Shown here: positions 1 through 64,000 of the stretch, in pieces
Numbering within the stretch: the stretch's first letter is position 1
How the letters are laid out: each line of letters opens with the position of its first letter
From: Gekko japonicus
Lineage: Eukaryota
Length of the DNA: 64,000 nt
Assembly (NCBI RefSeq): GCF_001447785.1
Contig: NW_015164680.1
Span: forward strand, 731,980-795,979
Reading direction: 5' to 3'
Notes under the pieces: model-generated
What the model was told of the DNA's origin: nothing
The model's input: only the letters and a program-made list of their open reading frames with translations
Databases searched by the model: none
Program-made: the position numbers and the translations under genes

Positions 1-6
1 GAGAGA

Positions 7-83
7 GGAAGGAAGGAAGGAAGGAAGGAAGGAAGGAAGGAAGGAAGGAAGGAAGGAAGGAAGGAAGGAAGGAAGGAAGGAAG
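7..83 (+). repeat. (GGAA)n microsatellite
   Basis: About 19 perfect GGAA units. Confidence 0.98.
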
Positions 84-409
84 AGGTATGGTGGTGGATG
101 ATTATGCACTGGGGTTGCCAACCTCCAGGTAGTGCCTGGAGATCCCCCGGGATTACAACTGATCTCCAGGTGACAGGGATCAGTGCTCCTGGAGAAAATG
201 GATGCTTTGGAAGATGGACTGTATGGCATTATACCCGAGTGAAGTCCCTCCCCTCCCCTCATCCTTCCCTCCTCAGGTCCCACCCCCAAAATCTCCACAT
301 ATTTTCCAGCCCAGAGCTGGCAAGCCCATTATGCACCAGCTCAAAAAAGGAGAATAAAATAGCAGAGGAAGTTAACGCCTCAACATGGAATATATGATGT
401 TCCTCTTAC

Positions 410-521
410 TTTTTTCTCCTCCACGGTGGACCCCTCCGATCCCTCCCGTCGCAAACACAGGGATACCAGCTTTGTGTGCCACAAGCATAGTTCCTGCCAC
501 AGTAGTACCACCGGACAAGCC
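410..521 (-). CDS. PsuG-like gene coding exon 4 ([37 protein letters not shown])
   Basis: Acceptor ttctacgacag| at 522-523, donor A|GTAAGA at 408-409; 112 nt, phase 0 to 1; TTVA..TM and [10 protein letters not shown] motifs. Confidence 0.95.
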
Positions 522-3500
522 CTGTCGTAGAACAGCCGGTCAAAGTCCAGTTAGAATATAACCCAATCAGCAGTGCACAGAGCAGCAATTCACAGGGAAA
601 GGGAACTGAGGCAAGACAGCAAGGGTTGTGGTAATCTGATCCTGAAAACCCCCAGGCTGCCCTGGGTCAGGGTCTCCATCTCTGAGCACAGTGGGTTCCC
701 AGTAAGTGGGGATTTTTAACCCAGGTCAACCTGGGGATTTTTCTACTGATAAGCATATTGTCAAACAGACAAGTCAATCAATAACTAGTAGATGTTTGGA
801 TGTTGTATGGATGGATCAATATGTTTCTATGGCAGATCTAAAAGAAAGAAATATTGACATTCAATGGTTTCAGTCTACCCAGTGGAGACATTATATGGTT
901 GCAAATAAAGCCAAACAAAAATTAAGTAATAATTCAACAGAGAAAATGGGAAGAAAATGCTTCAGTGTGATATCTCTGAACAAGAATTTATTTATTTATT
1001 TATTTATTTATTCCATTTATACCCCGCCCTCCCCACGAACAGGCTCAGGGTTGCTTACATTAATCGGTACCCAGTACCATAAAACCATATACAAAAGTTA
1101 AAACATATTAAACATTTAAAACAATCAGGTAATCAAAGTGCTAGTGATAGTAATGGAGACTTATATTCACAACAGGTCCTGCTAAAGTAATACGAATTAA
1201 CGTGGTAGAGAATTTTTAGCAAATAATATATTTGTGACACTATACTCCCCACAAACTACATAAGATATTTGAGGGGAAGCAGTATAAACGTTGGAAATGT
1301 GGCCTTATTTCTGCAGATTTCAGCCACACATGGTTGTTTTGCCCTGTGAACAAAATTTGTTAGTGATCACAAAAACAGAGCGCAAAACTTCTTACAAATT
1401 ACCCGTGACTCCAACAGCTATACTGCTTGGTATAATTGGTGATCATATACTTGTTGTGAATAGAAGTATAATACAAGATCTGTTAATGGTTGCAAAATTG
1501 TTAATTGCAAAAAATAATAATAATGGAGAAATGTTAAATCCATGAATATTAAAATGTATATCCAAAAAGTATGGTATCTGGTAAAATAATTTAGATTAAC
1601 AGAGGTTGTATGTTTGAGGGCCAGAAGACAGAAAGATCCTTTCTTTTTTGAATGTTGACAAGCTTGTTAAAGCTACTGGTAGCAGATACTTGGGCTGACT
1701 ACTGGACTGATTTCACACAAGAGCTGCGCTGCGGTCACGCCTCCCTTTGTCCCGCTTCTATTGGTCAATTTCCCACTCTAAGCCATGCAGCCGCATTTTG
1801 AACTGCGGTTTCGCCCGATTTTCCCCGCGGTTTCATGATCCTCAAAAAAAAAACTTATCTGATGTAATGTAATGTATATTTTGTCTGTGTTATAATGCAA
1901 ACCTTTAAAATAACAACAACAAAATTGCTCATGGATCTTAGAATGTGAGTCCTAAAATCCTTATTTCCTACTTTAGCATTAGGGTTGCCAGTTCTAGGTT
2001 GAGAAATACCAGGAGATTTGGGGGGGGGGGAGTGGAGCCTGGGGAGTTTAGGACTGGGAGAAGGGAGGGACTTCAGCAGCTATAATCAGGGCTTTTTTGG
2101 TAGAAAAAGCACAGCAGGAACTCATTAGCATAACAGGCCACACCCAACAGCAGGAACTCATTAGCATATTAGGCCACACCCCTGACAGCAGCTCATTAGC
2201 ATATTATGCCACACCCCACATTACCAGAAGTCTGGTCATCCAGCCACACTCACCTTTTGCTTCTTATTCTGTTTACCTTGTTTGTTGTCAAAACCCAGGG
2301 CTTTTTTTTGTAGCAGGAACCCTTTGCATGTTAGGCCACACACCCCTAATGTAGCCAGTCCTAATGAGTTTCTGCTGTTGGGTGTGGCCTATTATGCTAA
2401 TATGTTCCTGCTGGGCGTGGCCAACTCGGGAGCCAGCCGGAACTCCGTTCCTGTGCGTTCCTGCCCAAAAATAGCCCTGGCTATAATGCCATAATGTTCA
2501 CCTTCCAAAGCAGCCATTTTCTCCAGGGGAACTGATCTTGGTCATCTGGAGATCAAATGTAAAAGCAGGAGACCTCCAGGTACCACCTGGAGGCTGACAA
2601 CCCTATTTAGCACCCAGCTGCCTAGAACAAAAGTTAGAATTTCTACCATAGTTGTGCACTTAAGCCCATGGCGATGAATAGGGCCAGGGCATCTCCCACC
2701 TCTTAGGCCTACCATGACAACATCAGACCGTCTCCGCTACTTGCTGCCGGGCAATGTTTGTAACCTGTGAGCTGTAAACATACCAATTGCACTTACACAG
2801 GAAGCCCTAATAACAACATTTTTAACTAGTTAGCCAGCTGGAAGGTACAGTTTCCCTAGAAGATGCTGAAGAGGCTATGCTGGAAGCACAAGCAGCCTGT
2901 ATTGCTCTGAGCTTCTTTGGATGTTGGGGCCTGCAGTGATTTGCCGCTGGAACTAATATTGCTGCCTGTGCCTGCTGCTGCACTAGTATCATTCACCTTC
3001 GGTCTACAAACGTGTAAATGTATTTATCTGTACAAAAAAAAGAGACTTCTATACTCTTTCCTTCAAAAGAGATGAAGTATGCAGGAATTTCAAAGAACGT
3101 TCGGTTATCTGAAGATATATTTAGGCCTCCCTTTGCTAGGCTTGCCATCTGCCCACACACAACAGGTAAACCCTTCTACCCTCAGCCTAAATCCCCTGTC
3201 CTTGAGAAATTGAGGAGGAGGAGAAAAAAATGGCCAGAGATTAGGCTCTCTAGTGACATTCCAGGCTAGGAATTTCCTCCACAGTATTTATGAAAGAGAT
3301 TAAGGGAAATTCCTAGAATGTCACCCAGAAGAGACATCATATCCTCTCCAAACTCAATCCACCCCAGGCACTGCCCTCAAAATCTCCCGGTGTTCATTGA
3401 GACAATGCTGGCAACCCTATGACCTTTTCAGGGGTGAGGCGCATCAGCCACAAGTTTTGGTAGGACCAAAAGAGATCAATGAGAGGTATCAGTACCTGGC

Positions 3501-6500
3501 TGAGAACATAGGGAAAGTCTCTGCGGGATACCTTCACTGCATTTTTTGTTTTTGCCAGACGCTCGAGTTCATCATTCTGGAGGCCTACATGGATACAGCC
3601 ATTCAAAATGCCTACAGTGGCTGGCACAGCACCATTTGTTCTTACGATTTCCTCTACCTCTCTGGCTGTGCTGGATCAATTCCGCAGAACACAATAAAAA
3701 ACAAGAGAAGAGAAAATATTTAAGCCTACCAAAATGAAACAGGAATCCTGCAGAACCTTAAAGATCCACAAAATTAATTACAGTGTAAACATGGCTAGCC
3801 ATCTAGAATTAAGATTCAGGTGGGCAGCCATGTTGGACTGAAGAATATAACAAAGTTTGACTCCAGCAGCATCTTTCAGACCAACACATTTCTGGGTAGA
3901 AGCTTTCATGGGCATGCACACTTCTTCCGTTGTGAAAGTGGTTATGTCTAGTTTGGTGTAGTGGTTAAGAGCGTGGACTCTAATTTGGGAGAACCAGGAT
4001 TGATTCCCCACTCCTCCACAAGCAGTGCTGGTATGACCTTGGGTCAGTCATAAATTCTGTCAGAGTTGTTCTCTCAAGGGCAGTTCTCGAGAGAGCCCTC
4101 TCAGCCTTACAGGGTGTCTGTTGTGGGGAGGGAAAGGGATTGTAAGCAGCTCTGAGACTCCTTCAGGTAGTGAAAGGCGGGGTATAGATCCAACCTCTTC
4201 TTCTATCCTTCTTATATCAACCTTCATCTGAAGAAGTGTGCATGCACATGAAAGCTCAGGGGTCGTTTCGTAGAAAAAGAGCTAGGGGAACTCATTAGCA
4301 TAACTCATTAGCATATGCCACATCCCCTGACATCACCGAAAGTGTGTCATAAGGCCACACCCCCTGACATCACCGGAGGTGTGTCATAAGGCCACACACC
4401 CCGCCCCCAACGGTCCCGGCCGCCGCCGGCAGCCTTGCAGCTCCACTGCCGAGCCCCATGAGGTGCCCGGCGAAGGCCCTCCCTGGCCCCAGGCAGGCAG
4501 GGGTGGGGAGAGGCAGGGAGGAAGCAACTTACCCTCCCTCTTCTCCTGCCTCCTCCTGGCTGAATGAGGGCCGGAAGCGGGGCGGCCGGAAGCAGGGGGC
4601 GGGGCTTCATCATGTGCCCCGCCCCCCATACCTCACCCGGGGGAACTGCGTTCCCCCGCGTTCCCCCCCGAAATGACCCCTGTGAAAGCTTATACCCATA
4701 AACTCTGTTGGTCTTAAAGGTACCACTGGACTCAAACTTGCATCTAGAATTAAGCTGATTCTATACTGAGATCTGTCCTCCATTGGCCTCCTTAACCCAG
4801 TGCTTTCATTTAATTTCTTTCAGCTATTATGAAGTTTTTGTCCAGAACCTTTTATCACCTACAATCTGATCTTTTTAAAAAAATACTGACCGTGGGGACC
4901 TTCTGTATGCAAAGCAGATGCTCTGCCAGTGAGCCACAACCCCTACTTATGGCTCTCCCTTTAAAAGTAAGGTTACACACCTGTGCCCATCAGTTGGTGG
5001 ACTACAACATCAGGTAATGGCTTAAATGCACAGAGCAGCTATCACAGGACAAATGTCGGCGACTATGATAATGCTTTATCTGACATCAGTTCAGAAACAA
5101 CATTTATCAGCCAAGGCAGCTCATAAATTCAGCTGCAAGTCACCAAGTGATAAGTCCGTCCTCAAGTAATGAAATGTCAGGTGTGCCAAAGGTATGCATG
5201 TATCAAAATTCAGTCTTTTGCGACAACGGAAAATGCATAGACTTCACAACCTCAGATTCTGGGGATATGGCATGCCGTGGGTAATTATCGTGCTTTCCAA
5301 GGCAACAACAGGCCTCCCATTGTCCAGAGCTTCCTTTACGAAAGGGTGAACTTTGAAGCCAACACCTAGAATAAAGAACAAAATACAGCTAGTACTTATA
5401 ACGAGAGACACTGACAAGGCAGTTCCTAGGCAGTGCTAAGTCCTTTCCAGTGCATTGAGGTAGACACAGGGGTCATTTCGGGGGGGAACGTGGGGGAACG
5501 CAGTTCCCCCGGGTGAGGTGCAGGGGGAAGCCCCGCCCCCTGCTTCCGGCCGCCCCGCTTCCAGCCCTCATTCAGCCAGGAGGAGGCAGGAGAAGAGGTA
5601 GGGTAAGTTGCTTCCTCCCCGCCTCTCCCCACCCCTGCCTGCCTGGGGCCAGGGAGGGCCTTGGCGGGGCTTCCTCGCACTCCCGCTGGCCTTGCAGGTC
5701 CACCGCCGGGCCCCTGATGTCAGGGGGTGTGGCTTATGCTAATGAGTTATGCTAATGAGTTCCCCTAGCTCTTTTTCTACGAAATGACCCCTGGGTAGAC
5801 ATAATCACTTCCACAACTTAAATGGAGGCCATCACCACCCAAAGTTCTGGGGTTTATATTTGGTAATTCTACCAAGGTTCACAGCAATTGATGTAATTGT
5901 TTTGACCAGAAATTGCCATTACTTTGGAATAGTGTGCTAATGGGCAGCCAGTGTGGTGTCAGAGTAGAATCTGAGAGACCCAATGGAAGTCAATCTTTCA
6001 ACTACTTAATCCTATACTTTTAGCATCATGGCATGGGGCAGGATAGGGGAACCGGGATGTCTGATACCAGGACATTTGCTTAACTCCCTACAAGATTGCT
6101 GCCTAAATAAATAAAATAAAAACAAGCATTTATATAACATTTTCTGTATTGAATGTTTCCCATGTATTTCCTTGTTGTAATAAGCCCTGTAAAACAGGCC
6201 AGTATTACAGATGGGAGGCAGAGGGCTATTTACAGTACAATCCTAGGCATGTCTACCCAGAAATAAATCCCTCTGGGGTCAAGGGTCAGTTGGAGGCCTC
6301 ACCACTTGTTTGCCGAGGGAGCAGTCCTAGGCAGGTTATTCAGTGGCACTTACTCCCAGGAAAGTGCCCTTACGGACTACAGCCTCTCAGTCACCATACT
6401 AGAGCTTCTAGGTTCAGCACTGAGAGATCAAGGGACATGCAGGGCTATTTTGGGGCAGGAACGCACAGGAACGGAGTTCCGGCTGGCTCCTGAGTTGGCC

Positions 6501-7018
6501 ACGCCCAGCAGGAACTCATTAACATAATAGGCCACACCCAATAGCAGAAACTCATTAGGATTGGCCACATTAGGGGTGTGTGGCCTAACATGCAAAGGAG
6601 TTCCTGCTACAAAAAAAGCCCTNNNNNNNNNNNNNNNNNNNNNNNNNNNNNNNNNNNNNNNNNNNNNNNNNNNNNNNNNNNNNNNNNNNNNNNNNNNNNN
6701 NNNNNNNNNNNNNNNNNNNNNNNNNNNNNNNNNNNNNNNNNNNNNNNNTGGCCTAATATGCTAATGAGTTCTGCTGTTGGGTGTGGCCTATTATGCTAAT
6801 GAGTTCCTGCTGGGCTTTTTCTACAAAAAGAGCCCTGGTTTCCCGGACATGCATGCATGGGTGAGTCAGCCACAGTGTCAATGGAGGGCAGGGGACCAAC
6901 AAAATGAGAGAAGAGACCTCTTGAGGAAACACTCACTGTGCAAACCTCTTCTTACTTGGAGGACACACTGAGCCATCCGAGTTGTGTGGGAACCCAAGAT
7001 ACAAACCGGCATTCCCAT
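410..7018 (-). CDS. Pseudouridine-5'-phosphate glycosidase (PsuG/YeiN/IndA family), N-terminal part of the probable bifunctional pseudouridine-metabolizing protein; spliced and 3'-incomplete (join 7018-6937, 5365-5251, 3670-3496, 521-410)
   Basis: Manual splicing gives [161 protein letters not shown]. It has the family motifs [36 protein letters not shown] and [12 protein letters not shown]. All introns are GT-AG with matching phases (1,2,0,1) and there are no stops. Confidence 0.93.
2087..2479 (+). mobile_element. hAT-type MITE (CAGGGCT TIR family)
   Basis: TIRs cagggcttttt / aaaaatagccctg; perfect 8-bp TSD gctataat; inserted in an AGGGTTGCC-family element (about 1980-2605). Confidence 0.85.
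3496..3670 (-). CDS. PsuG-like gene coding exon 3 ([20 protein letters not shown]...[13 protein letters not shown])
   Basis: Acceptor ttgatccag|, donor CAG|GTACTG; 175 nt, phase 2 to 0; partly visible in ORF 3394..3627(-). Confidence 0.95.
3946..4205 (+). mobile_element. tRNA-derived squamate SINE
   Basis: A-box tggtgtagtgg, B-box-like gattgattccc, (TTC)-type tail; related copies at 8073, 18652 and 34294. Confidence 0.75.
4257..4682 (+). mobile_element. hAT-type MITE (CAGGGGTC TIR family), copy 1
   Basis: TIRs caggggtcgtttcg / cgaaatgacccctg; perfect 8-bp TSD tgaaagct. Confidence 0.9.
5251..5365 (-). CDS. PsuG-like gene coding exon 2 ([37 protein letters not shown])
   Basis: Acceptor ttctttattctag|, donor AG|GTTGTG; 115 nt, phase 1 to 2. 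The ALEST glutamate corresponds to catalytic Glu31 of E. coli PsuG. Confidence 0.95.
5467..5793 (-). mobile_element. hAT-type MITE (CAGGGGTC TIR family), copy 2, inverted
   Basis: Same TIRs and body in reverse orientation; perfect 8-bp TSD ggtagaca. Confidence 0.9.
6440..6837 (-). mobile_element. hAT-type MITE, inverted copy of 2087-2479 (spans an assembly gap)
   Basis: Reverse-complement similarity to 2087-2479 with the same TIRs; TSD not clean. Confidence 0.75.
6937..7018 (-). CDS. PsuG-like gene probable first coding exon ([27 protein letters not shown]), presequence-like; the exon probably extends to an acceptor at 7069
   Basis: ATG in strong Kozak context (ggaaccATGG); consensus donor CA|GTGAGT in phase 1 matching the next exon; strong polypyrimidine acceptor cttttctgccctgcttctttcag| at 7070-7071, followed by an in-frame TGA upstream of the ATG. 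Confidence 0.7.
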
Positions 7019-7784
7019 GGTTCCTTGTCTGAATGTAGGGCCAGCCAGTGATCAGCAAGGCTATCAAAACTGAAAGAAGCAGGGCAGAAAAGGGCGGTCT
7101 TTTATCAGTTTCCAAAATCGTTAGACTGCAAGATGACCTACTGAGATGACTAAAGGTACACACAAAAGTATAAGATGGGAGTAACCACACCAGGATTGCA
7201 TGTAGATGAATAGATTGTATTTATTTAAATAAAATGACTCAATGTATATGGCGCTACAAAACCGTAAGGACACTGAGCCAGGTTGCCAACATCCCGGCCA
7301 GGTGGGACCTGGAGTTCTCCCAGAATCGCAGCTGACCCCCATACTACAGAGATCGCTTTCCTCCGGAGACATGGCAGTTTTGAAGGATGGACTCTACAGA
7401 ATCGTATCCCAGCTGATCTCCCTCTCGTTCCTAAACTCTGCCTTCCCCAAGTACCACCCTCAAGTCTCCAGGGATTTCCCAAACTGAAGTTGGCAACCCT
7501 ATGGGTAGAGCACGAGAACAAAAAAAAAACATTCAGAACAAATCACAGTCCAGGACACTAGTGGCAAAGCAACAATAAAACAGAAGCAGTTACAGATTTA
7601 AAGCAGCCTCATTTAGCAGCCAATAAAAATAAATGTAGCAGCAGTAAAATCCACAGAAAGAAGCAATTAAAATAAGAAAACCAGCTGCAGCCATAGTAAA
7701 ACTAACCACACTCAAAATTCACAGCTCTCAATTTCTTTTCAATAGCTTCTGAAGATTATCTTCTTTTTAAAAAACTTTTTAGAC

Positions 7785-8046
7785 CGGGGGTTCCCCACCT
7801 TGGTGCCCGTGGGCATCATGGCACCTATTGACACTTCTGATGGCAAAAAAAATGGCTTTGACAGTAGTTGCCACCACAGCACAAGGACCTTCACTATGTG
7901 ACTGACAATAAGCCGTGGCAGCCATTTTGTTGCTGGCCCCGCCTCTTGCATCCGCCATTTTATAGCAGCCATTTTGTGGCTGCACCCACCAAACTGCATC
8001 AGAATTCCAAAGATGCCCACAGGCTCAAAATGGTTGTGGACCCCTG
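7785..8046. mobile_element. hAT/Charlie-like MITE
   Basis: Imperfect TIRs cgggggttccc / ggacccctg; perfect 8-bp TSD ttttagac. Confidence 0.75.
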
Positions 8047-8072
8047 TTTTAGACTAATTAATTTTAATTGTA

Positions 8073-8572
8073 TGCCAGTTTGGTGTAGTGGTTAAGTGCG
8101 TAAACTCTAATCTGGGAGAACCGGGTTTGATTACCCACTCGCACCTGGCTGGATGACCTTGGGCACGCCGTAGTTCTTATAAGAGCTGTTTTTGAAAAAG
8201 AGTTGTGAAGAGCTCTCTCAGCCCCACCCACCTCACAGGGTGTCTGTTGTGGGGAGGGGAAGGGAAAGGAGTTTGTAAGCCGCTCTGAGACACCTTTGGG
8301 TAGTGAAGGGTGGGGTATAAATCCAATCTCCTCATCTTCTTCTTTAACCTCACAGGTTGTCTGTTGTGGGGAAGGGAAAGGAGTTTGTAAGCCGCTCTGA
8401 GACACCTTTGGGTAGTGAAGGGTGGGGTATGAATCCAATTTCCTCTTTTTCTTCTTTAACCTCAGAGGTTGTCTGTTGTGGGGAGGGGAAGGGAAAGGAG
8501 TTTGTAAGCCGCTCTGAGACACCTTTGGGTAGTGAAGGGCGGGGTATAAATCCAATATCTTCTCTTCTTCTT
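8073..8572 (+). mobile_element. tRNA-derived SINE with tandemly triplicated 3' end
   Basis: SINE head followed by three copies (about 110 bp each) of cctcacagg...ggtataaatccaat(tct)n. Confidence 0.85.
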
Positions 8573-8743
8573 GTTCCTGTGTTGTATACCACCTCAGGAA
8601 AACTCGTGGTGAGATGGCAGAAATAATGTAAATCCAAACCCAGGTGAATAAAAATATTTTTATCTGATACTGGAAATTTAATATACAACAGGTGTTCAGT
8701 GACATTCCACAAACTGGTTACTGGCACAGAAAAGCCCCCATTT

Positions 8744-8960
8744 AAGGGTTGCCAGTCTCCAGGTGGGGCCTGGAGATATCCCGCTTTTACAACTGATCTC
8801 CAGCTGACAGAGATCAGCTCCCCTGGAGGAAATGGCTGCTTTGAAGGGTGGACTCTACGGCATTGTACCCTGCTGAGGCCCCTCCCCTCCCCAAACCCCA
8901 CCCTCTTCTGGATCCACCCCCATAGTCTCCAGGTATTTTCCAACCCAGACCTGGCAACTC
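8744..8960. mobile_element. Abundant AGGGTTGCC-terminated non-autonomous element (representative copy)
   Basis: agggttgcca ... tggcaac(c/t)ct inverted ends; related copies at about 111-326, 1980-2605, 3137-3418, 7280-7500, 21400-22178, 60331-60495 and 60800-60920. Confidence 0.7.
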
Positions 8961-9810
8961 TACCCCTATTCTACTTCACTATGTGACTTGCCTTGGTAAA
9001 AAGGAATCTGCTTAACAGGACCTCTGCTAGAGATTTCAGTCTCAATCTGATGCTGATTTTAAGTTGTGTGTTGAACATCAAATACATGAAATGTAATCTG
9101 CAAAGAAGATAAAGATAAAACGATAGCTATAAATAGATTTAACAGCAGCCATGATTCCATTTTATTTTGTCTCAGGTGGTGGCCCTACCAAAATTTAATC
9201 TAGATATGATGAAAAGGTGGCACACAGTTTTACATGCAAAAAATAAGTATTTTTATGCAATGCCATGAGTTATCATTTCCTTGATAAACTGTTAAATTTA
9301 TAATTTATATAATTGTTTAATTGTGATAGATGGTGGCATCTTGATTAGGGAGCCTGACTACTCATCATGAGAAGGTTTGAGAGGTAAAATAAATCTCCAG
9401 TTCCCAGGACACTATCATGAGAATAGAATTACCTCCTGAGGACACAGAAAGAAGCCAATATAATTTATATTTCCCATAAAGCATCCCGATAATTGTCACA
9501 GTCCTATATGCATAAGTCAGTATTATACCTTTGGGTTGGGTTTTTTTTTAAGTTTAGGGAAAATGCTTGCTGAAAGCCCATTAGTGAGTTATAACTGAGG
9601 TGAGATTTGAACAGAGGATTGGACAATTCATAATCTGGCCTACTAAATCAGCTCTCTATTGCAATATGACACAGGTGGTAATATATAAATAAGTTTGAAA
9701 CCCTCAGGATATCAGGCCTTTGGGAATAACTAGAAATGTCTGTCACAATGGTGTAGCATTCACATTTAATCTTTATGGAGTTAGGGTTCTGTTAGGCAAA
9801 TCTCCCACAA

Positions 9811-10001
9811 AATGAGTTAGTGTGAGCTAGCTCACAGTTTTTTAGCCTCCGGCTCACACATTTTTGTCTCAGCTCAGGAAGGATGGCTCCAGAACACACT
9901 AATTTATGCAGTAGCCAAATCACCTGCTCACAACTTTAATGCCGGTAGCTCACAAAGTAGAATTTTTGCTCACAGGACTCCACAGCTTAGAGGGAACACA
10001 G
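9811..10001 (+). mobile_element. About 205-bp hAT MITE, same family, left TIR lost
   Basis: Body matches 19065-19270. Confidence 0.8.
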
Positions 10002-10950
10002 GTCACAGCAGAGTCAACATGTGAGAATGTGTGTCCTGAATCCCAAGTGGTATGGATCTTTTACTAGATGCAGTCACGTCAGGTCTCAAGGAATTAAACA
10101 AATTTTCAAATGTTGTTGTGTGGACCCTTAAAATATTAAAGTACTACAGAGACTGGTCATGCCTGTTAAGAGATAGACTTAATCAATTAAGAAAAATCTG
10201 AAAATGTGTTTCTAAAAAGTTGCCAAATTGCACATTAGGGCTGCTTCCATACAGCAGCAGTTTTCTGTGCAATTCTCATCACTGCTGAGAAGCAAAGGAA
10301 TTCACAGGGTGTGATCACACTGGAGGCTTGGCGTGATATGGCGCTGCCTCTAACTGTACTGGTTTAAAATGTTGTGGGGCATACCATCCAGACAGCACAA
10401 CCTGCTGCGGGTTACCCACTCGGCCGTCCCCTGATCAAGCATCTACATTATTGCAGCACCTCAGCCATGGAGCATACTGCCTGATCATTTTTAAAATGCA
10501 TGCATGCATATGCACTCATGCACGTGCACATGCACACATGTGTTCATGCGCATATAGGCAAAACCTAAAAAAACCCACCCCAGCGGCAGAAGCAGATCTG
10601 CAGGTTCAGCTCACCAATCTGTTTTGCGCACGTTCCCCCGTGTTCAGACATCTGGCCATCCACAATGAATGTGTGGGGAACTAAAAACACCACTTGTAAT
10701 GTGGTGCCTTTTTCACCCAGCTCCTACGATGGGGTCAGTATGCCTGGGCAACGCCTTACAGATGTGGCTGTGTGACTGTGCCCATTTAATCCAGAGGGGA
10801 GGAGTGGCTATGTCGGGCCAAACTTCTTCTGTGATCACACCCACGGTGGCAGCCGAGTGCTCCCACAGCAATTTCCCCCACACTTTCCTTGCTTGGGCGG
10901 GCCCTTGTGGCCACCATTCCCCTCCACACCAGATAGAATTTCCCTCGAAT

Positions 10951-11075
10951 CCTAGCCATCCGATAGGTGCGCCCTAGGATCCGTTCAGGCTATTGTCTCT
11001 GGAAGCGAAGATTGGGCCATTCGCATGGCCACGTGCGGACCCGACCGTGTGCGTGGCTTCTCTGGGTACACAACA
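10951..11075 (-). repeat. Gypsy 3' LTR (alignable part)
   Basis: Direct repeat of 15019-15143; 18 mismatches in 125 nt by manual count; begins TG directly after the PPT. Confidence 0.85.
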
Positions 11076-14000
11076 CACCTCCCCCCTTGGTCCAGATTAC
11101 CCCTAGCTGACATAGTCTTTTAAGTGTGCTGGTCTCTTCTGTTCCCTTGTGGAGTGGCGGACCTCAGGGGCCGGCGCTGAGATCTCGGGTACCGTACTTG
11201 TCGGTTCTGGGGAAGGAACGTCGGCTGCGGGGGCCACTGCGGGGGCCGGTGTGCTGCTAGGTTCCTGGCTGGCCGCTGGTTCCGAGCCATTGCTGTTCTC
11301 CCTCGGTTGTGTTTGAGCAGCCGCCTCTGGTGCCCCGGGCGACAGATCGTCTTCTGGGCTGTCTTCCGGCATGTCCGGGTCTGTTGGCAGGAGAAGGTAG
11401 CATAGTTGATCAATGTGCCACCTCCACAGCTGGCTGTCGTCACATGAGACCTTGTATGAAAGCGGTCCGGTCACCCGGACAACCCGTGCTGGAACCCAGG
11501 TGGGACCCCTGCCGTAGTTTCTGGCATACACGGGGTCTTCTGGAAAGAACTCTCGTGGAGCCTCTTGGTCCTCGGGGCTTGTGCTGTGTTTTGGTGCCCG
11601 GTCCGGGTGCAGACGATCTAGCTGAGTCGTCAGGCAATGTCCCATCAACAGCTCTGCTGGGCTGCAGCCGGTGGTGGTATGGGGGGGGGTCGAGCGCTGG
11701 CTGAATAGGAAGGCAGCCAGCTTGTAGTGCCAATCCCCCTGGTCCATACAGCGCAGTGCCTCCTTCGTGGTCCAGACCATGCGCTCCTGCCTCATTCGTG
11801 GTCCAGACCATGCGCTCCGCCTGGCCGTTGGTCGCGGGATGAAACAGAGCGGAGCGGATGTGCCGTATAACATAATATTGCACGAACTCCTGAAACTCTG
11901 TGGAGGTAAAGGCTGTGCCATTGTCGGTGACCAATGAGTCCAGTATTCCATGGGTGCTAAAGATCTGCCACATCGCGTGGATGGCCAACCAGGACAAGGT
12001 AGATGGGACTGGTGTGACCTCCAACCACTTCGTGTAGGCATCAACAAGTATGAAGAAGATCTGTCCCTGGAAGGGCCCAGCAAAGTCCAGATGTAGTCTC
12101 GCCCAAGGCTTGTGGGACGACTCCCATGGCCGCACTGGTGCTTTCGGTGGCTCGGGTCTGGACTCCTGGCATTTCTAGCACCGCTTTACTGTATCCTCCA
12201 CCTCACTGTCCAACCCTGGCCATTATACATAGCTCCGGGCAAAGGCTTTCATTTGTACTATCCCCGGGTGGTGTTCATGTAGGGTGATGCGTACTCATCC
12301 TTGCAGGGGTGGCGGTATCACCACCCGGCTTCCCCACAACAGACCCCCTTTTTGTGCAGACAACTCATCGTGGCGTGATGAGAATGCTGAGAACTCGGGT
12401 CCCACTGGGCCGGCACGCCACCCTCTCCCCACCCAGTCCAAGACCCGGGAGAGGATGTGATCCCAGGTTGAGTGGCATGACACCTCCCCCACCTGAACCA
12501 GGTGATCGGGGAGGTACGCCAGCAGGTCTATGTGGTGCGCTGGGGTGGGGTCAGGGTCGAAGGAAGACAGCGGGAGGTGGCTCAGGGTGTCTGCATGGCC
12601 CATCGCCTTACCCGGGCGGTGGAGCAAGGAGTACTGATAGCCAACGAGGAAAATGGACCAACGGAGCACCCTGGGAGACAAAATCTGGGGGGTCTGGTGG
12701 TCCGGGGTGAGTAGACCCAAGAGGGGCTTGTGGTCAGTAATGATCCTGAAAGTCCGGCCATAAGGGAAATCGTGAATTTTTTTCACACCGGCAACGATCG
12801 CAAGGGCCTCCTTATCAATTTACGCGTAGTTGCACTCCACAGCCAACAGTCTGTGTGAATAATAGGCCACAGGAACCTCACGGCCGTCAGCCAGCCGGTG
12901 ACCCAGGACCACCCCCACCTCATAAGGAGAAGCGTCACAAGCTAACACCACGGGCAGGGACTCATTGAAGTAGGCGAGGACCTCATTCGAGACCAACAGG
13001 TCTTTTACTGCCTGGAAGGCGTCGTCATGTTTAGGACCTCAGACCCAAGAAGCATGCTTATCTAAGAGTTTGTACAGAGGTTCAGGAATGGCGGCCTTGT
13101 GGGGGAGGAAGAAATGATAAAAAATTTAAAGTCCCAGGAAAGCCTGTAACTCTGCCTTAGTTGAGGGCGTGGGTGCTTGACTGATGGCATGTATCTTGTC
13201 CTGCATGGGGTGAATTCCATGGGCATCCACTGCAAACCCCACAGAATGCATTTCTCCCACTTCACCTTCAGGCCAGTGTTGGCGAATTGCTCGAGCACTG
13301 TCTGTAGCTGTGCCGCAAAGGTCTCGGAGTCTGGAGCCACAATTAAAACATCGTCAAAGAACAGCTGGAGTCCCAGGATGCGTTTGAGGAGGCAATCCAT
13401 CAGATTCTGAAAAATCCCCGGTGCAACGCTCACCCCAAATTGCAGGTGCCGCACTCTGAAAGCCCCCCTGTGGGTTACTATGGTTTGAGCATTGGCTGAG
13501 GTGTTGTCCACCGGCAGCTGCTGATAGGCCCAGGTCAAGTCCAGCTTGCCGAAAGCCCTTGCTCCCACCATGGAAGCCAATATCTGACTGACCACCGGTA
13601 CCAGGTATGCGTGATCTTGAAGTGCCTTGTTAACGGTGCACTTATAGTCGGCACAAATACGGATGTCCCCATTAGGTTTTATCGGGGTGACGATGGGGGT
13701 TTCCCAGCGGGCATGCAGCACTGGTTCTAGTACCCCCTGCTCTACCAGGCAGTCCAGTTCGGCTTCTATCTTGGGTTGCAGCGCTAATGGGGGCTGCCTG
13801 GCCTTCATTTGGATGGGCCGTACTTCTGGGTCAAGTTCAAGGGAAACTGGGGTGCCGGAGTAGCGGCCAAGCATGCCGTCGAATACTCCCAAGAATTTCC
13901 CGCAGACCGAATTAAAGTCCTGAAGTTGTACCGAGTTTACGCCCGTCACTGCAAATCCCAGGGGCCCAAACCACGCACGTCCCAGCAGGCTCATGAGTTT

Positions 14001-15018
14001 CCCTTCCACCAACAGCAATTCTAAAGGGCCATCAAAGTCTCTGAATTGTACCCTGAATTTGCCCTAGCCCTTGATGGCCACGGGTTTTTTTTGGACAGAC
14101 CCCGTGGCTTTTCCAGGAGGCCCCCCCCCAGGGCAGAGTTTCTGTAATGTCTCTGCTGAGATTATGGAAAATGAGAAGCCCGTGTCCAGTTCCACACAAC
14201 AGGTGGACCCCTCTATTAACATCGTAATGCGCATTTTGTTAGGGGCTTCAGGGGGCAAATTCAGTACCTGGTGCTGCTGGTGGTTGACGGTGTGCAGAGG
14301 TCCTCCAGATGGGTGGACATCTTCTTCCAGGCACTGCGGGAGCAGCAGGCGTGGGTGATGTGGCCTTACTTCCTGCATGTTCGGCAGACGGCATTGTGAA
14401 AACAGCACGTCCGCCGTTCATGTGCATCTCCACAGCTGGCACACAGCGCTTGGGCAGCAGACTTGTCGTGGTGTCCGGTTGCTCCCAATGGTGTAAGCGG
14501 CTTCCTGCGGCTGGGCTGGCGAACGAGCGAGACTACTTCTTCGTCCAAGTTGTTGAACGCCGTGGCTGGGAACACGTGGTGTGTTAAAGATGGTGGACAG
14601 TCACGGTGTGAGCCCTCGAATGTGGTGGCCATCTGGAGGGCTACATCTAACTTGAGGTCTGCGGTACCTACAAGTTTGCAGCAGAGTTTGGTGTCTCGAA
14701 GCCCCCAAAAGAATTGGGTTAGGATGTTTTCCTCCACCTTCATGAACTCACAGTCCACCGCCTGCTGACAGAGTTCGGCCATGAATACGGAGGCAGTTTC
14801 GCTGGGCCCCTGGAGGCGTGCCTGGAAGTCCATGCGCTTGGCCATCATGGTGGGCTTCAGCGCATAGTACTTCATGAGGGCCTCGGCGATCTCATCGTAC
14901 GTGTTCTCTGTTAGTTTATTCGGCTTATATCCCCGTAGCAAACCACACCCAAACACACACCCACACCCGTGATAGGTTATTTACAGTGTACCCAAGTCCC
15001 ATAGGTCAATTCTCGGAT

Positions 15019-15143
15019 CCTAGCCATCTGATAGGTACACCCTAGGATCTGTTTGGGCTATTGTCTCTGGAAGCAACACTTGGGCCATTCTCATGGCCAT
15101 GTGCGGACTTGACCGCGTGCGCAGTTTCTCTGGGTACACAACA
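15019..15143 (-). repeat. Gypsy 5' LTR (alignable part)
   Basis: Direct repeat of 10951-11075 beginning TGTTGTGTACCC. Confidence 0.85.
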
Positions 15144-15634
15144 CCGTACTTTTAAAGTGCGTGTGTGTTATTGATTAACCAACTGCTCCACCATATGTTT
15201 CAGACCCATGTAGACCACTTAATTTTAAAAGGTATAAAAATCATTCCTTGCTTTCGGTGGTTCCACATTATAAAATAAAAAGCCCATAGGGGGCAACCCA
15301 CACACTAAAAGGAAATGCTAAAATTCAACAAACTCGTCCTGTTTCGATCAAATGCAGCTTGGGGTTTGTTTGTTTTTTGCATTTACTCACTTTAAACTGT
15401 GTCTACTGCTCATTTAAACTAGACCGGGTTAACAGGGGATTTTAAAATCTTTCCACCTGTTTCAGAAAACTCTTGTTTGTAATGAGAAACACTGCATTTT
15501 CAATGTAATTTCCACATAGCTGTAAGTTTGACTGCTTCTCTCCCCCCCCCATCTTGCTTTCCACCCATTCATCAACCTTTTATTTAGCCTTTTATATAGG
15601 CGAAGGAGGTGATCTGGAGGAGCCAGCTTCTTAC

Positions 15635-15686
15635 CTCTTTGTGTGTCTGTCAGCCATATGCCGGAGGACATTTGATATTACCAGCA
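15635..15686 (-). other. Candidate 5' (UTR or alternative) exon of the PsuG-like gene
   Basis: Acceptor ctgccttcttgcag| and donor GAG|GTAAGA bound a 52-nt segment in non-repetitive-looking sequence; no homology support. Confidence 0.3.
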
Positions 15687-16344
15687 CTGCAAGAAGGCAG
15701 GTCAGATGGAAATTGCAACAGAGAGCTCTTGGCATCAGCTGTCTGACATTCCAGTCAAAGGTTCTGTGTGGATCAAGTCCAGTCATCATTAACAGAATAA
15801 AGCAGCTGGGACTCTTAAACCGCTCTCTGCTTTGGGAAAGAGGGAGGTGGTTATGTCAGTCTCCAGGGGGAAAAGAATTAATCTGTGATTTCTTGAGCTT
15901 TCTGTGCTTTTCCATTTCAACAGCATGAACCTACATGGGTAAATTAAAGCCAGCTTCGGACAATCTTTTAAGGAGATTTACTAGGTTGTAGTAAATTATC
16001 AAATTAAAGCCAAAACATACTGAATTTCAGGAAAACAGCAGTGTGGACAACTTGCCTCCCTGCCCCCAAATTACAAAAACTTTTCAGCAAAGGGGGAGAA
16101 ATCTGAAGTAAACCATAGGCTGCAGTCACACTCTCCATAAACATTTGTCCTGATGAGTTATAGCTTCAGTGGATTGAAATGAACCTCAGCCACTGCTCAC
16201 CAACTGCTGAGTTATCTATTTGTGAACATTCCAGTGCCTCAGATTCAATCGATAAGGGAACGGGAAGAGCACTATTTCTGGTTCCACAGATAAACACTAA
16301 GTGAATGAATAACATCTTATAACAATTTCAATTAACTAACAGCA

Positions 16345-16649
16345 CATAGGAACATAAGAGACGCCAATGTTGGATCAGGCCAAAGGCCCATACAGTCCAA
16401 CACTCTGTGTCACACAGTGGCCAGAAATACCAGGTGCCATCAGGAGGTCCACCAGTGGGGCCAGGACATTAGAAGCCCTCCCACTGTTGACCCCCACCCC
16501 CAAGCACCAAGAAGACAGAGCATCACTTGCCCCAGAGTCCCTATCTATACCTTGTGGCTAATAGCCACTGATGGACCTCTGCTCGATATGCTTATCTAAT
16601 TCCCTTTTGAAGCCGTCCATGCTTGTAGCCGCCACCACTCCCTGTGGCA
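16345..16649 (-). mobile_element. CR1 LINE 3' fragment
   Basis: Reverse complement of about 17248-17566. Confidence 0.85.
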
Positions 16650-17080
16650 AACTCACACTTCTAAATCAACTGAACCCAATGGGCTTAATTGGCCTGTGCA
16701 AAATAAGTAAGCAAAATGGAGTCTGGTTTCCACTAGCGCATAGTGGACAGGTCAGCTATGCTCTTGTGCTAGGCTGAAACCCCAAGGTCAGAATTTTGCT
16801 GATTGCCAGACTCAGCAATGGCTTACTAGGGAGGGGGGGCAGATGTTGTTCTCAAAACCCTGCCTTCTAACAATGTACCTCTGACGTCATCTAGAGCTGT
16901 AACACTGCTTTTGAGCAACTTATATAGCAGAGGTGTCAAACATAAGGGAACCAGCCCAACCAAGGCTATTATGCAGCCCGTGAGCAACTACTGCAAGAGA
17001 GGGAACAAGAGACTGCTCAGGGAGAAGTGGGCAGAGCCACTCTGAATGTGGCTTCAGCATGGCAGAACAACCTCGTCTGC

Positions 17081-17574
17081 ATTATAAGATTATGCATGGG
17101 AAAGAGCAGGTAGAGAAAGAGGTACTTTTCTCCCTTTCTCACAATACAAGAACCCGTGGGCCCTCCATGAAATTGCTGAGCGGTCGGGTTAGAACGGATA
17201 AAAGGAAGTACTTCTTCACCCAAAGAGTGATTAACACTTGGAATTCACTGCCACAGGAAGTGGTGGCAGCTACAAGCATGGACGGCTTCAAAAGGGAATT
17301 AGATAAGCATATGGAGCAGAGGTCCATCAGTGGCTATTAGCCACAAGGTATAGATAGGGACTCTGGGGCAAGTGATGCTCTGTCATCTTGGTGCTTGGGG
17401 GGGGGTTTGGGGGGGGGGGGTCAACAGTGGGAGGGCTTCTAATGTCCTGACACCACTGGTGGACCTCCTGATGGCACCTGGTATTTCTGGCCACTGTGGG
17501 ATACAGAGTGTTGGACTGGATGGGCCTTTGGCCTGATCCAACATTGGCATCTCTTATGTTCTTATGTTCTTATG
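17081..17574 (+). mobile_element. CR1 LINE 3' fragment
   Basis: ORF2 C-terminus RTDKRKYFFTQRVINTWNSLPQEVV, 3' UTR and (CTTATGTT)n-type tail. Confidence 0.9.
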
Positions 17575-18442
17575 CAGCAGTCAAGCAGTGTGGGAGCATC
17601 TGCCCAGTGCTGCACTGCTGGCTCTCCAGTCCGCCCATACGGGTTTTCCTTTGCACCCCCCTCCCAGCCCAGAGGGTTTTGCAGTGAGGTTACAACAACT
17701 CGGAGCTTACCAGCTGCTGTCCTTTATACAGTTTATATCTCCAGTACCTGGCATTAAGTTTTATGGCACACATGGCCCGACCCAACAAAGTGACATTTAT
17801 GTCAGACTCTGTGCTCTTGGGTTTTTTTCCTGAGCCTCCCCCCCCCCTTCATAGGTAGACAAGACACTCCTGAAATCGATTGCAATAAAACTAGTTCAGA
17901 GGACTCACTCTGAGTTATGTTGCTGATGACCTCCTGGCCAACAAGCATTTGACCAATTCCCCGCCAGCCCCATACCTTGTCTCATGAACCTACTCTGGGT
18001 CTATGTATTCTTACATGTGTGTTGCATGTTCGTGTGCATGTAAAACATGTTTATTTTCATCGTGCCACCACCCCCAAGTTAAAATTCAGCCCCTTCTGGT
18101 ACTGGTGACTTGAGAAACACTGGAACAAAATTTGAGTCCAATGGCACCTTTAAGACCGCCAAAGTTTTAATCAAGGTATAAGCTTTTGTGTGCATGCACA
18201 CTTCTTCAGATATACTGATAAAGGCTGCCTCTGAGCAAGTACAAAAGGCAGTTTCCTAGCTACTCCAGCCCTTCTCCTGTGCAGGCATGTTTAACATGTC
18301 TGTTGAATCATAGCCTACTTTCTCAAACAAGAAAAGACTATATTCCTACAGATGAAACTAGGGTGCAGGCAGAGAAAATATCTATTAATGCCTACTGGTT
18401 ACAGATCTAATGAAAAAAAATATAAAATATGTCTGCACTAAC

Positions 18443-19003
18443 TGAGAAGAAGAAAATAAGATATTAGATTTATATCCTGCCCTTCACTACCTGAAGGCGT
18501 CTCAGAGCAGCTTACAATCACTTTCCCCTTCCTCTCCCCACAACAGACAACCTGTGAGGTAGGTGAGGTTGAGAGAGCTCTCTCAAGAACTATCCTTGAA
18601 AGAACAGCTCTGAGACAACTTATGACTGACCCAAGGTCACACCAGCAGCTGACCAGTTTGGTGTACTGGTTAAGTGCGCAGACTCTAATCTGGGAGAACC
18701 GGGTTTAATTCCCCACTCCTCCACTTGCACCTGGCTGGATGACGTTGGGCAAGCCGTAGTTCTGATAAGAGCTGTTCTTGAAAAAGAGCAGTTTCTGTCA
18801 AGAGCTCTCTCAGCCCCACCTACCTCACAGGGTGTCTGTTGTGGGGAGGGGAAGGGAAAGGAGTTTGTAAGCTGCTCTGAGACACCTTTGGGTAGTGAAG
18901 GGCAGGGTATAAATCCAATCTCTTCTTCTTCTTCTTCATGTGGAGAATCAAAACCGATTCTCCCAGATTTGAGCTCACGCTCTTAACCATTACACCAAAC
19001 TGA
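18443..19003. mobile_element. SINE nested in an oppositely oriented SINE of the same family
   Basis: Minus copy split at cagcagctg|catgtggag by a plus copy (about 18652-18937). Confidence 0.8.
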
Positions 19004-19064
19004 CAATACAGAGCAGTACCTCCAACAACCTACCCAGATCTGTGGAATAAATGCACCTCCAGAC

Positions 19065-19270
19065 CAGTGTTCCCTCTAAGCTGAGTTAGTGTGAGCTAGC
19101 TCACAGTTTTTTAGCCTCTGGCTCACACATTTTCATCTTAGCTCAGGAAGGATGGCTCCAGAACAAACTAATTTATGCAGCAGCCAAATCGCTCACTCAC
19201 AACTTTCATGCCAGTAGCTCACAAAGTAGAATTTTTGCTCACAAGACTCCACAGCTTAGAGGGAGCATTG
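19065..19270 (+). mobile_element. About 205-bp hAT MITE (CAGTGTTCCCTCTAAG TIR family)
   Basis: TIRs cagtgttccctctaagctg / cagcttagagggagcattg; TSD ctccagac. Confidence 0.9.
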
Positions 19271-20284
19271 CTCCAGACACACACACACACACACCCCCCC
19301 GGCAACCTGCAGAGCAATCTGGCTCCCAGTGTTTTGGCAAAGCATTTGAACAAACCAATGGATCTTAACAACCTTTTAAATCCTTCTTGCCCTGTGCTGG
19401 AGGGAAGCCTCACACAATCAGATTTAGGGGACCTGCCCACACAGAAAGGTGCTCCCCAGTCTCCCTCCAAACATCCTGGAGCAGATGTCTCACACATCAC
19501 CATACCCAGATCATGTTTCACAACTATCCATCCTTCCTCCCTGGAAGGTAGGCAAATGGTTATCTGTCTGCAGAAACACATCCCCCACTCTCTAACTTCC
19601 TTGTGCATTTTATGGCTCTCTTCCTTGGGAAAATAAATGGCTGTCAGGACCCCAGGAACTCCCCAATGGATGTCAAAGCACCTTGCATCTCTGAATTGTA
19701 ACACCTTATACCAGTCTCTAAGCCCTGCTCTATTCCAAATGTAGGTCATGTGATCTTCAGGCAAGTTCACTAATTACCAGTTCCTCAACATTGGTAAATA
19801 TAAGAGAATGTCTCTAAATTGTATATTTAATCACTATAAGTAGGACTATCCAAGTGTTGGTCTTCTGTATTAACCGATTAACTACATTAATTCTTACAGA
19901 TAATGTTTGTTCTGGATGGATGAAAACTGTTGAGTAGAAATTACAGCATTATGCGTTCACACAAAAAAATATTAAACAAGTCCCCACCCCCAAATTAAAC
20001 AAAGAATTTGGGATATAGCACTACAAGTCAATAGAAAAGGGTCTCAAAACAATCTGGCAGCATGGAACCACAGCAACACCCCCCCACAAAAAACCCCCCC
20101 AAAATACACCTTCCTGTAGAATATCTTTATCCCTTATAATCCCCCAAATATTGAAAAGCCTTCACTTTGGCCCACTTTAATGTTATGCGTGAGAATGCCC
20201 ACACATGTTGTGTGTGAGGATGTGAGAACACGAAAACAAAATCTCAGTATGTGGTGCAGCAGCTGGTCTACTAGATTTTAACAG

Positions 20285-20455
20285 CAGAACTAAACTTGAA
20301 TTCAGTGGCACCTTTAAGACCAACCAAGTTTTATTCCAGGTATAAGCTTTTGTGTGCAAGCTCATACCTTGAATAAAACATTGTTGGTCTTAGAGGGGCC
20401 GCTGGTCTCACGCTTTGCTCTGCTGCTTCAGACCAACACAGCTACTCACCTGAAT
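20285..20455. mobile_element. Fold-back Penelope-type short element
   Basis: Inverted arms (cagtggcacctttaagaccaac / gttggtcttagaggggccgctg); 14-bp flanking duplication ctag(a/g)ttttaacag. Confidence 0.65.
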
Positions 20456-20789
20456 CTAGGTTTTAACAGGAGAGACTCAGGTTTAAATCCCCATTCAGCC
20501 ATGAAGCTCAATGGATGACCTTAGGCTATTTGTTATCTCTCAACCTCACCTACACTTTTGAGTTATCAGGATAGGGCAAGGAATCCTACATACAGTGCCC
20601 TGGATTCCTTGAAGGAAGGGCAGAATAAATATAAAACAGAAACACCCCTCCCCATACGTTCCTACTGTGCAGTGTGTTTGGATACCGGTCTCCAATTTTT
20701 GTCACATAGAACTTTTGTGTTTCAAAATAAAACTGAAACTCCCAGATACAAACCACTTAGTTAATGGCCAACTGATTGTTTTTCATTAT

Positions 20790-21270
20790 TACGGCCCCGG
20801 TCACACGGGCCGGATATCACAGGGGGGAGGCGTGGCTAAATGCCCCGGAGGAAACTAACCCATGGCTGCCCAAGCACACCTCCCGGTCGAGGTCCCGTGG
20901 TTTGGGGAAAATGTCGATCAGACGTGTATCCTGCAGCGCGACACAGAAGCCGTGCTGTGCGATCGCACTGGCTATCGCTCTTAGTGCGCATGCGCTGTCG
21001 GGCGCTGTTGCGCAACCTGTGGAGACGAACAGCGGCGGGCGTCAGATGCCACGTAAATCCACCGGGAACACGATCAGATGCCCGCCCTTGGTTCGCGGTT
21101 TCAGGAAACTAGTAACTCATAGGTACTAGTTTTTAATTCTGCACCTTCGGCGGGGAGCCACGGGTTTGCCACAGGAGCACTGCACTTCCCAGATGTTGGG
21201 GGGAGATCGCGCCCGGGAAATCCGCGGGACTCCCGTGCCTCTCCCGCGGCAACTTTGCCGTGTGACCAGG
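20790..21270 (-). promoter_or_regulatory. CpG-rich patch; candidate promoter and first exon of the PsuG-like gene
   Basis: Locally high CpG density, NRF1-type palindrome GCGCATGCGC at 20986-20995, and a minus-strand donor gccATGG|GTTAGT at 20859. Confidence 0.45.
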
Positions 21271-22255
21271 GCCTACATGTATTTATTCAGTGTAAGCTCT
21301 CTTCACAGAATACAATTATGTGTACACCTAAGAATTTTTTTTGTAAGTGTACATCTAAATATATAACGGGCTAATGAAATAAATAGATGTCTGAAAAGTG
21401 GTTGCCAACCTCCAGGTAGAGCTTGGAGATCTTTCTAGGAATTACAACAGATCTCCAGACTACATAGACTGCAGTCAGATGGGCAGTTTGGCCCGATATA
21501 GTTGCTTTTCCCTGATGGATTTAACTGGCTAATTCACACAGCCACATCTGGCAGCCATTCCCAGCCGTACTCACCCCATCATAAGACAAGGTGGAGATGG
21601 AGTAAATAGACAGTAGCTGAATTCCAGTGCTAATGGATCCCCTGTGCATTCATTTTCTCATTTCTGGATGTCTGGACTCCCCCGGTGCACACTCAAACCA
21701 GTTTGGAAGTGTGAACCTTTAGTTCTGGTTTCACCGTTCCATTTTAAAAAAATGATAGAGCATATGCACATGGTCGCACATGCGCATCCAAGAAATGTTT
21801 TCATAAAAAGGTCAATGCTGTGTTGTTTTTTTAAAAAAAATACCAGACTGCATGCTCCATGGTTGACGCACAGCACGAATCTGAACGGTCAACCATGGAA
21901 AATTGCGCAGTGTGGCCCGATCAGGGTGGGAGTCTGACCAAAAATCCCTGTCACAAAATGCAACGGAGTAATTAGGGGCGCACTCAAACCGTGCCGACCT
22001 GCCAGTCTGTCCGCAGCCACTGATCAGTTCTTCTGGCCGGTGGACCCCTGGAGAAAATGGCTGCTCTGGAGGATGGGATGGCATCCCCACTAAGGTCCTT
22101 CTTTTCCACAAACTCCACCATCCTCAGGCCCCACCCCCAGATCTCCAGGAATTTCACAACTCAGAATTGGTAACCGTAGTTGCAACTCCAGCTGCATTCT
22201 AAATGTGTATTTATCTGATAGCTGGGATTGGCTGAAGCTATCTTGTACACTTAGC

Positions 22256-22605
22256 CAGGGGTCGTTTCGTAGAAAAAGAGCTAGGGGAACTCATTAGCAT
22301 AACTCATTAGCATATGCCACACCCCCTGGCATCACCGGAAGTGTGTCATAAGGCCACACCCCCTGCCTCCAACGGCCGGTGGGAGTGCAAGGAAGCCCTG
22401 CGAAGGCCCTGCCTGACCCAAGGCAGGCAGGGGTGGGAAGAGGCAGGGAGGAAGCAACTTACCCTCCCTCTTCTCCTGCCTCCTCCTGGCTGAATGAGGG
22501 CTGGAAGCGGTGGCCGGAAGCATGGGGGTGGGGCTTTGTCATGTGCCCCCCCACCTCACCCGGGGGAACTGCGATCCCCTGCGATTCCCCCCAAAATGAC
22601 CTCTG
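22256..22605 (+). mobile_element. hAT-type MITE (CAGGGGTC TIR family), copy 3
   Basis: Same family; TSD cacttagc/cacttacc (1 mismatch). Confidence 0.88.
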
Positions 22606-22899
22606 CACTTACCAGCAAACTTCTTTTTGATCTGGTAAAATGTTCAGTGGTGCTGGAAACTTCCAAATATACAACACGGAAGTATGCATTACTGAATACA
22701 CCTCGTAAATCATTCATTGTAATTGTGCATGAATTACTATAATTATACGTAACATATATACATCACTGGTTATGGTGCAATTTACTCACACAATTTATAA
22801 TTTACACTGTATCCATTTCCTTGAGCGTCGTAAGGAATTATATGTTGCTACACACACAAGGAAGCAACAAAATTAAAGAAGCAACAAAAGTATGCACCG

Positions 22900-24000
22900 T
22901 CGGGTACTGTGATTTGCCAAACATCCTGGCCGAGTGATTACACCCATGTTTCCTGCGAAAACAGGCACCGTTGTAACGTGGGTACAAATACTCCCCGCAC
23001 ATTCCAGCACGTACAGATTAACACTTCGAGACCGTGACGGAAATTCCCGAACTCCGTAAATTCCCGAGAGACTCCGTCTCCATACTGCCCCTCCCCCAGG
23101 CATTCCCCCACCAATCTCCCTTCTCCCCCAGAAACGGTATCGCTCCATTCGCCCCGCCTTTCTCCCTCTCCATAGGCGAGCTCGGTTACAGGGATCACCA
23201 ATCAGAATTCTTGTTGCCAAGTCAATCCTTCCCTTCGGCTCCCCCGTTCCACACCAGCTCCCGGCAGAGAAGCCACGCCCATTGGTTTTTGCCCCGCCCT
23301 ACTGTCCAGCCGGCCGGAAGGATGCGCTCCCGGAAGTTCCGGTGGGGCCATCGCTGTGTGGGGTAAACAGTAATGGCGGAGGCTGCGGTGGCCCCCGGTG
23401 GTGGCGGAGCAGCGGCAGCGGCAGCCGCGGCAGCTGGAGGGGCGGCTGTCACGGCTTCCAGCCCTTCCACTGCTGGCGCCACCACCACCACCACCACGGC
23501 CTCCAGCCCCCCCGCAGCCGGACCCCAGCCCCCGCCAGTCGGAGCCGGAGGAGGAAGCAGCGGCTGTTGGACGAAGCAAGTCGCCTGCAGGTAACGTGCT
23601 GAGGCGGCGGCGGGTGATGGCGCCCGTGTCTCCCCTGTAGCTCCCCCCCCCCCATTCCCGCTNNNNNNNNNNNNNNNNNNNNNNNNNNNNNNNNNNNNNN
23701 NNNNNNNNNNNNNNNNNNNNNNNNNNNNNNNNNNNNNNNNNNNNATATATCCAGGCATTGTTTGGCTGCGTCTCTTTTCTCTTAAGCGCGTTCTTCTGTC
23801 GGATATCCTCCCTGGCTGTGCAGGTCGTGCTGCCTGTTTGTTCTTGATTCGGACTAAACTCAGTTGACGAAAGCCCGGGTCTCCCCCGAGTCCACAGTCC
23901 GCCCCCCGAAAAAACAAAACAGCGGCGGAGGCTGTAGCAGGGGTCTGAGTGAGTAGCAGCCTGCGGTATCCGGTCGCCGCTGACTGCTTCTTCTTTATTT
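22900..24000 (+). promoter_or_regulatory. MKRN1 CpG-island promoter
   Basis: CpG/GC-rich region spanning exon 1; CCAAT boxes (23111; ATTGG at 23281), GC box GCCCCGCCC 23291-23299, ETS motifs CCGGAAG at about 23314 and 23330; no TATA box. Confidence 0.8.
23373..23590 (+). CDS. MKRN1: MKRN1 exon 1 (Ala/Gly/Thr-rich N-terminus to WTKQVACR)
   Basis: MAEAA...GCWTKQVAC; donor CAG|GTAACG. Confidence 0.95.
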
Positions 24001-27000
24001 TTGGAGTCGGTTAGGTTTTCTTATCTGGTGGCTGACAAGATGATGTCATTGGTTTGCTTCGCGGCCACAGTTGTTCCCCTAGTGATGTTTAGGATCTTGT
24101 TGGATCCCCCTGGGTGGGGTCTGCTGTACGGTCGCTGGAATGCGTCCATCGTTAGACTGAAGTGGGGTTTCAGACTTTGCTCATTGAAATGGTCGGGTAC
24201 AGGCTACTGTTCCTCTTTCTTTTTGTCCCATCCTGTTGCTATTTGCTTTTCTCCGACAGAGTTCTTCCCCGTCCTATGACAGAATATCCCTTTGCATGCT
24301 GCTCAGTAACCCCTTGTATGGGGTTTTCTGTAAGGTTTGGGGACAGTTTATTCTTGATTTGTGTGCGTCACAGATACAGTTAGGGTCACCTGTCTTGAAA
24401 GGTTTGACTGATAAGGAGCAGGTATGCTCAGTCATTTGTGGAGTTCACACACAAAGCCCAAATGCATCATTAGGGTGTAGTCTTTAGTTTCCTATGGATT
24501 TCGAGAACAATTTCCTTAGGTGTGAAACTGGAGGCAAAAGTGTATCACACTGTGACTTATAATTAAGGGAAACCCTGGGGACTGGATATAATTGCTTGTG
24601 GGCTGCCAGTTGGCTGAACCTGATCTAGTGAGTGAGATCGGATTGTTTTTTAAATATTCAGTGCTGGGGGGGAAATCCTTGATACTAAGTGTTAATGGGT
24701 ATAGTTTTTATCCAGAGTGTTATATAGTCTTTGTTATTTCTGATCAGTTGCCAGGTCCCATTGCAGTATGATTTCTTTTGTGAGTTTTGAAGCTTCTCAG
24801 TATATCTAATTTTCAACAGGGCCAGATCTGTGGATACTTGCATCCAGAGACTGGAGCCATGAACAGAGACGACCTTTCTGTAAACCTGAAAAAGCCCCAG
24901 GTTTGCAAACAACTCCCCCCCAATCTAAAAACAAAAACCAGAGTGGTGTGAACCTCCCAAAATAATACAAGTAGCTGTAGTTCTTAGAAACAGATGCTCT
25001 CTGTGGCTGTCGCCAGGCAATCACTGGCAGTGCTGCCTGTTGAAACCTTTAATTTCTGCCAGTTAAAGCCTGGGGGAGGGGGCAGGGCCCTTTCCAGAGC
25101 TGTTTTGGCTTAGAAAGGGAGGACTCATTGGGGTCAGGCCCACTTGCAACCTCTGCTATTCTGGTTATTAATAGACAGTGGTAAATGCTTTCTTAACTTT
25201 AATTCTTTTGTCTTGAAATCACTTGATCTTAGTAAGTTTCTTTCTTTAAATTGGTTATATCTATACTAAAAATGAGTGAAGCGCCTGCCACTTTTAGAAA
25301 GCTTAGGAAATATAGCTTTATAGTGGTATGAATCCTTAAACACAGAGACTAGTTCTTAGGGTTGTCCAAAAAGAATATCTGTTAGCCTGTTACCAACCCT
25401 CCCCACACTGTAGCCCCTTGACATCAAAAGGTACATATCAATGTGTAAGACACATTGATATTTCGTAGGTGTGCCTGAAATAAGAGTTAATGAACAGAGA
25501 TTAAGGATGCTCAGGTATGTTAATCCTATATCAAAGAATTGGGGACAGTGCTTGGTTGGGAGAATTGTGTTTCCTGTAATACTTGTTCATAGCTTTTCAG
25601 CTTCCAGTGATTAGATAGAAGGTATGTATGTCTTAAGAATGCATTGTAGCTTTGAGAAGAGTTGAAGATAATCATGCTATTCTGTAAGACCCTTATTTTA
25701 GTATTTTGAATTAATATCCACCAGCGAATGAATTGGTTTAGATTTTTATGAATGGTATTTGTTGTGGTCAATGATGTGTGGTGGACAATGTTCTGATGGA
25801 ACGTTTTTTCATGGAACGTTTTCTACCCCATATATGTAAATATAAACTGTTTATATACAGTTGTTGTGCTGCAAATTAGTCATGTTAGGCTAAATATAGG
25901 ATACGAAACACAACCATCAGTACTCAGTTCAGTTAGCCAGGGAGGAACTGAAAAATAAAATATGACTTCTGCTCCCCGTGTACCATGCAGTTAGCTACAG
26001 GGTCTAGTCTGGCTTGTACATGGTATGTTTGCCTTCTTTTGCTACCATTCAGTAACAAGCTGAAGCAAGACATAAGAATACAAACATGTGTGTGTGTGTG
26101 CAGATTAAAATTTAAAAACAATAAACCAGCAGTAAACACAACTAATCAGATGGTGTTAGACATTATACATCCTTCCCTAGGGGAGGAGATGGAGGAGGCC
26201 AGGCTTGATGGTAGACTGTTGATGTCCTCAGCCATAGGCGTGGCGGAACATCTCCGTCTTACAGAACTGTTTTAGGTCCTGCAGGGCACAGATGTCATCA
26301 TGCAGAGAGTTCCACCAGGCCAGCGCTGGGGGGGGGGAGTATATTGAGAGAGGCGGTCCCATAGATATGCTGGAAGTCAGTAAATAAAATACATTGTTAT
26401 TTTACCATGATTAAACATACATTGGGCTTCTAATACAGAGGAGCTGGAAGAAGAAGAAGACTTTCTATGATACAGATCAACTCGGCAAATAAAAGCAAAG
26501 CAACCTACAGTACACATGCCTTAGACAGAGGTCCACAAATGTTAGTTTGGTTGAGAAGCCAGGCATTTTTTTCAGTTCCTTCCTCCACATTCAGAGAACT
26601 CTGGAAGGGCCAGAATCTTTTCTCTTGTTTTGCATTGGACTTTGGAGAAGGTTAGAAGCAGCACAAGTCTCTCCTTCTGCTCCCTGTTTCTGCATCGTCT
26701 GATGCAAAGAGGTCATCTCTCTATATATGAGATTCCCACCATCACCAAGTAGTTAGAAGTGTCCCCCTGTAACTCAAAAGGACAGACGAGGGACAAGGAG
26801 CAGCGGGTAACCCAGGAAGCAATGAACTTCAGTTTTGTGGGGTGTTCTTGGGGGTGGAAATTGATAGGGAACACTTCCTGATTAATTTGTGTTCCTGTTA
26901 TGTAACTATTGAAATTAGAGGTAATCTTTCCAAAGGTTTTTGTAATTATGCTTTGAAAGTGGTTTTCTGTTGGATTAGGTTTACAGGCTGAATAATTATA

Positions 27001-30000
27001 TCAAAGGATTACGTGACATGACCGTCATTTTATTTACTTTACAGCAACAGAGATTTAATAAACAATGCAATATGAGTAGGATTACAAAAAGTAGAAACAG
27101 AGCAAAAAAGTATCTGACATATGTCAAACCGTGCAGGAAATGGAGTTACGAAAGTAGAAAACAATGCAGTACGATAAGGATAATGCATACAACATAATAC
27201 ATACAACACAAAAGAGTATAGACTATTGTCCCGTTCCTCTTATAAAAGAGAAAAAAGGTATCCAAGCAAGATGGCATAGAATGCATTCAGAAATGTATCT
27301 TCATTTTCCATATTTTAAAAAAGTTAACTTTAGTATTGGCATTATGATGAGATTGACTCAATAAGGGAAGGAACAGCCCTTAGTCTGCAAGACCCAAGCA
27401 AGGCTGTTAATGATAGGACGTTTTGGAGGTTGTTAATTCATAGGGTCACCATAAATTGGAAGCGACTTGATGATGCTTAACACCTACACGTTGGCTTCAT
27501 GATAGTTGGTCAACCAATAAGGCAGAAAGATAGTTATTTTGCTACTTAAATATATACATTCAAAATATATACATTTAAAATTAAATAGTTGAAAGTATCT
27601 CAAATTCTTATTGTATTAGTCAGTATTATCATTCTGTATTGCAGAACAAAGACTTTCTGTAAGAAGTGATGGATGCTGCAAATGTATGTGTTAATCTAAG
27701 ATAAAGGGATACACAGAAGAATAACATCTACGTTTTCAGTGTCGTTAGTAGCTGGAAAATAATTTCCAGTTCGTGGGAGCTTTCATCAAATTTTGAGAGT
27801 TGAACAACAAGGCAACTGCTTGTAAACTGTCAATGAAACTAAATTATATGTATTTTATGTTACTTTTGTGTTCAAAGCTGAAGGAGGTAAAATTGGTCTA
27901 TCTTGGCGAAGGAGAATAAAAATATCTAGTTACTTATAATGAAAAATTGGCAGTGCTAAATGAGGGGGCGTTGGTCCCTTTCATGACAAAGGCTTGCTGT
28001 AAAATTTCTAGGTAAAGGGGTTGTGGGTTGGATTTATTCTAAGCAGGAATGTTGAGGTCCATAACTCATTATACTGGCCTCTTTCTAGTGAGAGTTTTAA
28101 CCTGCTGATGGACTTCAATGACAATCTGGTTTTGTCTAGCTGATAAATAACAGATTGAATGCTCTGATGCATCTCATGTCCAGGTTTACCTGTAAGCACA
28201 AATATGGGAGATTTTTGATGGTCTCTGATCGGCAGATGTAGCTTGAAGTTGCTTCGTGGAAGTATATGCTTTCAGGCCTGTGCCTGTCCACTTCATTGGC
28301 CCCAGCTGCTTCCATTGTGGAAGTACCAAAATGTAGGGCAAAACAAATTTATTTTAATGTTCTGCATCCTACCAGGTTAATAGCTACTAGACAATGGAGT
28401 GGCCATCTCTTCACCTGTTGAATCCTCACAAATCTTCCTCTAATGGTTGCCGGAGGCTTGAAAACTATGAATAGTCTAAATTGGAGTGCTTACCAAGAAT
28501 AAATACATATAAAGTACAGACAATAGCTGTGAAGTCATAACACATGAGTCCTAAGCAGAAACCCAAAGTTCACAGTTATTTGTTACAGAGCAAACAGGGT
28601 ACAGATCTAGACAGCTATGGAGTCGTTCCTTTGTGGAAAGGGATGTTTTCACACTGCTCTTCTTATCCCAAAGAGTGAAACGATAAGTGATTGCTAGGAT
28701 AACTAAAACAGTATCAAATAGTTAAGAGAAGTGGGTGCAATAGAATCTAATTTATATGACTCTTCAGATCTTGTTTTAGAAACGAATTCCTTTGGAAATA
28801 TACATTATAGATTAATTTTAAATTGCAGGTTTAGAAAAGTTAACAGAATGGGCTAAGCAAATATGCTTAGGTATGGCTTAATATGCTTAGGTATGCAGCC
28901 TTAGACTGGAGATCTTTCTGACTGAAATTTTCAGGCTGGTCTGTATTATGGCTTTGCCCAGGTTATTACTGAATTGGAATGGCTCCAACTGGAACCTGGC
29001 TTTAGCCATCTGTATTGAACACAGTAAGAATTTGGTATGGGCACCACTGAAATTAAATTTGCATAGGTCAAATATCATTGTACAAAAGTGGCACTTCATG
29101 CCCACAGGCCTTTGACTAGGGGGCTGCATCATACAGACTGAGGCCCTGGTCTCGATGTTAACATCAGTATTAACATCATTTAACAGCCTGCATAACCCAG
29201 ACTACGATGGTATCTGATTGCTTGTTTTGTTGGATGCTGCCTATGCCCGCCATCATATATGAACCATCTAGCACTAGCACTTTGTGATGTTTTTATATTT
29301 ATATTATTTATGATTTTACCTATATTTGTTTTAGTTGTGTACATGTGTAAAATTCCATGTAAGCCGTCCTGAGCCTGCCAAGGCAGGGAAGAAATAAAGG
29401 CATTCTGGCCTACCTTTCTCTTACAAAAGAACTCAAGACAGGTAACATTTAACACTCAGAATAATAATTAAAACCCAAAATCAAGACAGCCAAATATCAT
29501 TGACCATTGACATGTTCTCCACATGTGACTCTGAAGAGTCAGTGCCAGTCAGAGAATACAGTGCCAACCTTGATAGACCAGTGGTCTGAATGGGTATAAG
29601 GGAGCTTCATGTATTGTGCATGCATTTTGAATAACTCAGCCTAGCATTGCTTCTGAAATGATGACAACATGGGGGTCTTCATAAAATGTTCAGAAAGGCC
29701 ATTTCACAGAGTAGGAGCCACTGCTGGAAAAATTCCAACATGGGCAGAAGCTATCTGCCTACAGTTTGGTAATGTTAAGTAGATCTTGATCAGCAGAGTA
29801 GAGTAGCCGCCCAGATCTCATTGTATTTCTTCCCACAACGGGCATTACTCCTATTATGTAAATATAATCCAATTCAAATTTCCCCAGAAAGCACACATCA
29901 CCGGTGCCAAGCCCATTTTACATGGAATTACTGCAGGGTTTGGAGATACTATATATATTTTTTGCTGTTATTCCAGCATATGTTTTAATATGCTCCCGGC

Positions 30001-33000
30001 TTTGGCCGGGAGGGCGGGATAGAAATGTAATAAATCAAATCAAATATCTAGGTGTGGTGCTGATACTGGAGGGCTGACAGCATGTGAGCAGTTTTATTAA
30101 TGCAAATACTGACACAGGACAGTTTCTACAGATTTCTCCCTTCCCACTTCAGACCGTTCGCCATGTCATTCCTCAGGGTTCACTATAATCTAGGATTCGT
30201 ATTTTTGGAGATCAGGGGCTGCAATGGAAGGCGGGGAGGTAGGAAGGTTCCATTCTGCAATTAGAAAATTTAATCTGGCTCCAGCTCAGGGGTGTGTTTA
30301 GTCTGTTTGAGCTCTGGGGGATATGAAATGCATTCTGTCTTCTGTTCAGGGCATATTAGATGCTTCTCTTGTCTTCCCTCTGCCCCTAAGTAAGTTCTTA
30401 TATTGTGAAAGTCTCTCTGCTGTTGGAAGGCCTAGAGTTAAGTTAGCGAATGCTTTTTGAATATCCTGTTGTTGCAGTAAACTTTATCGAGAGCAGCTCT
30501 GCATGTGTGGGATTCGAGTATTTACCTAATCTGCTGATAGCGAGTTTGGTCTCCTGGTTGCTTTGTTCATTAAAATAAAGAATCCTTTGGTCTAGAATTT
30601 TTTTCTCTGGGGTTACAAATTAAGATCAAATCTATCAAATAAAACATTCAGAATCTGCAGCCTTACCTGAAAGATGCTGACCTGTATCAACAAATCCTGT
30701 TTCATTTTATTGTAACTTACTTCCAAGTAAGTGTTCAGATTCTAGAGCCAAGGTAAAATGCTTTGTTGCTAAGATATGATCAGTTTATAAACAGAGCCTC
30801 TTTATACTACACAGATATTAGTTAATTTATGATAACAATCTGTTGTTGTTTAAATCAATGGAAGGGATTTCTGATTTTTTAAAATTAAGGTGGAATTGCA
30901 CATCCTGTTTGCTCATAGAATAATTGTTTTGGCTTTTATTGATGTGTTAATTATTCTGCTCTTAGCTGTTTTTCCTTTTTATGTTTTTGTAGGCTTTATT
31001 TCCATGTATTGTAATATAGAAACTTCTGAAGCTGGTAGATACACTGCATCTTGCGTAAAAAGGAGAAGCCAGAATAATAATTTTTTTTCTGTTTTAGAAG
31101 TCTTGCCATTGACTGTTGACCATTGATGTCTCCCTGGAGTATTTAGCTATTTCATGGGAACTTCAGCTCCACTAAATCAGTAGAACAGCTAGAGTCAAGT
31201 TCAGTAGCACTTTAGAGACCAAGAAGATTATTGGGAAATAAGCTCTGGAGAGTCCAAAGCTCCCTTTGTCAGAGCTTTGACTCTCAAAATCTTATACCCC
31301 AAAATCTTGTTGGTCTGTAAGGTGATACTGGCCTTGATTATAGCTGTTCTACTGTAGACCAACATGGCTACCCTCTGGAACTAACTCAGCTAGTAGTTAA
31401 TGTAGAATTATCATTTTGGTCTTTGTGTTTTCCACTGTCCTGGGAGTCCAACAGTTTGTTTCTATGATAAGAGATGTAATGTAAACGTAGCATGTTGAAT
31501 TTTCCTTTCCACAATTTGAATTTTCCTTTCCACAAGCCACAACTTCATTGCCTCACACACACACACCACTACAGCCCTGCATGCTTCCTGAAATTTTGCT
31601 CCTGGGGAACCCCCAAGAACACCTTGAGGGGGAAAGTCAGTGATCTGTTGCAGAAATCAGCAAAAATCACACCTCTCTCTTCCATCCATAGAAATCCTAC
31701 ATGGGATCCAATCCCCTTCTTGGCAATAGAGAAACATGGAAATAAATGTGTGTATTGTTTCAAGGAGGAATCTGTAGAGAAACATAAAAAACTTACCAGT
31801 CAAAAAGGGTACATTTCAAGGACAACCAGTTTTTAGACATGAATATGTCTTTGTGCTTTTCCCCACAACATCATTGCACACATAAATGTATTCATATTTA
31901 GTGCCATTTTGTTACATTGCTGTTTTGGAGTAATATCAGCGCTGAAAGGAAGGCCCAAAAGAACTAAATTTTAGCAGTCAGGGACATCTGCAAAGCCTCT
32001 CACCATACTGCTTAATCTTGAACCGTTAAATATTTCAGCACTTGGGATACAGTTACAAATAAATTTCGGAGATTTAAGTTATATCTACATTATGTGGACT
32101 CGGGTTAATATTATTTTGTCATATTTATGATATTTGAAGCATGGTGTGACTGAAAGCTAGAGGCCAATGAAAGAGAAATGGCCCTGAGTGTCAGTTTTCA
32201 GAGACTCTTCAGTTAATGCTGCATCCTGATGAATGCATGCACCCAATTCTGTGTGACATGGGATTCTTGGCATGATTGCCTGTTGCATAGAAACACACAC
32301 ACACTCCTGTTCCTAGAAGGAAGGAGAGTTAACTGCTTAAGCAGAAAGACAGTGGCTGTCTGCCCAAGGTATAAATGTGTGTCCTTTGGAATGGTATCTT
32401 TATATTGTGATTTGTTTAGTGTGTTGCTGTAATTGGTGTCACATAGGGGCCACGCCGAACACTGGGAATTCAATGAATGGAAATCAGGATCATGGTTTTG
32501 CGGGGGTGGGTGTATGTGTTAGGGGGTGTTAACGCTTTCCTTCCCATTTGTGTGATTTTCCTGACCTGAAACAGCCTTATAGTCACTGTTTTCCACTCTG
32601 GGGTGAACATACAGATACCCATGTTGGTACTTGCATGTTTTCCCAAGAGGGCAAATAGTGGCTCCACGACTGATGTCAGGAAAATGGTATGGAGGCAGAA
32701 GGCTTTAATCCCCCTTTCCCCGTGTGCTGTGGTCCCAGTCTGAACAGGGCTATGCATGCCTAATAGTTAAGTGGGGAGGGGGGAGTTAATTACACAAGTA
32801 AACCTACCTCTTCTATCACAAACCTTTCTTTTGAACAACTGGTCAGACCTCCATGGTAACAAAAGTAAGACCGGACTAATTCACACTTTACTAGTGGTAG
32901 CACAAACCAAAATAGCTGCTAACTGGCTTGATAAGTCCCCACCCACTATAGAATCCTGGCCAGATCATTTATGGAATCATTTCATCATGGGCAAGATCTC

Positions 33001-36000
33001 ACTCCACACCTCAAATATACCCTCACATAAATCAGAAACCACGTTCATTGAGACTTGGTATCCAATCATTTCTTATATGGCTGAGGCTGAAGTAATCCCA
33101 AAAAATCCTCTTTATAGACAGATGATTTATTTTTGAACTGAATCTAACCTATGGTAACTTCGCTCCTTAGACCTGGTATTCAAATTATCAGAACAATGCT
33201 CCTAGTTGTTTATGGAATAAAGCTTAAAAACCAGTAAACTAGACTTAATTCTCGACAATTTTAGTATTATTAGTACTGTTGAATTGTTTGTGTATATTTC
33301 AGTTACATTATGTTCTGTTAGTGTGTTATACTTATTTCAAAACAATGTACTTGGTTATAATACTATGCTTATGTATTATACAGAAATACTTATATGTACT
33401 ATGTAAGCTATTTGATTGCAATAAGTTTGATCCTTCTGTAACTGTTTAATGCTTGCATAAAATAAAATATAAATAAAAAAGTGGGGGGAGTGGAAGCACC
33501 ATTCATGGTGCTTACGTCTGGCTTGGTCCTCAGTTTCTTGGTCCTCAGTGTGAACACTGAGCTCCTTATGGACCAGGCATTCATCTTTCTGTCGTACATT
33601 TCCTCCATCCTTCTTCCAGGAGGTTCATGGCATATATGGTTCTCCCTCACCTGTTCTGTCCTTACAGTGGCCTTGTAAGATGTGGGCCATGCGACTGACT
33701 TGCTCAACACCAGTCAAGAAAATCATTGCATGGTGGGGATTTCTTATTTTACCTCAGAATGGCTGCAAATTATGGTTTTAATTAAGTCAGCATCAGCAGC
33801 TACAGTCTTGGCCTTTAGATAGCCTCTATCTTGAACAAGTTTGTACATTAGTTATCGGGGGTCTTCCATTTCATTCTTCTCTCTCCTGGAATCTCTGTCT
33901 GTGACGTTCTACAACTAGCATTTGGAACCATGTCTCAAGGCTGACCTGCCTTGATCTGAGAGAGTTGCTCCTCTGTCTGCAACCCGAGACCCTGGAGTGT
34001 AGCTCTCTGTGATAATGTAACCAAGTTTCACTCGGGTTTGAACCAGGAGACTCACAGCAATGTACCATAAAGCAAAATTAAACTTTATTGGAAAGGAAAT
34101 AAAAAGATTTTGAAAGCAATATAGTTCCATTGCATAGTTCAAGCACACAGGAAATAATAAAACTGGCTTTCTTAAATGCACTTAGTGAGTAAGGGTTCTG
34201 CAGTGCAGGTCTTAACTTCTTAAAGATCTAGCAAATGCAAATTTGGTCCAAAACAAGCAGCAAAATCCATTATTGATGTAGCATATAGTAAAAGCCAGCA
34301 TGGTGTAGTGGTTAAGAGCAATGAACTCTAATCTGGAGAAGCGGTTTTGATTCCCTACTCCTCCACATGAAGCCTGCTGGGTGACCTTAGGCCAGTCACA
34401 ATTCCCTCAGAACTCTCTCCACTCTACCTGTCTCACAAGGTGCCCGTTGTGGGTAAAGGAAGGCGATTGTAAGCCTCTTTGAGATTCTTAAGATAGAGAA
34501 AAGCGGGGTAGAAAAACCAAGTCTTCTTCTGGTACTAGGGATGGAGAAGGGAAATAGGATGAGATGGGGTGTGGCTTGGTAGAATAGGCTGCATTTTCTA
34601 ATGAACATGGGCCATGCACCTCCTGATCTCCTTCAGCCAGTCATCATGCTGTCTCCAAGGAAGATGAGCACATTCTTGCCCCCCCCCCCCAATTTCTTCC
34701 AGCTGAAACTAGTGAGCTAATTAGTAGGCCTGCTGAAACGGCCTTGGTGGAGTAACAATCTGTGTGTGGGGGAGTGGTGGCTGACACCTGTTGTTGGCTG
34801 TACGGCGCAGAGAAAAACCCTCTTTAAGTGGAATTTTACTCAGAAGTCGGCTTCTCTCTCAACACCATGTTCATTGCTGTCCAGAGTTCTTAGGAGTCCC
34901 ATGGGGGGAAGTCTATTCCCCAGGTGCTCCAGGTGTTTAAGACCAAGACGCGGAGTCCTTATATGGCCACAAGCTCATAGCCCTAAGATGGAAATCATTC
35001 AGATGTCATTCCTGCATGCAATTTTGGGAGTACCTTCTTGTGTGTCCTCTTCAACTCTTTGATTCCAAGCCAGCATAAAATCATTAACTACCTTGGCTGA
35101 GATTGCTGCTATAAAATGAACTTAAATTTACTGCTTTCGAGCTCTCTTTTACTTGAATGCCTTAAGTGTGACCCCTTTGTGAGTATTTGCAGAAATAACA
35201 ACTTCGGGATTCTCGCTCTGGGATTCAGCAGAGCTTTTGCTGCATCGAGGAGCAGCCTTGAGTTGCAAGATAGGTCAGATGTCATCATACCTGATGCTAA
35301 GCACATCTGCTCACCTTTTCCTTTGGGCTTTTTACCTTTGGGCCCATTTGTCTGCCATGGATATTTTTACTTCACAGTTTATCATTGTTGCTTTTTTCTG
35401 GCTAGATTTAATGCATTACTAATTACAGAACTTTGGGGAAGATTTTCCAACATTCCACGTGATCTGAATTTTTGTCCATGTGGTTTCCAGATCCTTGAAA
35501 CTACTGAACATTTTCTTATTTCCTGTAGACTTTATATAGAGTTGAGGGCATCCTTGTCCCCCCCCCCTTTTTAGTGTCTTTTTCAACGGCCTCCAAGTGA
35601 TTACTGTCTCATTAACCTTCTCTCTAGCAATGACAGAGATACTACACTGGCAATTGCCAAATACGTTTCTGACTTGGAAATGCTTAAAATACAGGTTGAT
35701 TATCATTCTGGAATTTAATTCCTTCGGTTTGTTCTGTTCTTCTTTTATTTTGTCTTGATTTGAGTTCCTAGCCATCATCTGATTTGGCCAATGATTTTGC
35801 TATCAGTTGTTTAGCTCGGCTTTTGGTTTTATATTATTCTAAATTGTGTATTTTATATATAGAATTTTGCCCTGCCTAAAAGCCCTATGAACTATGTAGA
35901 CGTACTTGCTAATAAATGGGGATTTGAACCCTGCTCTCCCAGATCCTAGACAGCCTTCTCAACTGCTACAGTATGTTGGCTTTTTGTGTCCATGCCTGCG

Positions 36001-39000
36001 GGCTTCTCATGTTGATCTGTGTCTGTGTTTCCATAACACTGAAATCCTGGGAGGCTTGGGTCTGAAGTCTGTCTCCTCCACAGCCCCTTCACCTGCTTGT
36101 CTTAGCAATGTCAACATTTTTTCTGTAGTTCCGTGGTGGTGAGAGCCACGTCTCTAACCTCAGCATTTCACTAGAGGGAGCTGTTTAAGTTTCAAGCACC
36201 CTACTGAGCTCTGTGATCTCACTCGGAGGAGGAGGTCAGTGTTGATTAACGGGTGCTCTCCTCCCTACGGATATGAAGGCAGCTTCCTATCTCTGTCCCT
36301 TTCCTGATATAATCCAGGCCCTTGTTTCAGACACCTTCGAGCTGCATAAGCAAAGAGCACTGATTAGCTGGTGGCTCATAGCATGTGTCCCCTTGCTTGA
36401 GGCAAATGGTGATCTGAGTACCTAACCACCGATGTCGCCTAAACTGAGCCAGTTGTTTCCATAGGTCTTGATCCCGGTGAATGTTATCTGTATTTTTGAC
36501 AAAGTGTGCATGGCAAAGAGGTTTCTCATTGATTCTAGTACAGTAAAAGCTTCGTTACAGTAAAAGCTTCATTATCCAGAACACTCAGCTAACCAGCATT
36601 GCCCAGAGGACATGCTCTTCCTCTTCAGCCACTGTACCACTGCATCTTTGAGGGCCTGCCTGCTCCACACCAATTTCTCCTGCTCGCCAGCTTGACGTCT
36701 CTTGCCGTTGCTGAACTTCTGACAGCAGAGGTTATGAGCTGGCCTAATCATGGGGTGCCTCCTCGTCCCTAGCCTTGCCTTGTGTTGTCAGGAGCTAGGT
36801 TTGCAGGAGGCTCTTGGGCAGCTTGTCTGCCTGCTGCGTAGAATCTCTCTGTGGCTTTGGGGGAACAGGAAGGGTCCCACCAGGCATGGGGGCTGTTGCA
36901 ATGGCATTTCCAGTGAGATGGGGTTTAGTTGATTTGGATTCCTCTCAGTAAGGGGTAGGGCAGAGTTTGGGTATCCGGCACTCTTGATTAATTGGCAACC
37001 CTCTTGGCTTATTTGTTTGCGTTACCCATAATGGAATCCTTCAAATGCCGTATAGCACTTCCATGTCTCTGCTTGACCTATCTTTGAATTGCTTTGTCTT
37101 TCAGGTATTTCATGCATGGTGTTTGCAAGGAAGGAGACAACTGCCGTTACTCCCATGACCTCTACACTAGTCAGTCCGCTATGGTGTGCAGGTATTTTCA
37201 GCGAGGATGCTGTGCTTATGGAGATCGTTGCAGGTACAGAAATGCTACTGAGTGTTTAGCTCTGAGAAAGGAGTTAATTTCCCATATTTGTGACCAATCA
37301 CAGCGCCACCACTTCCGTTCCGGAGGAGTAAACCGTGGAGTCCTGCTGCAAGTGAGATGTGATAATAGGGGCCCTGTCCTTAGACCATTTTCCCTTAGAG
37401 GAATGTACACCGTTGCTTGATTAAGAGTAACTGTGTTCATGATGTGCTGTCTCAGTCCTTCTTGCACCACAGTAGCCTTGACACCTGCTAAAAGCTATTG
37501 TGGAGCTTGGGAAGAGGTTGCTAACACTAGGCATATGTCACTGAATATCTGGTTTTCAGAGATAAGGTATAAAACTGTGAACGAAACTGTAAAGTTTTTT
37601 GCAGCCGAACAGTGCTGGGTAAAATTAATATTAGCCCGTCCTGTAATTATTTAGACTTGCATGTATAGCCATGAAAACTAGAAACCTTGCTGTGTGCCAC
37701 TCTGAAAAACTTTCTGCTTTAGGACAAAGAAAGGAAACTAAAATTATTGTGAAAGCATAATTAAAACTTGAAAGGTCTAGTTTATGAAAGATGACTTCCC
37801 TGGGGGTCCAAGAGAAGAGGCAGTCTTCCTCAAGGTGCTTTTTCTGGCATCATGATAAATGCTAGCCTACTCGACGTGGCCTCATCTCGCCACACCTTTG
37901 TATGCCCAGTACACTAGCACCCTCAAACTCACAAATGGAACTGATGGGTGGGGGAAAGGGGAATAGTTTCTCTGAAATATGCACTGTTACAAATGCAGTC
38001 CTTGCAAACCCAGCTGAGACCGTATCAATCCAGCATCACCGTAAAACAGAACTAATAAAAGTCCTTCCACCTTCCATGAGTCAGAGCTCACCACTGGACT
38101 CCTGCTTTATTTTACTGGTACAGATTAAGATACCTACTCATCTGGGATTGTTATTCCAATATGGAAGCCATGTAGATTCCCCTGTTTATATCCCTTGAAG
38201 TACAGAATAAATGTTTTCAGTGCTTTGTATTGCCTGGTTAAGTGGAGAAGAGCAACACACTTAGTTGCTTCATAGTTGTGGAGCCCCTAAAATGCGTTGG
38301 CTTTAACTAGATAAGCTAAAACTGCTCTTTTATTCTTGAATAAGAAAAAAAAAAGGGTAATACTTAACAAGTGATTCTGCGCTAGGGAATGGTCCTTATA
38401 AAGAGATGCGAACAATAGTGTTTAAGCTCCTGCAGGAATTTGTATATAGAACATGGTTGTGGACAAAAAACAACTTGTAGGTGTGCTAGTCCGCCAATGT
38501 ATCCACTGTCTCTGGGACTTGTCCTGAAAATGAACCTGTATAATGTCTTATAGGAATTTTAAATTCCTCAGTACAAAGAGAATAGGTATGAACAGAAATC
38601 CTGTTGCCACAATACACTGCAGTAACCTGCATAAAGCAGTGTTGATGTATGTGTGCGATAACTTGCACAATGCAGTGGTGATGTATACACGCAATAACTT
38701 GCACAGTGCAGTGGTGATGTATGCATAATATGCCATGTTCTAAAGTTACTGGGGAAAACAGTCTCATCACAAACCACTTTGCTACCAGCACTAGCTATCT
38801 GCCCTGTTCTGCGTGATGGTCAGTATGGCTTAAAAGCCTCCACAGTATAAACTAAAAGGACTTGACTCCAGTACCAATTTTCTTTCTGGACTAATGTGGC
38901 CACCACTGTGTATTCCAGGTGGGTACCCATGTTAGTCTATTGCAGCAAAATTAAACAGAAGTCCAGTGGAACTTTAAGACTAACAAAAATATTCCTGTTT

Positions 39001-42000
39001 AAAGATTATGTTTGAATTAATTTTGTTGCTATTCAGGGTACCACTCTACTCCTGTTTAATTTTGTTTTTGCCAGCTTGAGCTGAATGTCTCTCATTGGGT
39101 GGATGTGTTTCAGTGAGTCATCTGAGAGTCCATGTAGGTGGAATGTTGGGCTTAGATCAGGGAGATCAAGGATCAAAGCCCTACTTGCTCATGATGCTGA
39201 CTGGGTGGCATTGGGCAAGTCACTGTGTCTCAGACTAACCTACTGTACAAGTGTGTTGTACAGAGAAAATGCAATAAACCCATGTTACCGCACCCCGCCC
39301 ATGTCCTTCGGGGTAGAACAGGCTGCATCCATAGAAAAATAAATACAATACTCGACAGGCAAGTTTGAATTATAGATATCAGTATGTTGTGTAAAATAAA
39401 GGGGGTTAAGCATGGAGAGAAGGAAGGGAATTAGTGGTCTGTTGAGCTGTGTAGATTCTCTGCCCCCAGGCCAGTCCAGGGATGGGGGAAAGAATTCTAC
39501 ACTGGCACCATATATTACTCAATCACCCAGAGAGATAACAGAAGAGAGAGAGTTCCTCTCACTGGGAATGACTAGATATAGGGCAATCCCAGTCCCCCAA
39601 CTAGCCCTGGCCAGGGGCCAATTGGAGTAGACACGGGAGTGTCCAATTGTTGGGTTGCCACGGGGACAACATCTGAATGATCAGTATTCTTGAAGGCCAC
39701 ACCTGCAGTCATGTGGTCCCCAAATTCCCACCACCCCATGGCGTACGTGTTCGCTAGGGCCATCTGGTCTTCTGCCAGCATGGAAGTGTGAAGAATGGAG
39801 GGTTATATGGCAGGGCTATCGAGGCCATATGGCTTCAATAGGAAATCAACCCAGCAGGGGATCGCAAGATACATTCCAAGGGGGAAGGCAGGGATCTATA
39901 GGAAGGCAGGGGTCTATAGGAATTAATATTTCTATACACGAGCCAACTTCAGAGGACGGCGGAAGACAGGAGGGTCTGGCGGGAGCTGGTCCATGGGGTC
40001 GCAAAGAGTCGGACTCAACTGTGCGACTGAACAACAACAATAACAAAAATTCTTTAAGGGGGTGTTCAGGATATGATGATGGTACAAGAGGGACAAAATA
40101 CATGTTAGGACAGATAGCCATGCATTTGCCAGGTAAATGTTGTAGACTCTGTAACCTAGCAAAAGTTTGCCCTGCTCAAATAAGCTCAGTCTTCCAGGAT
40201 GCTTAAGAATATTACTTGGTTCCCCCACCCCCTTTTTCATCCACTGTGGGTGCGGTCAGACAGCGTGCTGAGAGTGGGTTAAACTGCTCCAGTTCTGACT
40301 GGATTGTATTTGATCTGGATAATCGCAATCACACTTACCTCCCTTATCCCGCCTCACCGCACAGTCACGTCGCTCCCCAGTGTCTACACTACCGACATGC
40401 GGGAGCGTGTGTCGGCGAGTTTTTAAATTTTTTTCTCATTTTGCGCATGCGCATAGGCGCTTATCCATAGAATGGGGGGGCAAAACTACCATAGCGCATG
40501 CGCAGAACCACCAGGGCAAATCAAACCCTCCAACAAAAGACTTCCTTTTAAATGTTTGACCCAAAAGTGGCCTCTGTGAGATCCCGAACTCATTTAAACT
40601 CTAAAACAAGTGACCATTTAAATGTTGGTTTTCTAAACACGGTAGCGGAGCTCCGCCTATGTGCGCACTGCCGACACTTAAAAAAAAAAGGCGGGCGAAA
40701 AGCGGAAGCCTCGGGTAGCTTTCAAGCGGGGAGGGGGTTTAAACTGGAAGTGGCTTGACACCAGAGGAGCGATCACACAGGGGGGAAATGCGACTTTAAA
40801 CGGGAGAGCTGAGAAAACACCACTTTGGGACCTGGTAACAAAATACTCCGAGTTAAAGCGGTTTTGAGCCGGAAACCAACGGCTGGGGACGGGAGGCAGA
40901 TGTTGACTGTGTGATCGTGCATATAAAATCCGTTGCTGAACTGTCACGGCACCAGATCAAACGGCGCGTCTGAACACACCTTGTAAGTAATAGACAAAAA
41001 ATACAGTGTATCTAGTGGACCTTTATAACTGAACTTTCGCGCACTCGGCACAACATAATACATTTCTTTGTTTTGCAGTGATTAGAAGAAATAAAATTCC
41101 ACTTTGCTCCCCTTCAGATATGAACATACCAAGCCATTGAAAAGGGAAGAAGTGACTACTGTGAGTCCAACTGCAAAAACGTACCCTTCAGCTTCCATAG
41201 ATGTGACCCCACCCCCTGGAACACTTGAAGCGAGCACTGGTGAGGCCGAAGTTGAAGACAAAGACCTGGTAGCGGCAGGAGCCGGCGTGGAAGACTGGGT
41301 GAACGCTGTGGAGTTTGTTCCTGGGCAGCCGTACTGTGGCCGTGGTAAGTTGCCCAGCTGTGATAGAGAAGAATGTCAGGTGCCGGCAACTGGCAGTTCA
41401 CAGGCTGAGGACGGTTGGGTGCATGTCTTCTGGGAAAGAGCTTGTCAGTTCAGAAACTTGATTCAGTTTTCTGGCGTGTTGGCGATTCATCTGGTGACCC
41501 GCAAAGGCAATCCCCCAGCCATGTAATGAAGGCCCATCAGGTGCTTGCGGTCTCTCCTGTTTTGTAGTCACAAAACAGGCACCAAAAATGAAGGGTTTTT
41601 TAATTTTAAAAATTTGGCTGTATAAATAGTAACAAATATGTATATACACTCACAAGAACATAAGAAGAACCCTGGATGAGACCAATACTCCACCTAGTCT
41701 CACTGTCTCACACAGTGGCCAACCTGTTCCTCTGGATGGCCAACAACAGGGCATAGAGGCCTTTCCCTGATGTTGCCTTCTGGCTCTAGGTATAGGCCTC
41801 TATTGAATTATGCTGTTGGCACTGGTGCCTTGCTGAAAATATTCAGTGCATCAAGCTGGAGAGAGATCTAGAAACAGCTGGCAGGAGAAATGGACACTTG
41901 ATTGAAGCCTGATCCTATGCATGTTTACTCAGAAGCAAGACCTGTTTTGTTCAGTGGCTGATCTGCATATCATTGTGTGGAAGTTATTCTCTTTGCCTTT

Positions 42001-45000
42001 TATGCACATGGTTCAGGAGGGAGAAGGAGCAGGTGCTTCCTCTGTGTGCTTGCCTGGCCATCCCTCCGGTCCTTTGCAGCATCTTTGCAAGGGAGGGGTG
42101 TGTGCGTTTGACCGGGCAGCACCTTATCTCAGACTGACTGCTGCTGCTGCAAACATGAACGGGATGCCTGATGGCCTAATATTAATATTGAAGGAAGCCA
42201 TAGTGACAGGTTATCTTCCTCCTCTCTTTCTGAGAGAGAAGTGAAGGTAAGTACTGCTGTTTGCATTCCTCCACATAATTACTTGAGAATAAATTCAGTT
42301 GAACTTATTGGGGCTTAAATCAAGTAAACATGCATATGATTGGGCTGATGAAAGGTGTTTGGCAGTCTCCAGTCAAAACACTGGCTGCAGGAATCTATTC
42401 TATTCTGTAATAAATGGGATCCGTCTCTGCAATAGGTCAGCATAACCTACAGTTCCATCCAGAAGATGGAGCAACTTCATTAGTTTATCTGTCTCTGCTA
42501 TGATAGTATTTCCTTAAAGATTCTGTAACTGACACAGGGCTAGCAGTTGTGCAGTGTACCATTACAGTAATCTTTGCAGCAGCTAGCAAGTTTTCAGTAA
42601 GGGCTTTTATACTGCATTCTAAAGCTCTTCAAAGAGCAACAACAAAATAACAGTTTTGGGAAAAGATCTAGTTTTAACTTTTATCTGGTTATAAATGTCA
42701 TTCTGGATTGAATCTTTTCCCAAAGGGTATTAGTTTTACCATATGAGATTTACAGCTTTCAAATGGGGAAATATCAATAAAGCTTAGTAATTTTTGCATT
42801 GGGTACCATTTGTGTTAAGGTCTCACATTGTGCCCTCTCTAATTCAGTGCTAAAGTAAATGCTCTCATAGATTTAAATATATATTCCCAGTCTTCCTCTA
42901 TAATTAAGTGTAACATTCTTATCATCCATCTCCTTTTGAGTGTGCCTTCTTTTAAAGGGGTGTATAAGTTTATTCTACGTAGTTTTACCAGTAATCCCTT
43001 ACTACCTATTTTTCTGTCGTCATTGGTTCTCTGTGCTGAGATCTGTCTTGGGTCCATCTGGATTCCATTAGGCTGATCTAGAGCAATAGGTCTGTGTGTT
43101 TAGGAAGGAGTGGCTGAAATGCCTAGAATAAACTTCACAAGATGATCCTCTAACATCATTAAAAACACACTTATGAAGATCTCGCCGATTCAAGGGTCGT
43201 CTTACCTGTATGAAGGTCATCAACGTTTATTCATTTATTTCACTGATGTCCTGCCTTTCTCCCCAATGGGGACCCAAAGCAGTTTTCATTGGTCTGTTCT
43301 CTTGTTTATCCTCAGAACAACCCTGTGAGGTAGGCTGAGAGTGAGTGGCCCAAGGTTTCCTAGCAAGCTTCCATAGCAGAGTGGAGATCCTCCCAGATCC
43401 TAATACAATGTATCACTATCACACTGTGCTTATCCGTGGGAGAACTCCAAATGGCAGGGATAACATTTAATTTTTTTTTACCCTGTACCAGTGTGGCATC
43501 ATCACATCAGTGTGGCTGTGCACAGGTGCTGTTTATACATAGAAGTAAGAGCCTTCTAAGTGGGGCATCTTCTTGTATGGAATGCTGAGGGTGCATGGAT
43601 GGATAGATGGATGGATGCTTTTTGGTGTTTTCCACATGGGTCCTTAATGTTTAAATCGTCTTTTACTAAAACAGATTTGAAGTAAACATTTTCTATGTGT
43701 TCATCGTGAAATAATTCCCGGATGGCGGTGGTTTTATCCAGCAAGGGGTAGGGGGAGATTACGAAGGGCTTTATTCCTTTGCAGCTATTTTTGCTGGATA
43801 AATCTGTCTGCACAGATCATTACATTGCTGGGAAATGCCATTCAAGAATTAACAGGTTCTGCATCTTCATTTTGCCTTTCCCAGCTGCTCCGTCCTGCAC
43901 TGAAGCCCCCTTGCAGGGAATGGTAATTGAAGAAGAATATGAGAAGCAGCAAGCGAACCTGGAGATGAAGAAACAGCTGTGTCCTTACGCTGCAGTAGGA
44001 GAATGCCGTTATGGAGAAAACTGCGTGTATCTCCATGGCGACGTCTGTGACATGTGCGGCTTGCAGGTCCTCCATCCCGCTGATGCCGCCCAGCGCTCTT
44101 TGCACATAAAGGTAAGGCAGGTGGGATAAGCACCGTGTCTCTTGTTGGGCTGGTCAGTTGTTCAGAAGCTTTTGCAAGCTTTGCAGACTTCATGGGGTTT
44201 TGAAATAGCACCTGCTGCAGCAGTTAAACTATTGGTCCAAGCGTACCGCTCTAAAGACCTTGTTCAGAGCACTTGGGCAGGTAGCTGGGCTTAGCCCAGA
44301 GAAACAGCTTGTTGGCACACTGTTCAGAAACCGTACGTAATGCAGAAATCAGGTAGAACCTACTATGACTTGAGATTTGGCTTCCTTTTATCTTATTCAT
44401 TCATTCAATTTATACCGTGCCCTCCCCACTGAAGCAGGCTCAGGGTGGCTTACATAAAATACATACATAAAATCAATTAAAATTATTCATAAAACATCAT
44501 AACAAATTAAATATTAGTTATCCTAAAGTGCCGGAACAGTATTCAAGTTCCCGTGTAGAGAGACCCATCAACAGCCTGGCTGCAGCCTTATGCACTAGCT
44601 GCAGCTTCCAGATTTGGGACAAGGGCAGCCCCATGTAGAGAGCATTACAGTAGTCCAGTCTCGAGGTGACCATCACAAGGATCACTGTTGCCAAGTCATT
44701 ATGTTCAAGGAAGGAAACCAACTGCCTAATCAGCCGAAGATGATAAAAGGCTGACTTGGCAGTGGCTGCTACCTGGGCCTCCATTGTTAAAGAGGCATCC
44801 AAGAGCACTCCCAAGCTCCTAACCTCTAGTGCTGGCTCCGACTATGCCCCATCGAAGGTCAGGAGTGGGATCCCTTCCCTCGGGCAGCCCTGGCTCAGGC
44901 ACAGGACCTCTGCCTTCATTGAATTCAGTTTCAGTTGACTCAGACTAAGCCAACCAGACACAGCTTGTGTTGCCCAGTCCAGATCTTCCAGTGTAGAGTC

Positions 45001-48000
45001 AGACTGGCCACCCAACAACAGATAGAGCTGGGTGTCATCTGCATATTGGTGGCATCCCAGCCCATGCCTCTGGGCAACCTGCCCATATTGATGTTGAACA
45101 GCATTGGGGAAAGCACTGCCCCTTGAGGCACTCCACAGGACTGGCTCAAGGCGGCTAACAATATTTAAAACACTAGAACAGTGCTCCCTCTAAGCTGTGG
45201 AGTCTTGTGAGCAAACATTCTACCCTGTGAGCTACTGTCATTAAAGGTGTGAGCGAGCGATTTGGCTGCTGCATAAGTTAATTTGCTCTGGAGCCATCCT
45301 TCCTGAGCTAAGACAAAAATGTGTGAGCCAGAGGATAAAAAACTGTGAGCTAGCTCACACTAACTCATCTTAGAGGGAACACTGCACTAGAACAATAAAT
45401 ACATTAATAAATTATGACTACATAAACGTCCTTTGGGACAGCTGTTCCCCTAGTGCCACCCTTTGTCCCTGACCCTGAAGAAAGGATGCAAGCCATTGCA
45501 AGGCAAGCCCCTGAATTCCAAAGTTGGCGGGGCGGTGGATCAGTAGCTAATGGCCTACTGTGTCGAATGCTACCAACAGGTCCAACAACAGCAGCACTGC
45601 TGATCCAGGTGCCTCCGGAGGTCGTCCGTGAGGGCAACCAGTGCTGTCTCCGTCCCGTGTCTTCCCTTTATCTTTCTTTATCTTCCTTTTCTGTTTCATT
45701 AAACCTCCTCAAGGAAACACCTGTTCCTTAGAACTACCAGGCAGCAGGATAAAGAACCTGCTTTGCCTTTCTTATCCTTCAGCCGAGATGGATATCAAAC
45801 CAGAGAACCATGTTGCGGTGGGGGAGAGGAGGAGATGCTTAACTCTGTTGTATGCCCTGAAGTTCTTCTGGTTAGGAACGGGGTAGGTGGGTGGGGAGAC
45901 TAGGAAACAGAAAACCAACTGGTGCTTTGTGCAGAGCTGAAGGTCAGTGTAGGATTGGATGCACTCTCCTCTCCTTCCACATCAGCATCATGCTGGTCCT
46001 GGCTCTGCCAGCAGACGCACTGGGTGACTTTTCTGTAGAGCATGGGGGAGTCTTTTCTGTAAAGCATGACCTTGTGCTGTGAAAACAGTAGAGGTATCTC
46101 TACTTGATTGATACTTCATAGCCTGCCTAAGGCTGAGAACAGAGCAAGGGATTTTTTTAAAAAGTAACATTTGCTACCAAATGTGAATTTAAATAGTAAG
46201 GAATTTAGTTGGAACATGAAAAGGAGGGCAGGTAGGGTTGCATCAGTGCTTATTTCTTTTTTGTTGTTGTTAAACTCTCTTAAAAAAGAGAGAATTTTAT
46301 TGCTTTTAATTTGAGAAAGAGGGAGGGTATATAGCTGGAGTAAGAAAAGGGCGAGTGGTATTAGTATTAGTATGTTTATCTTTTGTTAGTAATAATCCAG
46401 TCTTCTTTTCACTGGGGCTGGTGGAAGGGGGGGGTTTACTGCATTGGGCAGGGGGTTGGACTTCCAACACTGTGATTCTATGACTGAGCCATACTACTTA
46501 AATTCAAATTTGATAGCAAATTAGTACGTTTTGGAAATGCATGCCCCCGCTGTAGCACTGGGGTTTGAATAGCAGGCATCTTTTAAGGGGGCAGTTCTTG
46601 TTATTTTTGGTTTTAGCTGGGGATATTTTAACTATTATTGTAAACTGCCTTGAACCAAAAGGAAAGACAGGATATGAATGTTTTAATAAATAAATGGTTT
46701 AATAAATAATATAAAATAAATAGCAAGGTAGCAACTACATGACATGACCTGTCATTGAAAAAACAAATATGCACATGTGCTTCACCAGCATGATTCTGGC
46801 TCCAGATTTTGGTGTTGGAGAAAAGGAGTCAAAAAGGGGCAGAAGGAAGTGATTCCTTTATTATACTCATGAATGGGCAACTGACTTTCTGTTTTTGTAA
46901 TAAATAGAGAGGTGAATTTATGAGAGGATAATTCCAGAGGAACAGCTGTGTTAGTCTGATGTACCAAAAAGGAACAGGAGTCCTGTGTTCCCTCTAAGAT
47001 GAGTTAGTGTGAGCTAGCTTACAGTTTTTTAGCTTCCAGCTCACACACTTTTGTCTTAGCTCAGGAAGGATGGCTCCAGAGCAAACTAATTTATGCAGTA
47101 GCCAAATTGCTCGCTCAGAGCTTTAATGCCAGTAAGCTCACAAAGTAGACTTTTTGCTCACAAGACTCCACAGCTTAGAGGGACCATTGCCTCTGACACC
47201 TTAAAGACTGACGATTTTATTCCAGCATAAGCTGTTGTGGACTAGAGGCCACTTCCTCAGATGTATCTCAAGAAACAGGCTAATGCCAGAGTAAAATATT
47301 AGTTTTTAAAGGGCCTCAGAACTCCTGTTTTTGTTAGAAGGTTGAGGTGAACAGGTGAGTTGGAAATATCTAGTAAAGTAGCCTGGAACAAATCAGTTTG
47401 GAAGAAACACTGGTGTGTGTGTGTAGGGGTTGTTCAGGGCAGGATAGAAAACAGAACGTGAAAAGGCCTCTGGCTGGTGTTTGGAAAAGTTGCGGAAGGT
47501 ACCTGGAATAAGAACACCTTGTCTCTTGCTGTGTTGGAGCTTGGCGGTAGATGCCAGAGCAATCATGCCGCCTCTCAGCTTATGAAGAGCCATGTGCATG
47601 TATAAAAAGCCGTCCTCCCCTTCAAAGTATATGCAAACTGAGGGTGAAACCGTTCCTAGTCTCTATTTTCCGTGTATGCTAAAGAGAAACACAGCTAGCT
47701 GTGTGTACAGGAAGATAAGATGCAAGTGCATCTTGTCTTCGTGCATATGAAATTCAAGCGAGAAACTTCTGCAGGCCACACTCGATTGGAAGCAGGGAAG
47801 TGTTTATACATTTTCAAGGATGGGAGGCCTTGGGAACCCCTGAGTAAGAGAAGCATTGGAATATGAGAGGGGAGAGAAAGCTAGCACTTGGTGCCAAATT
47901 TCTGCCTGTACAGAATTAGGACAAAAGCAAACAAAGGTTGCTGATGATACTGGGTTTCAGTTGGCATCTCCCTAGCTTGCCTCCCTTGCAGTAGTGTATG

Positions 48001-51000
48001 TTGGTCAGAAGGCTTCTGTGCGGCATAGCTGCTCTGAGCTGCTTTAAGCAAAGGCCCTCCTCCCTTACAAAGGTGCTCTTTATATTTGTTGTCTGTAAGG
48101 AAAGAAACCTGTTCTTATGTACAATGTGTTAGGGTTTTTTATCGCTCTGTGTAGGGAGCTGGTTATTTTGAATTCATCTTAATTTCCAGAGAGGGAATGT
48201 TCAAGTAGTTCTCTGACTACTGTTTCTATTTTTGAGAACTCCTAGTTCCGTTGTGTTTCTATTTATTCAACTAATGGGCCACATTTCTACAGAGAGGTTC
48301 AAGGCAATTTGCAACAATAAAAAACACCAATGAGTTAAAATCAACAAAGCAGAAAACCAGCAAAACATAAAAGAGTAAAAATATGCAGCTGCAGTTAAAA
48401 CGACGACAACGCCCGGCATAAACCCTGAAAAAAACCTGCAAGTGGTGAACTAACAATTCGGCCTATCCAAGAGGAGGAAATGCCTTACGAACTCTTAGAG
48501 TGGCAGAAAAGGGTGAGGCCATGGGGGTCTGTGGAAGAGGCTGATGTCGGCCTCCAAGTTGAAGTTTGTTCTTGGGGGGGAGTTGAGCGTCTTATCTTCT
48601 TTCTATGTCTCTCTTTCTCTCCCGGTGCAGTCTTGTATTGAAGCTCACGAGAAGGACATGGAGCTCTCATTTGCCGTCCAACGTAGCAAAGACATGGTGT
48701 GCGGGATCTGCATGGAGGTGGTGTATGAAAAAGCCAACCCCAGCGAGCGTCGCTTTGGGATCCTCTCCAACTGCAATCACACTTACTGTCTGAAGTGCAT
48801 CCGCAAGTGGAGGAGCGCTAAACAATTTGAAAGCAAGATTATAAAGTGAGGCACTTCTCCATGTCCGTTGTGCTTTGTTTCTTGGGAAGGAGTTAGTATG
48901 TTGTGTGAGCACGCAACATCGCCCCTCTTTCATCCCAAGACTGCATTTTAATACATAGTAATGTTGTCATTCAGAATTGAGGGGGAGTTTTTTAAAATAT
49001 GCATTCTGGCCTTGGTACTCTCTGTTGGGCAGCAGGATCCACTTAGTTTGAATGTTAAGTCTTTTTTTTTGTTAAATGGTAGCAACATACTGTCCTGTTG
49101 GTTTACTACTCAGAATCATTTGGGTTCACATGGAGGACAGAACAATTCCAATTGTGTATTTCTTAAGCCTTCACTCTTCTAGTTCGTAATTGAGCCAGTG
49201 ACCCATCCCTCTTTTAAATCTGCTTGGAGGAAAAAGAAAACCCAAACCAATATGGACATCCAAGAAAGCAAAGTTACAAAAAAATAAATTTATTTATATC
49301 TAAAGAAAAATGAGTCTGTGTGAAATGTTTTTTTCCCCCTCCCCTATACTCTTCAGGAACGGGAAAGCTACAGAATTGAGAACCTGAGAAACTGGTGGGG
49401 GATTGGGGGAAGGGGGAAAGCTTAGATGATAGAAAGGAAGGGGGGGGAAACCACAGTACAAAGATCTGAGGTCCGATAGACTGCTTTGAATGGTGGGCAT
49501 ATGTCCTGGTGTGTCTGTTACTGGAAATAGTGCCCCTGGTCATGTGGAATTTTGCAGTGCAGTCTGTTCGTTCCCCAGGTCCTGCCCAGAATGTCGGATC
49601 ACATCTAACTTTGTCATTCCAAGTGAGTACTGGATGGAGGAGAAGGAAGAGAAGCAGAAACTTATTCAGAAATACAAGGAAGCAATGAGGTATGAGCCCT
49701 GCAGCCTTGGACCAAGTTTGACTGCAGACGTTAAGGGCATACATGGACCGCAAAGCAAGGTGTTGCCTAAAGCCCTGTCATACCTCCTTCCTACCTTCCT
49801 CCTGTGTGTGTGAAATGCATTTTTACCTAAGTACCGGGAGATGCATGCAGGTCGCGCAACTCTCTCCTTTGTGCCAAACAGCCTCGTGTGCTATTCCCTT
49901 GTCTCACCGCAAAAGCTAGCTTTAAAAGTACAGGCTAGTGCAGATCTGTCCTCTGCATGTACCTACCCGTGTGCGGACACTTCTTGACGTATGCACATCC
50001 ACACAGTCCATTGTGCATCTGTGAGCTGATTTAAAATGGCTTCATCAGCAAGTGATATACCTCGTTTTCTAACAAAGAAAAAAAAAACCCATCTGGATTG
50101 TAAAGCAAATGCAGTGCTGAATTTTGGTTGGCTATGCCGTGAGTAAGGGTTGCGATATTTTCCTTTCCAGCAACAAGCCATGCAGGTATTTTGATGAAGG
50201 CCGTGGGAGCTGCCCATTTGGAGGGAACTGTTTTTACAAACACGCATATCCCGATGGCCGCCGAGAAGAACCCCAGAGACAGAAGGTGGGAACTTCGAGT
50301 AGATACAGAGTAAGTCCCACAGCTTTTGATTCCTTTTTTAAGAAGGTAGAATGTGCATGTATTAAGCTAGGCTCTTGACCGTGGGCAGCTAAAATTAGGG
50401 CTGTGCCTTATTTTATGCGCTCCATTTGGGGGGACAAATGGGGTGGGTTTGAATAGGTAAAAGGGGGACTGCCTTGCTTACCTTTTCTGTGTGCTGTTTG
50501 TGCACAGTTGGTTGCAGCTGCTTCTTTTCCCAATCTGTATCTTCTGCATCGTTCTTTTTAGATAGGGGCTTCTTCTTTCGGTGATCCCAGCCAATCGGGT
50601 TACATGAATGGCATCACATAGCCAAGTAGCCAATCATCTTGGATTGCAGGATGTTCTAAAATCAAATCAGAGTGAGGGCAATCCTTCCTGCCCTGGCTCT
50701 GAATGTACAATTATTTTGTCCTGTTTACCCCCCTCCCTCTCTGGCTGCCTCCAGTCAGTGAAATGGGTGGAAGAACTTTTGTGCGTGAAATGTTTTCCTA
50801 TTCCCTATGCCTCTCCGTTCATGCCTTATCGAAATAGTCTGTGGATTTCATTTTCCCAGTGAGCAGCTTATAAAATGGTGGAGGGCAAATGGCACAAAGG
50901 AAATGGCATAAATTCCCTTCTCAACCATAGGAGGAAAAGAACATATTGCTAACTTTGTGCTGTCTTCAAGATGGGTAGGTGTGTTAGTCTGTAGCCATAG

Positions 51001-52045
51001 CAAAGAGCAGGAGTCCAGTAGCACCTTAAAGACTAAACAAATCTGTGCCAGGGGATGAGCTTTTGTGACTCACCAAAGCTCATCCCCTGCCACAAATTTT
51101 ATTAGTCTTTAAGGTGCTACTGGACTCTTGCTCTTTTCTACTACAGTCTTCAGGGTAACTATATGATGTAAGGAGACAGCACACCTTCCTTTTCGGAGCT
51201 GGAAATACAGCTAATTCTTTTGGGTTCGTGAGTTAGAAATACGCAACAGAGACCTTCACAATTTGTGATCCGCCATGCCAGACACAGCTCAGCGGTCCTA
51301 TACAAGCTCAATAAATCTGTTTTGCTTCATCCTTGAAACTAAAACAAAAGCAGGGACAAAGTCAGGACCTGGGGAGCCGCAAACGCATGGCCCAGTAGGA
51401 TGTCTTCAGCTTGACTGATCACCAGTTGTTTAGGCCAGTTGGAATACGTAGCATTCCTTCAGCTGTATGCCGCTTCGCACATTAACGGTTTCGTTCCAAG
51501 TCAGTTGCGTGAGAACTGTACTCAGTGGTCCACCTAATACCTAGACAATCCTTTATGATCCCAGTCTAGCTCCTTGTTTTGAACTGGTGTGAACTGGCAC
51601 AGGCATTAACTGAGGCCATCAGTGGCACTGGATTAGGATCCCCGATAACTGCCCCTTGCCCAATACCTTCAGCACGCTCCCACTTCCTCTCTGCGTTTGG
51701 TTGCATAAGAAACGTGGAAACTTGGGAACGGTAGCATTTTTTTTTTTATTTAAAAGGAGAGCGGTGCTGTCTGGCACGTCTGTGTTTTCAGCTCCGCTCA
51801 CCCGAGGGCAATAACTGTGTTCCCCTTTATAGACCCAGCGGAGAAACCGGTTTTGGGAGTTCATTGAGGAAAGGGAGGGCGGTGATCCCTTTGAGAACGA
51901 CGAGGACGAGGTGGTGACCTTTGAGCTGGGCGAGATGCTTCTCATGCTCTTGGCGGCAGGGGGCGAGGACGACCTAACAGACTCCGAGGACGAGTGGGAC
52001 TTGTTTCACGACGAGCTGGAAGACTATTATGACCTGGATCTATAG
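23373..52045 (+). CDS. MKRN1: Makorin ring finger protein 1 (E3 ubiquitin ligase, C3H zinc fingers + C3HC4 RING), 8 exons, 1479-nt CDS, 492 aa
   Basis: join(23373-23590,37105-37233,41118-41344,43885-44111,48631-48845,49579-49689,50171-50309,51833-52045); all introns GT-AG with consistent phases; makorin motifs throughout and the MKRN1-type acidic C-terminus ...[18 protein letters not shown]. Confidence 0.97.
31178..31382. mobile_element. Fold-back Penelope-type short element
   Basis: Inverted arms cagtagaacagcta...tagctgttctactg with the same internal motifs. Confidence 0.6.
32770..33480 (+). mobile_element. Degenerate L1/Tx1-like LINE 3' end
   Basis: [13 protein letters not shown]...PPTIESW resembles an ORF2 C-terminus; AT-rich 3' UTR ending AATAAA plus an A-run. 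Confidence 0.5.
34294..34530 (+). mobile_element. tRNA-derived SINE
   Basis: Same head and tail motifs as the 8073 copy. Confidence 0.7.
34950..35900 (+). mobile_element. Degenerate non-LTR retrotransposon 3' end
   Basis: CPCG...[17 protein letters not shown]-type zinc knuckle typical of LINE ORF2 C-termini. Confidence 0.5.
37105..37233 (+). CDS. MKRN1: MKRN1 exon 2 (C3H zinc fingers 1-2)
   Basis: [19 protein letters not shown]...[15 protein letters not shown]; tttcag| and AG|GTACAG. Confidence 0.96.
38623..38725 (+). repeat. 36-bp minisatellite, about 3 copies
   Basis: Units taac(c/t)tgca...gcagtg(g/t)tgatgtat start at 38623, 38659 and 38695. Confidence 0.85.
39950..40046 (+). mobile_element. 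RTE/BovB-type 3' tail
   Basis: gtccatggggtcgcaaagagtcggactcaactgtgcgactgaac(aac)n; second copy at about 62614-62672. Confidence 0.8.
40248..40981. mobile_element. CpG-rich PIF/Harbinger-like MITE in MKRN1 intron 2
   Basis: 14-bp imperfect TIRs GGGTGCGGTCAGAC / GTCTGAACACACCT flanked by a 3-bp duplication TGT. Confidence 0.6.
41118..41344 (+). CDS. MKRN1: MKRN1 exon 3 (includes the PAM2-like motif [14 protein letters not shown])
   Basis: YEHTKPLK...[16 protein letters not shown]; ccttcag| and G|GTAAGT. Confidence 0.96.
43885..44111 (+). CDS. MKRN1: MKRN1 exon 4 (C3H zinc finger 3 and makorin Cys-His motif)
   Basis: [34 protein letters not shown]; ttcccag| and AAG|GTAAGG. Confidence 0.96.
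44395..45150 (-). mobile_element. L2-clade LINE reverse-transcriptase fragment
   Basis: [15 protein letters not shown], a frameshifted YADDTQ motif, and [15 protein letters not shown]...KLQLV..AAARLL. Confidence 0.85.
45179..45384 (-). mobile_element. About 205-bp hAT MITE, same family
   Basis: Reverse copy; TSD cactagaa. Confidence 0.9.
46983..47189 (+). mobile_element. About 205-bp hAT MITE, same family, nested in a Penelope-type element
   Basis: Near-identical to 19065-19270; interrupts the host element's aggagtcc...caccttaaagact motif. Confidence 0.85.
48631..48845 (+). CDS. MKRN1: MKRN1 exon 5 (most of the RING finger)
   Basis: [31 protein letters not shown]...[14 protein letters not shown]; gtgcag| and AA|GTGAGG. 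Confidence 0.97.
49579..49689 (+). CDS. MKRN1: MKRN1 exon 6
   Basis: [36 protein letters not shown]; ttccccag| and AG|GTATGA. Confidence 0.96.
50171..50309 (+). CDS. MKRN1: MKRN1 exon 7 (C3H zinc finger 4)
   Basis: [30 protein letters not shown]; tttccag| and AGA|GTAAGT. Confidence 0.96.
50968..51146. mobile_element. Fold-back Penelope-type short element in MKRN1 intron 7
   Basis: Near-perfect hairpin: aagagcaggagtccagtagcaccttaaagactaa ... ttagtctttaaggtgctactggactcttgctctt. Confidence 0.7.
51833..52045 (+). CDS. MKRN1: MKRN1 exon 8, coding part
   Basis: [15 protein letters not shown]...[41 protein letters not shown] then TAG; acceptor cccctttatag|. Confidence 0.95.
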   Translation, partial: TQRRNRFWEFIEEREGGDPFENDEDEVVTFELGEMLLMLLAAGGEDDLTDSEDEWDLFHDELEDYYDLDL

Positions 52046-52530
52046 CACCTCTCTGTGGAGTTTGGACCGTCGGCTCAGCGTTCAGGCAGTAGCTCTTTTC
52101 CTGTGGTGTCGTGGCAGTGCCTGTGTTTTTCTCCTAGGCAGGCCTATCCATTCCAGGTGCTGCTGTTGTAATAAACTTACCCAGGGTCTGTCTCCTTCCC
52201 CCCACCCCCACCCCCNNNNNNNNNNNNGGGCAGAAGTTGGCCAACGGGCCTCTCTTTCCACTATGGACTATGGAAACAATTTTTTTAAAACTTCAAAGAT
52301 TTCTGGCCAGCAGCGACTTTCTTGGTTGGCTTCAGCTCCATTCCGATACCCTTCACTCACCCCGATGTACATGTGTTCATTTGTGGTTTTGGTCTCTTGT
52401 TTACTTGCACATGACTATTTACTACTGTGTAACCAGAACCAGGCACGAATGTTCCGGGTTTTTACTGTTTGGCATGAAAGGCAAACGTGTTTGTGTGTGA
52501 AAGGAGAACTTTCTATGTTATGTATATACA

Positions 52531-52536
52531 AATAAA
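52531..52536 (+). terminator. MKRN1 proximal polyadenylation signal (candidate)
   Basis: AATAAA preceded by a TGTA element, about 490 nt after the stop codon. Confidence 0.45.
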
Positions 52537-53343
52537 ATGCAAAGTTGTATCCCAAGGGCTGGGCAACTTGATATATCTATATCTATATATGTGTGTGTAT
52601 TAAAAGTTTTCACTCCCCTCCCCCCTTTATTCTTTTCTCATACACACGAAACACCCCACACCTTTCTCCAGTGCACGGTCTGACATCCAAACTGGACAGG
52701 GAAGCAAATGTTGTGGTCTCAGCCAAACCTGTGGAAATGGTCTTTAAACCAGCTACTATAATGTGGGCGTAAGGCACCTTCTTAATGACACCAGCACATG
52801 CACACGCACCTCCTGGTCACCCCCGCACTCCTTTGGTGGGTGGCCGCATCGGAACATGGTTAGCCAAAGAGGGTTTTGACCTAGCAGTTGTCCAGTAAAT
52901 TGTCACCATGTTGGAATCTCTTTGCATCAGTTTTTGCAATGTTGCAGACTATCATAGTTGAGCAAACTTTTTATCTAGGCAGTCACTTCTGCATCCCAAT
53001 TTTAAAAAGGGGCTCAGATGCCTCACAGAACTTCTGATATGGGCAGGTGGGGCTGTTCAGTATGCATGCTACTTTACCTGTAGAACCAAAGAGCCATTCA
53101 ATAGCCAGGCTCTAGTTCTGTTAGGAAGAGCTGCAGATGCTACCAAATTCCTCTCCTTCCCTAATCCTCCAATGGAATTTTAACCTTCCATTACATCTAA
53201 TGCTGCTGGATTTCCTTGATCTGTTCTTCCGCTGCTTCTGTCCCCTTTAGATTGTGTCTCCTTTCACTTTTAAATGGAATCAGAAATTATTGCTGAAGTC
53301 TGTGTTACTTTGCAGCTGCCTTTTGTAAGAAGCACTTTTCCCA

Positions 53344-53360
53344 AATAAAAAATGATTAAA
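53344..53360 (+). terminator. MKRN1 distal polyadenylation signal (candidate)
   Basis: AATAAA followed by ATTAAA, with upstream TGTA and downstream T/GT-rich sequence. Confidence 0.55.
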
Positions 53361-54234
53361 AAGCACATTGGTATTTACATTTTGAAACTTCTGTACCTGT
53401 ATTTTCTTATAGTAATCTGTGTACTTTCAACACAGAATGCATCTCTTTCCCCTCTCCCCACACACACACACTTAAAGTTTCTTATCTGACTTCTGGAAAT
53501 ACCATTTCCTGTCCTCTGCAGCAATCCAGGTACCAGCCCTATTGTTTGAGGCACTTGGATTGTGTCCGTTGTTATTCAGAAGGCAACAGAATCTGTTTTT
53601 TTAAATCATGTCACAGTTCAAAATTTATACTCTGTTCCTTATTCTATAGAATGAGGAATCTTCTCCCTGTGATCTCTCTACCGTCCCATGGATGGTTTCT
53701 GTGTCTGTGCAGAAGCAGCTTTGGAACGTTCTAGAGCTTTTGCTGGAGTTGGTGCTGAAACCACCACCCCCTGCCGCCAAAGAATTTTTATTTTCTGCAT
53801 GTCTCAAAGGAAGAGGTGAATACCTTCCTAGTCACTTCTTTTGATGTGCTCATTATACCTGTGAGAACATTCTCTTCACTTGTTCACGCGCGAGTGCTGG
53901 TTTCTCTCCCCATCTCTGCTTACTAATTAAGACTTCCTTTTCTGTTTTGGCTTAGTTTTAGGAGGACCTGATCCTTTTAATTGCTTGCTTTTAAAAAAAA
54001 TTTGGTCTGCTCATGCATGAAAAGTCAGTTCTGCTGGATTAAACAAATTTCAGTCCATGATCATTGGCCTCTGCCAGGAGTGCGACTAAGTGTCTCAAAT
54101 CAGAGGATGCTGACTGAGTTGTCTTGGCTTCTGGAAGGCACACGTAATGCTCCAAATTGGAACAGTAAGATTCTCAAACAGAAATTGGCAGTTCCATCCT
54201 CAACACACAGTATGGACCATGGATGGATCCAAGG

Positions 54235-54808
54235 TGTCATGACCCCCTGTAGGTCGCCACCTTCAGCTGCCACCACTCTGGACTTTGGGTCCCTTGAGAA
54301 GGCCCAGAGTACCCTCCCAAGCCCATCCAAAATGCCCCTTTTTAAGCCAAGAACATAGGCGTGATGACCAGGCAGAGAACAAACAAATGGTTTATTAACA
54401 CAGTAATGGGGCACTGAAAACAAGACAAGGTGCTTAATATATATATAACAGTGTTTAAAGGCAAAATAATCAAATCTAATGTGACTACCTATTTCACTTA
54501 ACTAGTTACTGTTTCAAGGCCCACAGCCCTCTTATACCAGGCATCCTGCCTGTACTCACTCTGTCCCAAGTGAGGGATCTTTTCCTCAGACCAGACTGTT
54601 CCCTCAATTTAGCTCTGTGAGAGACAAGACTGCAGAAGAGAAAGAACAGTTTCACGGTTCAGAAAGCTTAAGTTCCATTCCCTCACACAATCTCTGTACA
54701 CTGATTGGCTACAACTGTTGCTAAGCATTGTGGGGGTTGTAGGCTATCTGCTCTCCACTCCCACACAGGCCTCTAGGCCTTTCTCCCAGGCCTACACTGA
54801 TCATGACA
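54235..54808 (-). mobile_element. Solo LTR (574 bp)
   Basis: TGTCATGA...TCATGACA inverted termini and perfect 5-bp TSD caagg; minus-strand TATAA (about 54532-54536) upstream of a minus-strand AATAAA (54391-54396). Confidence 0.75.
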
Positions 54809-57800
54809 CAAGGCTAATGGAGCTGGTTTATGAAGGGGGGTTTTGCCGCCCTCTCTGGCTTTGGAAAAAGCTCCAGGGGTGGCACTGGTGCAGACTGCAG
54901 CAAGAAGGGGGAAACAGGCAAAAATTGACCCCCACTGCAGGTCATAAATACATCAGTCCAGTTTCAGAGCTTTCTACAATTTCCCTTGCTGTAGTCCACA
55001 CCCAGTATCTTGTCCATCAACCCTCAAGACTGGCTTTCTGTGGGCCGTGTTGGGGAGTGGGAAGGCATCATCTAACTTTTCAGTGAACTTGCTCAGTTTG
55101 CAGAAGGGGTGGATCCATCAGAACTGAAAGCAATACTGCCATGCCACAAGCCTTATTATATTGTGGTTATGTGCCTCTCCACCCATAAAAAAACATTGGG
55201 AGGTCTTGGAGGCAAACACTTTCAAGCCTCCAGATGGTTTCAGGTAAGACAGAGCATGTACTGTCTTGCTAATGACTTTGTAACCAGAGTGTGATTTTAG
55301 ACTGCTGATCGAGCATCCAATGAAGAAAGGAAACTAGAACAATACATGGTGGGCAATACTATGACAGACCTTTTATTCAGGGAACTGAAGTTAGGGACGA
55401 TATGAAAAGCAGCTGCATGTGTTCTAGCCCCCCTCCTCTAGCATTTTCTTTAATGACATTTTAGATTCTGTAGATAGTAGTGATTGAATCTCTTTAAACT
55501 GGCTACTGGGCTTTGGTTCATGGATTTACTTGAGTGGCCATGGCCATTTTTCATATGCCCATCATCCTTTGGTAAAAGAGCCTGAACCTCGTCAGCTGAT
55601 AATAGCTGAGGCAAGTTCTAATCTATAATTACAACTTCAGTACTAACAAAGGGTCTAATCCTGTGGATGTAAACAGAGGAATGGAAAGAATATTGATGCC
55701 AAAGATTCGGTTGTGGAAGAAGTTAAAGCCATCTTTATTCTTGCTTATTGGTACGCAACAGCCTCCGTAAGATTATGTTCAGGGAGCAGTGTGACAATTG
55801 GCAACACTTGTTCATAAGTGAAACAAGAGAGAAAAAATATTGACAAGTGAAGCAAAATGAATTTTCTATGTTGGGAAATTTGCCCAGACTTGAAGGAGGA
55901 CACACCAGAATGTGCTAGTACTTATACTCCAGTTCTACCCTATTCCTCTTTCAAGGCCCCATAGTAGCTTACATGATCCTCCTCTCAATTTTTACTCTCC
56001 CAACAATCCTCTGTTGTATACTAAGCTGAGGAGTGAATAGCCCAAGGTCACCCAGTGAGGGGGTTTGAACCACTGTCTTCTCACTTGTGGCCAGACACCA
56101 GAGCCATTACATCCCACTGATGCATGATGGCAATAGATCACAAAAAGTCCTTGACCTTTCTCCCATGTGCATAGTATCTCACTGGTGGGGCTCAAGGAGG
56201 GATTAGAGGCTTCTACATGCTCAGCCCAGGGCATGGTGGATAGCCCACTGTATGCCCCCCCACCCCATATGGCAAAGTTACAGGGACCAGGCCTCACCCT
56301 AAAGGCCGTGCCAGAATTTTAGTTCATTCATTAATTAGTTCAAAGTGCCATCATATTATTCCCAATAAAGATTTAATATTAAAGTGTACTAAGGATAATC
56401 AAATAGCAAAACAGTACTCTATCATGCCTTTATGTGTTTTTTAAAGAAGGACAGACCCAGTATAAACACAGCTGCTCCTTTGTTCACCATAGTGATGACC
56501 TGGCAATTACAGTTTATAGCTATAAGGGACATACAATTACTAACCACACACATTCGTGCGATCAGTGGTTCCTCCATATGCTATGATTAGCCCTTCTACC
56601 CCAACTTCAGCTATAGTAAAAGTAGAATTTTCCCCCTTTTAATGTAACCATTGTTATAGTGTGCGTTAATGTGTGCCTGTTGTAGGAGTTAGATACCACT
56701 TAGAGAGTCTTTATGGGTAACGAATTCCTTTTTAGGGACGGGCAATGTAAAAAGGACTACATTCCAATGCAGCGCAGTCCTGGGTTTTGAGGACAACTGC
56801 CCCTCCCCCACGGAAGAATCAAGATCCCTTTTCTTCTTGATCAAAAGCGACCTTTCCCTTTTGCTTTGACATAAGATTGTAAGATACAACCCTCCCGAAA
56901 AAACATCTAGAAATGACATATCTGATTTCCTTGGCCATCTGATCATTAGAACAGATCAGACCAAGATCGGCCCCTTATGTAGTCTTCTCATTAAGCAAAA
57001 TGAGAAAAGGTTACAGAATCAAACTCTACCAGCCACCACTCCTAAAGGAAATCCACATGTTGTGCGTCCACTTCAAGCCATTTCAAAAGAGAACAGGAGA
57101 AGAAACTTTCATACACCCACTTACTGCAACTGAATCTAACAGAATTTAGCAACGGCATTAGTCACCACTTGGTGGGCAGAAAAATAGTTTACTGCGTAGC
57201 TGTTGCAAAGAAGCCTGGTAGCTGCAATTCATTCTGTGAGGGATTGTTTTCAAAAACCAGTGTTGATCAATCCTTATCCAACATGCTGAACAAGTTCCAA
57301 GTAGTTTTTGTACATAGATAAGGAAAAAACACAGATGCAATAACTTTGAAGTTTAACATTAGCAAAACAAGGGACAGGGAACTGATACAGTTTTAGCAAT
57401 TCTTTATGTTCAAAACTAAATCACTTCTAAGTAAAGAGACTGAATTATTTATAGTGCCAAGTGGCAGAAAGGAGCTAGTCACATCCAACAGTTATTTGTG
57501 AAGAAATTGCTCCACAAAAATAGTAAATCATTGCATTGTGGGGCAATCAGAGGAAACTGGCAGATCAATCAGATTTACTAGACTACAATGAAATTACTAG
57601 ACTTTTTAGGAGTCAACTGAGTGATAGCAGTGCAAGTATGCAGCTCTGAGCTATACATGTACAAAAACCAAGATGCTAGAGTAGACAAGTGGCCACACTG
57701 CTTTCTCACAGCTACCACCGAAAATTCAGATCAACTCAACAGGCTGCCATCTTTTTATGGCTATGTTAAATGATGCCCCGCTCTTGTTAAAGTTCTTCAC

Positions 57801-58029
57801 AGTTCTTTCCTGGTAAGCTAGTGGCTTCCAGAAGACCCTTTCCTTCGTTGCAGGGTAGCACCACCAGTTTTGACCTCCACAACCTGCTTTGACCATGGCA
57901 ATAAGGAGTGGCATCTACCTCTGGAGAACAGGTCAGCACTGTATGGCTGAATTAGGGCCACAAGCCAAGGCTAGACAGGAAACTCAAATAATATGGACCA
58001 CCAGAAGTGCTTCTTCTTGAAGCTTCTCA

Positions 58030-58295
58030 TCAACATGAGCAGTCAGACTTGTCAAGCTGAGTGGTCATCACTGGCCTGGTGTCCAGATAAATGCTGCCTG
58101 CGGGACCATTCTCCCCACTTAGCTGCAAGGCATTTCTAGCCATGAGCTCTTTAGCCATTAATATGAAGACCTCATCAACATTTTGGGCCTCTTTGGCTGA
58201 GGTCTCTAAGACAGCCAGTAGACCATGCTTCTCAGCCAGTGTGCAAGCGTCTTCAAACAGGACTTGGCGCTTCTCTGTTTCATCTGACTTATTCC
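58030..58295 (-). CDS. RAB19: RAB19 last coding exon
   Basis: GNKSD...ETSAKEAQN...DKSDCSC then TGA; acceptor ttttttcag|. Confidence 0.95.
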
Positions 58296-61200
58296 CTGAA
58301 AAAACAAAAGAGGATTTAGTATAACCATGTGACATTAATTCACAGCAATGTAGCCTTTGCTCTCCAGCTTTACAGAAGTTCCATGGTTTACAAACAAAAT
58401 ACTTTACTACTTGGAATTTCCCCCTTTTTTACCGTCAAGTTGCAGCCGACTTATGGTGACCCCTGTAGGGTTTTCAAAGCAAGAGATGTTCAGAGGTGGT
58501 TTGCCATTGCCTGCCTCTGAATAGCGACCCTGGACTTCCTTCCAAATACTGACCAGGGCCAATCCTGCTGAGCTTTTGAGATGTGACAGACTGTCCAGGA
58601 CTCAGGGCAATTTTTCTCTAGAAAGCCAAAATTAACTGGATGGTTCAAATTCTGAAAGCTATGGAAACGAGCCAACCAAAACAGGTTAGAATGGAATCCC
58701 GTTGAACTCTGCAGGGTTTTCTAATGTGTATTTAGAACTTCAGTTTAATGTGAATAAGCTGAACCTACCCCAAGAAGTGGGGTAGCAAGCCCCTCTTAAG
58801 TCTGTCCCAGTAATTCTTCCTTCTTTAAGTTTGGTTTACCCTACTTCAGAAAACAAGGGCTGTCCAATATTACAGGCAAAGCAAGAAATCACCACAAAAA
58901 CCAAGGATCAAGATGATGTAGGAAGGAGGAAACTCCTGCAGCAAGGTGACTAAGCTGACCACTTACCTATCAACATCAAGACCAAGTTAGCTGCACCATA
59001 CTTTTCAATCTCATGAATCCAGTGAGGGATAGACTCAAAAGTGGACCTCCTTGTCATATCATAGGCAAGAATAGCACCATGGGCACTGCGGTAATAACTC
59101 TGGGTGATTGTGCGGAAGCGTTCTTGGCCTGCTGTGTCCCACACCTGGATCTGAAAGGGAGAGTGGTGGGAAACACAAATCAATGAGACAGCCAAGTTCT
59201 AACTATCAGACAAGCAAATCTAAGATGGCCAGAAAGAGGGAAAGTTTTTTTTAAAAAAGTGGCAAGCTGCAATACAGTATTGAGTGCAACGGTTTGCAAC
59301 CTTTTATAATTAAAAAGCCAAACTATATCAAAATTCAGAGCAAGAGTTCAACAAACAGCCAATATAAAAGAGGCCACATGCAACACTATTGATAATTGGC
59401 ATGTTGTTTAATACTCCATGAGTTTTCCATTGCCCAAACTCTGGTTGTTGGGAGCCCTTTATTAGGAAGCAGCATGCATGACATTTCACAATGAGTAATA
59501 AATATACACAGCAACACTCTGCACAATTGTTTTAATGCACCTGGAACAAATCTGTGCACAGTTCTCACTTGATTTACTGGCAACTGCTCACCTCTGTAAT
59601 TTCCTTTTCTGTAAAACTCGTCTACAAGGTTCTTGAGCTGAGTCACATACAAATCTGTCTGCCATTCCTTTCACATATTGGTTATTCTAGCATTTCACAT
59701 CCCCCTCCACTGTACCTTAAAGAGTTCATTCACATTTTTATAGAACAGTATTTGACTCTACAGCTCTACAGCTATAGGATGTAGTACCACGAGAGTCGTC
59801 CTGCTGACCACCCTTAACCCCACAACTAATCTAGAACAGATGCAACTTGCAGATCTTAAGTATTTCAGTCATAAATCTCCACCATGCTTACAGCCTGACT
59901 TCAATATATTAGAGAATCTGTAACCAGTTACTAAGTCAACTATATTGGTAAACTGCCAAAATCTGGATCTATGCGCCCTTTTAGGAGAGGGGAAAAGGGA
60001 AGAACAAACAGGTGACATCCTGGCTACATGCCACATTTCCCCCCAGGGACTTTCCCTGTCCACGTGGACAGGTGTGTTTGGAAGTTTCATGTTTCCAAGA
60101 TATGCACAAGCGCAATTTGGATGAGGACTATGGTGGGTGGAGAGAAGGGGCTTAAACCTCCCCCATTTTATCAAACTAACTGGCCAGGCATGGGAGAGGA
60201 AAGGCTGGATAAAGATGAGAGTATTCCAGTGGTTAGAGTGTATTGGAAACTATACCTAGAAATGTTGTACTCTGGGAGAGACAGCAGTTCACCAGACTAG
60301 CAGCAGTCAAGAGCCAAACAATGCAGTTGGTAGGGTTGACAACCTCCAGGTGGTGAGGCCTGGAGATCTCCACACTAAAGAGATGATTTTCCCTGTAAAA
60401 ATGGCTACTCTTTGGCATTAGACTCTGCTGCGGTCCCTCCCCAGCCTCCACCTCCAAACCTCCAGGAATTTCCCAACCCAGAGTTGGCAACCCTAACAGT
60501 TGCGCATCTCCAGAAGGGCAACGCTTGGCCCATACTCTAACGGGAGAATGATCTAACGTCAGCACAGGGGAACAGAACAGCACTGTGTTGCCTCCACTGG
60601 GAAATAACACTCTGTCGGGGGCAGTGATGTTCTGTGTTCTTGGTGCTTGGAGGGCAACAGTGGGAGGGCTTCTGGAGTTCTGGCCCCACTGGTGGACCTC
60701 CCGATGTCCCCTGGGTTTTGCCCACTGTGTGACACAGAGTGTTGGACTGGATGGGCCATTGGTCTGATCCAACATGGCTTCTCTTATGTTCTTAAATTCC
60801 CCCATGCCATATCCTCCCTTCGAAGCAGCCATTTTCTCCAGGAGAAATGATCCTTGTTGCCTGGAAATCCGTTCAGATTCTGAGAGATCTCCACACCCCA
60901 CCTGGAGGTGGGCAACCCCACATGGGGATAAAAATAAGCACGACAGCAGAGTCACCATTAAGCTCTTTGATGTACTCCTCCCACTTGGAGATCATCTTGG
61001 AGGAGATTTAGTTCCTGATGCTGCTGTGTTTGTGCCTGGATGAGGCAGCAGAACTCAGTTCTCACACTCCTGTTGGTGCCTTCGGAGAGCAAAGCAGCTT
61101 GAAAGAACAGCTGCAGTTGGACAGAAGACACACCAGTTTCCTTTCCTAAGGGGACATAAGAGCTCCTCTTCAGGGCCTCTAATATGTCAGCGACACTTTG

Positions 61201-61772
61201 GATAACGAGCTGTTCATCTGTATTATTTGTGTCCCTGCACACAAAATATAGTTAGATTTACCCTGGCAGGACAGATCTCCAAGGACAAATCCAAGACATT
61301 TTAGTTTCACCATGAATAATATGTGCCCTAGAACTAGCTAACATAGGGCAAAATCTATAGGAAGTTCTCTTGTACTAGCATCAATTAAATAAAAAACACC
61401 ACTTTCCAGATGATTTCAGTAGGGCTTGAGCCGGGAAATTTCAAATGGGTTGCGCCTGAGATGGTCGTCTCACCTTGCCCTTCATAACACAGCCATCTCT
61501 GATCTCCATCACCCACATGGCACATCCAAGAAGTTTAAGGACAGCGCACTTTTTTGGTCAAAGACTGCACCACTCACCTTGACCTTCTTGCCATCAATCT
61601 CCAAGGAGCGCACTGTGAAGTCCACTCCAATGGTGTTCTGCTGCTTCACATAGTATTGCCCTGACTTGAAACGATGCACCACACATGTCTTCCCGACGTT
61701 GGAATCTCCGATCAAAATGATCTTGAACAAGTAGTCAAAGGCCTCATCAACCTCAGAGGTGGAGAAAGCCAT
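58030..61772 (-). CDS. RAB19: Ras-related protein Rab-19, 3 coding exons (61772-61578, 59150-58967, 58295-58030), 214 aa
   Basis: GDSNVGKT P-loop, [39 protein letters not shown] and C-terminal CSC prenylation motif. The [21 protein letters not shown] segment and the position tail-to-tail with MKRN1 favour RAB19 over RAB43. Confidence 0.93.
58967..59150 (-). CDS. RAB19: RAB19 second coding exon
   Basis: [13 protein letters not shown]...LVLMLI; ccctttcag| and G|GTAAGT. Confidence 0.95.
61578..61772 (-). CDS. RAB19: RAB19 first coding exon (exon acceptor at 61801; 5' UTR exon not identified)
   Basis: accATGG Kozak; [29 protein letters not shown]...KKVK; donor AAG|GTGAGT. Confidence 0.93.
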
Positions 61773-61886
61773 GGTCTTCTTTACCCCCAAGTGTCTTTGC
61801 CCTGGATGAATGAATAAAAGGGAAGATGGAATTCAAGGCGTGACAAAATATCTTCACAAGGACGCAACTGAATTATTAGGATCTGA

Positions 61887-62098
61887 GGAGTGGCTGTGGC
61901 TCAGTGGAAGAGCCTCTGCTTTGCATGCAAAAGGTCCCGGGTTCAGTCCCCGGCATCTCCTGTCGAAAAGCCAGGTGTGCAGTAGGTAATGCAAAAGACC
62001 TCTGCCTGAGACCCTGGAAAGCCACTGCCAGTCTGAGTAGACAATACTGACTTTGATGGACCAATGGTCTGATTCAGTATAAGACAGCTTCTCATGTG
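61887..62098 (+). mobile_element. tRNA-derived SINE (tRNA-Ala-like head) in a RAB19 intron
   Basis: tggctcagtgg A box, tttgcat anticodon-like loop, ggttcagtccc B box, followed by a non-tRNA body. Confidence 0.8.
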
Positions 62099-62959
62099 TA
62101 TGATCTCTTCCTCCAGAAAATTGTGCACCACCCAAAGAGATAATGGCTTGGATCCAGAGAGCTCACTCCATGAGCAGAAGTACCTACTACTTGCACAATG
62201 AGGGAGGTGTCTGATTTCCACCAATGCCCTCCCCGCAAAGAGTTCCAGTCCCCCATGCGTGCCACTCATGCTACTCTACAGAGGACCCTCCCCAGGGCTC
62301 ATAGTTGGCTTTTCCAGTAGAGCACGGGAGCTGCAGCAGAAAATGAGAAAGTGTCATTGAGCAAAAAGCACCACCCTCACTTCTCCGCCTCCAAAGCTTT
62401 CCCTCCTCAAAATAAAATAAACTCTCTTATAATTGTTATTGTTAACAATAATGGAAAATTTTCAGCAGGTTTCAGAGGAGCAACAACAGAAGTTTGCCAG
62501 AGGGCTTCCGTTGTTCCTCTAGCAGATCTGGCTTTTATAACTACCACCAGGCTGTGGCAATCCAACTCTCTGCCTTTTACACTGATCTCCAGTTAGCAAG
62601 AATATGCCATGATGTGGTCCATGGGGTCGCGAATAGTTGGATTCGACTGTGTGACTGAACAACAACAACAACATTGTAGCTCTGGATGAGGAGAAGCCTG
62701 GACACTGTTGTCAAAAGATCAAATCTGGTAAGAATTAATTGGGATTTGGAAGTTTTGACTGTGAGGGTTCCTAATTAGTGAAGCGGAGGGTCTGTGTATA
62801 GATTGCAGCTGCATGACAGCTGTCAGATAAAGAATATGACTGCACTGCATCTCAGTGAACTGTTTGATTTCAGAAGAAAACTGACGGCAAAAAATCACCC
62901 AAACCAAACAGTAGTTGACATCAATTATCATTGGGCACCAAATATACACTTTTTTGGGG

Positions 62960-63115
62960 GAGACCCCACTGGGTTTTTAAGGCAAGAGGTGTTCAGAGAT
63001 GATTTGCCATTGCCTCCCTATGCAGCAACAACCCTAGACTTACTTGGTGGTCTCCCATCCAAATATTAACTAGGGCCTCCCTGCTTAACTTCTGAAATCT
63101 GATGATATCCAGGTT
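62960..63115 (-). mobile_element. 5S rRNA-derived SINE
   Basis: Minus strand gaagttaagcagggaggccctagttaatatttggatgggagaccacc matches the 5S internal control region and continues into a Sauria-type body; related copy at about 58425-58600. Confidence 0.75.
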
Positions 63116-63486
63116 GGAGTAAGTATACATTAGCCAGTAGATATTCAGGATTAAAATTTGCATAGGAAAAGGAAGGGTGAGAGTTGTTTCAGATCTAATA
63201 ACAATCACAACTGGAGTTCTTTTGTATCCAGGAAACCATTTTCAACTTAAAACACACACAGAAACATCATCTCGTATTATCATTCATAGGGTTGACACCA
63301 GGCCTCCCTACTTGACATGCTAAAAACACACTGGCTGCCATAAAAAGCAAACCATGATCTTTTTCTTGCTATCACTTATATAGAAGTATAGCTCCCTGAG
63401 GATGTCTTGGCAGCCCTATATACCAGTATTCATTCATTCCTCACCCCATTGCACATCTCCGTGGCCACACAAAGTCAACAATTATA

Positions 63487-63789
63487 CTACTTTACACAGA
63501 GAGTTATTAAAATGTGGAATTTGCTGCCAGAGGATGTAATGATGGTCAGAGGAATAAACAATCTAAAAAAGGGGATTAGATTTATCCTCCATGAATCTAT
63601 CAATGGCTACTAGCCATGGTGATTGAGGGGAACCTCCATATTCAGAGGCACTAATTCTCTGAATCCCAGAGCCAGGAGGCAACATCAGAGGAAGGCCTTG
63701 TTGTTGGCTGTCCAGAGGAATTGGACAGCCAGGGTGCTGGACTAGAAGGACCACTGGTCTGATCCAGCAGGGCTCTTCTTATGTTCTTA
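63487..63789 (+). mobile_element. CR1 LINE 3' fragment
   Basis: YFTQRVIKMWNLLPEDV and cttatgttctta tail. Shorter tails occur at about 41655-41790(-) and 60590-60795(+). Confidence 0.8.
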
Positions 63790-64000
63790 ACCCCATTTAC
63801 CCAACAGTATCAGCAGACCATATTTTGCAAAATTGTGCTTGCTGTATCTCTTACTCCCCTTTTGTAAACATATATAGGAGTACCTGTAAGATACCCAGCA
63901 GTGCCCGCTGTGTGCCCTGTATGCAAACCATATTTTATATTGCACAAGTCAATTACACAGTAGCAGGCCATTATCAGCCCTTAAAAAGTACCAGGGGAAA

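What the first reader, a model, noticed from the sequence alone, without database searches (positions are those of the whole stretch)
410..7018. Hidden, intact vertebrate pseudouridine-catabolism gene (PsuG-type C-glycosidase) of a pathway lost in mammals
Seen: four short minus-strand exons buried among transposons splice in phase into an uninterrupted 161-codon frame with the N-terminal PsuG motifs (ALEST with the Glu31 equivalent, [22 protein letters not shown]). Known: E. coli YeiN/PsuG cleaves pseudouridine-5'-phosphate to uracil and ribose-5-phosphate. Many eukaryotes have it fused to a PfkB-type pseudouridine kinase, while mammals lack it and excrete pseudouridine. Inference: this reptile retains functional pseudouridine salvage. 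As far as I know the vertebrate enzyme is not characterised biochemically. The Schiff-base lysine region and the kinase domain should lie to the left of the window.
Basis: partly seen in the sequence, partly recalled or inferred. Interest (0 to 1): 0.85.

Follow-up and report, generated by a model that had tools for sequence, protein, structure and literature searches.

The report
First exons of pseudouridine-breakdown gene

Summary
Minus-strand exons 7018-6937, 5365-5251, 3670-3496 and 521-410 all have AG/GT borders. They add up to 484 nt, which is 161 codons plus 1 nt.

- **Family match:** exons 2, 3 and 4 each pass the Pfam Indigoidine_A/PsuG threshold alone. They cover profile positions 2-30, 32-90 and 92-126 in order.
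- **Exon 1:** it has no family hit but aligns to the N-terminal leader of turtle, alligator and bird orthologues (shared RRxLH motif).
- **Assembly gap (6623-6748):** no residue is missing across intron 1. The gap sits inside one interspersed repeat in that intron and touches no coding frame.
- **Transcript evidence:** a contig from another run of the same species joins exon 3 to exon 4 exactly and runs on 59 nt. A second contig covers exon 2 exactly.

The orthologues are about 700 aa long, with PsuG followed by a PfkB kinase. They are annotated as 'zgc:136858' or 'pseudouridine-metabolizing bifunctional protein C1861.05-like' in sharks, fish, frogs, turtles, alligator and many birds. The fusion in animals and the loss in mammals (platypus excepted) are published.

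Only the first 161 of about 700 codons lie in the window. The rest, enzyme activity and dN/dS were not testable. Verdict: a real, correctly identified gene that is already known. Interest is low.

The parts
6937..7018 (-). Coding exon 1 (82 nt): start codon at 7018, followed by a 27-residue basic leader ending RRGLH. Donor is GTGAGT.
   Evidence: Translation and splice site. It aligns to the N-termini of alligator, turtle and bird orthologues (41% identity, shared QV-RRxLH) with no gap into exon 2. tblastn gives only a weak hit, E 0.53. There is no Pfam hit. I did not lay RNA reads on it.
5366..6936 (-). Intron 1. It contains the assembly gap 6623-6748 inside an interspersed repeat (6440-6840) and a GC-rich repeat at 5465-5793.
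   Evidence: Both gap flanks match one inverted repeat copy at 2084-2479. No orthologue residue is missing between exons 1 and 2.
5251..5365 (-). Coding exon 2 (115 nt): start of the PsuG domain, with ALEST carrying the equivalent of E. coli Glu31.
   Evidence: PF04227 profile positions 2-30, E 4.2e-12. Matches PDB 8k05 and 4gij. An X1 contig covers exactly 5251-5365 and runs on 44 nt beyond the acceptor.
3496..3670 (-). Coding exon 3 (175 nt): KVSRRD with the equivalent of E. coli Lys93 (phosphate binding).
   Evidence: PF04227 profile positions 32-90, E 9.3e-20. Matches 4gij chain residues 70-127. 74-79% identical to sauropsid orthologues. An X1 contig joins it directly to exon 4.
410..521 (-). 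Coding exon 4 (112 nt): TTVAGTM and [12 protein letters not shown], with the equivalent of E. coli Thr130. Donor is GTAAGA. The gene continues to the left of the window.
   Evidence: PF04227 profile positions 92-126, E 1.9e-14. Matches 4gij chain residues 129-164. 81-89% identical to sauropsid orthologues. The X1 contig continues 59 nt beyond it into sequence absent from 1-407.

Best explanation
The window holds the first four coding exons (161 of about 700 codons) of this sauropsid's orthologue of the metazoan bifunctional pseudouridine-catabolism gene. That gene is annotated elsewhere as zgc:136858, as 'pseudouridine-metabolizing bifunctional protein C1861.05-like', or as 'PsuKG'. By homology, the C-terminal PfkB-type kinase (outside the window) phosphorylates free pseudouridine released by RNA turnover. 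[quoted passage not shown] It goes through ribose ring opening, with Glu31 as proton donor, and a covalent adduct on Lys166. Shown here: the exon structure, the family membership of exons 2-4, collinear orthology, retention of the Glu31, Lys93 and Thr130 equivalents, and a spliced transcript. Inferred: the fused kinase in this species, an intact remainder of the gene, the enzyme activity, and any organellar targeting by the basic 27-residue leader.
For: Each of exons 2-4 passes the PF04227 threshold alone, at collinear profile positions. The best solved relatives are E. coli PsuG (4gij) and Arabidopsis PUMY (8k05). Mapping onto the 4gij chain, which is offset by 23 residues, places Glu31 at exon 2 residue 23, Lys93 at exon 3 residue 46 and Thr130 at exon 4 residue 25. 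The roles of these residues come from PMC10761123. The exon 3 search and its follow-up found about 700-aa PF04227+PF00294 proteins in sharks, ray-finned fish, lungfish, frogs, turtles, alligator and many birds. Exons 1-4 align without gaps to residues 1 to about 161 of these proteins. The window matches 54 of 57 columns that are invariant across ten vertebrates. The three misses are conservative, and two of them equal the E. coli residue. The kinase half of the alligator orthologue matches the NCBIfam 'pseudouridine kinase' model best, E 1e-24, below its cut-off. Contigs from a run of the same species join 3496 to 521 exactly with no mismatches, and respect both borders of exon 2. Raw RNA reads give low depth on the exon bins and none in the adjacent non-repeat intron bins at 547-910 and 2731-2912. 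PMC9247573 states that metazoan PsuG and PsuK sit on one chain.
Against: Only 23% of the coding sequence lies in the window, so stops or frameshifts downstream cannot be excluded. The metal-binding Asp145, Ser147 and the covalent Lys166 equivalents are outside the window. The junctions 6937/5365 and 5251/3670 were not seen directly. The run holding the spliced contigs is only guessed to be RNA. Expression in the three raw RNA runs is very low, at most about 1x depth with 3-12% of each run read. No squamate orthologue with a name appeared in the lists I saw. No vertebrate member of the family has been assayed.
Confidence: 0.9

Rival explanations
1. It is a unitary pseudogene in early decay. The N-terminal exons still look intact and are still transcribed, but the gene is broken further downstream, outside the window.
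For: Only 161 of about 700 codons can be read here. Expression in the raw RNA runs is very low. The gene has been lost once before in amniotes, in therian mammals (PMC9247573).
Against: The window matches 54 of 57 vertebrate-invariant columns, has no stop and keeps all eight splice signals. The spliced contig continues 59 nt into the next exon. Turtles, crocodilians and birds all keep full-length copies.
Confidence: 0.05
2. In this lineage it is a stand-alone glycosidase. The kinase domain would have been split off or lost, so the product would be a PsuG of about 330 aa rather than the fusion.
For: The kinase part is not in the window. Short glycosidase-only isoforms are annotated in some animals, for example crab proteins of 357-414 aa.
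Against: Every full-length vertebrate orthologue listed carries PF04227 and PF00294 on one chain. The literature describes the fusion as general in metazoa.
Confidence: 0.04
3. It is a chance set of open frames among transposons, not a gene.
For: The introns are full of repeats, and exon 1 has no family hit by itself.
Against: There are three independent Pfam hits at collinear profile positions, canonical splice sites in phase, 74-89% identity to orthologues and a spliced contig.
Confidence: 0.01

Closest known systems
Vertebrate 'zgc:136858' / 'pseudouridine-metabolizing bifunctional protein C1861.05-like' (called PsuKG in PMC9247573). Examples: alligator P0263, Gopherus turtle P0227, ostrich P0267.
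   Same: Same gene by collinear alignment. It shares the basic N-terminal leader with RRxLH, followed by the PsuG domain. Identity to turtle is 41%, 73%, 79% and 89% over exons 1-4.
   Different: Only residues 1-161 can be compared. There are three conservative departures from vertebrate-invariant residues: Leu to Phe in RRDFP, Ser to Ala in TTVA, and Val to Ala in FATGG. The kinase half was not seen in this genome.
E. coli PsuG/YeiN (PDB 4gij) and Arabidopsis PUMY (PDB 8k05)
   Same: Same fold family (PF04227) and the same catalytic equivalents within the window (Glu31, Lys93, Thr130). The mechanism is taken from these enzymes.
   Different: The bacterial and plant enzymes are stand-alone proteins of about 310-340 aa. 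The plant enzyme is peroxisomal (title of Chen and Witte 2020, as cited). The vertebrate protein is fused to a kinase and has a basic N-terminal leader. I found no PTS1 or PTS2 pattern in the orthologues.
S. pombe YOW5 (SPCC1861.05), pseudouridine-metabolizing bifunctional protein
   Same: It is the namesake of the automatic annotation and has the same N-terminal glycosidase and C-terminal kinase order.
   Different: It is a fungal protein and I did not compare it directly here.

Membership tests
PsuG / Indigoidine_A (PF04227) | Significant match to the family profile | tested here: met
   Exons 2, 3 and 4 score 46.4, 71.5 and 54.1 bits separately (cut-off 25.2), at profile positions 2-30, 32-90 and 92-126 of 291.
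PsuG / Indigoidine_A (PF04227) | Proton-donor Glu (E. coli Glu31, Arabidopsis Glu50) | tested here: met
   The Glu of ALEST, exon 2 residue 23, aligns to 4gij chain residue 54, which is Glu31. Its role is from PMC10761123.
PsuG / Indigoidine_A (PF04227) | Phosphate-binding Lys (E. coli Lys93, Arabidopsis Lys112) and Thr130 | tested here: met
   The Lys of KVSRRD aligns to chain residue 116. The Thr of FATGG aligns to chain residue 153.
PsuG / Indigoidine_A (PF04227) | Metal-binding Asp145, Ser147 and the covalent-adduct Lys166 | not testable with these tools
   These lie in profile positions above 126, encoded left of the window. tblastn finds none of that part in the window.
PsuG / Indigoidine_A (PF04227) | Cleavage of pseudouridine 5'-phosphate to uracil and ribose 5-phosphate | not testable with these tools
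   This needs an enzyme assay. No vertebrate member has been assayed, according to PMC9247573.
Metazoan bifunctional PsuG-PsuK (zgc:136858 type) | Collinear orthology with vertebrate members, including the N-terminal leader | tested here: met
   Gap-free alignment of exons 1-4 to residues 1 to about 161 of ten orthologues. The window matches 54 of 57 invariant columns.
Metazoan bifunctional PsuG-PsuK (zgc:136858 type) | PfkB-type pseudouridine kinase domain on the same polypeptide | not testable with these tools
   That part lies outside the window. All listed vertebrate orthologues have PF00294 after PF04227, and the alligator kinase half is closest to the NCBIfam pseudouridine kinase model. 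The transcript continues past exon 4.

The most novel reading that the evidence does not exclude
The conserved leader encoded by exon 1 is basic, almost free of acidic residues, 27-30 residues long and ends in RRxLH. It could be a mitochondrial presequence. Vertebrate pseudouridine breakdown would then take place in mitochondria rather than in peroxisomes as in plants. The head-to-head position next to MKRN1 would mark the exact spot where therian mammals lost the pathway.
Probability: 0.25. Interest if true: 0.35.

Novelty: already known. Interest (0 to 1): 0.15.

Why it matters
It matters little beyond correct annotation. The gene family, its fused architecture in animals and its absence from mammals other than platypus are all published. 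Orthologues are annotated automatically in hundreds of vertebrate genomes. One gap remains open: no vertebrate PsuG-PsuK enzyme has been assayed. This locus, like any bird, turtle or fish orthologue, could supply a clone for that assay and for asking where in the cell the enzyme acts.

Tried and rejected
- **Joined model:** I did not search the four exons as one joined protein. Each exon was searched separately by reference.
- **The look-up of encoding contigs:** I could fetch no DNA of relatives, so no dN/dS could be computed, and the unnamed fragments closest to exon 3 (P0002 at 84%, P0007 at 74%) could not be placed.
- **NCBIfam:** no hit for the three exons. No NCBIfam model matched these exons, so this says nothing against membership.
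- **Paper search:** a search for 'zgc 136858' found nothing. Preumont 2008, Huang 2012 and Chen and Witte 2020 are not held. Their content is cited only through papers that quote them.
- **Read laying:** I used the single call on 1-5450 and kept it off the assembly gap on purpose. Exon 1 and the 6937/5365 junction were therefore not tested with reads. The 5251/3670 junction did not appear among the rows shown.
- **Targeting signals:** pattern searches for peroxisomal PTS2 (strict) and PTS1 on the orthologues were negative.
- **Named squamate orthologue:** none was among the 120 rows shown. I ran no further search on this.
Full report
**Observation**

On the minus strand there are four open segments with canonical borders.

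| Exon | Coordinates | Length | Acceptor | Donor |
|---|---|---|---|---|
| 1 | 7018-6937 | 82 nt | none (ATG at 7018) | GTGAGT |
| 2 | 5365-5251 | 115 nt | AG after a pyrimidine tract | GTTGTG |
| 3 | 3670-3496 | 175 nt | AG | GTACTG |
| 4 | 521-410 | 112 nt | AG | GTAAGA |

The lengths give 484 nt, which is 161 codons plus one base, with no stop in the in-frame parts.

Every search was run exon by exon, by reference.

**More than chance**

Each of exons 2, 3 and 4 passes the gathering score of Pfam PF04227 (Indigoidine_A, the PsuG family) alone.

| Exon | E-value | Profile positions matched (of 291) |
|---|---|---|
| 2 | 4e-12 | 2-30 |
| 3 | 9e-20 | 32-90 |
| 4 | 2e-14 | 92-126 |

The single profile positions skipped at the two junctions are the split codon at the exon 2/3 junction and the exon 3/4 border. 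The best solved relatives are E. coli PsuG (4gij) and Arabidopsis PUMY (8k05).

**The assembly gap**

The N run at 6623-6748 lies inside intron 1 (6936-5366), so no reading frame crosses it.

Two results argue that nothing coding is hidden there and that the two sides belong together:

- The flanks 6440-6598 and 6749-6840 both match, in order and in one orientation, a single inverted copy of an interspersed repeat at 2084-2479. The gap therefore sits inside one repeat copy.
- The alignment of exon 1 and exon 2 to ten vertebrate orthologues is continuous, with no missing residue at the junction.

I did not try to read or fill the gap, and I kept the one read-laying run off it. Its true length remains unknown.

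**What the gene is**

A search of 1.84 billion representative proteins with exon 3 gave fragments at 74-84% identity. It also gave long proteins of 520-774 aa at 55-74% identity. Named members include the following:

- shark: 'uncharacterized protein zgc:136858'
- Polypterus: 'YOW5 protein'
- frog: a 'PfkB domain-containing protein'

Searching with the 723-aa shark protein returned 2160 relatives at E <= 1e-30. All 120 rows listed carry both PF04227 and PF00294. They come from sharks, rays, gar, bowfin, teleosts, lungfish, Xenopus, Spea, turtles (Gopherus, Lepidochelys), alligator and many birds. Many are named 'pseudouridine-metabolizing bifunctional protein C1861.05-like'.

Exons 1-4 align collinearly to the first 161 or so residues of these proteins.

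| Exon | Identity to turtle (P0227) | Identity to shark (P0019) |
|---|---|---|
| 1 | 41% | 30% |
| 2 | 73% | 59% |
| 3 | 79% | 62% |
| 4 | 89% | 73% |

This pattern fits a non-avian, non-turtle, non-crocodilian sauropsid.

Exon 1 has no family hit, but it shares the N-terminal leader and the RRxLH motif with the orthologues.

tblastn with five full-length orthologues finds only their residues up to about 213 in the 64-kb window.

**Functional residues and constraint**

Using the 23-residue offset of the 4gij chain, three catalytic equivalents map into the window:

| E. coli residue | Position in the window | Motif |
|---|---|---|
| Glu31 (proton donor) | exon 2, residue 23 | ALEST |
| Lys93 (phosphate binding) | exon 3, residue 46 | KVSRRD |
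| Thr130 | exon 4, residue 25 | FATGG |

The roles are those given for the E. coli and Arabidopsis enzymes in PMC10761123. The metal-binding Asp145, Ser147 and the covalent Lys166 are encoded outside the window.

Of 57 alignment columns that are invariant in ten orthologues from shark to bird, the window keeps 54. The three departures are conservative:

- Leu to Phe in RRDFP, a change shared with the closest unnamed fragment (P0002) and a crab protein
- Ser to Ala in TTVA, which equals the E. coli residue
- Val to Ala in FATGG, which equals the E. coli residue

This is protein-level evidence of constraint.

**Transcripts**

Twelve small runs of the same species hold exon 3, and three large raw RNA-seq runs of the species exist. 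I laid four runs on 1-5450.

- One contig of run X1 (345 nt, no mismatches) covers 3667-3495 and continues directly at 520-408. This is the 3496/521 junction, with one ambiguous G.
- The same contig then runs on 59 nt that lie nowhere in 1-407. Exon 4 is therefore spliced to a further exon beyond the window.
- A second contig covers exactly 5251-5365 and runs on 44 nt past the acceptor.
- Raw RNA reads give low depth on the exon bins (about 1x at exon 4 in X13, with 3% of the run read). They give none on the adjacent non-repeat intron bins at 547-910 and 2731-2912.

The junctions 6937/5365 and 5251/3670 were not seen directly. X1 is only guessed to be RNA. However, a 182-million-letter (about 182 Mb) run that yields exon-exact, intron-free contigs is hard to explain as genomic DNA.

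**Mechanism (by homology)**

The fused kinase makes pseudouridine 5'-phosphate from free pseudouridine. The PsuG domain then opens the ribose ring, forms a covalent lysine adduct and releases uracil and ribose 5-phosphate. The kinase half of the alligator orthologue is closest to the NCBIfam pseudouridine kinase model, although below its cut-off.

**Comparison with the literature**

- PMC9247573 states that in metazoa, amoebozoa and fungi PsuG and PsuK sit on one chain.
- The same paper states that mammals lack them except platypus, and that the zebrafish, fly, worm and yeast fusion proteins ('PsuKG') have not been defined biochemically.
- PMC12212127 and PMC10761123 repeat the absence from mammals.

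The claim that the vertebrate enzyme is uncharacterised still seems to hold, since the searches found no assay. The gene itself is not new.

**Leader peptide**

The 27-30 residue N-terminal extension of all ten orthologues and of the window has 3-6 Lys/Arg and 0-2 acidic residues. None has a strict PTS2 pattern or an obvious C-terminal PTS1. This is compatible with a mitochondrial presequence, as the scan's note s1-816679 suggests, but it was not tested.

**Verdict**

The gene is already known and interest is low. The points left open are the intactness of the rest of the gene, exon 1 usage in RNA, selection among squamates, enzyme activity and localisation.

Noticed in passing
window 4257-4684 and 5465-5793: Two copies of a GC-rich repeat of about 430 nt lie in opposite orientation in intron 2 and intron 1 (93-96% complementary). 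They bracket the 115-nt exon 2. Such inverted pairs can favour back-splicing or skipping of the exon between them. No reads bearing on this were seen.
   Followed up: no
window 2084-2479 and 6440-6840: An interspersed repeat of about 400 nt, with an inverted second copy that contains the assembly gap. It has very high depth in RNA runs (about 1000x in X13) and many 'goes back' joints around 2157-2190, which suggests internal tandem units of variable number.
   Followed up: partly
window 11100-14956, minus strand: A degenerate LTR-type retroelement upstream of the gene. Separate ORFs hit reverse transcriptase (PF00078), RT RNase H (PF17917, E 3e-05, just under its cut-off) and integrase core (PF00665). 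The pol region is split over several frames. I describe it only.
   Followed up: partly
window 23373-23594, plus strand; N run 23663-23744: An Ala/Gly-rich ORF ending in ...WTKQVACR. From memory it resembles the first exon of MKRN1, as the scan's note s1-816735 says. It would lie head-to-head with the pseudouridine gene, about 16 kb away. It has no Pfam hit by itself, and a second assembly gap follows it.
   Followed up: partly
window 6937-7018 and orthologues in alignment A1: The N-terminal leader is basic and nearly free of acidic residues, and it ends in a conserved RRxLH just before the PsuG domain in all vertebrate orthologues examined. No PTS1 or strict PTS2 pattern was found. It may be an organellar targeting peptide.
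   Followed up: partly
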